From: Rhodoferax lithotrophicus
GTDB lineage: Bacteria; Pseudomonadota; Gammaproteobacteria; Burkholderiales; Burkholderiaceae_C
Length of the DNA stretch: 32,000 bases
Direction of reading: 5' to 3'
Assembly: GCF_019973615.1 (NCBI RefSeq)
Contig: NZ_AP024238.1
Coordinates: 2,717,989 to 2,749,988, forward strand
Made by a program: the position numbers and the translations under genes. Below are positions 1 through 32,000 of this stretch, piece after piece (the first letter of the stretch is position 1; each line of letters opens with the position of its first letter). The notes beneath the pieces were generated by a model. That model saw only the letters and a program-made list of their open reading frames with translations, was not told the origin of the DNA and made no database searches.

Positions 1-180
1 AGATTTTCCCAATATTTTTTTGGACACCATCTGTGAACGTGCTCTGTGTTTGCCACACAAAAAGCACGACATGGTGGCGGCACCAAAAGAAGTTGCCGCT
101 GTGAAGGGAGAACCCGACACTTTGGATTTGTAACGAAGGCCATCGGCCACGATTTTAGTTTTGGTATCTGCTTTTGCCAT
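1..180 (-). CDS. hypothetical protein, N-terminal 60 codons only (gene continues past the left window edge)
   Basis: ATG at 180-178 opens a frame that stays open to base 1 (MAKADTKTKIVADGLRYKSKVSGSPFTAATSFGAATMSCFLCGKHRARSQMVSKKILGKS...). No convincing SD and no family recognised. It is divergent from yggX. Confidence 0.3.
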   Translation of the reverse strand, partial: MAKADTKTKIVADGLRYKSKVSGSPFTAATSFGAATMSCFLCGKHRARSQMVSKKILGKS

Positions 181-264
181 AGGGGTAGATTTTACGCCAG
201 TCAGCCCGACTACGGAAAAGCTTGCTAAAGTTAACCCTTTTGAACGTTCTCTCAAAGGGTATTT

Positions 265-537
265 ATGGCACGCACTGTGAAATGCATCAAACTGGGTATT
301 GAAGCTGAAGGGCTTGATTTTGCCCCCTACCCTGGCGAACTCGGCAAACGTCTGTGGGAGAGTGTTAGCAAACAAGCTTGGGCTGATTGGCTCAAGCATC
401 AAACCATGCTGGTTAATGAAAACCGCCTGAATCTGGCAGATGCCCGGGCCCGTCAGTATCTGGCACGCCAAATGGAAAATCATTTCTTTGGTGGTGGAGC
501 GGACGCTGCGCAGGGTTATGTGCCACCCAAAGCCTGA
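265..537 (+). CDS. yggX: Fe(2+)-trafficking / oxidative-damage protection protein YggX
   Basis: 90 aa. It is colinear by eye with E. coli YggX ([15 protein letters not shown]......SK.AWA.W...QTML.NE..LN). Confidence 0.92.
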
Positions 538-546
538 GGTGATGCT

Positions 547-2328
547 TTGAGCCCCCAAGGGCATCCCTGGCAAAAACAGCCTGATTGGCGTATTCTTGAC
601 ACGCAATTTGGCTCAGGCAACACTTTTCTAGCCACTTGGCTCACATGGCTTGAAGACGCAGATCACCCGCGTTTGTTGCACTACGTGGCTGTGTGTCAAC
701 AGCCATGCAGTGCCTCTGAGCTGATCAAGCATTTCGAGGCTCACCCCAAACTTGCATCGCTAGCGCTTGAGCTCAGTCATCACTGGTTTGGACTGTTGCC
801 AGGTTTTCATCGTTTTTTACTTGAGCAAGGCCAAGTTGTGCTGACCCTGTGTGTGGGTGAGCCTTTGCCGATGCTGAGAGCACAGCAATTTGAAGCAGAT
901 GCCATCGAACTCACGCTGCCTCATACCTGCCAGGACGAGTTGTCTTGGTTTTTGAAAGCCATTGCCCATTGCTGTCGGCGTGGAACTCGCCTGGTGATGC
1001 GTCATGCTGATGCCGCTGAAACTCCGGGATGGCCAAGAGTACTGACCCAATGTGGCTTCACGTTGGAACCGATGAAATCGGATGGCGATGACTCATATCG
1101 CCAAAAGCCAAGCTCATTTTCCGGTTACTTTGATCCCGCCTGGACACTCCAAAGGACACGCCCAACGACAAAAACGGGCCCCTTACCCGTATTAAGGTGC
1201 GCCGTCATTGGCGCTGGCTTGGCTGGAGCTGCCGTTGCCACATCATTGGCCCGGCGTGGCTGGCAAGTCACGGTGCTTGATCAAGCCGAGACACCTGCCG
1301 CAGGTGCATCCGGACTGCCTGTGGGCTTGGTACTCCCCCATGTTTCAAGTGACGATTGCACACTGTCACGCCTGTCACGCGCAGGTGTCAGGATGATGCT
1401 GCAACAAGTTAGTGAATTGCTGAACGTGAACAGGGACTGGGCTCCTAGCGGTGTGTTTGAGCGTCAAATCGGAGGTACCCCAAAATTGCCTTTGACTTGG
1501 TCATCTGAAGGTACACAATGGTCAGCCAATGGGCATCCTGATGGTGACGTGGCTTTGGGCTCAGGACTTTGGCATCCCAAGGGTGCCTGGATCAAACCTG
1601 CCGCCTTGGTCAAGGCTTGGCTTAATCAACCAGGGATTACTTTTCTGGGCAATGCCGCAGTGACAGATGTTCGCCGCCAAGGGCCCACATGGGTGCTGAG
1701 CAATAATTCAAGTGAGATGCTTTGTGAAGCCGAATGTGTGGTGTTTGCCAATGCGAACGGGGCTTTTGAATTGCTTCAAAAAATGAAGCACTCAGCGCTT
1801 GATACACAAGCACAAGAGTCTCATTTACCTTCAAAACAAGGAATGCTTGGCTTGCTCAGCTGGGCTTTGCATGCCGAACCTGAGGAAGCAAGGTTTGCAC
1901 CATTTCCGGTCAATGGTGCGGGCAGCATCGTGTCCTGTGTTCCTACGGAAAACGGTCTAACGTGGTTCATGGGGTCTTCGTACCAACCCGATGCTCAACT
2001 GGAGCGCAGCGACCAAGAAAACCATCTTCGGAACTTGGAACATTTGAAGGAATTGCTTCCGTCACTAGCTCAAAAGCTGGCACCCGTCTTTGAGGCGGGC
2101 ACACTTCACGCTTGGAAAGGCACGCGCTGCATCACCGCAGATCGACTACCCGTGGTGGGGCCATTGGATGCCACAGATCAACCCAGTTTGTGGATATGTG
2201 CCGGCATGGGCTCACGTGGATTGAGCTTCTCTGTACTGTGTGCTGAGCTGTTGGTTGCCCGCATGGGTGCTGAACCTTGGCCTATAGAGGCCAAACTGGC
2301 ACGATCCCTGGAGGCCTTGCGTGCCTGA
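547..2328 (+). CDS. mnmC: bifunctional tRNA 5-methylaminomethyl-2-thiouridine biosynthesis protein MnmC (methyltransferase + FAD oxidoreductase)
   Basis: 593 aa. N-terminal ILDTQFGSGNTFLATW is a MnmC methyltransferase-type motif. Central Rossmann FAD motif CAVIGAGLAGAAVATSLARRGWQVTVLD, with a DAO-type C-terminus. TTG start 5 nt after GAGG (538-541) and 9 nt after the yggX stop. Confidence 0.8.
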   Translation: MSPQGHPWQKQPDWRILDTQFGSGNTFLATWLTWLEDADHPRLLHYVAVCQQPCSASELIKHFEAHPKLASLALELSHHWFGLLPGFHRFLLEQGQVVLTLCVGEPLPMLRAQQFEADAIELTLPHTCQDELSWFLKAIAHCCRRGTRLVMRHADAAETPGWPRVLTQCGFTLEPMKSDGDDSYRQKPSSFSGYFDPAWTLQRTRPTTKTGPLPVLRCAVIGAGLAGAAVATSLARRGWQVTVLDQAETPAAGASGLPVGLVLPHVSSDDCTLSRLSRAGVRMMLQQVSELLNVNRDWAPSGVFERQIGGTPKLPLTWSSEGTQWSANGHPDGDVALGSGLWHPKGAWIKPAALVKAWLNQPGITFLGNAAVTDVRRQGPTWVLSNNSSEMLCEAECVVFANANGAFELLQKMKHSALDTQAQESHLPSKQGMLGLLSWALHAEPEEARFAPFPVNGAGSIVSCVPTENGLTWFMGSSYQPDAQLERSDQENHLRNLEHLKELLPSLAQKLAPVFEAGTLHAWKGTRCITADRLPVVGPLDATDQPSLWICAGMGSRGLSFSVLCAELLVARMGAEPWPIEAKLARSLEALRA

Positions 2329-2373
2329 TTTCCGTCTAAACTGACTTGTCTGATCACAATGCCAGCTATTCGA

Positions 2374-2390
2374 CAGGCATGACATGCCTG
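2374..2390 (+). terminator. weak hairpin downstream of mnmC
   Basis: CAGGCAT-GAC-ATGCCTG (7-bp stem) 46 nt after the mnmC stop. It is followed only by AATTTCT, so the U-tract is poor. Confidence 0.3.
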
Positions 2391-2655
2391 AATTTCTGAA
2401 CGATTATCGGAGTTGGCCAGATGCCCAATCCCATGTTCTCACGCTGTACCGCGAGTTCCACTGCCACAGAAAACCCATACCCAAGCTGCCAGGATGATCC
2501 GGGATTTTTGTCCGCACTGAGCGACCACGCACCGTTTTGTTGGAAAGGGATGCGACATGCAGGTCATGCAAAGAACCGGTAAAAGAGAGCGATGCGCCCC
2601 ACTGCCCTGCTCCGGTCTTGGTTACCGGCCGTTTGCTACCTGCCTGTTTGTTGAA

Positions 2656-2674
2656 AAGAGCTTGTGCTACAGCC
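2656..2674 (-). repeat. possible internally deleted copy of the intergenic repeat found at 26145 and 30140
   Basis: AAGAGCTT-GT-GCTACAGCC matches both ends of the reverse complement of 26145-26181 (AAGAGCTT...GCTAGAGCC) but lacks the central hairpin. It lies 16 nt downstream of the rpiA stop, in the same orientation relative to that gene. Confidence 0.3.
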
Positions 2675-2689
2675 GTATTGGGTTTCCCC

Positions 2690-3370
2690 TTAAAACGTGA
2701 GTGTTTGGACACCTTGTGCGGTGCCCAATAAGCACACATGTGCTTTCTGAAAGGCAAATACACCGACCGTCACCACGCCAGGCCATTGACTTACCTGGGT
2801 CTCAAACTTCAGCGGATCGGTGATTTGCAGCCCGGTTACATCCACAATATGTTGGCCGTTGTCAGTCACCAGTGGTTGACCGTCACGCAAACGTATTTGA
2901 GCCTCCCCACCCATGGCACGAAACTGCCTGATGATGCGCTGAGCAGCCATCGGTATTACTTCAACAGGTAATGGAAACCGGCCCAAGGTGGTCACCAATT
3001 TCGACTCATCGGCAATACACACAAATTGCTTTGACTGGGATGCAATGATTTTTTCACGTGTCAGCGCAGCTCCACCACCTTTGATCATGAAACCCTGGCG
3101 ATCAATTTCATCCGCGCCGTCAATGTAAACCGCGAGTTCATCCACCTCATTGGAATCAAAGACCGGGATGCCCAAAGCTTTAAGACGTTCGGTACTGGCG
3201 TTTGAACTCGACACCGCGCCCTTGATCTGTTCTTTGATGGTGGCCAACGCGTCGATGAACTTATTTACCGTTGAACCCGTACCCACACCGACAACTTCAC
3301 CCAGTACCACATACTTCAATGCAGCATGCCCAACCAGGGTTTTGAGATCGTCTTGCGAGAGTGTGGACAT
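2690..3370 (-). CDS. rpiA: ribose-5-phosphate isomerase A
   Basis: 226 aa with RpiA motifs [13 protein letters not shown] and [11 protein letters not shown], and full-length resemblance to RpiA. Confidence 0.95.
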
Positions 3371-3434
3371 GTTGTTGGCCTTTCTAAGATGTATAGGTGA
3401 AAATCGGACGCATTTTTAACGAAACAATTATCCA

Positions 3435-4538
3435 ATGGCTCTTGTTCCTTACGCGTTGACCCGTCCGTTTTTATTTGGCATGGATCCTGAGGCGGCTCAT
3501 GAATTGACTCTGAATACCCTGGCGCGTACCCAGCACTCACTCCTGAATTGGGCTTACCGAGGCAACCGAGTTTGTGACCCCATTGAGTTGGCGGGGCTCA
3601 CGTTTCCAAACCGTGTGGGGTTGGCTGCGGGACTGGATAAAAATGCTCGCTGTATTGACGGCCTGGGGGCGATGGGTTTCGGTTTTGTGGAAGTAGGCAC
3701 GGTGACCCCATTGGCCCAAAGTGGCAACCCAAAACCACGCATGTTTCGCTTGCCAAAAGCCATGGGATTAATCAACCGACTCGGCTTCAACAACGATGGT
3801 CTGGATGCTTTTATTGCTAACGTCCAACAATCTCGCCTTTACCAGCAGCGCAGCACCCACCCGGCTGAACCCGCTATGATGTTGTTAGGGTTGAACATCG
3901 GTAAAAACGCCGCGACACCTATGGAACGTGCCACGGATGATTATTTGATTTGCCTTGACGGTGTTTATCCCTATGCCGATTACGTGACTGTCAACATCTC
4001 CAGTCCCAACACCAAAAATCTGCGCACTCTGCAAAATGATGATGCACTGGATGCCTTGCTGGGAGCCATCTCCAAACGACGTGAAGAGTTGGCCCAAACA
4101 TCTGGCAAGCGCGTTCCCATTTTTCTGAAAATCGCCCCCGATCTGGATGAAACACAAATTGCGGTCATCGCCCAAACACTACAACGTTATGGGAAAGACA
4201 CTCAAGGCAAAGTGAACAATGCTTGGGGAGTGATCGCCACAAACACCACGTTAAGCCGCGATGCCGTTCAAGGCATGGAGCACGCGCAAGAAGCGGGTGG
4301 ACTTTCTGGGGCTCCCGTGTTGACCATGAGCAACCGGGTGATTTCACAATTACGCGCCAGCTTGGGTCAGAATTTTCCAATCATTGGCGTGGGCGGCATC
4401 ATGAGTGCGCAAGATGCCGTGAGCAAAATCCGTGCTGGCGCAGATGTGGTGCAAATTTACAGTGGCTTGATTTATCAAGGCCCAGAACTGGTGTCCGAGA
4501 CTGCATCTCTAATAAAAAAGACCTTCCAGTGCTTATAA
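3435..4538 (+). CDS. pyrD: dihydroorotate dehydrogenase (quinone), class 2
   Basis: 367 aa with motifs [33 protein letters not shown] and GVGGI....A..K..AGA..VQ.YS. The long N-terminal extension is typical of membrane-associated class 2 enzymes. Confidence 0.95.
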
Positions 4539-4561
4539 ATAGTGAATACACTGCTATTGAT

Positions 4562-5662
4562 TTAATTATCAAGTAACTGAATAACGGCTTCTCCAATTGC
4601 CAACGAACTGGTTAAGCCAGGCGATTCAATCCCAAAAAGGTTGACCAAGCCTGGGTGTCCATGAACGTTGGCACCTTGAATGACAAAGTCACTAACAGGC
4701 TCATTCGGGCCACTGATTTTTGGTCGAATACCTGCATATGCTGGCATTAATGCGCCATCCTGCAAACTTGGCCAGTATTTGCGAACTTCAGCATAGAACG
4801 CATCTCCGCGCTCAGCATCAACAACAAGGTCGTCAACAGAGTCAACCCACTGCACATCTGGGCCAAACTTGGCTTGTCCAGCTAAATCAATCGTTAAATG
4901 TACGCCCAAGCCCCCAGCCTCTGGGACTGGGTAAATCAAATGCGTGAACGGCGCTTTACCCGAGAGTGCAAAATAATTGCCTTTGGCATAAAAAGTGGTG
5001 GGAATATGTTCATGGCCTAAGCCTGAAAAATTTCTAGCCAAACTCGATGCCGTTAATCCTGCTGCATTAACCAACACATTACACGCCAGTCGGGTGCCAT
5101 CCTTCATGGTTAATTCAATGACATTGGGTTCAAGTTTGGCTTGCATCAAGGTGCTATGAAGCACCACTGTGCCCCCTGCATTTTCAATATCCGCCTGCAA
5201 TGACAACATCAATGCATGACTGTCCACAATACCCGTGCTGGAAGATAACAAAGCGGCATCACAAACCAATTGGGGTTCTAATTTCAAGGCTGTTTGCCGA
5301 TCAAGCCATACCAAATCTGTAATTCCATTTCGTTTGGCAGCTTCTTCAATGTTCAGAAGCTTGGCCTTCTGATCTGAATCGGTAGCAACGATCATTTTCC
5401 CGCAACGACGATGAGCGATGCCACGGGCTTCACAGTAGGCGTACAGCATCTTGTTACCTAAAACACATAGGTGCGCTTTCAGCGAATCAGGTTTGTAATA
5501 AATTCCGGCATGAATGACTTCGCTGTTTCGTGAACTGGTCGCTGTACCAATTGCACCAGCGGTTTCCAACACCAAAACCTCACGGCCAGCTAACGCCAAG
5601 CTGCGTGCAACAGCCAAACCGACAACACCAGCGCCAACAACTACGCAATCTACTCGATCCAT
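4562..5662 (-). CDS. FAD-dependent oxidoreductase, L-2-hydroxyglutarate oxidase/dehydrogenase-like (COG0579 family)
   Basis: 366 aa. Rossmann motif DCVVVGAGVVGLAVARSLALAGREVLVLE. SSRNSEVIHAGIYYKPDSLKA and GIVDSH resemble LhgO/YgaF-type enzymes. Confidence 0.8.
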   Translation of the reverse strand: MDRVDCVVVGAGVVGLAVARSLALAGREVLVLETAGAIGTATSSRNSEVIHAGIYYKPDSLKAHLCVLGNKMLYAYCEARGIAHRRCGKMIVATDSDQKAKLLNIEEAAKRNGITDLVWLDRQTALKLEPQLVCDAALLSSSTGIVDSHALMLSLQADIENAGGTVVLHSTLMQAKLEPNVIELTMKDGTRLACNVLVNAAGLTASSLARNFSGLGHEHIPTTFYAKGNYFALSGKAPFTHLIYPVPEAGGLGVHLTIDLAGQAKFGPDVQWVDSVDDLVVDAERGDAFYAEVRKYWPSLQDGALMPAYAGIRPKISGPNEPVSDFVIQGANVHGHPGLVNLFGIESPGLTSSLAIGEAVIQLLDN

Positions 5663-6282
5663 GGTTAACCTCCACGAGGGCTAGCAACTTGTTACAGAAA
5701 GAGCACATCCAATCAATCCAAGGTCGAGTTTTTTCCAACAAAACACTACTGGTCAATGCCGTGATCTCTGCATTGCCTTTTAAGATGTGCTGCTTCAAAT
5801 CGTCATTGGATGTAACCCGGATGTGTCGCTGGAATGTACACGCCATCCTAGAAAAGGTGCACTTGATCAAGTTAAGTCATGAACCATGCCTGGATGTATG
5901 AACATACTCGAAACATCCATAACGGGGGCAGGGATAGGTTATGGTCTCTTTGGATATCTAGGACGAGTGGCTATCCAACATTACCTGAATGACAGCACCC
6001 TTGAGGTTAGTACTTGTCGAGTTGCTTGAACAACGCAATAAAACTGATGCTGCAACAGTCGCCCTATCTACACACCGGAGAATCATTGGCAGCCTAAAAC
6101 CAAAACTTTGCTGAGGTTTGGTGATCAAAATGCCATCATCTTGGTACGCATTCACATCTCGTACGTATGCCACCTGCGAAGCTAAAAACTCTGGGGTATG
6201 GCGCGCTGTTATTCTGACAGCGCCAACGAAGGTCGTTCAGATTTTCTTGCCATGATCACTATGCAAATTGAACAAAATTGAC

Positions 6283-6315
6283 AAAAAAAGACCTAGAAAA
6301 TCTAGGTCTTTTTCT
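6283..6315. terminator. bidirectional rho-independent terminator (ends tRNA-Val transcript on the minus strand)
   Basis: AAAAAAAG-AGACCTAGA-AAA-TCTAGGTCT-TTTTCT: a perfect 9-bp stem flanked by an A7 run on one side and a T5 run on the other. It lies 14 nt downstream of the tRNA-Val 3' end. Confidence 0.75.
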
Positions 6316-6322
6316 AAAATCA

Positions 6323-6397
6323 TGGTGGGCGGTGGAGGCTTCGAACCTCCGACCCCAGCAGTGTGAATGCTGTGCTCTACCCCTGAGCTAACCGCCC
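6323..6397 (-). tRNA. tRNA-Val (anticodon CAC), CCA encoded
   Basis: The reverse complement folds as a cloverleaf: GGGCGGT TA GCTC AGGGGTA GAGC A CAGCA TTCACAC TGCTG GGGTC GGAGG TTCGAAG CCTCC ACCGCCC A CCA (75 nt). Confidence 0.95.
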
Positions 6398-6637
6398 CAT
6401 TCCCTTATCGGTAACAGACTGAAATTATGCCATACATTTTTATCTTTTTAAGAAAAAATAACAAATCTTCCAGCCTTGAGAGGACGGGTATTGGCTGCAC
6501 TACAACTCACATACCCTGCGACTCGTCTTCGTTTTACAGTGCCCTCAACTACAGTAGTTTTTCTAACGTCCCACAGAACAGAGATTTAACCCGCTTTGGA
6601 TTTAAAAGAATATTTATGCTTTTTAAAGAACAGTTAC

Positions 6638-6666
6638 TTAAATCAGCAAAAAAACCTGTCTATAAT
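6638..6666 (+). promoter_or_regulatory. putative sigma70 promoter of tRNA-Asn
   Basis: Perfect -10 TATAAT at 6661-6666, 11 nt before the mature tRNA 5' end. Weak -35 TTAAAT at 6638-6643 (17-nt spacer), with an A/T-rich upstream region. Confidence 0.4.
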
Positions 6667-6677
6667 ATAGGACTTGT

Positions 6678-6753
6678 TCCTCGATAGCTCAGTTGGTAGA
6701 GCGCCGGACTGTTAATCCGTAGGTCCCTGGTTCGAGCCCAGGTCGAGGAGCCA
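6678..6753 (+). tRNA. tRNA-Asn (anticodon GTT), CCA encoded
   Basis: TCCTCGA TA GCTC AGTTGGTA GAGC G CCGGA CTGTTAA TCCGT AGGTC CCTGG TTCGAGC CCAGG TCGAGGA G CCA (76 nt). Close to E. coli tRNA-Asn. Confidence 0.97.
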
Positions 6754-6771
6754 AAGATACGCTAGTGAATG

Positions 6772-6805
6772 AAGCCCTTACGAGAAATCGTAGTGGGCTT
6801 TTTTT
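6772..6805 (+). terminator. rho-independent terminator after tRNA-Asn
   Basis: AAGCCCTTACGA-GAAA-TCGTAGTGGGCTT (stem with one bulge, GNRA loop) followed by T7. Confidence 0.75.
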
Positions 6806-6880
6806 ATGTTCGGATTGGACTATTCGGACTTGCTCAGTTCTACTTTGGTTCGGTGGAGTGCCTTTTGAAAGATCATTTGA

Positions 6881-7087
6881 ATGAAACCACTCTTCTCCAA
6901 CATGACACCATCTAATTGGAAAACAACCCTGCGCTTTGTAGCCGGTATCGTGGCGATACTGACGCTAAATGCCTGCGCTGTGGTGGCTGTTGCAGATGCT
7001 GCTGTCACCGTTGTGGCCACCGGGGTTAAGGTCACTGCCAAGGCGGTAGGCGCGGTGGCTGACGCGGTCATTCCCGGTGGCGATTGA
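6881..7087 (+). CDS. small putative lipoprotein, Ala/Val-rich
   Basis: 68 aa. Hydrophobic signal segment ending in the lipobox-like LTLNAC. The mature part is AVVAVADAAVTVVATGVKVTAKAVGAVADAVIPGGD. The stop lies 9 nt before the next ATG. No SD is visible. The mirror ORF 6820..7098(-) is judged an antisense artefact. Confidence 0.5.
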   Translation: MKPLFSNMTPSNWKTTLRFVAGIVAILTLNACAVVAVADAAVTVVATGVKVTAKAVGAVADAVIPGGD

Positions 7088-7096
7088 TTGTGCGGC

Positions 7097-7468
7097 ATGA
7101 ATCTCGCTTTGTTGTTGCGCTCAGCTTCGCCGTTCTGGCGCTGGTCTTTCTGGGGCTTGGTGCTGGTTACGTTGTGGTTATCACTTATTCCGTCTGAACA
7201 GGTGCCCCAAGGCCTTCACTTCTGGGACAAGGCGCAGCATGCAGCAGGCTTTGCTGGACTGGGTTTTCTGGGGCTGATAGCTTACCCGGTTCGTACCGGA
7301 GCAGTTTTACTTAGCCTGGCCTTGTTTGGCATCGGCATTGAGGTCGCACAATGGCTGACGGGTTGGAGGCATGGGGATTTGCAGGACTGGGTGGCAGATT
7401 GCGTCGGAATTGCGATTGGTTACGCGGGGTGGTGGGGGGCAGCCTTAGCGATAAGGATGCGGCGCTAG
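7097..7468 (+). CDS. VanZ-like family membrane protein
   Basis: 123 aa from ATG 7097 (the track ORF starts at TTG 7088). VanZ-type motifs WDKAQHAAGF and GIEVAQWLTGWRHGDLQDWVADCVGIAIG, with 3-4 hydrophobic helices. Confidence 0.75.
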   Translation: MNLALLLRSASPFWRWSFWGLVLVTLWLSLIPSEQVPQGLHFWDKAQHAAGFAGLGFLGLIAYPVRTGAVLLSLALFGIGIEVAQWLTGWRHGDLQDWVADCVGIAIGYAGWWGAALAIRMRR

Positions 7469-7919
7469 CCCAAAAGGTCTTCGGTCAATTCCAATGAAAA
7501 AGGGCAAAGCTCGTAACGAACTCTACCCTTCAGTGTGCTTTCTCAGGTATGGAAAGCGTTATGACGGTAAACCGCCTGTCAAGTGTGTGCGTATGTATGT
7601 TCCATGGTCATCTACGGGGCTCCTTCACCGAGAATAGGGACTCGGTCACGGGGAAATTCTGCGCCTGAATTGTTGAAGAGTCAATTACTTTACTGGAAAC
7701 TGGGCCGTCAGACCCCGCATTTCAGCAGCCGGTGAAGGCAAAACAGCTCTTCGGCGTGCCACCTATGTTGCCCAGCGCACGGACACAGATGCTGCACCTC
7801 TTGATACTGAAACCCGTGATGCACAGCATTTCTGCGCTTGTGCAAAACGTAGTCACCCAGGTCAGCCGTCTGCTGTCTTGGATTTCAAAAGTTTTTGTAT
7901 CCATCAAAGAGGTCGGCGA

Positions 7920-9818
7920 ATGAAAAAAATCGCGGGTAATTCAAAAAGGTTGCCATGCTTCATGGCCATGCTTCTGAGCATCTTGGTCACCGCATGTGGC
8001 GGTGGCGGACAGTCACCCATATTGGGGGCTGGCAGCCTCAGCCCGGTGCCTGTCGTGCCGCTCACGGTCACGGCTGTTTCACCCTTGCCCAATACCTTGG
8101 GTGTGGCGATCAACACCCGAGTCCTGAGCGCTGCATTCAGCCAATCGATGAATCCCGCCACACTCAGCACCACCAGTTTCACCTTGGCTTGCCCGACCAC
8201 CACCCCCATCGCAGGTGCCGCAGTGAGTTATGTCGCCGCCAGCAAAATTGCCACATTGACCTTGCCGGTGGGTACGATGCTCCCTGTAAACACGGTGTGT
8301 ACTACAACGATCACCACCGCAGCCAAAAACAGCACGGGCTTGGCACTGGTCAGCAACTACATCTGGAGTTGGACCACCGCCTTGGCCACCGATACCACCG
8401 CACCCCGGGTCATCAGCACCGTGCACGCCAACAATGCCATCAATGTGCCCGTCAACACCCGCATTGATGCCACCTTCAGCGAAGCCCTCAACCCGCTGAC
8501 CCTGACCAATATCAATTTCTCGATGAAGCAAACCGTAAGCGGTGCGGCCGTTACGGGCACCACCAGTTATTCAGGGGTGGATGCCTTGTTCATCCCGCTG
8601 AATGCGCTGACTCCTGGCACCCAATACACCATGACACTCAAGGGCGGCGCAGGGGGGGTGGAGGATTTGGCAGCCAACCCGATGGCGGTGGACTATGTGT
8701 GGAGTTGGACAACCGTGGCAGCGGATGTCACCGCACCCCTGGTCACCCTGGTCAGCCCGGCCAACCTGGCCACCAATGTGGCCACCAGCACCGCAGTGAA
8801 TGCCACATTCAATGAAGCCATAGACCCCTTGACCATCAGCAATGCCAGCTTCACGCTGGCCGGTGTCACCGGTGTGGCAGGCAGTGTGAGCTTCAATGCA
8901 CTCACCAAGATCGCCACTTTCACGCCCAATGCCGCATTGACGGCAGGCACCATCTACACCGCCACTGTGACCACCGGCGTGACTGATCTGGCTGGCAACA
9001 ACTTGGCACTGAACAAGGTCTGGAGCTTCACCACGGCGGCGATTCCTATCGTGATACCGGTCATTGCCCTCAATACCGCCGCACCGTATGGCACTTTTGG
9101 CGGCACGGCGGGCATGACCAACACCGGCACCCTCACCCAAGTCAACGGTGACATTGGCACGATTGCCACCGGTACCTCCATGGTGACGGGTTTCCACGAC
9201 ACGCTGGGTGACATTTACACCGAAAGCCCGGCCAATATCGGTGCGGTGAACGGCAGGATTTACACCTGCACCAACGCCACCACCGGCCCCAACTCAGCCG
9301 TCTTCAGTGTCCCCAACTGCGCCATTGCCACCCAGGCCCGCCTGGATGCCCAAACCGCCTACCTGGCATTGGTGGCCAAACCGGTGGGTGGCGCAAGTCC
9401 GGCCCCGGGTGCCAACCTGGCTGGCTTGACCCTGTTGCCAGGAACCTATGTAGCCCCTGGCGGCTCGTTCATGATTCAAGGCGGCAACCTGACGCTGGAC
9501 GCGCAAGGTGATGCCAATGCCACCTGGGTGTTCCAGATGGCCACCACCCTCACCGTGGGCGGGCCTGGTGCGGCGTTTCCGCAAAGCATCATCCTGGCTG
9601 GCGGTGCCTTGCCGAAAAACGTGTTCTGGCAAGTGGGCAGCTTTGCCACCATCAACGCCGCCGGTGGCGGCACCATGGTGGGCACGATCATTTCGCAAGC
9701 GGGCACATCATTTTCAACTGCAGGCAACGTCAATATCGTGACACTGGAAGGCCGGGCCCTTTCTCTGGGAGCCTCGGTCACGCTGGTCGACACCGTCATC
9801 AACGTGCCAGCCCCCTAA
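7920..9818 (+). CDS. surface lipoprotein with three Ig-like (Big_5/SbsA-type) repeats and a C-terminal DUF3494 ice-binding-family beta-solenoid domain
   Basis: ATG 7920 lies 8 nt after GAGG. MKKIAGNSKRLPCFMAMLLSILVTAC is a type II signal peptide with lipobox VTAC, followed by a GGGG linker. Three tandem repeats follow. The C-terminal 250 aa carry DUF3494 hallmarks: GDIGT, helix ATQARLDAQTAYLAL, GLTLLPGTYV, LTLDAQGDANATWVFQ, GGALPKNVFWQVGS, GRALSLGASVTLVDTVINVP. Compare the Colwellia/Flavobacterium ice-binding proteins. Confidence 0.85.
   Translation: MKKIAGNSKRLPCFMAMLLSILVTACGGGGQSPILGAGSLSPVPVVPLTVTAVSPLPNTLGVAINTRVLSAAFSQSMNPATLSTTSFTLACPTTTPIAGAAVSYVAASKIATLTLPVGTMLPVNTVCTTTITTAAKNSTGLALVSNYIWSWTTALATDTTAPRVISTVHANNAINVPVNTRIDATFSEALNPLTLTNINFSMKQTVSGAAVTGTTSYSGVDALFIPLNALTPGTQYTMTLKGGAGGVEDLAANPMAVDYVWSWTTVAADVTAPLVTLVSPANLATNVATSTAVNATFNEAIDPLTISNASFTLAGVTGVAGSVSFNALTKIATFTPNAALTAGTIYTATVTTGVTDLAGNNLALNKVWSFTTAAIPIVIPVIALNTAAPYGTFGGTAGMTNTGTLTQVNGDIGTIATGTSMVTGFHDTLGDIYTESPANIGAVNGRIYTCTNATTGPNSAVFSVPNCAIATQARLDAQTAYLALVAKPVGGASPAPGANLAGLTLLPGTYVAPGGSFMIQGGNLTLDAQGDANATWVFQMATTLTVGGPGAAFPQSIILAGGALPKNVFWQVGSFATINAAGGGTMVGTIISQAGTSFSTAGNVNIVTLEGRALSLGASVTLVDTVINVPAP
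8061..9035 (+). repeat. three tandem ~105-codon coding repeats (Ig-like domains) inside the 7920-9818 CDS
   Basis: Units at 8061-8378, 8391-8714 and 8724-9035. Shared protein pattern: D.TAP.V......N....V...T.I.ATFSEA..P.T.......(L/M)...........WSWTT. DNA identity is visible: TGGAGTTGGACCACC at 8364 versus TGGAGTTGGACAACC at 8700, and GATACCACCGCACCCC at 8391 versus GATGTCACCGCACCCC at 8724. Confidence 0.8.
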
Positions 9819-9838
9819 ACCAACACCCGGAGTACGAC

Positions 9839-11017
9839 ATGACACGCACACATTGCAGACTTTTCAGCTTCGCAGGCCGTTTCAGCTTGCTCACACTGGC
9901 ACTCATGGCCAGCCCTTTCGCCATGGCAGACACCCCGTTCTGGTATGGCGGGGCCAATATCGGCCAGTCCCAAGCCACGATTGATGATGCCCGCATCGCC
10001 AGTGGGCTGCTCGCCAATGGTCTCACAGCGGGGCCGATCAACGACATTCACCGTGATCTTGGTTTCAAACTGTATGGAGGCTACCAGTTCAATAAAAACT
10101 TCGCCGTAGAAGGCGGCTACTTTGACCTGGGGCAGTTTGGCTTCAACACCAGCACCATCCCGCTGGGCACCTTAAGCGGCAACATCCGCCTCAAAGGGGT
10201 GAACCTGGACGCGGTGGGCATCCTGCCCATCACCGACAAGTTCTCGGCCTTTGGCCGCCTGGGGGTAACTCACATGCAAACCAATGATACGTTTGTGGGC
10301 ACAGGTGCGGTGAATGTACTCAACCCCAATCCAAGCTCGCGTGACACCAACCTGAAAGTGGGTCTGGGGCTGCAATATGCGCTGGCCCCGGCACTGATGC
10401 TGCGTGGTGAGATCGAGCGCTACCGCATAGATGACGCGGTAGGCAACAAGGGGGATGTGGACTTGGTGTCCGTTGGCTTGGTTTACCGTTTTGGCGCGCC
10501 AACACCCACCCCTGTGACCCGCGCTTACACTGCAGAACCGGTGGTGTTGGCCCAGGCCCCTGCGCCAGCGGTGGCGGTACCAGTTGAGGCCGCCCTGCCA
10601 CCACCTGTACCGCTTCCCCCTCCCATACCCTTGCCTGTCAAAGTCTCTTTTTCTGCGGATTCGCTGTTTGACTTTGACAATGCCGCAGTCAAGCCTGCCG
10701 GTCGTCTGGAGCTGGACAAGCTGGCAACCGATTTGCGTGGCGTGGACTTTGATGTGATCAACGTCACCGGACACACTGACCGCATTGGCTCACATGCCTA
10801 TAACCAAAAGCTTTCGACACGCCGCGCTGAGGCGGTCAACACCTACCTTGTGCAATCTGGCGGCATACCCGCGCACAAGATCAGTGCCAAGGGGGTCAAT
10901 GGCTCAGATCCGGTGACCAAGCCCGGCGACTGCCTGGGCAACAAGGCGACTCCGGCCTTGATTACATGCCTGCAACCTGATCGCCGGGTTGACATTGATG
11001 TATCTGGCAAACTCTAA
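9839..11017 (+). CDS. OmpA-family outer membrane protein (N-terminal beta-barrel, Pro-rich linker, C-terminal peptidoglycan-binding OmpA_C domain)
   Basis: 392 aa. GGAG lies 6 nt before the ATG, which is 20 nt after the upstream stop. Signal peptide ...LALMASPFAMA. Alternating aromatic beta-strands end in VGLVYRF. Linker PTPTPV...PPPVPLPPPIPLP. OmpA_C motif NVTGHTDRIGSHAYNQKLSTRRAEAV. Confidence 0.9.
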   Translation: MTRTHCRLFSFAGRFSLLTLALMASPFAMADTPFWYGGANIGQSQATIDDARIASGLLANGLTAGPINDIHRDLGFKLYGGYQFNKNFAVEGGYFDLGQFGFNTSTIPLGTLSGNIRLKGVNLDAVGILPITDKFSAFGRLGVTHMQTNDTFVGTGAVNVLNPNPSSRDTNLKVGLGLQYALAPALMLRGEIERYRIDDAVGNKGDVDLVSVGLVYRFGAPTPTPVTRAYTAEPVVLAQAPAPAVAVPVEAALPPPVPLPPPIPLPVKVSFSADSLFDFDNAAVKPAGRLELDKLATDLRGVDFDVINVTGHTDRIGSHAYNQKLSTRRAEAVNTYLVQSGGIPAHKISAKGVNGSDPVTKPGDCLGNKATPALITCLQPDRRVDIDVSGKL

Positions 11018-11034
11018 TCAGCATCCATGATCTC

Positions 11035-11060
11035 CTGAACACCATTTCAATGGTGTTCAG
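11035..11060 (+). terminator. strong hairpin after the OmpA-family gene (no U-tract)
   Basis: CTGAACACCAT-TTCA-ATGGTGTTCAG: a perfect 11-bp stem 17 nt after the stop. It is followed by CACAGGGG, so it is not a canonical intrinsic terminator. Confidence 0.4.
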
Positions 11061-11311
11061 CACAGGGGCAATGAGTGTCACCATTCTCGACGCAGAAAAG
11101 CCTATCGCTTTGATGCACCGTTACAAGCCGATGCGTCCCACACAATGGGGTAGATATCGGTTGCCCTGGCAAGAAGCAAAGTTGCTGCATAACGGCAAAC
11201 AGGCAGTCCGCATATTCAAACAAAACACATATCGGCATCGGTTGACAAGTTGGCTTCATCATGGTGCGCAATTTGCTTGCATTGAGTTAACACCCTCAGA
11301 TCAAGACAGAT

Positions 11312-13807
11312 ATGAATACCGCCAAACAAATTGTTGCACCTCGCATGCAAGCATTGCAAAAGTTGGAAAAGTCCCTCAAAAGGCTGGATTTGAGCTGGAA
11401 AGTCATCGAGACCACCGCACGAGTTGTCAGCCCACCGGAATCAGCGGCATTTATCTCAACGCTTGAACACACACGGGCTGCATTTAGCCACTTGGCAGCG
11501 GAAATGGTGGACCAAATTGCACACACTTATTTATCCAACTGCAATCATGATCTAACTTCACGAGCACAAGTGGCCATTGATATCCTGGTTCGTAATCTGT
11601 TTGAGCGGACCGCAGATGTGGGCTTTATTGCAACCGATGGCCCCTTGGTTCAATTTGTCCAGGCTCCAGACGAACAACTACGCACGCAACTGCACGCACG
11701 GTTAACTGAATATCGCAATAAATACACGGTATATGACGACATTTTGGTTCTAAATGCATCAGCACAGTTGTTGTTATCACTCAAACCCAACAACCGACAA
11801 GACATAGTGACACCTGCTTGGTGGTCTGAGGTTCTGTCCAAACAAGGATATGTAGAGTGTTATGGAAGAAGCGGCTTGTTTAACACTGCTGAGAATGTGC
11901 TGATCTATTCACATCGCATCGTGGCCGACGATGGATACCCGTGTGGTGTCGTGATTCTCAAATTTGATTTGCAGTCAGAGCTAATGTCCATTTTCAAGGC
12001 ATTGCAACATGAAAGTAGTGTCATTGCTGTGCTGGACGAACATAGCCGCGTGGTGACCAGCAGTGACACCGATTGCTTTGCTCCTCTTGAGACTGTTCGA
12101 CTGCCAAAGGCCAGACAGCAGTCCATCGCACAGACCATACATCACAAAGGTGTTGACTATCTTTTTTCACACTGTGGCACGCGTAGCTACCAAGGTTATA
12201 GCGGTCCAGGCTGGACAGCACTTGCACTTGTCAGATTGGATGAGGCATTTGAATCATCACGCAATAACACACTATCAACTCAGGGAAAAATACCTGACAC
12301 ATCAATCGAGATTGAGTTGGAACATGCTGAACTTCAACAAATCGTCGCTCGTGCCAGAACCATAGGAAATGATCTCAATCGAGTTATCTGGAACGGTAAG
12401 CTCAATGAGTCAGGTAACGTTCCTGGCTCTGCCCTCAGTCCGGTGTTTTCAGAGATAGGCCGAACCAGCAAGCAAACCATTGCAGCCTTTGATGCCGCTA
12501 TTTTGGAGTTAAAAAGTCTTTTGTTACTTGGAAAGCGCGTCGAATTGACTTCTCATGCCACATTGGCGGTGGATATCATGGATCGTAATCTGTACGAGCG
12601 GGCAAATGACTGCCGGTGGTGGGTGTTATCGGAAGAGTTGACTGATTTGCTCCAAACCCTGCAAGTTTCACCTTCAGACACCACCCTACAGCGGGCGAGT
12701 GAAATATTGGCTCACCTCAACAGCCTGTACACCGTATATCGCCGGGTAGCCTTGTTTGACCGTCAAGGACGCGTTGTGGCTGTCTCCAGAGACGCTCAGA
12801 GCCTTGCCGAGAATACTGAAATTCCTGCGGCCCTCTTGCAACGCACCTTTGCACTAAAGGGAACCCAAGCCTACACCGTTTCCAGCATGGTGCCACATGC
12901 ACTTGCCGATGGTGAAGCTACCTACCTGTACTGCGCCCCCATCCGCAAAATTGGCGAAGATCAACCTCTAGGAGGTGTTGCTCTGGCATTTAATTGCACC
13001 GATGAATTAACTGCCATGCTGAATGATTCGTTGCCTACTGGAGGCACCACGCTTGGGTTCTTTTTAAACCATGATGGTCGGGTACTGGCCAGCACTGATC
13101 TGGATATTGCGGTGGGAGATTGCCCTGACTTCTCCCCTAGCCTGTCGAAAATAGCTGGGGGATATACAGAAAAACCCTGGTGCATATGGAAAGGGAAAAC
13201 CTTTCTGGTGGGTTTCGCAAAGAGCAAAGGATATCGGGAGTTCAAAACCACTGATGGTTATCGGGACGACGTGCAATCGGTGATGCTCACGGCAGTCAAC
13301 CCCAGCCCGGCGTTAGAAGATGGCTTTGTACTGCCCCAACCGCACCTTGGCTTCTCCGAATCAAGTACACGTTACGGGGTTGTTCAATGTGGCTCGCTGT
13401 TGCTTGCTCTGGCAAGTACACATGTGGTTGCAGCGGTATCAGCCAGCAATATGTCCGCGCCTGTCATACAGTCGGATTCAATCGGTATGCTGAAATTTTC
13501 CATAAACGGGCATGTCGACATATTGCCGGTTTACGATACCTGCAAGTTGACAGGACAAGCACCAATTGCCAACCCAGAACAAGCTGTAGCCATAGTCCTG
13601 CGCAACAGAGGCAGGACAGCAGCACTGATCGTAGACCGGCTAATTGATGTGATTGAATGCGCCTCCACAGAGGCCCCACCCGGGGGAACTAACCCAGAGG
13701 CCCCCTGGATAAGCGGATTCATTCACGACAGTCGGCCACACACCGAAGCGGTGTTTGTTATAGACCCCAACAAGTTACCAATATTCCAAAGCGTGCAGAC
13801 ACCATAA
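11312..13807 (+). CDS. soluble multidomain protein: two tandem sensor-like (PAS/Cache-type) modules fused to a C-terminal CheW-like domain
   Basis: 831 aa with no hydrophobic helix or signal peptide. The C-terminal ~140 aa (nt 13367-13786) follow the CheW-domain pattern (RYGVVQCGSLLLAL...IGMLKFSINGHVDILPVYD...AVAIVLRNRGRTAALIVDRLIDVIE...AVFVIDPNKL). There is an internal duplication with the shared motifs AIDILVRNLFERTADVGF / AVDIMDRNLYERANDCRWW and YTVY. Confidence 0.8.
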   Translation: MNTAKQIVAPRMQALQKLEKSLKRLDLSWKVIETTARVVSPPESAAFISTLEHTRAAFSHLAAEMVDQIAHTYLSNCNHDLTSRAQVAIDILVRNLFERTADVGFIATDGPLVQFVQAPDEQLRTQLHARLTEYRNKYTVYDDILVLNASAQLLLSLKPNNRQDIVTPAWWSEVLSKQGYVECYGRSGLFNTAENVLIYSHRIVADDGYPCGVVILKFDLQSELMSIFKALQHESSVIAVLDEHSRVVTSSDTDCFAPLETVRLPKARQQSIAQTIHHKGVDYLFSHCGTRSYQGYSGPGWTALALVRLDEAFESSRNNTLSTQGKIPDTSIEIELEHAELQQIVARARTIGNDLNRVIWNGKLNESGNVPGSALSPVFSEIGRTSKQTIAAFDAAILELKSLLLLGKRVELTSHATLAVDIMDRNLYERANDCRWWVLSEELTDLLQTLQVSPSDTTLQRASEILAHLNSLYTVYRRVALFDRQGRVVAVSRDAQSLAENTEIPAALLQRTFALKGTQAYTVSSMVPHALADGEATYLYCAPIRKIGEDQPLGGVALAFNCTDELTAMLNDSLPTGGTTLGFFLNHDGRVLASTDLDIAVGDCPDFSPSLSKIAGGYTEKPWCIWKGKTFLVGFAKSKGYREFKTTDGYRDDVQSVMLTAVNPSPALEDGFVLPQPHLGFSESSTRYGVVQCGSLLLALASTHVVAAVSASNMSAPVIQSDSIGMLKFSINGHVDILPVYDTCKLTGQAPIANPEQAVAIVLRNRGRTAALIVDRLIDVIECASTEAPPGGTNPEAPWISGFIHDSRPHTEAVFVIDPNKLPIFQSVQTP

Positions 13808-13820
13808 CAAAACTACTCAT

Positions 13821-13838
13821 ACCGCAAGTTATGAACTC
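13821..13838 (+). repeat. left copy of an imperfect direct repeat flanking the low-GC 13.8-15.0 kb segment
   Basis: ACCGCAAGTT-ATGAACTC. Compare 15011-15034, ACCACAAGTT-catatg-ATGAACTC. Confidence 0.3.
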
Positions 13839-13928
13839 AAGAGTCCGATGAGGGCAGGAAATACCGGCGCTCTCAAATCCAAGTTCAACAGGCTTCTACA
13901 ATCAGCTATTCTCACAAATACATAGCGT

Positions 13929-14273
13929 ATGCAGCCATCAGTTACAACAAAAACTCAATGGACGAGCACCAACGGCGGCCTTTGGTACAGGTGGCGCGGT
14001 TACACCGTCCGATGGCTATTATTCGGAATCATTGTCCAGCTGTTCCAGCCTATTTCGAATGTTAATGAGCCATACTGGCAACAAAAATCAATTCAATTTA
14101 TTATTGGAATAATATTCGGCTCAGTCTGTGCATTCGTATTCACAATGGCTGAGAACAAGCTCAATAGACTTCGTTCAAATTGGAAATCCTGGATTTTGGT
14201 AACGGCCACTTGGTTAATTGTGAAGATATTGTTTGTCAGCGTCTTGGCTATAACTGGCAACACCAACGATTAG
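13929..14273 (+). CDS. small hypothetical membrane protein
   Basis: 114 aa with about three hydrophobic segments (WLLFGIIVQLF, IQFIIGIIFGSVCAFVFTMA, WILVTATWLIVKILFVSVLAITG). Low GC, no SD, no family recognised. Confidence 0.45.
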   Translation: MQPSVTTKTQWTSTNGGLWYRWRGYTVRWLLFGIIVQLFQPISNVNEPYWQQKSIQFIIGIIFGSVCAFVFTMAENKLNRLRSNWKSWILVTATWLIVKILFVSVLAITGNTND

Positions 14274-14397
14274 CGGTTAATAAGCTGGCCTAGAAAATGA
14301 GGATTGGCAAGAGGGGATACCAACTGTATTAACTTGGACCATGTCAAACTTCTTGATCCAAATTCAGCAGTGAGGTTCCACCCGAACTATCAGGCTC

Positions 14398-14940
14398 ATG
14401 TTCAGAAAGTGGATAAAGTCAGCTTCTATGAAAATAATCATCACGTTCTTGTTGTTTTTTATGGGTGGTGTCCTTAGTTTTGTTAATGCCAAGACACCAG
14501 GTGAAGTCGAAGTTGGCTCTGTATTACGTGAAGCACACATGCAGGGTTTGCTGGTGCCCAATCAGAAACTTTCTGCATTTCGAGGCAAACCAATGATCAT
14601 TAACGTTTGGGCAAGTTGGTGTGGTCCCTGCAAGCAAGAGATGGCATCGGTTCAACGGTTGGCAAAGCGCTACAACGGACGGCAATTTAATGTGATTGGT
14701 ATCTCAACTGACGACTACATTGACCGAGCCACTCTATTTTTGAAACAGAATGATGTCACCTTTCCCAATTTCATCGATAGTCAACTCTATTTGGAAAACA
14801 TGCTCGGCGCCGACCGCCTTCCTCTCACATTACTGATCGATGCGCAGGGCCGGGTACTTGCAAAGTTTATTGGAGCCAAGGAATGGGATAGTCCAGAATC
14901 GTTGGCCATGATCGCCAAAACCTTACACGTCAAGCTCTGA
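14398..14940 (+). CDS. periplasmic thiol:disulfide oxidoreductase, TlpA/ResA/redoxin family
   Basis: 180 aa. Signal peptide MKIIITFLLFFMGGVLSFVNA (an alternative start at ATG 14428 gives a cleaner n-region). Thioredoxin active site WCGPC encoded at 14617-14631. Redoxin-fold context: KPMIINVWASWCGPCKQEM...FNVIGIS. Confidence 0.85.
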   Translation: MFRKWIKSASMKIIITFLLFFMGGVLSFVNAKTPGEVEVGSVLREAHMQGLLVPNQKLSAFRGKPMIINVWASWCGPCKQEMASVQRLAKRYNGRQFNVIGISTDDYIDRATLFLKQNDVTFPNFIDSQLYLENMLGADRLPLTLLIDAQGRVLAKFIGAKEWDSPESLAMIAKTLHVKL

Positions 14941-15010
14941 ATTTTTCGAACATGGACCAGCATCGTCCATCGGCTACCCAAAATCCCCTAAATGGGGGAT
15001 ACCCAGTCAC

Positions 15011-15034
15011 ACCACAAGTTCATATGATGAACTC
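15011..15034 (+). repeat. right copy of the imperfect direct repeat (see 13821-13838)
   Basis: ACCACAAGTTCATATGATGAACTC. The last 8 nt are also the 5' arm of the putative terminator at 15027-15075. Confidence 0.3.
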
Positions 15035-15075
15035 TTATTGATCAGGTCTTGTGAGGTTTGGAGTTCATTTTTTTG
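15027..15075 (+). terminator. putative rho-independent terminator with a large loop
   Basis: ATGAACTC ... (26 nt) ... GAGTTCAT followed directly by T7 (15068-15075). Confidence 0.45.
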
Positions 15076-15190
15076 AAACTGTCTCTTGGGTCGGTAGAAA
15101 AATTACGTTGAACTTGATCAGAACGAATTAATGCTCGTCGAACACAAGTAGTTGTGTCACGTTGTTCTGCTATTTGCGGAAGGGGAATTT

Positions 15191-15565
15191 ATGTCTTATT
15201 CTGTTTCCTGGATTTCACACGGTTGCAACGTCACTTACTCAGATCGCGTTACGTTTGAAGAGTTTATGGGTTCAATATTGGCCATCCATGCCCATGAAAA
15301 CTATGATGTCATCAGTTACGTCATACATGACATGACAAATGTGGCTGAACTGGACTTTTCTGAAGTTGACATGACGCGGATTGTTGCGCATGAGTTGGGT
15401 GCCAGATTTACCAATCCGCATGTGCGTCCGGCCGTAGTTTCTACAAATACAACCATGGGCTCAATGACAAGAGCCTTCAATGAAATCACAAAGCTTGAAA
15501 TCGGTTTCTTCCCCACAGTTCGCGAAGCCAATGATTGGGTCAAAGGAACCCAGTCAACGGCTTGA
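15191..15565 (+). CDS. hypothetical protein (no family assigned; possibly a small alpha/beta STAS-like fold)
   Basis: 124 aa from ATG 15191, preceded by GGAAGGGG. The track ORF starts upstream at 15152 (GTG-type start). No TM segment and no motif recognised. Confidence 0.55.
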   Translation: MSYSVSWISHGCNVTYSDRVTFEEFMGSILAIHAHENYDVISYVIHDMTNVAELDFSEVDMTRIVAHELGARFTNPHVRPAVVSTNTTMGSMTRAFNEITKLEIGFFPTVREANDWVKGTQSTA

Positions 15566-15582
15566 AATATCTGCGGATGAAC

Positions 15583-15813
15583 TCACTGATGATCGAAAGT
15601 ACAAGATCCTGATCGACTCGCGTTGGGACATGAACCACACGGGCTTGGCATAACCTGTGCATTCCGCTCAGAAACTGCGGTCGTTGCAAACACAGACAAC
15701 AATTTTTCAAGCTTTCCTGAATGACATATTGGGCATTGCGGCGTTGTGTCAGAGCGAACCAGTGCTTCAAATTCATGTCCACAATCACCGCAGCTATATT
15801 CGTAAATTGGCAT
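15583..15813 (-). CDS. FmdB-family zinc-ribbon putative regulatory protein
   Basis: 76 aa. MPIYEYSCGDCGHEFE......CP.C matches the FmdB/CxxC_CxxC_SSSS signature, and there is a second Cys pair near the C-terminus. GGAG lies 5 nt before the ATG. Confidence 0.85.
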   Translation of the reverse strand: MPIYEYSCGDCGHEFEALVRSDTTPQCPICHSGKLEKLLSVFATTAVSERNAQVMPSPCGSCPNASRSGSCTFDHQ

Positions 15814-15890
15814 CTCGACTCCAAATCAAAACGAAATTATCCATCCAGCGCCAAGTAGTCCCGCACACTTGCACCCCGGAAAATCGCCTC

Positions 15891-17192
15891 CTACAGGACA
15901 TCCTTGAGTCGGTGGTACAACATACCCAAGACTAGGCTCGGTGTACGCAGCAAGGCTCCGCCCGGAAAATGGTGATGTTGCAACTTGGCAAACACATCAA
16001 ATTGCTCAGCTTGTCCGGCTACCACTTGCGCAGCCAGTTGACCAGCTAGTCCGGTCAATGCAACACCATGCCCGCTAAAGCCCTGCAGGTAAATCATGTT
16101 GTCACCCAAACGCCCAAAATCAGGCGCACGGTTCATGCTGATGTCGACAAACCCACCCCATACATGCTCAATCTGCACACCTTTGAGTTGCGGAAAAATC
16201 ATCTCCATGCGCTTGGCCATCACGGCTTTGAGATTCATCGGCGTGCGGGTGGAATAACTCACGCGGCCACCAAACAACATGCGGTGATCGGCACTGAAAC
16301 GAAAATAATCCAATACAAAATTATTGTCGCAAGCAGCGGCGTTGCTCGGAATCAGTTGGCGACACAAGTCTGCTGACAGCGGTGCTGTGCTGATCATGTA
16401 AGTGCCCACCGGCATGACACGTGGCGTGAGTTCGGGCGCTACACGCGGACCATATTCAGGCAAGGTACAGTTGCCTGCCAGCACTACAAATTTAGCGCGC
16501 ACCTGTCCTTGGGCGGTTTGCGCACTCAAGACTGCACCTCTCTCCAACAAGGTCACCGCTGAATGTTCAAAAATCTGGACACCCAGCGACTTGGCCGCCT
16601 GTGCCAGACCTAGGCCAAACTTCAGGGGATGCAGATGACCTGAAGATGTTTCGAATGCTGCAGCACAGTAACGCGGACTCTGGATGTAATCCTGCACCTG
16701 CGCACCGGTGACAAATTCATGTGCAAAACCATAGTCACGCTGCATGGCCATGCAATCTGCCTCCAAAGCTCGTGCCTTGCGTGCCGAATCGGCCACATAC
16801 ATATAACCCTTCACCCGGTCACAGGCAATATCAAACTCACGGATGCGCTCGTCGATCAAGTCAATCGACTGCATGGACATGTCCCACGCTTGACGCGCCA
16901 AAGTCTTGCCCAATTGCTGCTCAAATAGCCCCTGCCCACACGCAAAACCGGCAATGGCTTGGCCACCGTTGCGTCCAGACGCACCACTACACACCTGATC
17001 AGCCTCTAGCACCACCACCTGGTAGCCACGCCGTGCCAACTCAATAGCCGCCGACAAGCCGGCATAACCCGCGCCGACCACCAGTACATCGGTATTCAGC
17101 GCTCCCTGCAAAGGGGGCTGCAATGGGGGGCGAACCACACTGGCTTCGTAATAACTTTGTTGATTGAGTTGGGTGTCAGAGTCAAGCAGCAT
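15891..17192 (-). CDS. FAD-dependent oxidoreductase of the gamma-glutamylputrescine oxidase (PuuB/PauB) family
   Basis: 433 aa, colinear by eye with E. coli PuuB: SYYEAS, VVGAGYAGLSAA..LA..G..VVVLEA, GASGRNGGQ, SGHLHPL, KFVVLAGN, PQLKGV, GRL, YLQGFSGHGV, HHFPGG. Confidence 0.88.
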   Translation of the reverse strand: MLLDSDTQLNQQSYYEASVVRPPLQPPLQGALNTDVLVVGAGYAGLSAAIELARRGYQVVVLEADQVCSGASGRNGGQAIAGFACGQGLFEQQLGKTLARQAWDMSMQSIDLIDERIREFDIACDRVKGYMYVADSARKARALEADCMAMQRDYGFAHEFVTGAQVQDYIQSPRYCAAAFETSSGHLHPLKFGLGLAQAAKSLGVQIFEHSAVTLLERGAVLSAQTAQGQVRAKFVVLAGNCTLPEYGPRVAPELTPRVMPVGTYMISTAPLSADLCRQLIPSNAAACDNNFVLDYFRFSADHRMLFGGRVSYSTRTPMNLKAVMAKRMEMIFPQLKGVQIEHVWGGFVDISMNRAPDFGRLGDNMIYLQGFSGHGVALTGLAGQLAAQVVAGQAEQFDVFAKLQHHHFPGGALLRTPSLVLGMLYHRLKDVL

Positions 17193-17214
17193 ACAGGTTG
17201 CGCCTTTTCACAAT

Positions 17215-18132
17215 TCAAGGATGTTTGGCCACTTGTCCACACAGGTAGGTCCAGACCAGGGTCGCCGCTGCCGTGCTGGTGAGCTCCGCGTGGTCATAGG
17301 CCGGAGCCACCTCCACGCAGTCCATGCCAATACAGTCCAGCACCGACAACTCCTCCATGAACGTCAGCAGCTGCGAACTGCTCAGGCCACCTGGCTCTGG
17401 CGTTCCTGTGCCAGGGGCAAAGGCGGGATCCAGACAATCAATGTCCAGTGTGATGTAACAAGGCCGCCCCTTCAGGCGCAACACAATTTCAGCAATCACC
17501 GGCTGCAGTGCCGTGCCATCCAAGCCGCGCAACTGCCGGCCGGTAAAAATCAACCCACCCTGGTCCTGCACGTACTCACGGGCAGCGCGCTCACCGCTGG
17601 AACGCAGGCCAATTTGCACCGTATGCATGGGGCTGACCAAACCTTCGGCCATCGCCTCGTAAGTCCAGGTGCCATGGCCGGAAGGCTCGCCGAAATGATC
17701 TGTCCAGGTGTCGCAATGCGCATCAAAATGCACCAAGGCCAACTCACCATGCAAGGCGTGTGCGGCCCTGAGCAAGGGCAGCGTCACAGAATGGTCGCCT
17801 CCCAAAAACACACAGTGATGTCGCCCCATCAGCAACGATGCCTGACGCTGGATATGCGCACGCACGTCGGCCAGTGGCGAGGCATTGGGCAAGTGCATGT
17901 CATAGGCATCACCCAAATGCCCCAACGGGCTCACCCCAAAATGAGGATGAATACCATCGCACAGCATCAAGCTCGCTCGGCGAATATCTTGTGGCCCCAT
18001 ACGGGCCCCTGGACGATGGGTCACCGCACCGTCAAATGGCACACCCGCAATAGCAAAAGCTTGGCAATCCAGCTCTGGGGCACCCAGAAAGCGGTTGGTG
18101 TTGTTGGCATAGGCAAAATGTCCAAGCGTCAT
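17215..18132 (-). CDS. agmatinase-family ureohydrolase (agmatinase / guanidinobutyrase / guanidinopropionase type)
   Basis: 305 aa. Arginase-fold Mn-binding motifs LGGDHSVT, VHFDAHCDTW and ITLDIDCLDPAFAPGTGTPEPGG. AAGGA lies 6 nt before the ATG, and the stop is 22 nt before the downstream oxidase start. Confidence 0.9.
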   Translation of the reverse strand: MTLGHFAYANNTNRFLGAPELDCQAFAIAGVPFDGAVTHRPGARMGPQDIRRASLMLCDGIHPHFGVSPLGHLGDAYDMHLPNASPLADVRAHIQRQASLLMGRHHCVFLGGDHSVTLPLLRAAHALHGELALVHFDAHCDTWTDHFGEPSGHGTWTYEAMAEGLVSPMHTVQIGLRSSGERAAREYVQDQGGLIFTGRQLRGLDGTALQPVIAEIVLRLKGRPCYITLDIDCLDPAFAPGTGTPEPGGLSSSQLLTFMEELSVLDCIGMDCVEVAPAYDHAELTSTAAATLVWTYLCGQVAKHP

Positions 18133-18163
18133 AAGTGATCCTTACAGGGGGTCAGAGACAACC

Positions 18164-19225
18164 ATGGTAACCCTCCATACCCGTCACCAGCGCACCAGTT
18201 CAGCACAAACTGCTGGGGCCAATAGCTGTTGTGTTTCAGGCATCATCTATGTTTTGCACCATCGACACACATCCATCTTGAAGCCAAATCATCTCTCCGT
18301 CCTTCATGCCCCACCCCGTTGGCTGGCCTATGGTTTACTGGCTTTAAGCATGTCACTGGTAGGCAGCTATGTGGCCTTGAGCAAACCCCTGGTGGCGGCC
18401 ATACCCATATTTTTACTAGCCTGGCTGCGTTTTGGCCTGGGTGCCCTGGCCATGCCACACTGGCTGCGTAAACCGCCAGATGAACCACCCTTGAGCCCAG
18501 CCACCCAACGCCTGATTTTTCTGGAGTCGTTTCTGGGCAATTTTTTGTTCACGGTGTGTATGTTGTTTGGCGTGAGCATGACCACGGCAGTCTCTGCCGG
18601 TGTCATCATGGCCGCCATTCCCACGGCAGTGGCACTGCTCAGCTGGGTGTTTTTGCGTGAGCGCATTGGTCCGCGAGTATGGCTGGCCATCGGTTTTGCA
18701 GTAACTGGCATCGCCCTGTTTTCACTATCAAAAAAAGAGCTATCAGCGCTTGATCCACAAGCATCAGAGGCTAATTTTTTACATAAAAATGCCTGGCTCG
18801 GCAATCTGCTGGTGTTGGGCGCTGTGGTATGTGAAGCCTCGTATGCAGTGATTGGCAAAAAGCTCACCGGCAGTATCTCCCCCAAACGTATCACCGCCTT
18901 GATCAACCTGTGGGGGCTGGCACTCATGACCCCGTTTGGGCTGTATGCAGCCTGGGCTTTTGACTTTTCATCCATTCAACCCAGCATGTGGCTACTGCTG
19001 GTGTTTTATGCGCTGGCCGCCAGTGTCTGGACCGTCTGGCTGTGGATGACCGGCTTAAAAACCATTCCGGCTGCACGTGCCGGCGTGTTCACCGTGATGC
19101 TGCCGATCTCTGCCGCACTGGTGGGGGTTGGGGTGCTGGGCGAGAGCCTCAGCACCATGCAGATGCTGGCTTTTGGTCTGTGCCTGGTGGGGGTTGTGCT
19201 GGCTACCCTGCCCAGCCGCAGATGA
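18164..19225 (+). CDS. DMT-superfamily transporter, EamA family
   Basis: Polytopic, with EamA-type helices (LVGSYVALSKPLVAAIPIFLLAWLRFGLGAL; AGVFTVMLPISAALVGVGVLGESLS). The start is uncertain. ATG 18164 leaves only 31 bp to the divergent agmatinase start and adds an atypical 50-aa N-terminus. The in-frame TTG at 18278 is an alternative. Confidence 0.8.
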   Translation: MVTLHTRHQRTSSAQTAGANSCCVSGIIYVLHHRHTSILKPNHLSVLHAPPRWLAYGLLALSMSLVGSYVALSKPLVAAIPIFLLAWLRFGLGALAMPHWLRKPPDEPPLSPATQRLIFLESFLGNFLFTVCMLFGVSMTTAVSAGVIMAAIPTAVALLSWVFLRERIGPRVWLAIGFAVTGIALFSLSKKELSALDPQASEANFLHKNAWLGNLLVLGAVVCEASYAVIGKKLTGSISPKRITALINLWGLALMTPFGLYAAWAFDFSSIQPSMWLLLVFYALAASVWTVWLWMTGLKTIPAARAGVFTVMLPISAALVGVGVLGESLSTMQMLAFGLCLVGVVLATLPSRR

Positions 19226-19234
19226 AAACAAAAC

Positions 19235-19756
19235 TCAAACCAGTCTGTTAGTACTGATCACCATGCCATCAGCATCGGCATACAGCCATTCACCCGGATT
19301 CACCCAAACACCCTGAATTTGCACGGGCAAGTCCTTCAAGCCCTGGTTTTTCTTCTCGGTTGGCATCGGCATGCTGGCCAGGGCACGAATACCAACATGG
19401 AGCGGTGCAAGTTCTGCCACATCACGCACACAACCATCAATCACCACACCGGCCCAGCCATTTCTGGCTGCAGCCGCGCCCAGATTGCCACCCAGCAGTG
19501 CCCGACGTAATGAGCCTGCACCATCCACAACCAATACCTTGCCAATACGCCCCTCGGGCGACTCTTCAAAACCGCATGAATCAACCGCGGCTTTGACCAA
19601 GGTGTTGTCTTCAAAGCATTTGACCGTCACCACAGGACCACAAAACACGCGCTGTGCACCAAAGTCTTTGAAGACTGGTGGCAGCACCCGAAACTGCTCA
19701 GGTGCAGCATTTTTATGCGTATCACAAAGATCGCAGGTGGCAAAACTTAGAGTCAT
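19235..19756 (-). CDS. rraA: ribonuclease E activity regulator RraA (RraA/HMG aldolase family)
   Basis: 173 aa from ATG 19756 (AAGGAA 7 nt upstream); the track ORF extends to 19831. Colinear with E. coli RraA: CDLCD, VTVKCFEDN, VLVVDG.GS.RRAL, G.VI.G.VRD, LYAD..G. Confidence 0.88.
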   Translation of the reverse strand: MTLSFATCDLCDTHKNAAPEQFRVLPPVFKDFGAQRVFCGPVVTVKCFEDNTLVKAAVDSCGFEESPEGRIGKVLVVDGAGSLRRALLGGNLGAAAARNGWAGVVIDGCVRDVAELAPLHVGIRALASMPMPTEKKNQGLKDLPVQIQGVWVNPGEWLYADADGMVISTNRLV

Positions 19757-19855
19757 AAAAATTCCTTTGGATGTTGGAGTAGAGGAAAAATTGTAAAACC
19801 AGCAAAAACATGGCGTAAAACGATGCACCACTCGGTGAAATTCGTGTCATCCCCC

Positions 19856-19884
19856 TTGGAAAGGGTTAATTTCTCCAGTAGGAT
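19856..19884 (+). promoter_or_regulatory. putative sigma70 promoter of the SWIB gene
   Basis: -35 TTGGAA (19856-19861), 17-nt spacer, -10 TAGGAT (19879-19884), about 60 nt upstream of ATG 19949. Confidence 0.35.
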
Positions 19885-19948
19885 TCGACCCAACCAGCCC
19901 GTCTGTGCGCAGCTGGCGATTCACTTAACTTGAAAAGGACATCCGAAT

Positions 19949-20164
19949 ATGGCAACTGCAACCAAAGCTCCAGCAAAAAAAGCCGCCCCCGCCACTAAAG
20001 CAGCTCCTGCTAAAAAAGCGGCTCCCGCCAAAGCTGCAGCGCCTGCCAAAAAAGTAGCAACCCAAGCCGCAGCCCCAGTCAAAAAGACGGCACCCGCAAA
20101 AACGGCCGCTCCCGCCAAAGCAACAGCAAAAGCAGTCGCAGCTGCCCCAGCACCTGCTGCCAAG
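19949..20164 (+). repeat. coding low-complexity repeat (AKKAAPA-like units)
   Basis: Reiterated GCn-AAA-AAA-GCn-GCn-CCn-GCn codon units. They generate the mirror ORF 19921..20262(-). Confidence 0.7.
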
Positions 20165-20413
20165 CGTGCAGTCAACTCAGCCTTCATGAAAGCCCTGACT
20201 CCCAGCGCTGCATTGGCCGCTGTGGTGGGCGCAAAAGCCCTGCCCCGCACCGAAGTGGTCAAACAGCTGTGGGTCTATATCAAAGCCAACAAACTCCAAG
20301 ATACAGAAAACAAACGCATGATCAATGCCGATACCAAGCTCAAAGCCGTGTTTGGCAAAGCCCAGGTCACCATGTTTGAAATGGCGGGACTGATTGGCAA
20401 GCACCTGAAATAA
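19949..20413 (+). CDS. SWIB/MDM2-domain protein with N-terminal histone H1-like Ala/Lys/Pro-rich tail
   Basis: 154 aa. Residues 1-72 are AKKAAPA-type low complexity. The C-terminal ~80 aa (LTPSAALAAVVGAKALPRTEVVKQLWVYIKANKLQD...MINADTKLKAVFG...VTMFEMAGLIGKHL) match the SWIB domain pattern. Confidence 0.88.
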   Translation: MATATKAPAKKAAPATKAAPAKKAAPAKAAAPAKKVATQAAAPVKKTAPAKTAAPAKATAKAVAAAPAPAAKRAVNSAFMKALTPSAALAAVVGAKALPRTEVVKQLWVYIKANKLQDTENKRMINADTKLKAVFGKAQVTMFEMAGLIGKHLK

Positions 20414-20433
20414 TTTTTAAGAGCCATCACTTC

Positions 20434-20462
20434 AAAAGCCGACGCAAGTCGGCTTTTTGTTT
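20434..20462 (+). terminator. rho-independent terminator after the SWIB gene
   Basis: AAAAGCCGAC-GCAA-GTCGGCTTTT then TGTTTG: a perfect 10-bp stem with a GNRA loop. Confidence 0.88.
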
Positions 20463-20504
20463 GTGGCATCATGCCGACAATTACAAAATAATTACACACT
20501 GTAA

Positions 20505-21509
20505 ATGTTGCGTTTTCTCCTTACCCGCTTGAGCCTCATTGTCCCGACCTTCATCGGCATGACATTGGTGGCCTTTTTCCTTATCCGGTTGGTGCCGGGT
20601 GATCCCATCGAAACGCTGGCTGGCGAGCGCGGCATTGATGCCACTCGCCATGCTGAATTGCTCAAAGCCTATGGACTGGATCGCCCGGTCATGGTGCAGT
20701 ACGGCATCTACATTGGCCGGGTGTTACAAGGCGATCTGGGCACATCCATCATCACCCATGAGCCCGTTCTCAACGAGTTTCTGGCCTTGTTCCCCGCCAC
20801 CATTGAACTGGCTGTGTGCGCCATTCTTTTTGCTCTGATCATTGGCATCCCGGCGGGTATCCTGGCCGCAATCAAACGCAATACCATTCTGGATCACGGT
20901 GTCATGGGGGTGTCACTCACGGGCTATTCCATGCCCATTTTCTGGTGGGGCCTGTTGCTGATTTTGCTGTTTTCGGTGCAACTCGACATGACCCCAGTGT
21001 CTGGACGTATTGCCGTGCAGTACTTCATTGAACCCGTCACCGGATTTTTATTGATTGACACCTGGCTGGCGGGTGACAAAGATGCATTCTGGTCAGCACT
21101 CACCCACCTGATATTGCCCACTATCGTGCTGGGTACCAACCCGCTTGCAGTGATTGCCCGCATGACCCGCTCAGCCATGCTGGAAGTATTGGGTGAAGAC
21201 TACATTCGCACGGCGCGTGCCAAGGGTTTGTCCAACTTTCGCGTAGTCGCGCTACACGCCCTGCGCAACGCACTCATTCCAGTCATCACTGTGATCGGTC
21301 TCCAGGTAGGTGTGCTCTTCACTGGCGCCATCCTGACTGAAACCATTTTTTCGTGGCCAGGCGTTGGCAAATGGATGATCGAAGCCATTGGCCGACGTGA
21401 CTACCCGGTCTTGCAAGGCGGCATGCTGCTGCTGGGCGGCATGGTCATGATCGTCAACCTGCTGGTAGACGTGACCTACGGCATCATCAACCCCCGCATC
21501 CGGCACTGA
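20505..21509 (+). CDS. dppB: dipeptide ABC transporter permease DppB
   Basis: 334 aa. N-terminus MLRFLLTRL...VAFFLIRLVPGDP and the EAA-type loop YIRTARAKGLSNFRVVALHALRNALIPV are typical of DppB/OppB permeases. Confidence 0.88.
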   Translation: MLRFLLTRLSLIVPTFIGMTLVAFFLIRLVPGDPIETLAGERGIDATRHAELLKAYGLDRPVMVQYGIYIGRVLQGDLGTSIITHEPVLNEFLALFPATIELAVCAILFALIIGIPAGILAAIKRNTILDHGVMGVSLTGYSMPIFWWGLLLILLFSVQLDMTPVSGRIAVQYFIEPVTGFLLIDTWLAGDKDAFWSALTHLILPTIVLGTNPLAVIARMTRSAMLEVLGEDYIRTARAKGLSNFRVVALHALRNALIPVITVIGLQVGVLFTGAILTETIFSWPGVGKWMIEAIGRRDYPVLQGGMLLLGGMVMIVNLLVDVTYGIINPRIRH

Positions 21510-21514
21510 ACATT

Positions 21515-22411
21515 ATGACCACCCTTGCCGACAACACCCCCCATTTTGAACCACCGCACCCGTTACGCGAATTCTGGGACTATTTCTCAACCAACAAAGG
21601 GGCCGTGGCGGGCCTGGTCATCGTGCTGCTGGTGCTGCTGATGGCCGCTTTGGCCCCCTGGATTGCGCCCTACTCGCCCAATGACACCGACCCCAGCGTG
21701 TTTTTGACACCACCAGCGTGGCAAGCTGGCGGCTCCAGTGCCCACTGGCTGGGTACCGATGCGATTGGCCGCGATATTTTGTCGCGCCTGATCCATGGCG
21801 CACGTTTGTCCCTGGCCATTGGTCTGGCCGTGGTGGCCCTCTCGGTGGTGCTGGGCACGGTGCTGGGGTTGACGGCAGGCTATTTCCGTGGGTTGTTTGA
21901 AATTGCAGTGATGCGGCTGATGGACATCATCCTGACCCTGCCCAGTCTGTTGCTGGCCATCGTCATCGTGGCAATTCTGGGCCCCGGTTTGATGAACGCC
22001 ATGCTGGCGGTGGCTGTTGTGGTGTTGCCGCATTACGTGCGCATCACCCGCGCTGCCGTCATCACCGAAATGAGCCGCGACTACGTCACCGCCGCCCGCA
22101 TGAACGGTGCGGGCCATTGGCGGCTGATGTTCAACGAGGTGCTGCCCAACTGTACAGCACCGCTGATTGTGCAAGCCTCACTGGGCATTTCAGCGGCCAT
22201 TCTGGATGCTGCTGCCTTGGGCTTTCTGGGTCTGGGCGCACAACCCCCCTCGCCCGAATGGGGCACCATGCTGGCCGATGCGCGTGAATTTGTGCTGCGT
22301 GCCTGGTGGGTCGTCACCTTCCCTGGCCTGGCGATTTTGATCACTGTGCTGGCGTTCAACTTGCTCGGTGATGGTTTACGTGATGCGTTTGATCCCAAAC
22401 TCAAGCGATAA
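21515..22411 (+). CDS. dppC: dipeptide ABC transporter permease DppC
   Basis: 298 aa. HWLGTDAIGRDILSRLIHGAR and DYVTAARMNGAGHWRLMFNEVLPN are typical of DppC/OppC. It starts 5 nt after dppB. Confidence 0.88.
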   Translation: MTTLADNTPHFEPPHPLREFWDYFSTNKGAVAGLVIVLLVLLMAALAPWIAPYSPNDTDPSVFLTPPAWQAGGSSAHWLGTDAIGRDILSRLIHGARLSLAIGLAVVALSVVLGTVLGLTAGYFRGLFEIAVMRLMDIILTLPSLLLAIVIVAILGPGLMNAMLAVAVVVLPHYVRITRAAVITEMSRDYVTAARMNGAGHWRLMFNEVLPNCTAPLIVQASLGISAAILDAAALGFLGLGAQPPSPEWGTMLADAREFVLRAWWVVTFPGLAILITVLAFNLLGDGLRDAFDPKLKR

Positions 22412-22423
22412 AAAAATAATGTT

Positions 22424-23395
22424 ATGGCTCTTCTCGAAATAGAAAATCTGTCTGTACGGTTTCCGTCCAAAACGGCCGTCATGCACGCGGTGGACGGTGT
22501 CAGCCTGTCACTGGATGCAGGTGAAGTGCTGGGCATTGTGGGTGAATCCGGCTCGGGTAAAAGTGTCACCATGATGGCGCTGATGGGGCTGGTGTCTTTT
22601 CCAGGTGTAGTGCGCGCCGACAAACTACGTTTTGACGGGCATGACCTGTTGCAGCTCTCCAGCAGCGCGCGTGCCAAGCTCACCGGCAAAGATGTGGCCA
22701 TGATCTTTCAGGACCCCACCACAAGCCTGAACCCTTGTTTTACCGTCGGCTTCCAATTGGCCGAATCACTCAAGCTGCACCTGGGGATGGATGGCAAGAC
22801 CGCACGCAAGCGCTCCATTGAACTGCTGGAGCAAGTGGGTATCCCTGCTGCCGAAAGCCGCCTGAACGTCTACCCGCACCAGATGTCAGGCGGTATGAAC
22901 CAGCGCGTGATGATTGCCATGGCCATTTCCTGCAACCCCAAGCTGCTGATTGCCGATGAGCCTACTACCGCGCTTGACGTGACCATCCAGGCACAAATTC
23001 TTGACTTGCTGCGCACCTTGCAAAAAGATCTGAACATGGCTCTGGTGCTGATCACCCACAACATGGGTGTGGTGTCCGAGATGGCGCAACGTGTGGCCGT
23101 GATGTATGCCGGCCAGATCATGGAAACACGCAGCGCTCACGACATTTTCGAGTCACCCCAGCATCCCTACACCGAAGCACTGCTGGCAGCCATGCCCGAG
23201 CGCAGCGACGGTGCAACCCGTCTGGCCACTATTCCCGGCATGGTGCCCGGCCTGTTTGACCGACCCAGCGGTTGCCTGTTTGCGCCACGTTGCGCCTATG
23301 CCTCGCAGCATTGCCGCACCGAGCGCCCTGAATTGCGGGATTGGCAAACCGGCATGGTGCGTTGCCACTACCCATTACAAGGGGACAGCGTATGA
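22424..23395 (+). CDS. dppD: dipeptide ABC transporter ATP-binding protein DppD
   Basis: 323 aa. Walker A GESGSGKS, signature MSGGMNQRV, Walker [13 protein letters not shown], and a C-terminal oligopeptide-transporter extension with CLFAPRC. Confidence 0.9.
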
Positions 23396-24396
23396 ACCCA
23401 ATCCATACGCCCCCAGAAAAAACCATCGACCCCGTGGTGGTCGCTCGTGAGCTCAAGCAAGTCTACAAAATCAACCGCGGCTTCATGCATGCTGCCGACC
23501 ATTTGCAGGCGGTCAGTGGCGTGTCATTCACTGTGCAGGCGGGTAAAACACTGGCTGTCGTGGGTGAATCCGGTTGCGGCAAGTCCACCCTGGCGCGTAT
23601 GGTGTCCTTGATTGAGACCCCAACTTCTGGTGAGTTGTCACTCGGTGGGGTGGATGTGGTGAAGGCCAGTACCCAAGAGCGCCATGCCTTGCGCCGAAAA
23701 GTTCAACTGGTCTTTCAAAACCCGTTTGGCTCACTCAATCCCCGCAAGAAAATTGGCTCCATTCTGGAGTCTCCGCTGGAGATCAATACCCCACTGAATC
23801 ATGTAGAACGTTCCGAACAAGCCCGTGCCATGTTGACTCTGGTGGGGCTTCGTCCAGAACACTTCGACCGCTACCCCCACATGTTTTCGGGCGGTCAGCG
23901 CCAGCGCATCGCCATCGCCCGCGCCCTGATGCTCAAACCCAGCCTGATCGTGGCCGATGAACCGGTCTCGGCACTGGATGTCTCCATTCAGGCTCAGGTG
24001 CTCAACTTGCTGGCCGACTTGCAGCAAGAAATGCATCTGGCTTATCTGTTCATCTCGCATGACCTTGGTGTGGTGCGCCACATTGCGCACGATGTGCTGG
24101 TGATGTACCTGGGTCACGCGGTTGAACAAGGTGAGAAAAAAACCATCTTTGCGCAACCCTTGCACCCTTACACGCAGGCGCTGTTGGCATCCACCCCCGG
24201 CATTGTGGGCACGGGCGCAACCCAAAAACGCATTGTGCTGACGGGTGAGCTGCCCTCCCCCCTGAACCCACCCAGCGGCTGTGTGTTTTCAACCCGCTGT
24301 CCACATGTCACGGCGCAGTGCACCAGCGAGCGCCCGGTCTTGCGAGAACTGGCTGGCAGGCAAGTTGCTTGCCATTTGGCTGAACAATTCGTTTAA
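23392..24396 (+). CDS. dppF: dipeptide ABC transporter ATP-binding protein DppF
   Basis: 334 aa from ATG 23392, which overlaps the dppD stop (ATGA) and lies behind AAGGGGA. Walker [10 protein letters not shown], signature [15 protein letters not shown], Walker [13 protein letters not shown], and CVFSTRCP. Confidence 0.9.
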
Positions 24397-24421
24397 TCGG
24401 TTTGAACTGATTTTCTCAACC

Positions 24422-24436
24422 TGCTGCAACGCAGCA
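24422..24436 (+). other. small hairpin between dppF and dppA
   Basis: TGCTGC-AAC-GCAGCA, 25 nt after the dppF stop and 23 nt before the dppA ATG (AAGGAG SD follows). Confidence 0.3.
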
Positions 24437-24459
24437 TTAACCCGTAAGGAGTCCACAAG

Positions 24460-26085
24460 ATGACTTTTCCGAAATCAAAGCGCACATTCACCTTCAAGCG
24501 CACCGCGCTGTGCGCCCTGGCACTGCCCGCATTGCTGGCCATGGGCCAAGTCGGTGCCAAAACATTGGTGTATTGCTCGGAAGGCAGTCCGGAAAACTTC
24601 TACCCAGGCATCAACACCACAGGAACTTCGTTTGATGCCAACATCCAGATTTATGACACCCCGGTGCAGTTCGAGCGCGGCGGCACCAAGGTCTTGCCAG
24701 CACTGGCCTCCAGCTGGGACATTTCCAAAGATGGTACGGAATACACCTTCCACTTGCGCAAAGGCGTGAAATGGCAGTCCAACAAGAATTTCAAACCCTC
24801 GCGTGACTTCAACGCTGATGACTTCATCTTCTCGATTGAGCGTCAGTGGAAAAAAGAAGACCCTTACTTCAAGGTCACCAGTTCCAACCACTCTTACTTT
24901 GACGACATGGCCATGCCCAAGTTGCTCAAGTCAGTCGATAAAGTGGATGAATACACCGTCAAGATCACGCTGAATGCCCCAGAAGCACCCTTCCTGGCCA
25001 ACATGGCCATGCCACACAATGGCGTGCAGTCCAAAGAGTACGCCATTGCCATGTTGAAAGCTGGCACGCCCGAGAAGCTGGACCAGGAACCCGTTGGCAC
25101 TGGCCCCTTCTCGCTGGTGCAATACCAGAAAGATGCCATCATCCGCTACAAAGCGTTCCCGCAATACTGGGCCGGCAAAGCCAAAATTGACGACCTGGTG
25201 TTTGCCATCACGCCGGATGCCTCGGTGCGCTGGGCCAAGTTGCAAAAGGGTGAATGCCATGTCATGCCCTACCCTAATCCGGCCGACGTGCCCGCCATGC
25301 GCAAAGACGACAAAGTCACCGTGCTGGAACAACCTGGCCTGAATGTGGGTTACTTGGCCTACAACACCACCAAAAAACCCTTTGACGATGTGCGCGTGCG
25401 CAAAGCGGTGAACATGGCGATCAACAAAAAAGCCATTGTGGATGCGGTCTATCTGGGCACTGGCGTACCCGCCACCAACCCGATTCCACCCACCATGTGG
25501 TCTTACAACAAGACGGTGAAAGACGACGCCTATGATGTGGCGGCCGCCAAAAAACTGCTGGCCGAGGCTGGATTGGCCAACGGCTTCACGACCGACCTGT
25601 GGGCCATGCCGGTGCAACGCCCGTACAACCCCAACGCCAAACGTATTGCCGAGCTGATGCAGGCGGACTTGGCCAAGGTGGGCATCAAGGCCGAGATCAA
25701 GAGCTACGAGTGGGGCGAATACCGCAAGCGCATGCAAAACGGCGAACACCAGATGGGCATGCTGGGCTGGACCGGTGACAACGGGGACCCGGACAACTTC
25801 CTGAACACGCTGCTGGGCTGTGCTTCTGCCAAGTCCAACGGCTCCAACGTGGCCAAATTCTGCTATCAGCCGTTTGAAGACCTGATCCAGAAAGCCAAGG
25901 TCACCTCCAACCAGGCGGAGCGCACCAAACTTTACGAAAAAGCCCAGGTGATTTTCAAGGAGCAAGCACCCTGGTTCACCATTGCCCATGCGGTGGCTTT
26001 AAAACCAGTGCGCAAAGAAGTGGTTGACTTCAAGATCAGCCCGTTTGGCTCTCACGTGTTTTATGGCGTGGATTTGACCAAATAA
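24460..26085 (+). CDS. dppA: periplasmic dipeptide-binding protein DppA (SBP family 5)
   Basis: 541 aa. Signal peptide ending ...GQVGA. Near-colinear with E. coli DppA: [69 protein letters not shown]. Confidence 0.92.
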
Positions 26086-26102
26086 ACAAGTTTGAATCCC
26101 AG

Positions 26103-26131
26103 AAAAAAGGCCAGCGCAAGCTGGCTTTTTT
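26103..26131 (+). terminator. rho-independent terminator after dppA
   Basis: A6-G-GCCAGC-GCAA-GCTGGC-T6. The A-run makes it potentially bidirectional. Confidence 0.88.
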
Positions 26132-26144
26132 ATATGCAAAATTA

Positions 26145-26181
26145 GGCTCTAGCGCTTATCAATCAAGCGTGAAAAGCTCTT
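26145..26181 (+). repeat. REP-like intergenic repeat, copy A
   Basis: GGCTCTAGCGCTTATCAATCAAGCGTGAAAAGCTCTT, with the internal hairpin CGCTT-ATCAATC-AAGCG. About two-thirds identical by eye to the reverse complement of 30140-30177, sharing GGCT..TAG.GC...AAGCGTGA..AGCT.TT. Confidence 0.5.
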
Positions 26182-26199
26182 AATTAAATAGCTAAAAAT

Positions 26200-27963
26200 T
26201 TACCGGCAATCTTCTTCCCGCGCCAACGCTGCCTGGGTAATGGCATTCAACGTGCCGCGGGTGCTGATCACTTGCGGGTCCAACATGATCTCAATCAGGG
26301 TACCTTCCGGTCGGGCTATGGCTGCCAGCAACGCTGGCTCAAACTCTTCGGTGCGGGTGATGCGCACACCGGCATAACCATAGGCCTGTGCCAGAGCCGC
26401 AAAATGGGGGTTAGCCAGCTGGGTGCCGGACACATGCTGCGGGTACTCGCGCTCCTGGTGCATACGAATGGTGCCAAACATACCGTTGTTGAGCAGCACG
26501 ATGATGGTCTTGGCGGCGTACTGCACGGCAGTGGCCAACTCTTGCCCGTTCATCAGAAAGTCACCATCCCCAGCCATCGTGAACACCAATCGACCCGTGG
26601 TAATGGCCGCCGCAATACCTGCGGGCACGCCATAACCCATGGCCCCATTGGTTGGCGCCAACTGGGTCTTCACGCCTTTGGCCAAACCCTGATAACGCCA
26701 GAACCGGTGTACCCAGCTGGCAAAGTTACCTGCACCATTGGTCACCACCGTGTCCGCTGGCAAATGTTGTTGCAGCATTGCCACCACAGCAGGCATGTTG
26801 ACCAGGCCATGCGAACTATCTTGCGGCAGGTCAGCGATCAGGGTGGGCAGCAGATTGGCCAGATAGTCGGCATGGCAGGCTTGCGCCCAGGCGGCCCAGG
26901 GCAACACATCGGGCGGCAGCAACTCGGCCAGGGACAAAGCCGCTTGTGCCGGGCTGGCATGAATGGCCAGATGCGCCTGATAAACCCGGTTCAACTCTTC
27001 GGCACTGGCGTGGATGTGCACCAGGGTTTGTTTTGGACAGGGTGCCTCTATCAACGTGTAGCCCCCCGTGGTCATCTCGCCCAGGCGCGGACCCAGCGCC
27101 AGAATCAAATCGCTAGCCTTGATACGAGCGGCCAGTTGGGGGTTGATGCCAATACCCACGTCACCGGCGTACAGCGGGTGCTGGTTGTCAAACGTATCCT
27201 GAAAGCGGAATGCATTACCCACCGGCAATTGCCAATGTTCGGCAAACTTCTGCAAGGCAAGCGCGGCCTCAGGTGTCCAGTCGCTGCCACCGGCAATGAC
27301 CATAGGACGCTGCGCTTTTAAGAGCTGCTCACGCACATCTGATAAGGGCTTGAGGCCTAAATGACTCTCAACTTTGGCCACATAAGGCAAAGCTTGTGGC
27401 CATACACCGCTGGTTGAATGCTGTTTCAGGGATTGCGTCAGCATGTCTTCAGGCAACACCAGCACCACCGGCCCGGGGCGGCCATTCATGGCGGTGGCAA
27501 AAGCCCGTGCCACGTACTCGGGAATGCGAGCCACATCATCAATGCGCTCCACCCGCTTGGCAAACCCTTTGGTGCTGGGGCCCAAAAAGCTCAGGTAATC
27601 CACCTCCTGAAACGCCTCGCGGTCGCGGGTGTCGCTGGCCACATCACCCACAAACAGGATCATCGGGGTAGAGTCCTGAAACGCGGTATGTACACCAATC
27701 GACGCATTGGTGGCCCCCGGCCCGCGCGTCACAAAACAAATGCCGGGCCGCCGGGTGAGCTTGCCATGGGCTTCGGCCATGAACGCCGCGCCACCCTCCT
27801 GCCGGTTAATGATGAACTGGATCTGCTCGCGGTACAGGTGAAAGCCGTCGAGCACCGCCAGATAACTCTCACCGGGCACACCAAAGACATGGGTCACACC
27901 TTGTTCGACCAAACACTGCACCAGCAGGTGGCCACCAATTTGGGGGGAAATGGAAGTCTTCAT
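26200..27963 (-). CDS. thiamine-pyrophosphate-dependent enzyme, acetolactate synthase large-subunit-like
   Basis: 587 aa from ATG 27963 (the track ORF uses TTG 27978). Pyr-domain motifs GVPGESYLAVLDG, RQEGGAAFMAEAHGKLT and GPGATNA. C-terminal TPP motif GDGDFLMNGQELATAVQY...LLNNG. Confidence 0.85.
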   Translation of the reverse strand: MKTSISPQIGGHLLVQCLVEQGVTHVFGVPGESYLAVLDGFHLYREQIQFIINRQEGGAAFMAEAHGKLTRRPGICFVTRGPGATNASIGVHTAFQDSTPMILFVGDVASDTRDREAFQEVDYLSFLGPSTKGFAKRVERIDDVARIPEYVARAFATAMNGRPGPVVLVLPEDMLTQSLKQHSTSGVWPQALPYVAKVESHLGLKPLSDVREQLLKAQRPMVIAGGSDWTPEAALALQKFAEHWQLPVGNAFRFQDTFDNQHPLYAGDVGIGINPQLAARIKASDLILALGPRLGEMTTGGYTLIEAPCPKQTLVHIHASAEELNRVYQAHLAIHASPAQAALSLAELLPPDVLPWAAWAQACHADYLANLLPTLIADLPQDSSHGLVNMPAVVAMLQQHLPADTVVTNGAGNFASWVHRFWRYQGLAKGVKTQLAPTNGAMGYGVPAGIAAAITTGRLVFTMAGDGDFLMNGQELATAVQYAAKTIIVLLNNGMFGTIRMHQEREYPQHVSGTQLANPHFAALAQAYGYAGVRITRTEEFEPALLAAIARPEGTLIEIMLDPQVISTRGTLNAITQAALAREEDCR

Positions 27964-28016
27964 GAGCGCATTGTGCAATGAAAGCCTGGGAGCAAAAACT
28001 GACAGGTTACTTGGTA

Positions 28017-29249
28017 TCAGCCCACCTTGACAGCCTGCCGCCCGGTGCGCTGCCCCACCCCCAGCGCAGCCACCACACTGAGCAGCAAGACCGCTGCGGC
28101 CCCTATCAGCGTGGCGCTGTACCAGCCCCGATCCATGAACGCGCCAAACACCAGCGGCGAAATGGCAAAACCGGTGTCCAGCCCCGAATACACCAGCCCA
28201 TACACCCGCCCGGTAGCCCCTTTGGGGGTGGCCTTTTTGATCATCATGTCACGCGACGGCCCGCCAATACCCACGGCGAAACCGGTGGCCGCCAGCACCA
28301 CCATGGTCAACGTGGCCCCAAACAAGCCGGTGCCACACAAGGCCAGCAACAGCGCCGCAGCTGACATGGCCATCGCCACCACACGGTCACTGTGGCGTGA
28401 ATAGGCGGCGACAAAACCACCCACAAACATGCCCAGCGCACCACACAACATGTAGGCCGTGAGTGTCAACGTGGCCGCCTCAAAGCTGATGCCATGCATG
28501 GCCTTCAGGATCGACACCGAGAAACTCTGAATCACCGCCAGGGTCATGGTCGAGAGCAAAAAGAAGGCAAAACACCACCACACCACCGGCAGCTTCATGA
28601 ACGCCAGACTGTGTTCAACAGGCGCATCCGGGTGGTGCGCCACGATCTGGGTGCTGAGCTTGTCGCGGTTGAGTAGCAACACCACCAGCACCAGCCCATA
28701 CAAAGCCGCAGCCCCCAGGTAAGCGGTGCGCCAGTTGCTCAGCGCCGTGAGTGTGGCAAAAAACACGGGGGCCGCCGCCCAGCCCAAATTACCGGTCAAA
28801 CCATGTGCGCTGAATGCATGCCCCAGTCGCGGTGCGGACACCCGCTGATTCAAAATGGTGAAGTCCACCGGGTGAAAGGTGGCATTGGCCAAGCCCGCCA
28901 GCGCTGCAACCACCATCAAACCGCTGTAATCGGTAACACTGGAAGCCAGAAGTGCAGCGGCGGCAAACAGACTGATGGCCATAAACAGCAAAGGCCGCGC
29001 ACCCAGCTTGTCTACCACAAACCCGGCACTGGCTTGCCCCAGGCCGGACACCACAAAAAACACGCTCATGAGTGCCCCCAACTGAGAAAAGCTCAGGCCA
29101 AACTCTTTCATGAACACCGGAAACAGCGGCGGCAATAACAAATGGCCAAAGTGCGAAGCGGCATGTGCCATGCCGACCAGGGCAATGATGCTGGCATCTT
29201 GCTGAAGCGGCACCGAAGCCGCAGAAGGATGAAGGGTGGTACTTGTCAT
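28017..29249 (-). CDS. MFS transporter
   Basis: 410 aa, polytopic. MFS loop motif GFVVDKLGARPLL after the second helix. The stop lies 53 nt before the TPP-enzyme start, which suggests an operon. Confidence 0.85.
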   Translation of the reverse strand: MTSTTLHPSAASVPLQQDASIIALVGMAHAASHFGHLLLPPLFPVFMKEFGLSFSQLGALMSVFFVVSGLGQASAGFVVDKLGARPLLFMAISLFAAAALLASSVTDYSGLMVVAALAGLANATFHPVDFTILNQRVSAPRLGHAFSAHGLTGNLGWAAAPVFFATLTALSNWRTAYLGAAALYGLVLVVLLLNRDKLSTQIVAHHPDAPVEHSLAFMKLPVVWWCFAFFLLSTMTLAVIQSFSVSILKAMHGISFEAATLTLTAYMLCGALGMFVGGFVAAYSRHSDRVVAMAMSAAALLLALCGTGLFGATLTMVVLAATGFAVGIGGPSRDMMIKKATPKGATGRVYGLVYSGLDTGFAISPLVFGAFMDRGWYSATLIGAAAVLLLSVVAALGVGQRTGRQAVKVG

Positions 29250-29319
29250 GCTTCAATGGTAGAGGCAGCTGCGGTATGCAGAAATACGGCAAAAAGACAA
29301 TAATCGTCGAATTCCCGCC

Positions 29320-30144
29320 ATGAAACGCAAAACCGCCCTCACCCCGGTGTCGTTTGACACCTCCGCCAACCGCCCGCCCAGTGCCGCACGACCGGTGCGT
29401 AGCCGCGCCAGATCACTGGCCATGGATGCCCACATTGAACCCCACCAACACCCCTGGTCACAGTTCACCTACTGCGCCAGCGGCTTGATGCAGGTCACCG
29501 TGACGCAAGGCGAAGTGCAAACCACCTTCATCGTGCCATCTACCCGCGCAGTCTGGCTACCGCCGCATGTGCAACACAACGTGGTGGTGCTCGAAGCTGC
29601 TGAATTACGCACCGTGGACATTGCACCCGCCGTGCTGCCACCCGACTGGATCGAGTGCCGCGTGCTGGTGGTGAGCAAGCTGCTGCGTGAGTTGATCCAC
29701 GCGCTGGAAGGCTCCGAAGTGGGCCCCCGGGAAGATGCCCTCATGGCGCTGGCCATGGATGAAATCACCCGCGCCGACACCCAGGCACTGGGTGTACCCA
29801 TGCCCCACCCGGAGCATGGTGACAAGCGATTGCGCACCCTGTGTGAAGCGGTGCTGCGCAACCCGGCAGAAAAATCGCAGCTGCGCGATTGGGGCAAGCA
29901 AGTGGGTGCCAGCGAGCGTACCGTGGCGCGCCTGTTCCGCGATGAGCTGGACACCACCTTCCAGCAATGGCGACTGCAAGCCGTGCTGGCCCATGCCCTG
30001 CCCCAACTGACCCGCGGCCTCTCCATCGCCCAGGTGGCTGCCGCCAGTGGTTACGCCAGTGACAGTGCCTTCAGCGCCATGTTCAAACAAGCCATGGGCA
30101 AGGCTCCGAGTCATTTTCAACGCAAAAAACTATCAAATAAATAG
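29320..30144 (+). CDS. AraC-family transcriptional regulator (cupin-type sensor + HTH_18)
   Basis: 274 aa. C-terminal dual HTH (LRDWGKQVGASERTVARLFRDEL... and IAQVAAASGYASDSAFSAMFKQAMGKAPSHF). Divergent from the MFS gene with a 70-bp spacer. Confidence 0.88.
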   Translation: MKRKTALTPVSFDTSANRPPSAARPVRSRARSLAMDAHIEPHQHPWSQFTYCASGLMQVTVTQGEVQTTFIVPSTRAVWLPPHVQHNVVVLEAAELRTVDIAPAVLPPDWIECRVLVVSKLLRELIHALEGSEVGPREDALMALAMDEITRADTQALGVPMPHPEHGDKRLRTLCEAVLRNPAEKSQLRDWGKQVGASERTVARLFRDELDTTFQQWRLQAVLAHALPQLTRGLSIAQVAAASGYASDSAFSAMFKQAMGKAPSHFQRKKLSNK

Positions 30145-30177
30145 CTGCTCACGCTTATTTTGCTTGCTCTACAAGCC
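30140..30177 (-). repeat. REP-like intergenic repeat, copy B (inverted relative to copy A)
   Basis: AATAGCTGCTCACGCTTATTTTGCTTGCTCTACAAGCC. It fills almost the whole 49-bp spacer between the convergent araC-like and tetR-like stops, and overlaps the araC-like TAG. Confidence 0.5.
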
Positions 30178-30193
30178 ATTTTTATGAAATAAC

Positions 30194-30880
30194 TTAATGG
30201 CCCGGCGCTTCAGCTGGGTTTAACAACATGCCACGCATCAAATGGATCAACTCTGTCTCCAGCGATGTTTGGTGCAGCAAAGACGTGTTTTCCACCACAC
30301 CGTAACGAATGGCACCAAGCAATGCACGTGTAATGACAAACTGGCCCGCCGGAGTCAGGGATCGAACCCCATCCACAGGCAAAACTGCCAGCTTTTGCCC
30401 CAAAAAGTCTGCAATTTCAGTAATACGGCGATGAAACTCAGGGAACGCGCCATGATCCATCACCGCCTGCATTAACAGAAACTGAACCCGTTGCCGTCCG
30501 CCAAAGGCATTGATCCAAGCGTGAATGGTGGCACGCAAGGTTTCGTCCAGTGAACGCACTGCCGCCTGATCCATGGCTTCCCGAGTGGTCTGCGCCACGT
30601 CCTCCAGCTCATGCATGGCCATGGCCAGCAGCAGACTTTCTTTGTTATTGAAGTACTGGTAGACCGTGCCTACCGCATACCCCGCCTGCTCAGCGATCCG
30701 GTTGGTCGTCAGGCCTGCCAAGCCCTCAGACTCCATGATCTGTGCGGCTGCTTCAAACAAAATTTGAATGGTCAGTGCTGCACGGTGCTGGTTGGGGGCT
30801 TTTCGCAACTGTGCCGATGTACGTTCCCCCTCAGGAGTGGGCTTGTTATGGCGTAAGTGGCGCGTGGGTTTGTCCGTCAT
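30194..30880 (-). CDS. TetR-family transcriptional regulator
   Basis: 228 aa from ATG 30880 (the track ORF uses TTG 30907). HTH LTTNRIAEQAGYAVGTVYQYFNNKESLL. Confidence 0.85.
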   Translation of the reverse strand: MTDKPTRHLRHNKPTPEGERTSAQLRKAPNQHRAALTIQILFEAAAQIMESEGLAGLTTNRIAEQAGYAVGTVYQYFNNKESLLLAMAMHELEDVAQTTREAMDQAAVRSLDETLRATIHAWINAFGGRQRVQFLLMQAVMDHGAFPEFHRRITEIADFLGQKLAVLPVDGVRSLTPAGQFVITRALLGAIRYGVVENTSLLHQTSLETELIHLMRGMLLNPAEAPGH

Positions 30881-31145
30881 GAAAACTGAAACTCTCTGAT
30901 CAATCAAGTTGAATTTTGCACTTTAGCAACACATGGACACTCAGGTATTTTGTCAGTTGCGGAGGGATAACCTGGCTTCACCCCACGTACAGAGGTGAAT
31001 TTTGGGTTCATCATCCAGCACACGGTGGCTCATTTTTCAATCGCGTCAAAACTGAGCACCATCATCAGGGTTTACCCTTATTCTTGGGATCAACTATTAC
31101 TCTTGATGCAAAAAGGTCTTCATAGCCTGATACATCCCGATTGCC

Positions 31146-32000
31146 ATGGTGTCGCTAAATGTTCCTTATCTGAATCATCGGAGTCGTGCCACATGGATTC
31201 CGCGCATGTTCATGTTGCTCAGCCTCACGGCTTTTACCGTAGGTGGAAACGCGGAAACCCTTGAACAGGCGTTTGACACCGCCCTGCAACAAGATGCCCG
31301 ACTATCAGCCAGCCACCACCAGGTGGCAGCAGCCGAATTCGGGCTGGCTGCGGCCCAAGGGCAGGCAAAACCCCAAATGTCGGTAGAGGCGCTGTACAAC
31401 CGGTTTTCTGATGAACCATCTTTTAGGGTGCACATATCCCCCTTGCCAGCCACAGTACTACCGTTTGCCCAGGCGGAAAGTACGCTGTTGCATGCGGGTG
31501 TAACCCTGCCCTTGTATACCGGTGGCAGGCTTACCAACGCTGCCAAAGCCGCAGATGCACAACTGTCTGCCGCACACACCGATGTGGAGCGCACCCGTCA
31601 GGACATCAAGCTCAGTGTGGCCGAAGCTTATGTCGGCGTGTTGCGCGCACAGCGCTTGCTGGAGTTGGCTGACAGCGGCGTGGTCACGCTGACGGCTCAC
31701 CTGCGTGATGTGAATGCGTTTCTTGAACATGGTCTGGTGGCACGCAGTGATGCCCTTGCCGCCCGCACCGCAGAGGCTTCAGCCAGGCAAGACCAGATGC
31801 GTGCGGCTACCGCCCTGGAGATTGCTCAGGCCCATTACAACCGCTTGCTTGGACGGCCAATGACAACACCTGTGGTGATTGACGATTTGGCGCAGCCCGC
31901 CGTCCACACCGCCAGCGCCCCCCAGGCACCGGGCACTCCAGCACCGCGTGCGGAGCTGGTCGGACTGGCGCACCAAGCTGATGCGTTGATGTTTCAGTCG
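31146..32000 (+). CDS. TolC-family outer membrane efflux protein, 5' part (open at the right window edge)
   Basis: Not in the supplied track because there is no stop. The frame is open from 31131 to 32000. Start ATG 31146 (alternatives 31206 and 31212). Signal-like MFMLLSLTAFTVGGNA, then ETLEQAFDTALQQDARLSA...LPLYTGGRLTNAAKAADAQL...RTRQDIKLSVAEAYVGVLRAQRLLELAD, which is typical of OEP/TolC. Confidence 0.8.
   Translation, partial: MVSLNVPYLNHRSRATWIPRMFMLLSLTAFTVGGNAETLEQAFDTALQQDARLSASHHQVAAAEFGLAAAQGQAKPQMSVEALYNRFSDEPSFRVHISPLPATVLPFAQAESTLLHAGVTLPLYTGGRLTNAAKAADAQLSAAHTDVERTRQDIKLSVAEAYVGVLRAQRLLELADSGVVTLTAHLRDVNAFLEHGLVARSDALAARTAEASARQDQMRAATALEIAQAHYNRLLGRPMTTPVVIDDLAQPAVHTASAPQAPGTPAPRAELVGLAHQADALMFQS

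Follow-up and report, generated by a model that had tools for sequence, protein, structure and literature searches.

A DUF3494 lipoprotein gene and an OmpA-family gene form a conserved pair in Rhodoferax lithotrophicus and relatives, and probably encode a surface-displayed binding module

DUF3494 proteins are treated in the literature as secreted or surface proteins. In a 32,000-nucleotide stretch of the Rhodoferax lithotrophicus genome (the window), such a domain forms the end of a predicted lipoprotein whose gene is directly followed by one for an OmpA-family protein. The host, strain MIZ03, has an 18 C temperate wetland as its isolation source (PMC8552755). The locus raises the questions of whether the two proteins work together and what the DUF3494 head would bind. 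The features on which the analysis is based are the following.

7760..7919, + strand: probable promoter and leader, conserved among Rhodoferax-type relatives
7801-7806, + strand: candidate -35 element TTGATA
7920..9818, + strand: lipoprotein gene MIZ03_2675, 632 aa (ORF, Pfam), with signal peptide, tether, three Big_5 domains and DUF3494 head
7920..7997, + strand: type II signal peptide, lipobox L-V-T-A-C with Cys26 at 7995-7997, read from the sequence
7998..8057, + strand: disordered Gly-rich tether, GGGG-Q-S-P-I-L-G-A-G, with QSPILG at 8010-8027
8058..9035, + strand: stalk of three tandem Big_5 (SbsA-type) Ig-like domains (Pfam, AF2)
9072..9815, + strand: DUF3494/Ice_binding head (Pfam, PDB sequence matches, Foldseek)
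9819..9838, + strand: intergenic spacer of 20 nt, GGAG at 9829-9832
9839..11017, + strand: OmpA-family partner gene, 392 aa (ORF, Pfam, NCBIfam, AF2 model); residues 1-30 are the signal peptide
9929-10498, + strand: 8-stranded barrel, residues 31-220 (Pfam, AF2)
9983..10024, + strand: extracellular loop L1, short helix at residues 50-59 (AF2/DSSP), conserved IDDARI
10424..10444, + strand: extracellular loop L4, RIDDAVG (per-residue conservation, 130 partner OmpAs)
10499-10636, + strand: Pro-rich linker between barrel and OmpA_C, residues 221-266
10637-11014, + strand: predicted peptidoglycan-binding OmpA_C domain, residues 267-392 (Pfam)
11035..11060, + strand: hairpin with a perfect 11-bp stem and a 4-nt loop, 17 nt past the OmpA stop codon

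The lipoprotein ORF spans 7878-9818 and yields 632 aa from the ATG at 7920, which is preceded by AGAGG; the product matches P0001 of Rhodoferax lithotrophicus at 100% identity. Its N-terminus shows a basic n-region, a hydrophobic h-region and a lipobox of the form [LVI][ASTVI][GAS]C (MKKIAGNSKRLPCFMAMLLSILVTAC, followed by GGGG), which predicts lipidation. Of 120 homologues, 108 have a lipobox-like motif; the rest are truncated, mis-started or carry a variant outside the search pattern. Behind the tether (pLDDT below 50 for residues 19-44 in the AF2 model), Pfam detected Big_5 in three stretches (E 7.7e-53; approximately residues 47-155, 158-267 and 269-372). This stalk was modelled with a pLDDT of about 90 and matched the BIg domains of LdtMt2 and of the S-layer protein SbsC in Foldseek. 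Its copy number differs between close relatives, and OmpA-linked members have between 0 and about 7 Ig domains. The Acidobacteriota homologues are lipoproteins of about 2000 aa, with some 17 Ig repeats, and exceed the length that a periplasm can hold, which favours a surface location of the family. The layout resembles that of fibrillar adhesins, in which a repeated Ig-like stalk projects a terminal binding domain, but here the stalk is very short (three repeats) and the anchor would consist of N-terminal lipidation and a partner outer-membrane protein. Ice_binding (PF11999) is on the adhesive-domain list of Monzon, Lafita & Bateman 2021 (PMC8286594), and Big_5 is not named in the main text of that paper.

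PF11999, whose cut-off is 28.7 bits, scored the head at 160.3 bits (E 6.7e-47) and aligned positions 3-207 of its 208 to residues 395-627. In the AF2 model a long helix (residues 465-485) flanks a triangular, three-faced beta-solenoid of about 15 short strands, with pLDDT values of 50-80 that fall below 50 for residues 393-464. Foldseek aligned this model with 7BWY, 6EIO, 7EHK, 6BG8 and 9LHR at TM-scores of 0.64-0.80, normalised by target length (0.80 for 7BWY, 0.71 for 6EIO and 0.68 for 6BG8). The best PDB sequence match was 6EIO (E 1e-18, mainly over the C-terminal two-thirds), and 6BG8 was matched by phmmer with an E-value of 5.8e-10. Identities in the Foldseek alignments were 28% to EfcIBP (6EIO) and 20% to 6BG8; judged by these comparisons, the head is a divergent clade. 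In an alignment of 45 sequences Cys450 and Cys467 are conserved, and conserved T/S/N residues (T543/T545, T577/N579, S599 and S619/T621) would lie on a single solenoid face, as assigned from the DSSP strand order in the AF2 model. EfcIBP, FfIBP, LeIBP, TisAFP, ColAFP and AnpIBP share the Pfam family and the helix-plus-triangular-solenoid fold with this head. However, such canonical DUF3494 proteins are single- or double-domain and without a stalk in the solved structures, as indicated by chain lengths. They are soluble and secreted, and we know of none with a lipid anchor or an OmpA partner.

A precedent for the combination of tandem Ig-like stalk and DUF3494 head is SfIBP_1 of Shewanella frigidimarina (6BG8), a proposed ice adhesin whose anchor is presumably a lipoprotein signal. 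This precedent, named in the original prediction, is real: PMC9957290 describes SfIBP_1 as a proposed cell-tethered protein with such a stalk and head (Vance, Graham & Davies 2018). The R. lithotrophicus protein has the same order of N-terminal lipoprotein signal, tandem Ig stalk and C-terminal head. It differs in having a stalk of Big_5 domains (the 6BG8 molecule carries the name 'Ig domain protein, group 2'), in that its head belongs to a distant clade and in that its host, from an 18 C wetland, is neither a psychrophile nor ice-associated. For SfIBP_1, no OmpA partner or tether motif is reported in the open-access papers searched.

The second gene encodes an 8-stranded barrel, a Pro-rich hinge, OmpA_C and a Cys pair near the C-terminus, as in the OmpA/OprF family; we take the Cys pair to be the counterpart of the E. 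coli OmpA disulfide. The barrel was identified by PF01389 (OmpA_membrane, E 4.7e-21) and PF13505 (OMP_b-brl, E 1.3e-19) and was modelled as eight strands over residues 34-218 (pLDDT 80-90). OmpA_C was identified by PF00691 (residues 276-362, E 1.3e-17); peptidoglycan binding is putative, and the stretch GHTDRIG...YNQKLSTRRA is near-invariant in the partner clade. The NCBIfam porin OmpA equivalog model NF008071 gave a full-length match of 184.4 bits, below its cut-off of 277, and by profile comparison the protein is an OmpA-family member but not an E. coli OmpA equivalog. It also departs from OmpA/OprF proteins in its loops. The extracellular loops of OmpA are normally the variable part, whereas in 130 partner OmpAs (38-82% identical overall) L1 and L4 are conserved and no indels were found in any of the four loops. 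No element of the partner is better conserved than L4, which has an identity of 0.87 to the window sequence and an entropy of 0.58 bits; the periplasmic turn T3 has an identity of 0.15. As far as alignments can tell, this unusual conservation of L1 and L4 is a new feature. The Geobacterales partners carry a Big_5 or TSP_3 domain within the periplasmic linker, and the linker Big_5 shares 57% identity with one of the stalk repeats in the neighbouring lipoprotein, which hints that Ig domains of this system are able to work in the periplasm.

The lipoprotein stop codon (9816-9818) and the OmpA ATG (9839) are separated by the 20-nt spacer, in which a terminator scan found none; the short gap and the ribosome-binding site suggest that the genes are co-transcribed. 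Across loci, a scripted tblastn survey gave a median gap of about 28 nt to the start of the OmpA match. An alignment of five upstream regions confined the conserved blocks to the last ~160 nt before the lipoprotein ATG, a region in which Rfam gave no match and a sigma-70 consensus scan of the + strand made no call. The hairpin is the only one of its kind in the window and was produced by none of 100 shuffles; with its flanks it has a folding energy of -22.8 kcal/mol (z -3.0). It is not followed by a T-run and was not called by the terminator scan; it is thus not a canonical intrinsic terminator and leaves the operon end undefined, but is possibly a transcript-end or stabilising structure. The gene structure proposed originally was borne out in each of these respects: the signal peptide with VTAC and then GGGG, three Ig repeats and a DUF3494 head in a Pfam scan, an OmpA gene 20 nt downstream behind GGAG, the barrel/Pro-linker/OmpA_C layout, the perfect 11-bp hairpin and a beta-solenoid like those of solved ice-binding proteins.

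With more than 4000 homologues, the stalk-plus-head architecture is widespread, and it has already been listed, as 'tethering', in Arctic metagenomes. Unlike the architecture, the pairing with OmpA appears undescribed, in line with the original statement that no such operon was known: no paper connecting DUF3494 with OmpA was found among open-access papers, nor did the literature search find an experiment on any member of the MIZ03_2675 subfamily. Conservation of the OmpA neighbour had been set beforehand as a test of the idea, and the linkage held in both directions. Among genome loci with a lipoprotein relative and at least 1300 nt downstream (n=73), 62 have an OmpA-type (barrel plus OmpA_C) gene directly downstream on the same strand. 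The 11 loci without it comprise all surveyed Acidobacteriota (four) and Planctomycetota (two), Riflebacteria, UBP9 and three proteobacterial loci. Conversely, one to three DUF3494 lipoprotein genes lie directly upstream at all 57 informative loci of the OmpA clade (at least 900 nt upstream; tblastn found 53, and four were resolved by scanning the ORFs of L103, L158 and the related L125 with Pfam). Shared phylogeny makes the loci non-independent, and MAGs are the source of many of them. The pair spans Beta- and Gammaproteobacteria to Geobacterales with varying flanking genes. On the Caballeronia megaplasmid pSBC2-3 it is flanked by IS630 and IS5 elements and annotated 'ice-binding family protein' and 'OmpA family protein', and one Agitococcus MAG carries two pairs (L047 and L050) with a separate OmpA each. 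These observations suggest that the pair moves as a unit. Since the operons L158 and L166 contain Ig-less DUF3494 lipoproteins and keep the same OmpA, the partner tracks the head and not the stalk. BON/OsmY-like genes follow the OmpA gene at about 23 loci.

The tether provides a further link. A motif Cys-Gly(n)-[QRK]-x-P-I-L-G was found only in lipoproteins adjoining a window-type OmpA gene, in 101 of those directly upstream of it. Eight apparent misses beside this OmpA type seem to stem from lipoboxes called on ORFs cut at the 5' end or on an upstream read-through, and the true N-terminus at L082 carries RDPILG. The motif is absent in eight lipoproteins without an OmpA gene, in seven upstream of another DUF3494 gene (the first genes of tandem sets) and in three paired with a different OmpA type. 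The contrast also holds within lineages (L164 versus L165; L017/L019; genes 1 and 2 versus gene 3 in L158 and L166). The distance from the Cys to the motif varies from 2 to 9 residues, which counts against a fixed threading geometry. Within the sequences compared, the co-occurrence of tether motif and OmpA partner is a new feature, and together with the duplicated and plasmid-borne pairs it strengthens the earlier claim of a dedicated partner.

We consider it probable that the two proteins form one functional module, in which a binder with stalk and head on the cell surface docks on a dedicated OmpA that is itself tethered to the cell wall. Gene 1 would encode an outer-membrane lipoprotein anchored by its lipid-modified Cys and composed of Gly-rich tether, three-Ig stalk and solenoid head with a flat Thr/Ser/Asn-rich face; gene 2 would encode the OmpA-family protein, whose barrel would lie in the outer membrane and whose C-terminal domain would bind peptidoglycan. 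We infer that the lipoprotein sits on the outside of the cell, where it would act as a short binder resembling a fibrillar adhesin, and that G(n)-[QRK]-x-P-I-L-G docks on the partner, most likely near L1 and L4. Such docking would link the head mechanically, across the outer membrane, with the cell wall, instead of leaving it to three acyl chains alone, and the head may bind an ordered, repetitive surface. In RcsF-OmpA/OmpC/OmpF, Neisseria Slam and the Bacteroidetes export signal, a post-Cys element and/or a partner barrel sets the destination of a lipoprotein, and neisserial surface lipoproteins also have Gly-rich tethers after the Cys. These systems are analogies only, without a sequence relationship to the pair, whose barrel is of the small 8-stranded OmpA type; no Slam/TamA-like gene was found in the neighbourhoods of the pair.

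The adjacency could instead be inherited synteny next to a housekeeping OmpA, as the standard architecture, the E. coli-like disulfide motif and the sub-threshold porin OmpA match (184 versus 277 bits) might suggest. We regard this as highly improbable, because the pair is kept from Beta-/Gammaproteobacteria to Geobacterales despite differing flanks, with a DUF3494 gene upstream at every informative locus, because it occurs twice in one MAG and on a plasmid between IS elements, and because the tether motif co-varies with partner presence. A coupled pair might also face the periplasm, the lipoprotein organising or stabilising the outer membrane-peptidoglycan space with OmpA_C (and BON proteins) while its solenoid contacts the cell wall or the periplasmic part of the partner. 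Default Lol sorting places a +2-Gly lipoprotein in the inner leaflet, and we know of no general route for its surface display in Proteobacteria. The resemblance of the stalk to that of the membrane-anchored periplasmic enzyme LdtMt2, the Big_5 or TSP_3 linkers of Geobacterales and the role of OmpA_C and BON as periplasmic envelope-integrity domains agree with this location. A stalk of 0 to about 7 Ig domains, and about 17 in Acidobacteriota, is however unfit for a compartment of fixed width, other reported DUF3494 architectures bear secretion or surface signals (autotransporter beta-domain, PEP-CTERM), and conservation of the partner barrel peaks in an extracellular loop and not in the periplasmic turns. 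We therefore judge a periplasmic role unlikely.

For the docked surface binder, ice is our first-choice ligand, for protection against freeze-thaw or for attachment where water or soil freezes seasonally, although this choice is tentative and held at somewhat less than an even chance. Ice is only one candidate because the isolation source of the host is an 18 C wetland and because groundwater and soil also harbour relatives, whose habitats are mixed and include glacier-fed sites and others that never freeze. A serious alternative is that the same module is a general particle adhesin, the head binding a mineral or particle surface (e.g. Fe oxyhydroxides), exopolymer or another cell. Bacteria that cycle iron or live in sediment or groundwater are enriched among hosts and relatives (Rhodoferax lithotrophicus, R. 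ferrireducens, Geobacterales, Gallionella, Sideroxyarcus, Sulfuricellaceae), although this may mirror the sampling of freshwater and soil metagenomes. According to the literature PF11999 is an abundant Pfam across all soils and is present in caves, groundwater and hot springs, and binding to mineral substrates has been proposed by Raymond. The conservation of the head within the subfamily, loops included, is very strong and exceeds the need of a generic flat ice-binding face. On the other hand, operons of the same type hold heads close to ice-binding proteins: an SfIBP_1-like protein is the first gene of the OmpA-terminated operons L158 and L166 (match to 6BG8 with E 4.6e-77, 263 bits over 246 residues), and a head in operons of this type is 55% identical to chain 4NU3, deposited as 'ice-binding protein'. 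The BON/OsmY-type neighbours suit osmotic or freezing stress better than adhesion. Moreover, to our knowledge ice binding is the sole activity demonstrated for the DUF3494 fold, and a non-ice ligand has never been shown for any such domain. On balance we hold particle adhesion to be possible but doubtful.

Many bacteria of soil and fresh water have kept the lipoprotein/OmpA pair, which thus offers a new handle on the role of DUF3494 proteins outside icy habitats.

The pair of genes, the junction between them and the hairpin behind them occupy the following window positions:

7878-9818, + strand: lipoprotein ORF, start ATG at 7920, AGAGG before the ATG
7995-7997, + strand: Cys26 of a type II signal peptide with lipobox (MKKIAGNSKRLPCFMAMLLSILVTAC, then GGGG), read from the sequence
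8010-8027, + strand: QSPILG of the tether motif CGGGGQSPILGAG, a short stretch after the lipid Cys
9816-9839, + strand: intergenic junction, read from the sequence (stop 9816-9818, GGAG 9829-9832, next ATG at 9839)
9839-11017, + strand: partner OmpA ORF (392 aa), with an OmpA-type barrel and OmpA_C by Pfam and a Pro-rich linker between them
11035-11060, + strand: perfect 11-bp hairpin, folding at -22.8 kcal/mol with flanks

The 632-aa product of the first gene is 100% identical to MIZ03_2675, a 'hypothetical protein' of Rhodoferax lithotrophicus MIZ03. The original prediction of a VTAC lipobox followed by GGGG, three tandem Ig repeats and a C-terminal DUF3494 region was confirmed, as the lipid Cys was placed at residue 26 and Pfam matched three Big_5 domains (E 7.7e-53) and Ice_binding/DUF3494 at residues 395-627 (E 6.7e-47). 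More than 4000 database proteins match the lipoprotein at E <1e-10. The best 120 of these all contain Big_5 and Ice_binding and range from 553 to ~1100 aa, which indicates a variable copy number of the stalk domains. As a rule, homologues have a lipobox followed by Gly-rich residues. A stalk-plus-head lipoprotein is of a kind already known, because the architecture pfam13205_pfam13205_pfam11999 has been tabulated as 'tethering' in Arctic Ocean metagenomes (PMC9957290) and Ice_binding is listed among the adhesive domains of fibrillar adhesins (PMC8286594). Within its large family the protein is unremarkable. Several long reading frames (150-208 aa) run across its gene at 7955-9802, both in other frames and on the complementary strand; a GC-rich gene of biased composition commonly gives rise to them, and nothing supports them as genes.

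The barrel/Pro-linker/OmpA_C protein predicted to start 20 nt further on, behind GGAG, was found exactly there. The NCBIfam model 'porin OmpA' matches it over its full length with 184 bits, the equivalog cut-off being 277. The predicted hairpin was also recovered; it is unique within the window and 0/100 shuffles produced one. Since it lacks a U-tract it is no textbook terminator, and a terminator scan did not call it. A sigma-70 promoter scan gave no + strand site upstream of the lipoprotein gene, and a permissive Rfam search of 6000-12000 returned only two tRNAs and chance matches, with nothing in the 450 nt upstream of this gene. The sequence TTGTATCCATCAA at ~7896-7908 was considered as an FNR box and rejected because of its wrong spacing and the nearby start codon.

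To survey the neighbourhoods of DUF3494 homologues, as the original prediction had proposed, we scanned from both sides of the pair, using the best 80 loci per scan and mechanically called ORFs; many loci are MAG contigs. From the lipoprotein side, with one genome per species and 515 relatives, the best 80 of the 515 loci came from Beta- and Gammaproteobacteria, Geobacterales, Acidobacteriota, Planctomycetota and Riflebacteria. Seventy-three loci extended 1300 nt or more beyond the lipoprotein gene, and 62 of them had a barrel plus OmpA_C gene directly downstream on the same strand; the scripted tblastn survey put the median distance to where the OmpA match begins at ~28 nt. The 11 loci without it comprise all four Acidobacteriota, both Planctomycetota, Riflebacteria, UBP9, a short contig from Gallionella and, from a single MAG, two loci that are almost identical. 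In the opposite direction, the best 80 metagenome loci showed 50-82% identity to the partner OmpA, and one or more DUF3494 lipoprotein genes lay directly upstream in 57/57 loci with at least 900 nt of upstream sequence; 53 of these were detected by tblastn, and the other four (L103, L133, L148 and L158) were settled from ORFs together with Pfam scans of L103, L158 and the related L125.

The two genes travel together: those flanking them vary from locus to locus, a plasmid copy is flanked by IS elements and one Agitococcus MAG contains two pairs (L047 and L050). The plasmid copy is that of Caballeronia sp. SBC2, where the pair, annotated as 'ice-binding family protein' and 'OmpA family protein', lies between IS630 and IS5 elements on a 795-kb plasmid. 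A Caballeronia paralogue of the lipoprotein on another replicon has no OmpA gene. At L164 (plasmid pSBC2-3, 488994-501012) an Xre/RES toxin-antitoxin pair adjoins the lipoprotein/OmpA pair, and the RefSeq annotation 'ice-binding family protein' is limited to the final 230 aa of the lipoprotein, although tblastn matches 99% of the 632-aa query. In L165 (Caballeronia sp. SBC1 pSBC1_2) the OmpA-less paralogue is preceded by a 452-aa ORF (L165:3107-4465) that, judged by eye, looks like an ECF-type sigma factor. The OmpA clade was also found behind other DUF3494 subfamilies, whose heads are only 33-36% identical, and behind Ig-less lipoproteins, so it is the DUF3494 head or the tether, rather than the stalk, that the partner goes with. 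When neighbouring ORFs were clustered all against all, no third universal gene emerged, only accessory ones: BON (OsmY-like) genes after the OmpA gene in ~23 loci, a Crp/Fnr regulator nearby in 14, and generic signalling proteins. Neither a BON gene nor a Crp/Fnr regulator is present in the window, where the pair is surrounded by:

6323-6397, - strand: tRNA-Val(CAC), in a stretch of 44-49% GC
6678-6753, + strand: tRNA-Asn(GTT), in a stretch of 44-49% GC
6881-7468: 68-aa ORF with signal peptide, lipobox (LTLNAC) and Ala/Val-rich mature part, then a VanZ-like protein
11312-13807, + strand: 831-aa protein with two dCache_1 stretches and a C-terminal CheW-like domain, directly downstream of the pair

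The VanZ-like 126-aa membrane protein (7088-7468; Pfam VanZ, E 4e-9) starts where the 68-aa ORF ends. Pfam gave no match for the latter; together they resemble a pair of small lipoprotein and VanZ protein, situated shortly before the module. In the 831-aa protein, which by its predicted domains is an unusual sensor-CheW fusion, Pfam matched neither an MCP signalling domain nor HAMP; its gene is not conserved beside the pair in the other loci examined. Over 4001-12000 the GC content is 59-61% across the lipoprotein/OmpA pair and 47% beyond 11000, a rise that may reflect Ala/Gly/Thr/Pro-rich proteins or an acquired segment.

Lipoproteins encoded directly upstream of an OmpA gene of the window type share a pattern after the lipid Cys, Gly(2-9)-[QRK]-[ADSE]-P-I-L-G-x-G. 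Across all loci, 101 such lipoproteins carry this tether motif. Eight others seem to lack it, which looks like the result of placing the lipobox on a 5'-cut ORF or an upstream read-through; one of them, L082, has RDPILG at its true N-terminus. The motif is absent from eight lipoproteins without a downstream OmpA gene (among them L017/L019 from Betaproteobacteria and L165, the Caballeronia paralogue; L164, the OmpA-linked sister of L165, has RDGILG), from seven DUF3494 lipoproteins whose next gene encodes a further DUF3494 lipoprotein, and from three Geobacterales-type lipoproteins whose partner OmpA is of another type. Only L005 breaks the pattern, having the motif beside a frameshifted OmpA gene. 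In tandem operons only the last lipoprotein bears the tether motif, and in the Gallionella operon L166 the sequence CGGNDPILG occurs only in the third, OmpA-adjacent lipoprotein. These contrasts within a lineage and within an operon appear telling, although the motif counts are phylogenetically non-independent.

The loops of OmpA are ordinarily its variable part. In an alignment of 130 partner OmpAs (38-82% identity to the window protein), all four extracellular loops were free of indels, IDDARI was conserved in L1, and L4 (RIDDAVG, residues 196-202) was the most conserved stretch of the whole protein (identity 0.87, entropy 0.58 bits); conservation in the periplasmic turn T3 was low (identity 0.15). 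Together, the tether motif and the conserved loops suggest that the lipoprotein touches its own OmpA directly, and the conservation of L1 and L4 points to the outer membrane face as the side of contact. Threading of the Gly tether through the eight-stranded barrel, as proposed for RcsF, was given low weight, since the spacer between Cys and motif varies from 2 to 9 residues.

We consider it quite likely that the lipoprotein is displayed on the surface, the alternative being that it stays in the periplasm. Default Lol sorting would place such a lipoprotein in the inner leaflet, and by Foldseek its stalk resembles the BIg domains of LdtMt2, which is periplasmic. The Geobacterales partner OmpAs also favour a periplasmic location, as they have a Big_5 domain or TSP_3 repeats in the periplasmic linker; their lipoproteins (L012, L010 and L022) are without the P-I-L-G tether motif:

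L012:8144-9517 and L010:~2440-3111: Big_5 between barrel and OmpA_C, 57% identical to a stalk repeat of the neighbouring lipoprotein and 85% conserved between two MAGs
L022:4076-5431: thrombospondin type-3 repeats between barrel and OmpA_C

For surface exposure speak the conserved extracellular loops of the partner OmpA, the stalk length, which varies freely between close relatives, and the secretion or surface signals of other DUF3494 architectures in the literature. In addition, Acidobacteriota MAG homologues (L058, L079 and L083) are lipoproteins of ~2060-2130 aa in which ~17 Big_5 repeats precede a DUF3494 head at the C-terminus. Their ORFs end near 7704-7761 with no OmpA gene downstream, and they are putatively long fibrillar-adhesin versions of the family; ~17 Ig repeats would outreach the width of any periplasm. 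Type II secretion genes adjoin DUF3494 lipoprotein genes in two unrelated contexts, L101:68-2247 (GspE/F-like, by inspection alone) and L167/L168:9605-13935 (GspD/E/F plus an SLT transglycosylase); by analogy with the lipoprotein pullulanase, they could provide a route to the cell surface.

In an AF2 model of the lipoprotein, built on a 45-sequence alignment, all three Ig domains are predicted with confidence (pLDDT ~90) and the tether (residues 19-44) is disordered. The head consists of a long helix (465-485) and then ~15 short strands, at moderate confidence (50-80) that is poor over residues 393-464. In Foldseek, target-normalised TM-scores of the head were 0.80 for 7BWY, 0.71 for both 6EIO and the FfIBP mutant 7EHK, and 0.68 for SfIBP_1 (6BG8); the stalk aligned with the S-layer protein SbsC as well as with LdtMt2. 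A PDB sequence search gave EfcIBP 6EIO (E 1e-18), AnpIBP, Cryosericum IBP and SfIBP_1 (E 6e-10) as top matches. S. frigidimarina, the source of SfIBP_1, was not named among the top 120 hits of a protein search. Taking every third strand of the modelled head as one face, we found a face with the invariant or nearly invariant residues T543/T545, T577/N579, S599 and S619/T621, which looks like the ice-binding b-face, as judged from strand order, not coordinates. In the partner OmpA model, eight long strands (34-218) with a short helix (50-59) in L1 are followed by a disordered Pro linker (222-266) and an OmpA_C fold.

Links to ice-binding proteins are provided by two six-gene operons whose OmpA is 52% identical to that of the window:

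L158:231-6025 (metagenome) and L166:7001-13304 (Gallionella MAG): three DUF3494 lipoproteins, OmpA, two BON-domain proteins

The first lipoprotein has a head that matches the SfIBP_1 ice-binding domain (E 4.6e-77, 263 bits, 246 residues). The second, shown for L158, shares 55% identity with 4NU3, a PDB entry named 'ice-binding protein' and presumably an FfIBP/LeIBP-type chimera, and also strongly matches LeIBP, TisAFP, ColAFP and Cryosericum IBPs. The third bears the tether motif, and in L166 a LapA_dom protein then follows. With relatives of validated IBPs and BON genes alongside, ice or freezing/osmotic stress may be the physiological context. The source of MIZ03 was an iron-rich wetland at 18 C in Tsukuba (PMC8552755), and its relatives come from icy places such as glacier-fed streams and Greenland ice as well as from groundwater, bogs and Danish soils. 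The function of DUF3494 proteins from non-freezing habitats has been stated as unknown, and they may bind minerals (PMC11645318, PMC7783341, PMC12337378). We tentatively rank ice first as the ligand of the head; a mineral or other surface, a somewhat more doubtful candidate, comes a close second.

The cautious interpretation of the original prediction, a putative ice or particle adhesion lipoprotein with an OmpA anchor, largely stands, and we classify the lipoprotein by its predicted domains as ice-adhesin-like or fibrillar-adhesin-like with a putative dedicated OmpA anchor. None of the open-access papers searched joined DUF3494 with OmpA or ice binding with an OmpA operon, and the original prediction likewise knew of no such operon. 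The DUF3494-lipoprotein/OmpA module appears to be undescribed, and so do the tether motif linked to the partner and the conservation of the OmpA loops. A bolder reading, which we regard as rather unlikely, is that the tether motif and the OmpA barrel with L1 (IDDARI) and L4 (RIDDAVG) would form an undescribed proteobacterial mode of lipoprotein surface display or retention coupled to the wall, which could be the physiological context of DUF3494 in soil and freshwater bacteria.

DUF3494 is the commonest microbial ice-binding fold and an abundant Pfam domain in the world's soils, also where freezing never occurs. With a partner gene that is strictly conserved, a short motif of docking type and conservation in two extracellular loops, its role in such places becomes experimentally tractable. 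The pairing also offers an annotation rule for this OmpA clade and for proteins named 'Ig-like domain-containing' or 'hypothetical'. If the lipoprotein is surface-exposed through the pairing, this would bear on outer-membrane biology, as the routes of lipoprotein display in proteobacteria are few.

Follow-up and report, generated by a model that had tools for sequence, protein, structure and literature searches.

What does a soluble protein sense that joins two sensor modules to a CheW-like domain, and through which partners would it signal? The question is raised by a gene in a window of Rhodoferax lithotrophicus DNA, the window being the whole 32-kb stretch that was analysed. The ORF list shows 11312..13807 on the + strand as one ORF of 831 aa, with an ATG start and the stop codon included. 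An earlier note, made from the sequence alone, had read this ORF as two paralogous sensor-like modules placed in front of a CheW domain. The 831-aa ORF and every peptide quoted there are present in the ORF translation, and the domain limits proposed fall within a few codons of those given here for module A (11564-12247), module B (12563-13303) and the CheW-like domain (13367-13777). The structural reading was right: by Pfam, AF2 and Foldseek, soluble tandem double-PDC modules are fused to a CheW-like domain, without MCP, REC or kinase. The features of the locus are as follows.

11018..11311, + strand: upstream intergenic region of 294 bp, presumed to hold the gene's own promoter; the gap between an OmpA-like ORF (which ends at 11017) and the ATG
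11312..13807, + strand: complete gene with two dCache_1 modules and a CheW-like domain (ORF list, Pfam, full-length homologues)
11312..11563, + strand: N-terminal helical hairpin before module A, aa 1-84 (AF2 helices 3-44 and the start of 48-107, pLDDT 79-90)
11564..12247, + strand: sensor module A, aa 85-312, dCache_1 fold (Pfam, AF2, Foldseek)
11573..11626, + strand: invariant helix motif A, AIDILVRNLFERTADVGF, aa 88-105 (homologue alignment)
12248..12325, + strand: weakly conserved, partly disordered linker, aa 313-338 (pLDDT <50 at aa 316-330; top-residue frequency 0.29)
12326..12562, + strand: second helical hairpin, before module B, aa 339-417 (AF2 helices 339-365 and 376-437; W360-N361-G362 invariant)
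12563..13303, + strand: sensor module B, aa 418-664, dCache_1, ending in an invariant GYREFK (Pfam 34 bits, BLASTP against module A, AF2 strands 476-664)
12566..12622, + strand: invariant helix motif B, AVDIMDRNLYERANDCRWW, aa 419-437 (D424-W437 invariant in 38 homologues)
13304..13366, + strand: hypervariable tether from sensor to CheW-like domain, aa 665-685 (top-residue frequency 0.25, entropy 3.18, indels)
13367..13777, + strand: divergent CheW-like domain, aa 686-822 (Pfam CheW, family profile against PDB, Foldseek)

Scanned as a whole, the protein matches Pfam dCache_1 (PF02743) in two stretches at 74.6 bits, against a cutoff of 45, and each half scanned alone stays just under that cutoff (44 bits for aa 98-302 and 34 bits for aa ~441-593). 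The paralogy of the two modules is borne out by their alignment to one another (BLASTP E=2e-7, 24% identity over 193 aa). In the AF2 model of the 831-aa protein (pLDDT 85.4, pTM 0.79) each module consists of a helix of ~60 residues followed by two five-stranded PAS-like subdomains, one distal and one proximal; the sensor fold, for which PAS or Cache with a double PDC in each module had been suggested, can thus be named as dCache_1. The top Foldseek matches of the model are DctB, CtaA, PctA, Tlp3 and PscC, and no sequence relative of the sensor region was found among the solved structures in the PDB. The N-terminal region corresponds to no known enzyme, a non-sensory enzyme being a possibility that the earlier note had raised against its own reading. 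In Pfam searches the 831-aa protein gave no match to MCPsignal (PF00015) at E up to 1 and none to Response_reg (REC), and the Hpt, dimerisation and HATPase domains of CheA were not found in it; no NCBIfam model matches it.

Upadhyay et al. 2016 report a principally extracellular location for every Cache family other than Diacid_rec and YkuI_C. dCache_1 typically lies outside the cytoplasm, between two transmembrane helices, a placement that the 831-aa protein does not have. No signal peptide was found in it, and no conserved hydrophobic segment. The earlier claim of no hydrophobic helix or signal peptide holds in substance, although there is a most hydrophobic 19-mer (aa 693-711, Kyte-Doolittle 1.72), which lies inside predicted beta-strands of the CheW-like domain and whose position varies among homologues. 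Judged from its sequence, by the absence of a conserved hydrophobic segment and the fusion to a cytoplasmic domain, the protein is cytoplasmic. Its modules begin with a long helix, after which come a distal and a proximal PAS-like subdomain, as in the dCache_1 domains of receptors (DctB 3BY9/3E4O, PctA 5LTX, CtaA 6PY3, Tlp3 4XMR, McpH 8BMV), to which Foldseek matches them at E 1e-8 to 1e-6 and target TM 0.6-0.68. The receptor domains, however, are periplasmic, lie between two membrane helices, form inter-chain dimers and vary greatly in sequence with their ligand, whereas those described here are cytoplasmic, stand in tandem in one chain, are each preceded by an extra helix and share an invariant polar alpha1 motif.

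This motif, D-x3-R-N-L-[FY]-E-R-x2-D, marks the opening helices of both modules, which are the best-conserved parts of the protein. In motif A, none of D90, R94, L96 and E98-F105 varies among 38 homologues with identities down to 30%, and the region has the highest top-residue frequency of all (0.80). The motif was not found attached to any described family. Invariant residues also occur in the N-terminal hairpin (M12, W29, T54 and F58 in the homologue alignment), but in both modules they concentrate in the distal subdomain and the alpha1 helix, a pattern that holds down to ~30% overall identity, and it is this clustering that suggests to us that the same ligand may be bound across the whole family.

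The assignment of the C-terminus to CheW, as originally proposed, is well founded. Pfam CheW (PF01584) scores 36 bits in the whole protein and 39.8 bits when aa ~693-825 are scanned alone, against a cutoff of 23.5; the family profile retrieves CheW structures from the PDB (2qdl, E=4.7e-14; E. coli 2ho9, E=1.5e-9); Foldseek places CheW chains on the C-terminus of the model with TM 0.71-0.75. The same region scores 49 bits to CheW versus 13 bits to CheA-P5. On these sequence comparisons, the domain is clearly of CheW lineage. When the C-terminus was searched against the PDB as a single sequence, TAL-effector repeats came up at E=1e-15, a spurious match made of summed weak repeats to 'PEQAVAIV...', while the family profile led to CheW.

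Within this lineage the domain is divergent. Canonical CheW has a conserved Gly57 and Gly63 and an Arg62-Glu38 salt bridge (E. coli numbering; Ortega et al. 2013); R62 of E. coli CheW sits at both the receptor and the CheA interfaces, and the R62-E38 bridge couples the two. Compared with CheW of E. coli (2HO9/6S1K), T. maritima (1K0S) and T. tengcongensis (2QDL), the C-terminal 137 aa are homologous in sequence and have the same fold, and among 38 homologues the G57 equivalent is invariant and the hydrophobic V36 and V108 positions are conserved. Unlike in CheW, Arg stands at the R62 equivalent in none of the 38, which have Q, T, H, S, A or G there; the E38 equivalent is Glu in 31 of the 38 and Ala in the Rhodoferax protein. 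In place of the beta4-beta5 'LRG' turn there is a loop that is 2-4 residues longer, and the position of G63 is therefore not reliably alignable. Of all the folded regions of the protein, the CheW-like domain is the least conserved, and together with the tether it varies most. Canonical CheW is moreover a single domain of ~150-170 aa, whereas here 685 aa of sensor stand in front of it in a protein of 831 aa, and the gene lies outside any che operon.

Other known systems share parts of this arrangement. In CheV, as here, a coupling-protein domain is fused to a signal-input module, so that the coupler itself can be regulated, but the input of CheV is phosphorylation of a C-terminal REC domain, whereas here it is an N-terminal dCache pair with no REC. 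Soluble chemoreceptors and the multi-domain CheW variants of cytoplasmic arrays (CheW.II/CheW.III) are likewise cases of sensory input from the cytoplasm and of unusual CheW architecture; soluble chemoreceptors carry an MCP signalling hairpin, however, and the 831-aa protein does not. The preprints of Vass, Bourret and Foster discuss PAS-CheW fusions as possible inputs, and the word Cache is absent from both texts.

How widespread is the architecture? Two peptide patterns, one of them LYERANDC (motif B), together gave 600 matches in 185,579 species genomes, 592 of which were relatives; at least 592 species genomes, mostly of Betaproteobacteria, carry the same architecture. The family forms 563 clusters at 50% identity (E<=1e-30), and its architecture is constant in the top 120 homologues and in the top 80 of the at least 592 genome loci. 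One Herbaspirillum genome has two paralogues. The gene had been called an orphan, which is apt for its genomic context, where it stands alone, and not for the family, which is large and widespread. Family members are labelled 'chemotaxis protein CheW' in RefSeq. In the literature we found no characterised family with the tandem dCache plus CheW-like architecture, the existence of which would have counted against the earlier reading, and no paper on a Cache-CheW fusion. The family is thus widespread and already labelled in RefSeq, yet without a published description that we could find.

The closest 150 representatives show two architectures only, the sensor with a CheW-like domain and the sensor alone, and no other output domain on the same sensor. 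The sensor-only relatives are complete proteins of ~665 aa without CheW from Gammaproteobacteria (Thiorhodospira, Acidihalobacter and others), among them WP_246585429.1 of Thiorhodospira sibirica and proteins of Acidihalobacter sp. that carry the annotation 'hypothetical protein'. They resemble the 831-aa protein in having two units, the same invariant helix motifs, GYQGY and GYRE[FY]K, in being soluble and in being encoded by stand-alone genes, but they stop directly after module B and lack the CheW-like domain. Since these relatives are complete, the sensor unit can presumably work without CheW. For a 135-aa ORF abutting one sensor-only gene (L087) no Pfam match is recorded, and inspection by eye shows no likeness to CheW.

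The genomic neighbourhood was inspected for likely partners. The claim that the 32-kb window holds no other che or mcp gene stood for all 26 larger ORFs scanned. Clustering of ~700 flanking ORFs from 78 loci gave no conserved operon partner and no che gene as a conserved neighbour, and the Rhodoferax window shares no neighbour with those of its closest relatives. In 3 of 76 loci the gene immediately upstream encodes an MCP (Fisher p=0.02), and an MCP gene also lies upstream of one sensor-only relative; neighbourhood links to chemoreceptors are weak. GGDEF/EAL genes lie immediately upstream in 6/76 loci, compared to 1.7% at other positions (Fisher p=0.004, uncorrected and post hoc). These upstream neighbours differ in sensor architecture and therefore do not represent one syntenic block. 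In Rhodoferax lacus the family gene is followed directly by HDOD and GGDEF-EAL genes. Most loci have no c-di-GMP gene nearby.

The reading that we prefer, and to which we would give slightly less than an even chance, is that the protein senses one conserved intracellular ligand in the cytoplasm and is tethered to chemoreceptor arrays via its CheW-like domain. The two modules may pack rigidly together and so mimic, in a single chain, the dimeric dCache receptor ectodomain, as the high pTM of the model suggests. The sensor would bind one ligand, the same family-wide, which could be an intracellular metabolite or a second messenger; c-di-GMP is a candidate that gene neighbourhood alone supports. 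The CheW-like domain would anchor the sensor in arrays, either at the CheW positions of core units or within CheW-only rings. Given a flexible and variable tether, readout by occlusion or by steric or oligomeric effects on ring packing and CheA control seems more likely than a piston-like push. Since the protein lacks methylation sites, its input would bias kinase output without adaptation, and would report internal state rather than an external gradient. The idea of the earlier note, that the protein may plug into chemoreceptor arrays or compete for them, is complicated by three points, namely the absence of the R62/E38 pair, the low conservation of the CheW-like domain relative to the other folded regions and the existence of sensor-only relatives. 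The lack of linkage to che genes, in the window and as conserved neighbours in the 78 loci, also speaks against the preferred reading. A fuller proposal, which we put forward tentatively and regard as somewhat unlikely, is that these proteins form, together with their sensor-only relatives, a new class of signalling protein, in which a single-chain pseudo-dimeric cytoplasmic dCache sensor for a universal intracellular ligand (possibly c-di-GMP) is, in Betaproteobacteria, wired into arrays through an R62-less CheW-like domain and gives CheA a receptor-independent, non-adapting input.

The sensor-only relatives, with their shared invariant motifs, also fit a different reading, in which the tandem-dCache unit works autonomously in the cytoplasm, as a sensor or binding protein, and has its main partners outside chemotaxis arrays. 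The CheW-like domain, variable as it is and without R62, would then be a repurposed interaction module that docks on a non-motility chemosensory-like pathway (e.g. Wsp-type) or on c-di-GMP turnover enzymes, and the protein would serve c-di-GMP or lifestyle control and not steering. The upstream enrichment of GGDEF/EAL genes and the downstream genes in Rhodoferax lacus are consistent with this, and both invariant helices contain an R-x-x-D stretch, a mere resemblance to c-di-GMP-binding motifs. However, the neighbourhood signal is modest, post hoc and missing from the Rhodoferax window, as from the vicinity of most loci, and MCP genes are slightly enriched next door as well. The clear CheW lineage of the C-terminal domain also argues against such a role, and we know of no CheW-like domain that acts outside CheA/MCP-type complexes. 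We consider this reading unlikely.

Sensor-only proteins could not act in the manner required by a further alternative, in which the protein is a ligand-regulated decoy or anti-coupler whose CheW-like domain binds CheA-P5 or receptor tips without supporting kinase activation, and so loosens or shuts arrays in one sensor state. On this view the domain could not support activation because the R62/E38 coupling is missing, and would therefore compete with genuine CheW. Retention of the fold and of the G57 equivalent without Arg at the R62 position, and a bulky N-terminal cargo of 680 aa on a flexible tether, are what one might expect of a decoy, but the variable surface of the CheW-like domain is hard to reconcile with a domain that competes tightly for a conserved partner, and we regard this alternative as quite improbable.

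Should the preferred reading, an intracellular sensor tethered to arrays, be true, it would add a footnote to the generalisation that Cache domains are extracytoplasmic sensors which signal only via a membrane helix, and another to the view that arrays receive their input via MCPs with CheW as a passive adaptor. Besides receptors and CheV phosphorylation, arrays would then have a third means of regulation, a sensor within the coupling protein, which could explain how the motility of Betaproteobacteria is biased by their internal metabolic or second-messenger state. Herbaspirillum, Acidovorax, Azospira and Curvibacter are among the culturable genera in which the family occurs, and which we take to be genetically tractable, and the sharply defined invariant residues can be mutated, making the question directly testable.

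That the ORF is artefactual, through fusion of a Cache gene with cheW by misassembly or a frameshift, or through misreading of an exported periplasmic protein as soluble, might be argued from the overwhelmingly extracytoplasmic location of Cache domains and from the sensor-only genes of other genomes, but is extremely improbable and effectively refuted by the same single ORF aligning co-linearly and at full length in hundreds of independent genomes and metagenomes (with a shared start Met in homologues aligned full length, and intact gene copies at >=98% identity in several other near-identical Rhodoferax assemblies), by the absence of both signal peptide and membrane helix, and by the cytoplasmic nature of CheW-like domains.

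A consensus scan of 11018..11311 found no sigma-70-like site, and matches in the promoter/terminator scan were no more numerous than in shuffled sequence. In its codon third positions the gene (GC3 = 0.49) differs from the two genes upstream (0.72 and 0.66) and resembles the three ORFs downstream (0.50, 0.50 and 0.46), so that of its supposed compositional distinctness from both neighbours only the upstream side stands. The GC3 of RpiA is 0.52 and that of PyrD 0.54.

The reading frame proposed in the earlier note (window 11312-13807, + strand) exists: it starts at ATG, encodes 831 aa, and all the peptides quoted there are present in its translation. For near-identical copies in some assemblies the start is annotated at Met12 (820 aa), the stretch concerned being window 11312-11344; Met12 is invariant in the family, yet the preceding VAP.M stretch is conserved too. 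Against Pfam, the whole protein matched dCache_1 in two stretches (74.6 bits) and CheW (36 bits), with no further domain at E up to 1; no NCBIfam model matched. Scanning the regions one by one placed dCache_1 at aa 98-302 and aa ~441-593, and CheW at aa ~693-825. Aligning one sensor half with the other gave E=2e-7 (24% identity over 193 aa), hence the suspected duplication is genuine, and the module boundaries drawn earlier were correct to within a few codons.

An AlphaFold2 model, built with an alignment of 38 full-length homologues, was confident (mean pLDDT 85.4, pTM 0.79), with disorder confined to aa 316-330 and 616-619. Each unit is modelled as a ~27-residue helix, a ~60-residue helix and two five-stranded alpha/beta subdomains, and thus as a double PDC. 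Using Foldseek against the PDB, the sensor part matched DctB, CtaA, PctA/B, Tlp3, McpH and PscC (E 1e-8 to 1e-6, target TM 0.6-0.68) and the C-terminus matched CheW and CheA-P5 (TM 0.71-0.75). What had seemed reminiscent of PAS/Cache (PDC-fold) sensors is dCache by Pfam, model and Foldseek alike. Going by the high pTM alone, modules A and B may pack so that one chain mimics the dimer of a receptor ectodomain.

The protein is soluble, as claimed: it has no signal peptide, and its most hydrophobic 19-mer (Kyte-Doolittle 1.72) lies within beta-strands of the CheW-like domain, a maximum that shifts place between homologues and usually has charged residues inside. Being fused to a cytoplasmic domain, the sensor is predicted to be cytoplasmic. 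This is an unusual site for dCache modules, since all Cache families except two small ones are principally extracellular (Upadhyay et al. 2016).

The CheW-like character of the C-terminus was borne out by the Pfam match and by matches of the family profile to CheW structures (2qdl, 4.7e-14; E. coli 2ho9/6s1k, 1.5e-9; T. maritima 1k0s, 1.6e-8); CheA-P5 matched weakly. Canonical CheW has absolutely conserved G57 and G63 (E. coli numbering), and its R62 sits at both the receptor and the CheA interface. When the 38 homologues were aligned to E. coli CheW, the G57 equivalent was invariant, those of V36 and V108 were conserved, and that of E38 was Glu in 31/38, although Ala in the window protein. 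At the R62 position none of the homologues has Arg, and a loop 2-4 residues longer stands in place of the LRG turn. The domain is of CheW lineage, yet by the loss of R62 it fails a defining test of the canonical coupling protein. Canonical CheW also differs in size and che linkage, and the 831-aa protein falls outside canonical CheW, CheV (a coupler that has a regulatory domain), MCP and CheA; the domain families it belongs to are dCache_1 and CheW-like. Its closest known counterparts are CheW, CheV, periplasmic dCache ligand-binding domains and soluble chemoreceptors.

Invariant positions are densest in the opening helices (module A: D90, R94, L96, E98-F105; module B: D424-W437), which have the motif D-x3-R-N-L-[FY]-E-R-x2-D in common. 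The first strands of the distal subdomains also have invariant residues (KYTVY, LYTVY), as do the ends of the proximal ones (YQGY.G..W, GYREFK). The frequency of the top residue is 0.80 and 0.75 in the two opening helices, 0.54-0.58 in the distal subdomains, 0.45 in the CheW-like domain and 0.25, with indels, in the tether (aa 665-685). Receptor ligand-binding domains usually diversify. A sensor invariant at about 30% overall identity would argue for one common ligand or partner across the family, and the hypervariable tether would speak against a rigid mechanical link to the CheW-like domain. An R-x-x-D stretch is present in both invariant helices.

About 21 of the best 150 representatives have 648-685 aa, ending exactly at profile position ~664, right after the GYRE[FY]K...F.P strand. 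They bear the same invariant motifs and two dCache units as the fused form, and are complete genes within large contigs of Thiorhodospira sibirica and Acidihalobacter (Gammaproteobacteria) and of metagenomic lineages. In some lineages, then, the tandem-dCache unit is a protein in its own right, and the CheW-like domain is an addition, found mainly in Betaproteobacteria. Apart from the CheW-like domain, these 150 showed no output domain on the tandem sensor. Five sensor-only genes of about 665-685 aa all stand alone, with no CheW gene found beside them at the loci examined:

L088:8001-10010, sensor-only gene, with a HAMP-MCPsignal gene immediately upstream
L091:8001-10004, sensor-only gene
L092:5441-7498, sensor-only gene
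L094:8001-10052, sensor-only gene
L096:8001-9998, sensor-only gene

Our leading, tentative interpretation is that the protein senses one conserved intracellular ligand in the cytoplasm and that a specialised CheW-like domain tethers it to chemoreceptor arrays. The sensor modules would bind the ligand, the CheW-like domain would dock them on the arrays, and CheA output or ring packing might then be biased without methylation-based adaptation. A role independent of arrays, for example in c-di-GMP or Wsp-type signalling, seems to us distinctly less probable. GGDEF/EAL genes lie immediately upstream in 6/76 loci, compared with 1.7% at other positions (Fisher p=0.004, uncorrected and post hoc), and MCP genes in 3/76 (p=0.02); both signals are weak. 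In five genera (L014, L016, L038, L077, L084) a GGDEF or GGDEF-EAL gene is directly upstream on the same strand; the PAS/GAF N-termini differ, and because of these differing sensor architectures the genes are not one inherited block. In Rhodoferax lacus, HDOD and GGDEF-EAL genes lie directly downstream (L001:12481-14976). When the ORFs flanking 78 loci were clustered, no conserved partner gene emerged, and no neighbour was common to the window and any other locus. The protein might also act as a ligand-regulated decoy competing with CheW, which we consider improbable.

The architecture is common, and an artefact is effectively excluded. Among the best 120 of 4352 matches in a word-indexed search, almost all, leaving out fragments on short contigs, were 810-930 aa with precomputed dCache_1 and/or CheW. 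With one genome scanned per species, at least 592 relatives came up, mainly in Burkholderiales and Rhodocyclales, with others in Thiobacillus, Sideroxydans, Nevskia, Bosea and one Geobacter MAG; where the tblastn match ended near aa 660, a divergent CheW-like C-terminus is still encoded. Searched with a profile, 1.84 billion representatives yielded 563 clusters at E<=1e-30. In the same 90% cluster as the window protein is WP_319566527.1, 'chemotaxis protein CheW [uncultured Rhodoferax sp.]' (RefSeq labels the family simply CheW), and seven intact copies at 98% identity or more occur in other assemblies. Herbaspirillum rhizosphaerae UMS-37 has two paralogues, 44% identical (L026:10001-12352 and L046:10001-12325). 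Two different subclades are represented among Acidovorax species, at 47% and 32% identity to the window protein.

Surveys of CheW architectures (Vass, Bourret and Foster) name PAS-CheW fusions as possible inputs, and the word Cache is in neither text. Full-text literature searches found no study of the tandem-dCache and CheW-like architecture, which is already visible in databases and widespread, yet unstudied. It runs against two common generalisations, that Cache domains are extracytoplasmic sensors and that array input comes via MCPs with CheW as a passive adaptor.

No che or mcp gene was found in the window, in agreement with the earlier note. The neighbours there are:

7878-11017, upstream: a Big_5/ice-binding lipoprotein, then an OmpA-like protein
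13929-14273, downstream: a small hydrophobic ORF of 114 aa, no Pfam match
next downstream: a redoxin
15152-15565, downstream: ORF of 137 aa without assigned family, no Pfam match

Neither the 114-aa nor the 137-aa ORF adjoins homologues in other genomes, and the neighbours all differ in Rhodoferax lacus, Acidovorax facilis and Herbaspirillum rubrisubalbicans. The gene had been described as compositionally distinct from both neighbours; this holds upstream (GC3 0.49 vs 0.72 and 0.66) but not downstream (0.46-0.50). The predicted lipoprotein has three Big_5 domains and an ice-binding-like domain, and the next gene encodes an OmpA-like porin. Their GC3 (0.72 and 0.66) is much above that of the genes on either side, and the pair may be a cold-adaptation cassette of foreign origin. 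A divergent tRNA pair at 6323-6753 (tRNA-Val cac, -; tRNA-Asn gtt, +) borders a compositionally patchy stretch (GC 0.44-0.61) that reaches ~15.8 kb and takes in the gene at 11312-13807; this stretch could be a genomic island. Further on, a 154-aa ORF at 19949-20413 encodes a SWIB/MDM2 domain (E=3.6e-28), which is associated with chromatin and known best from eukaryotes.
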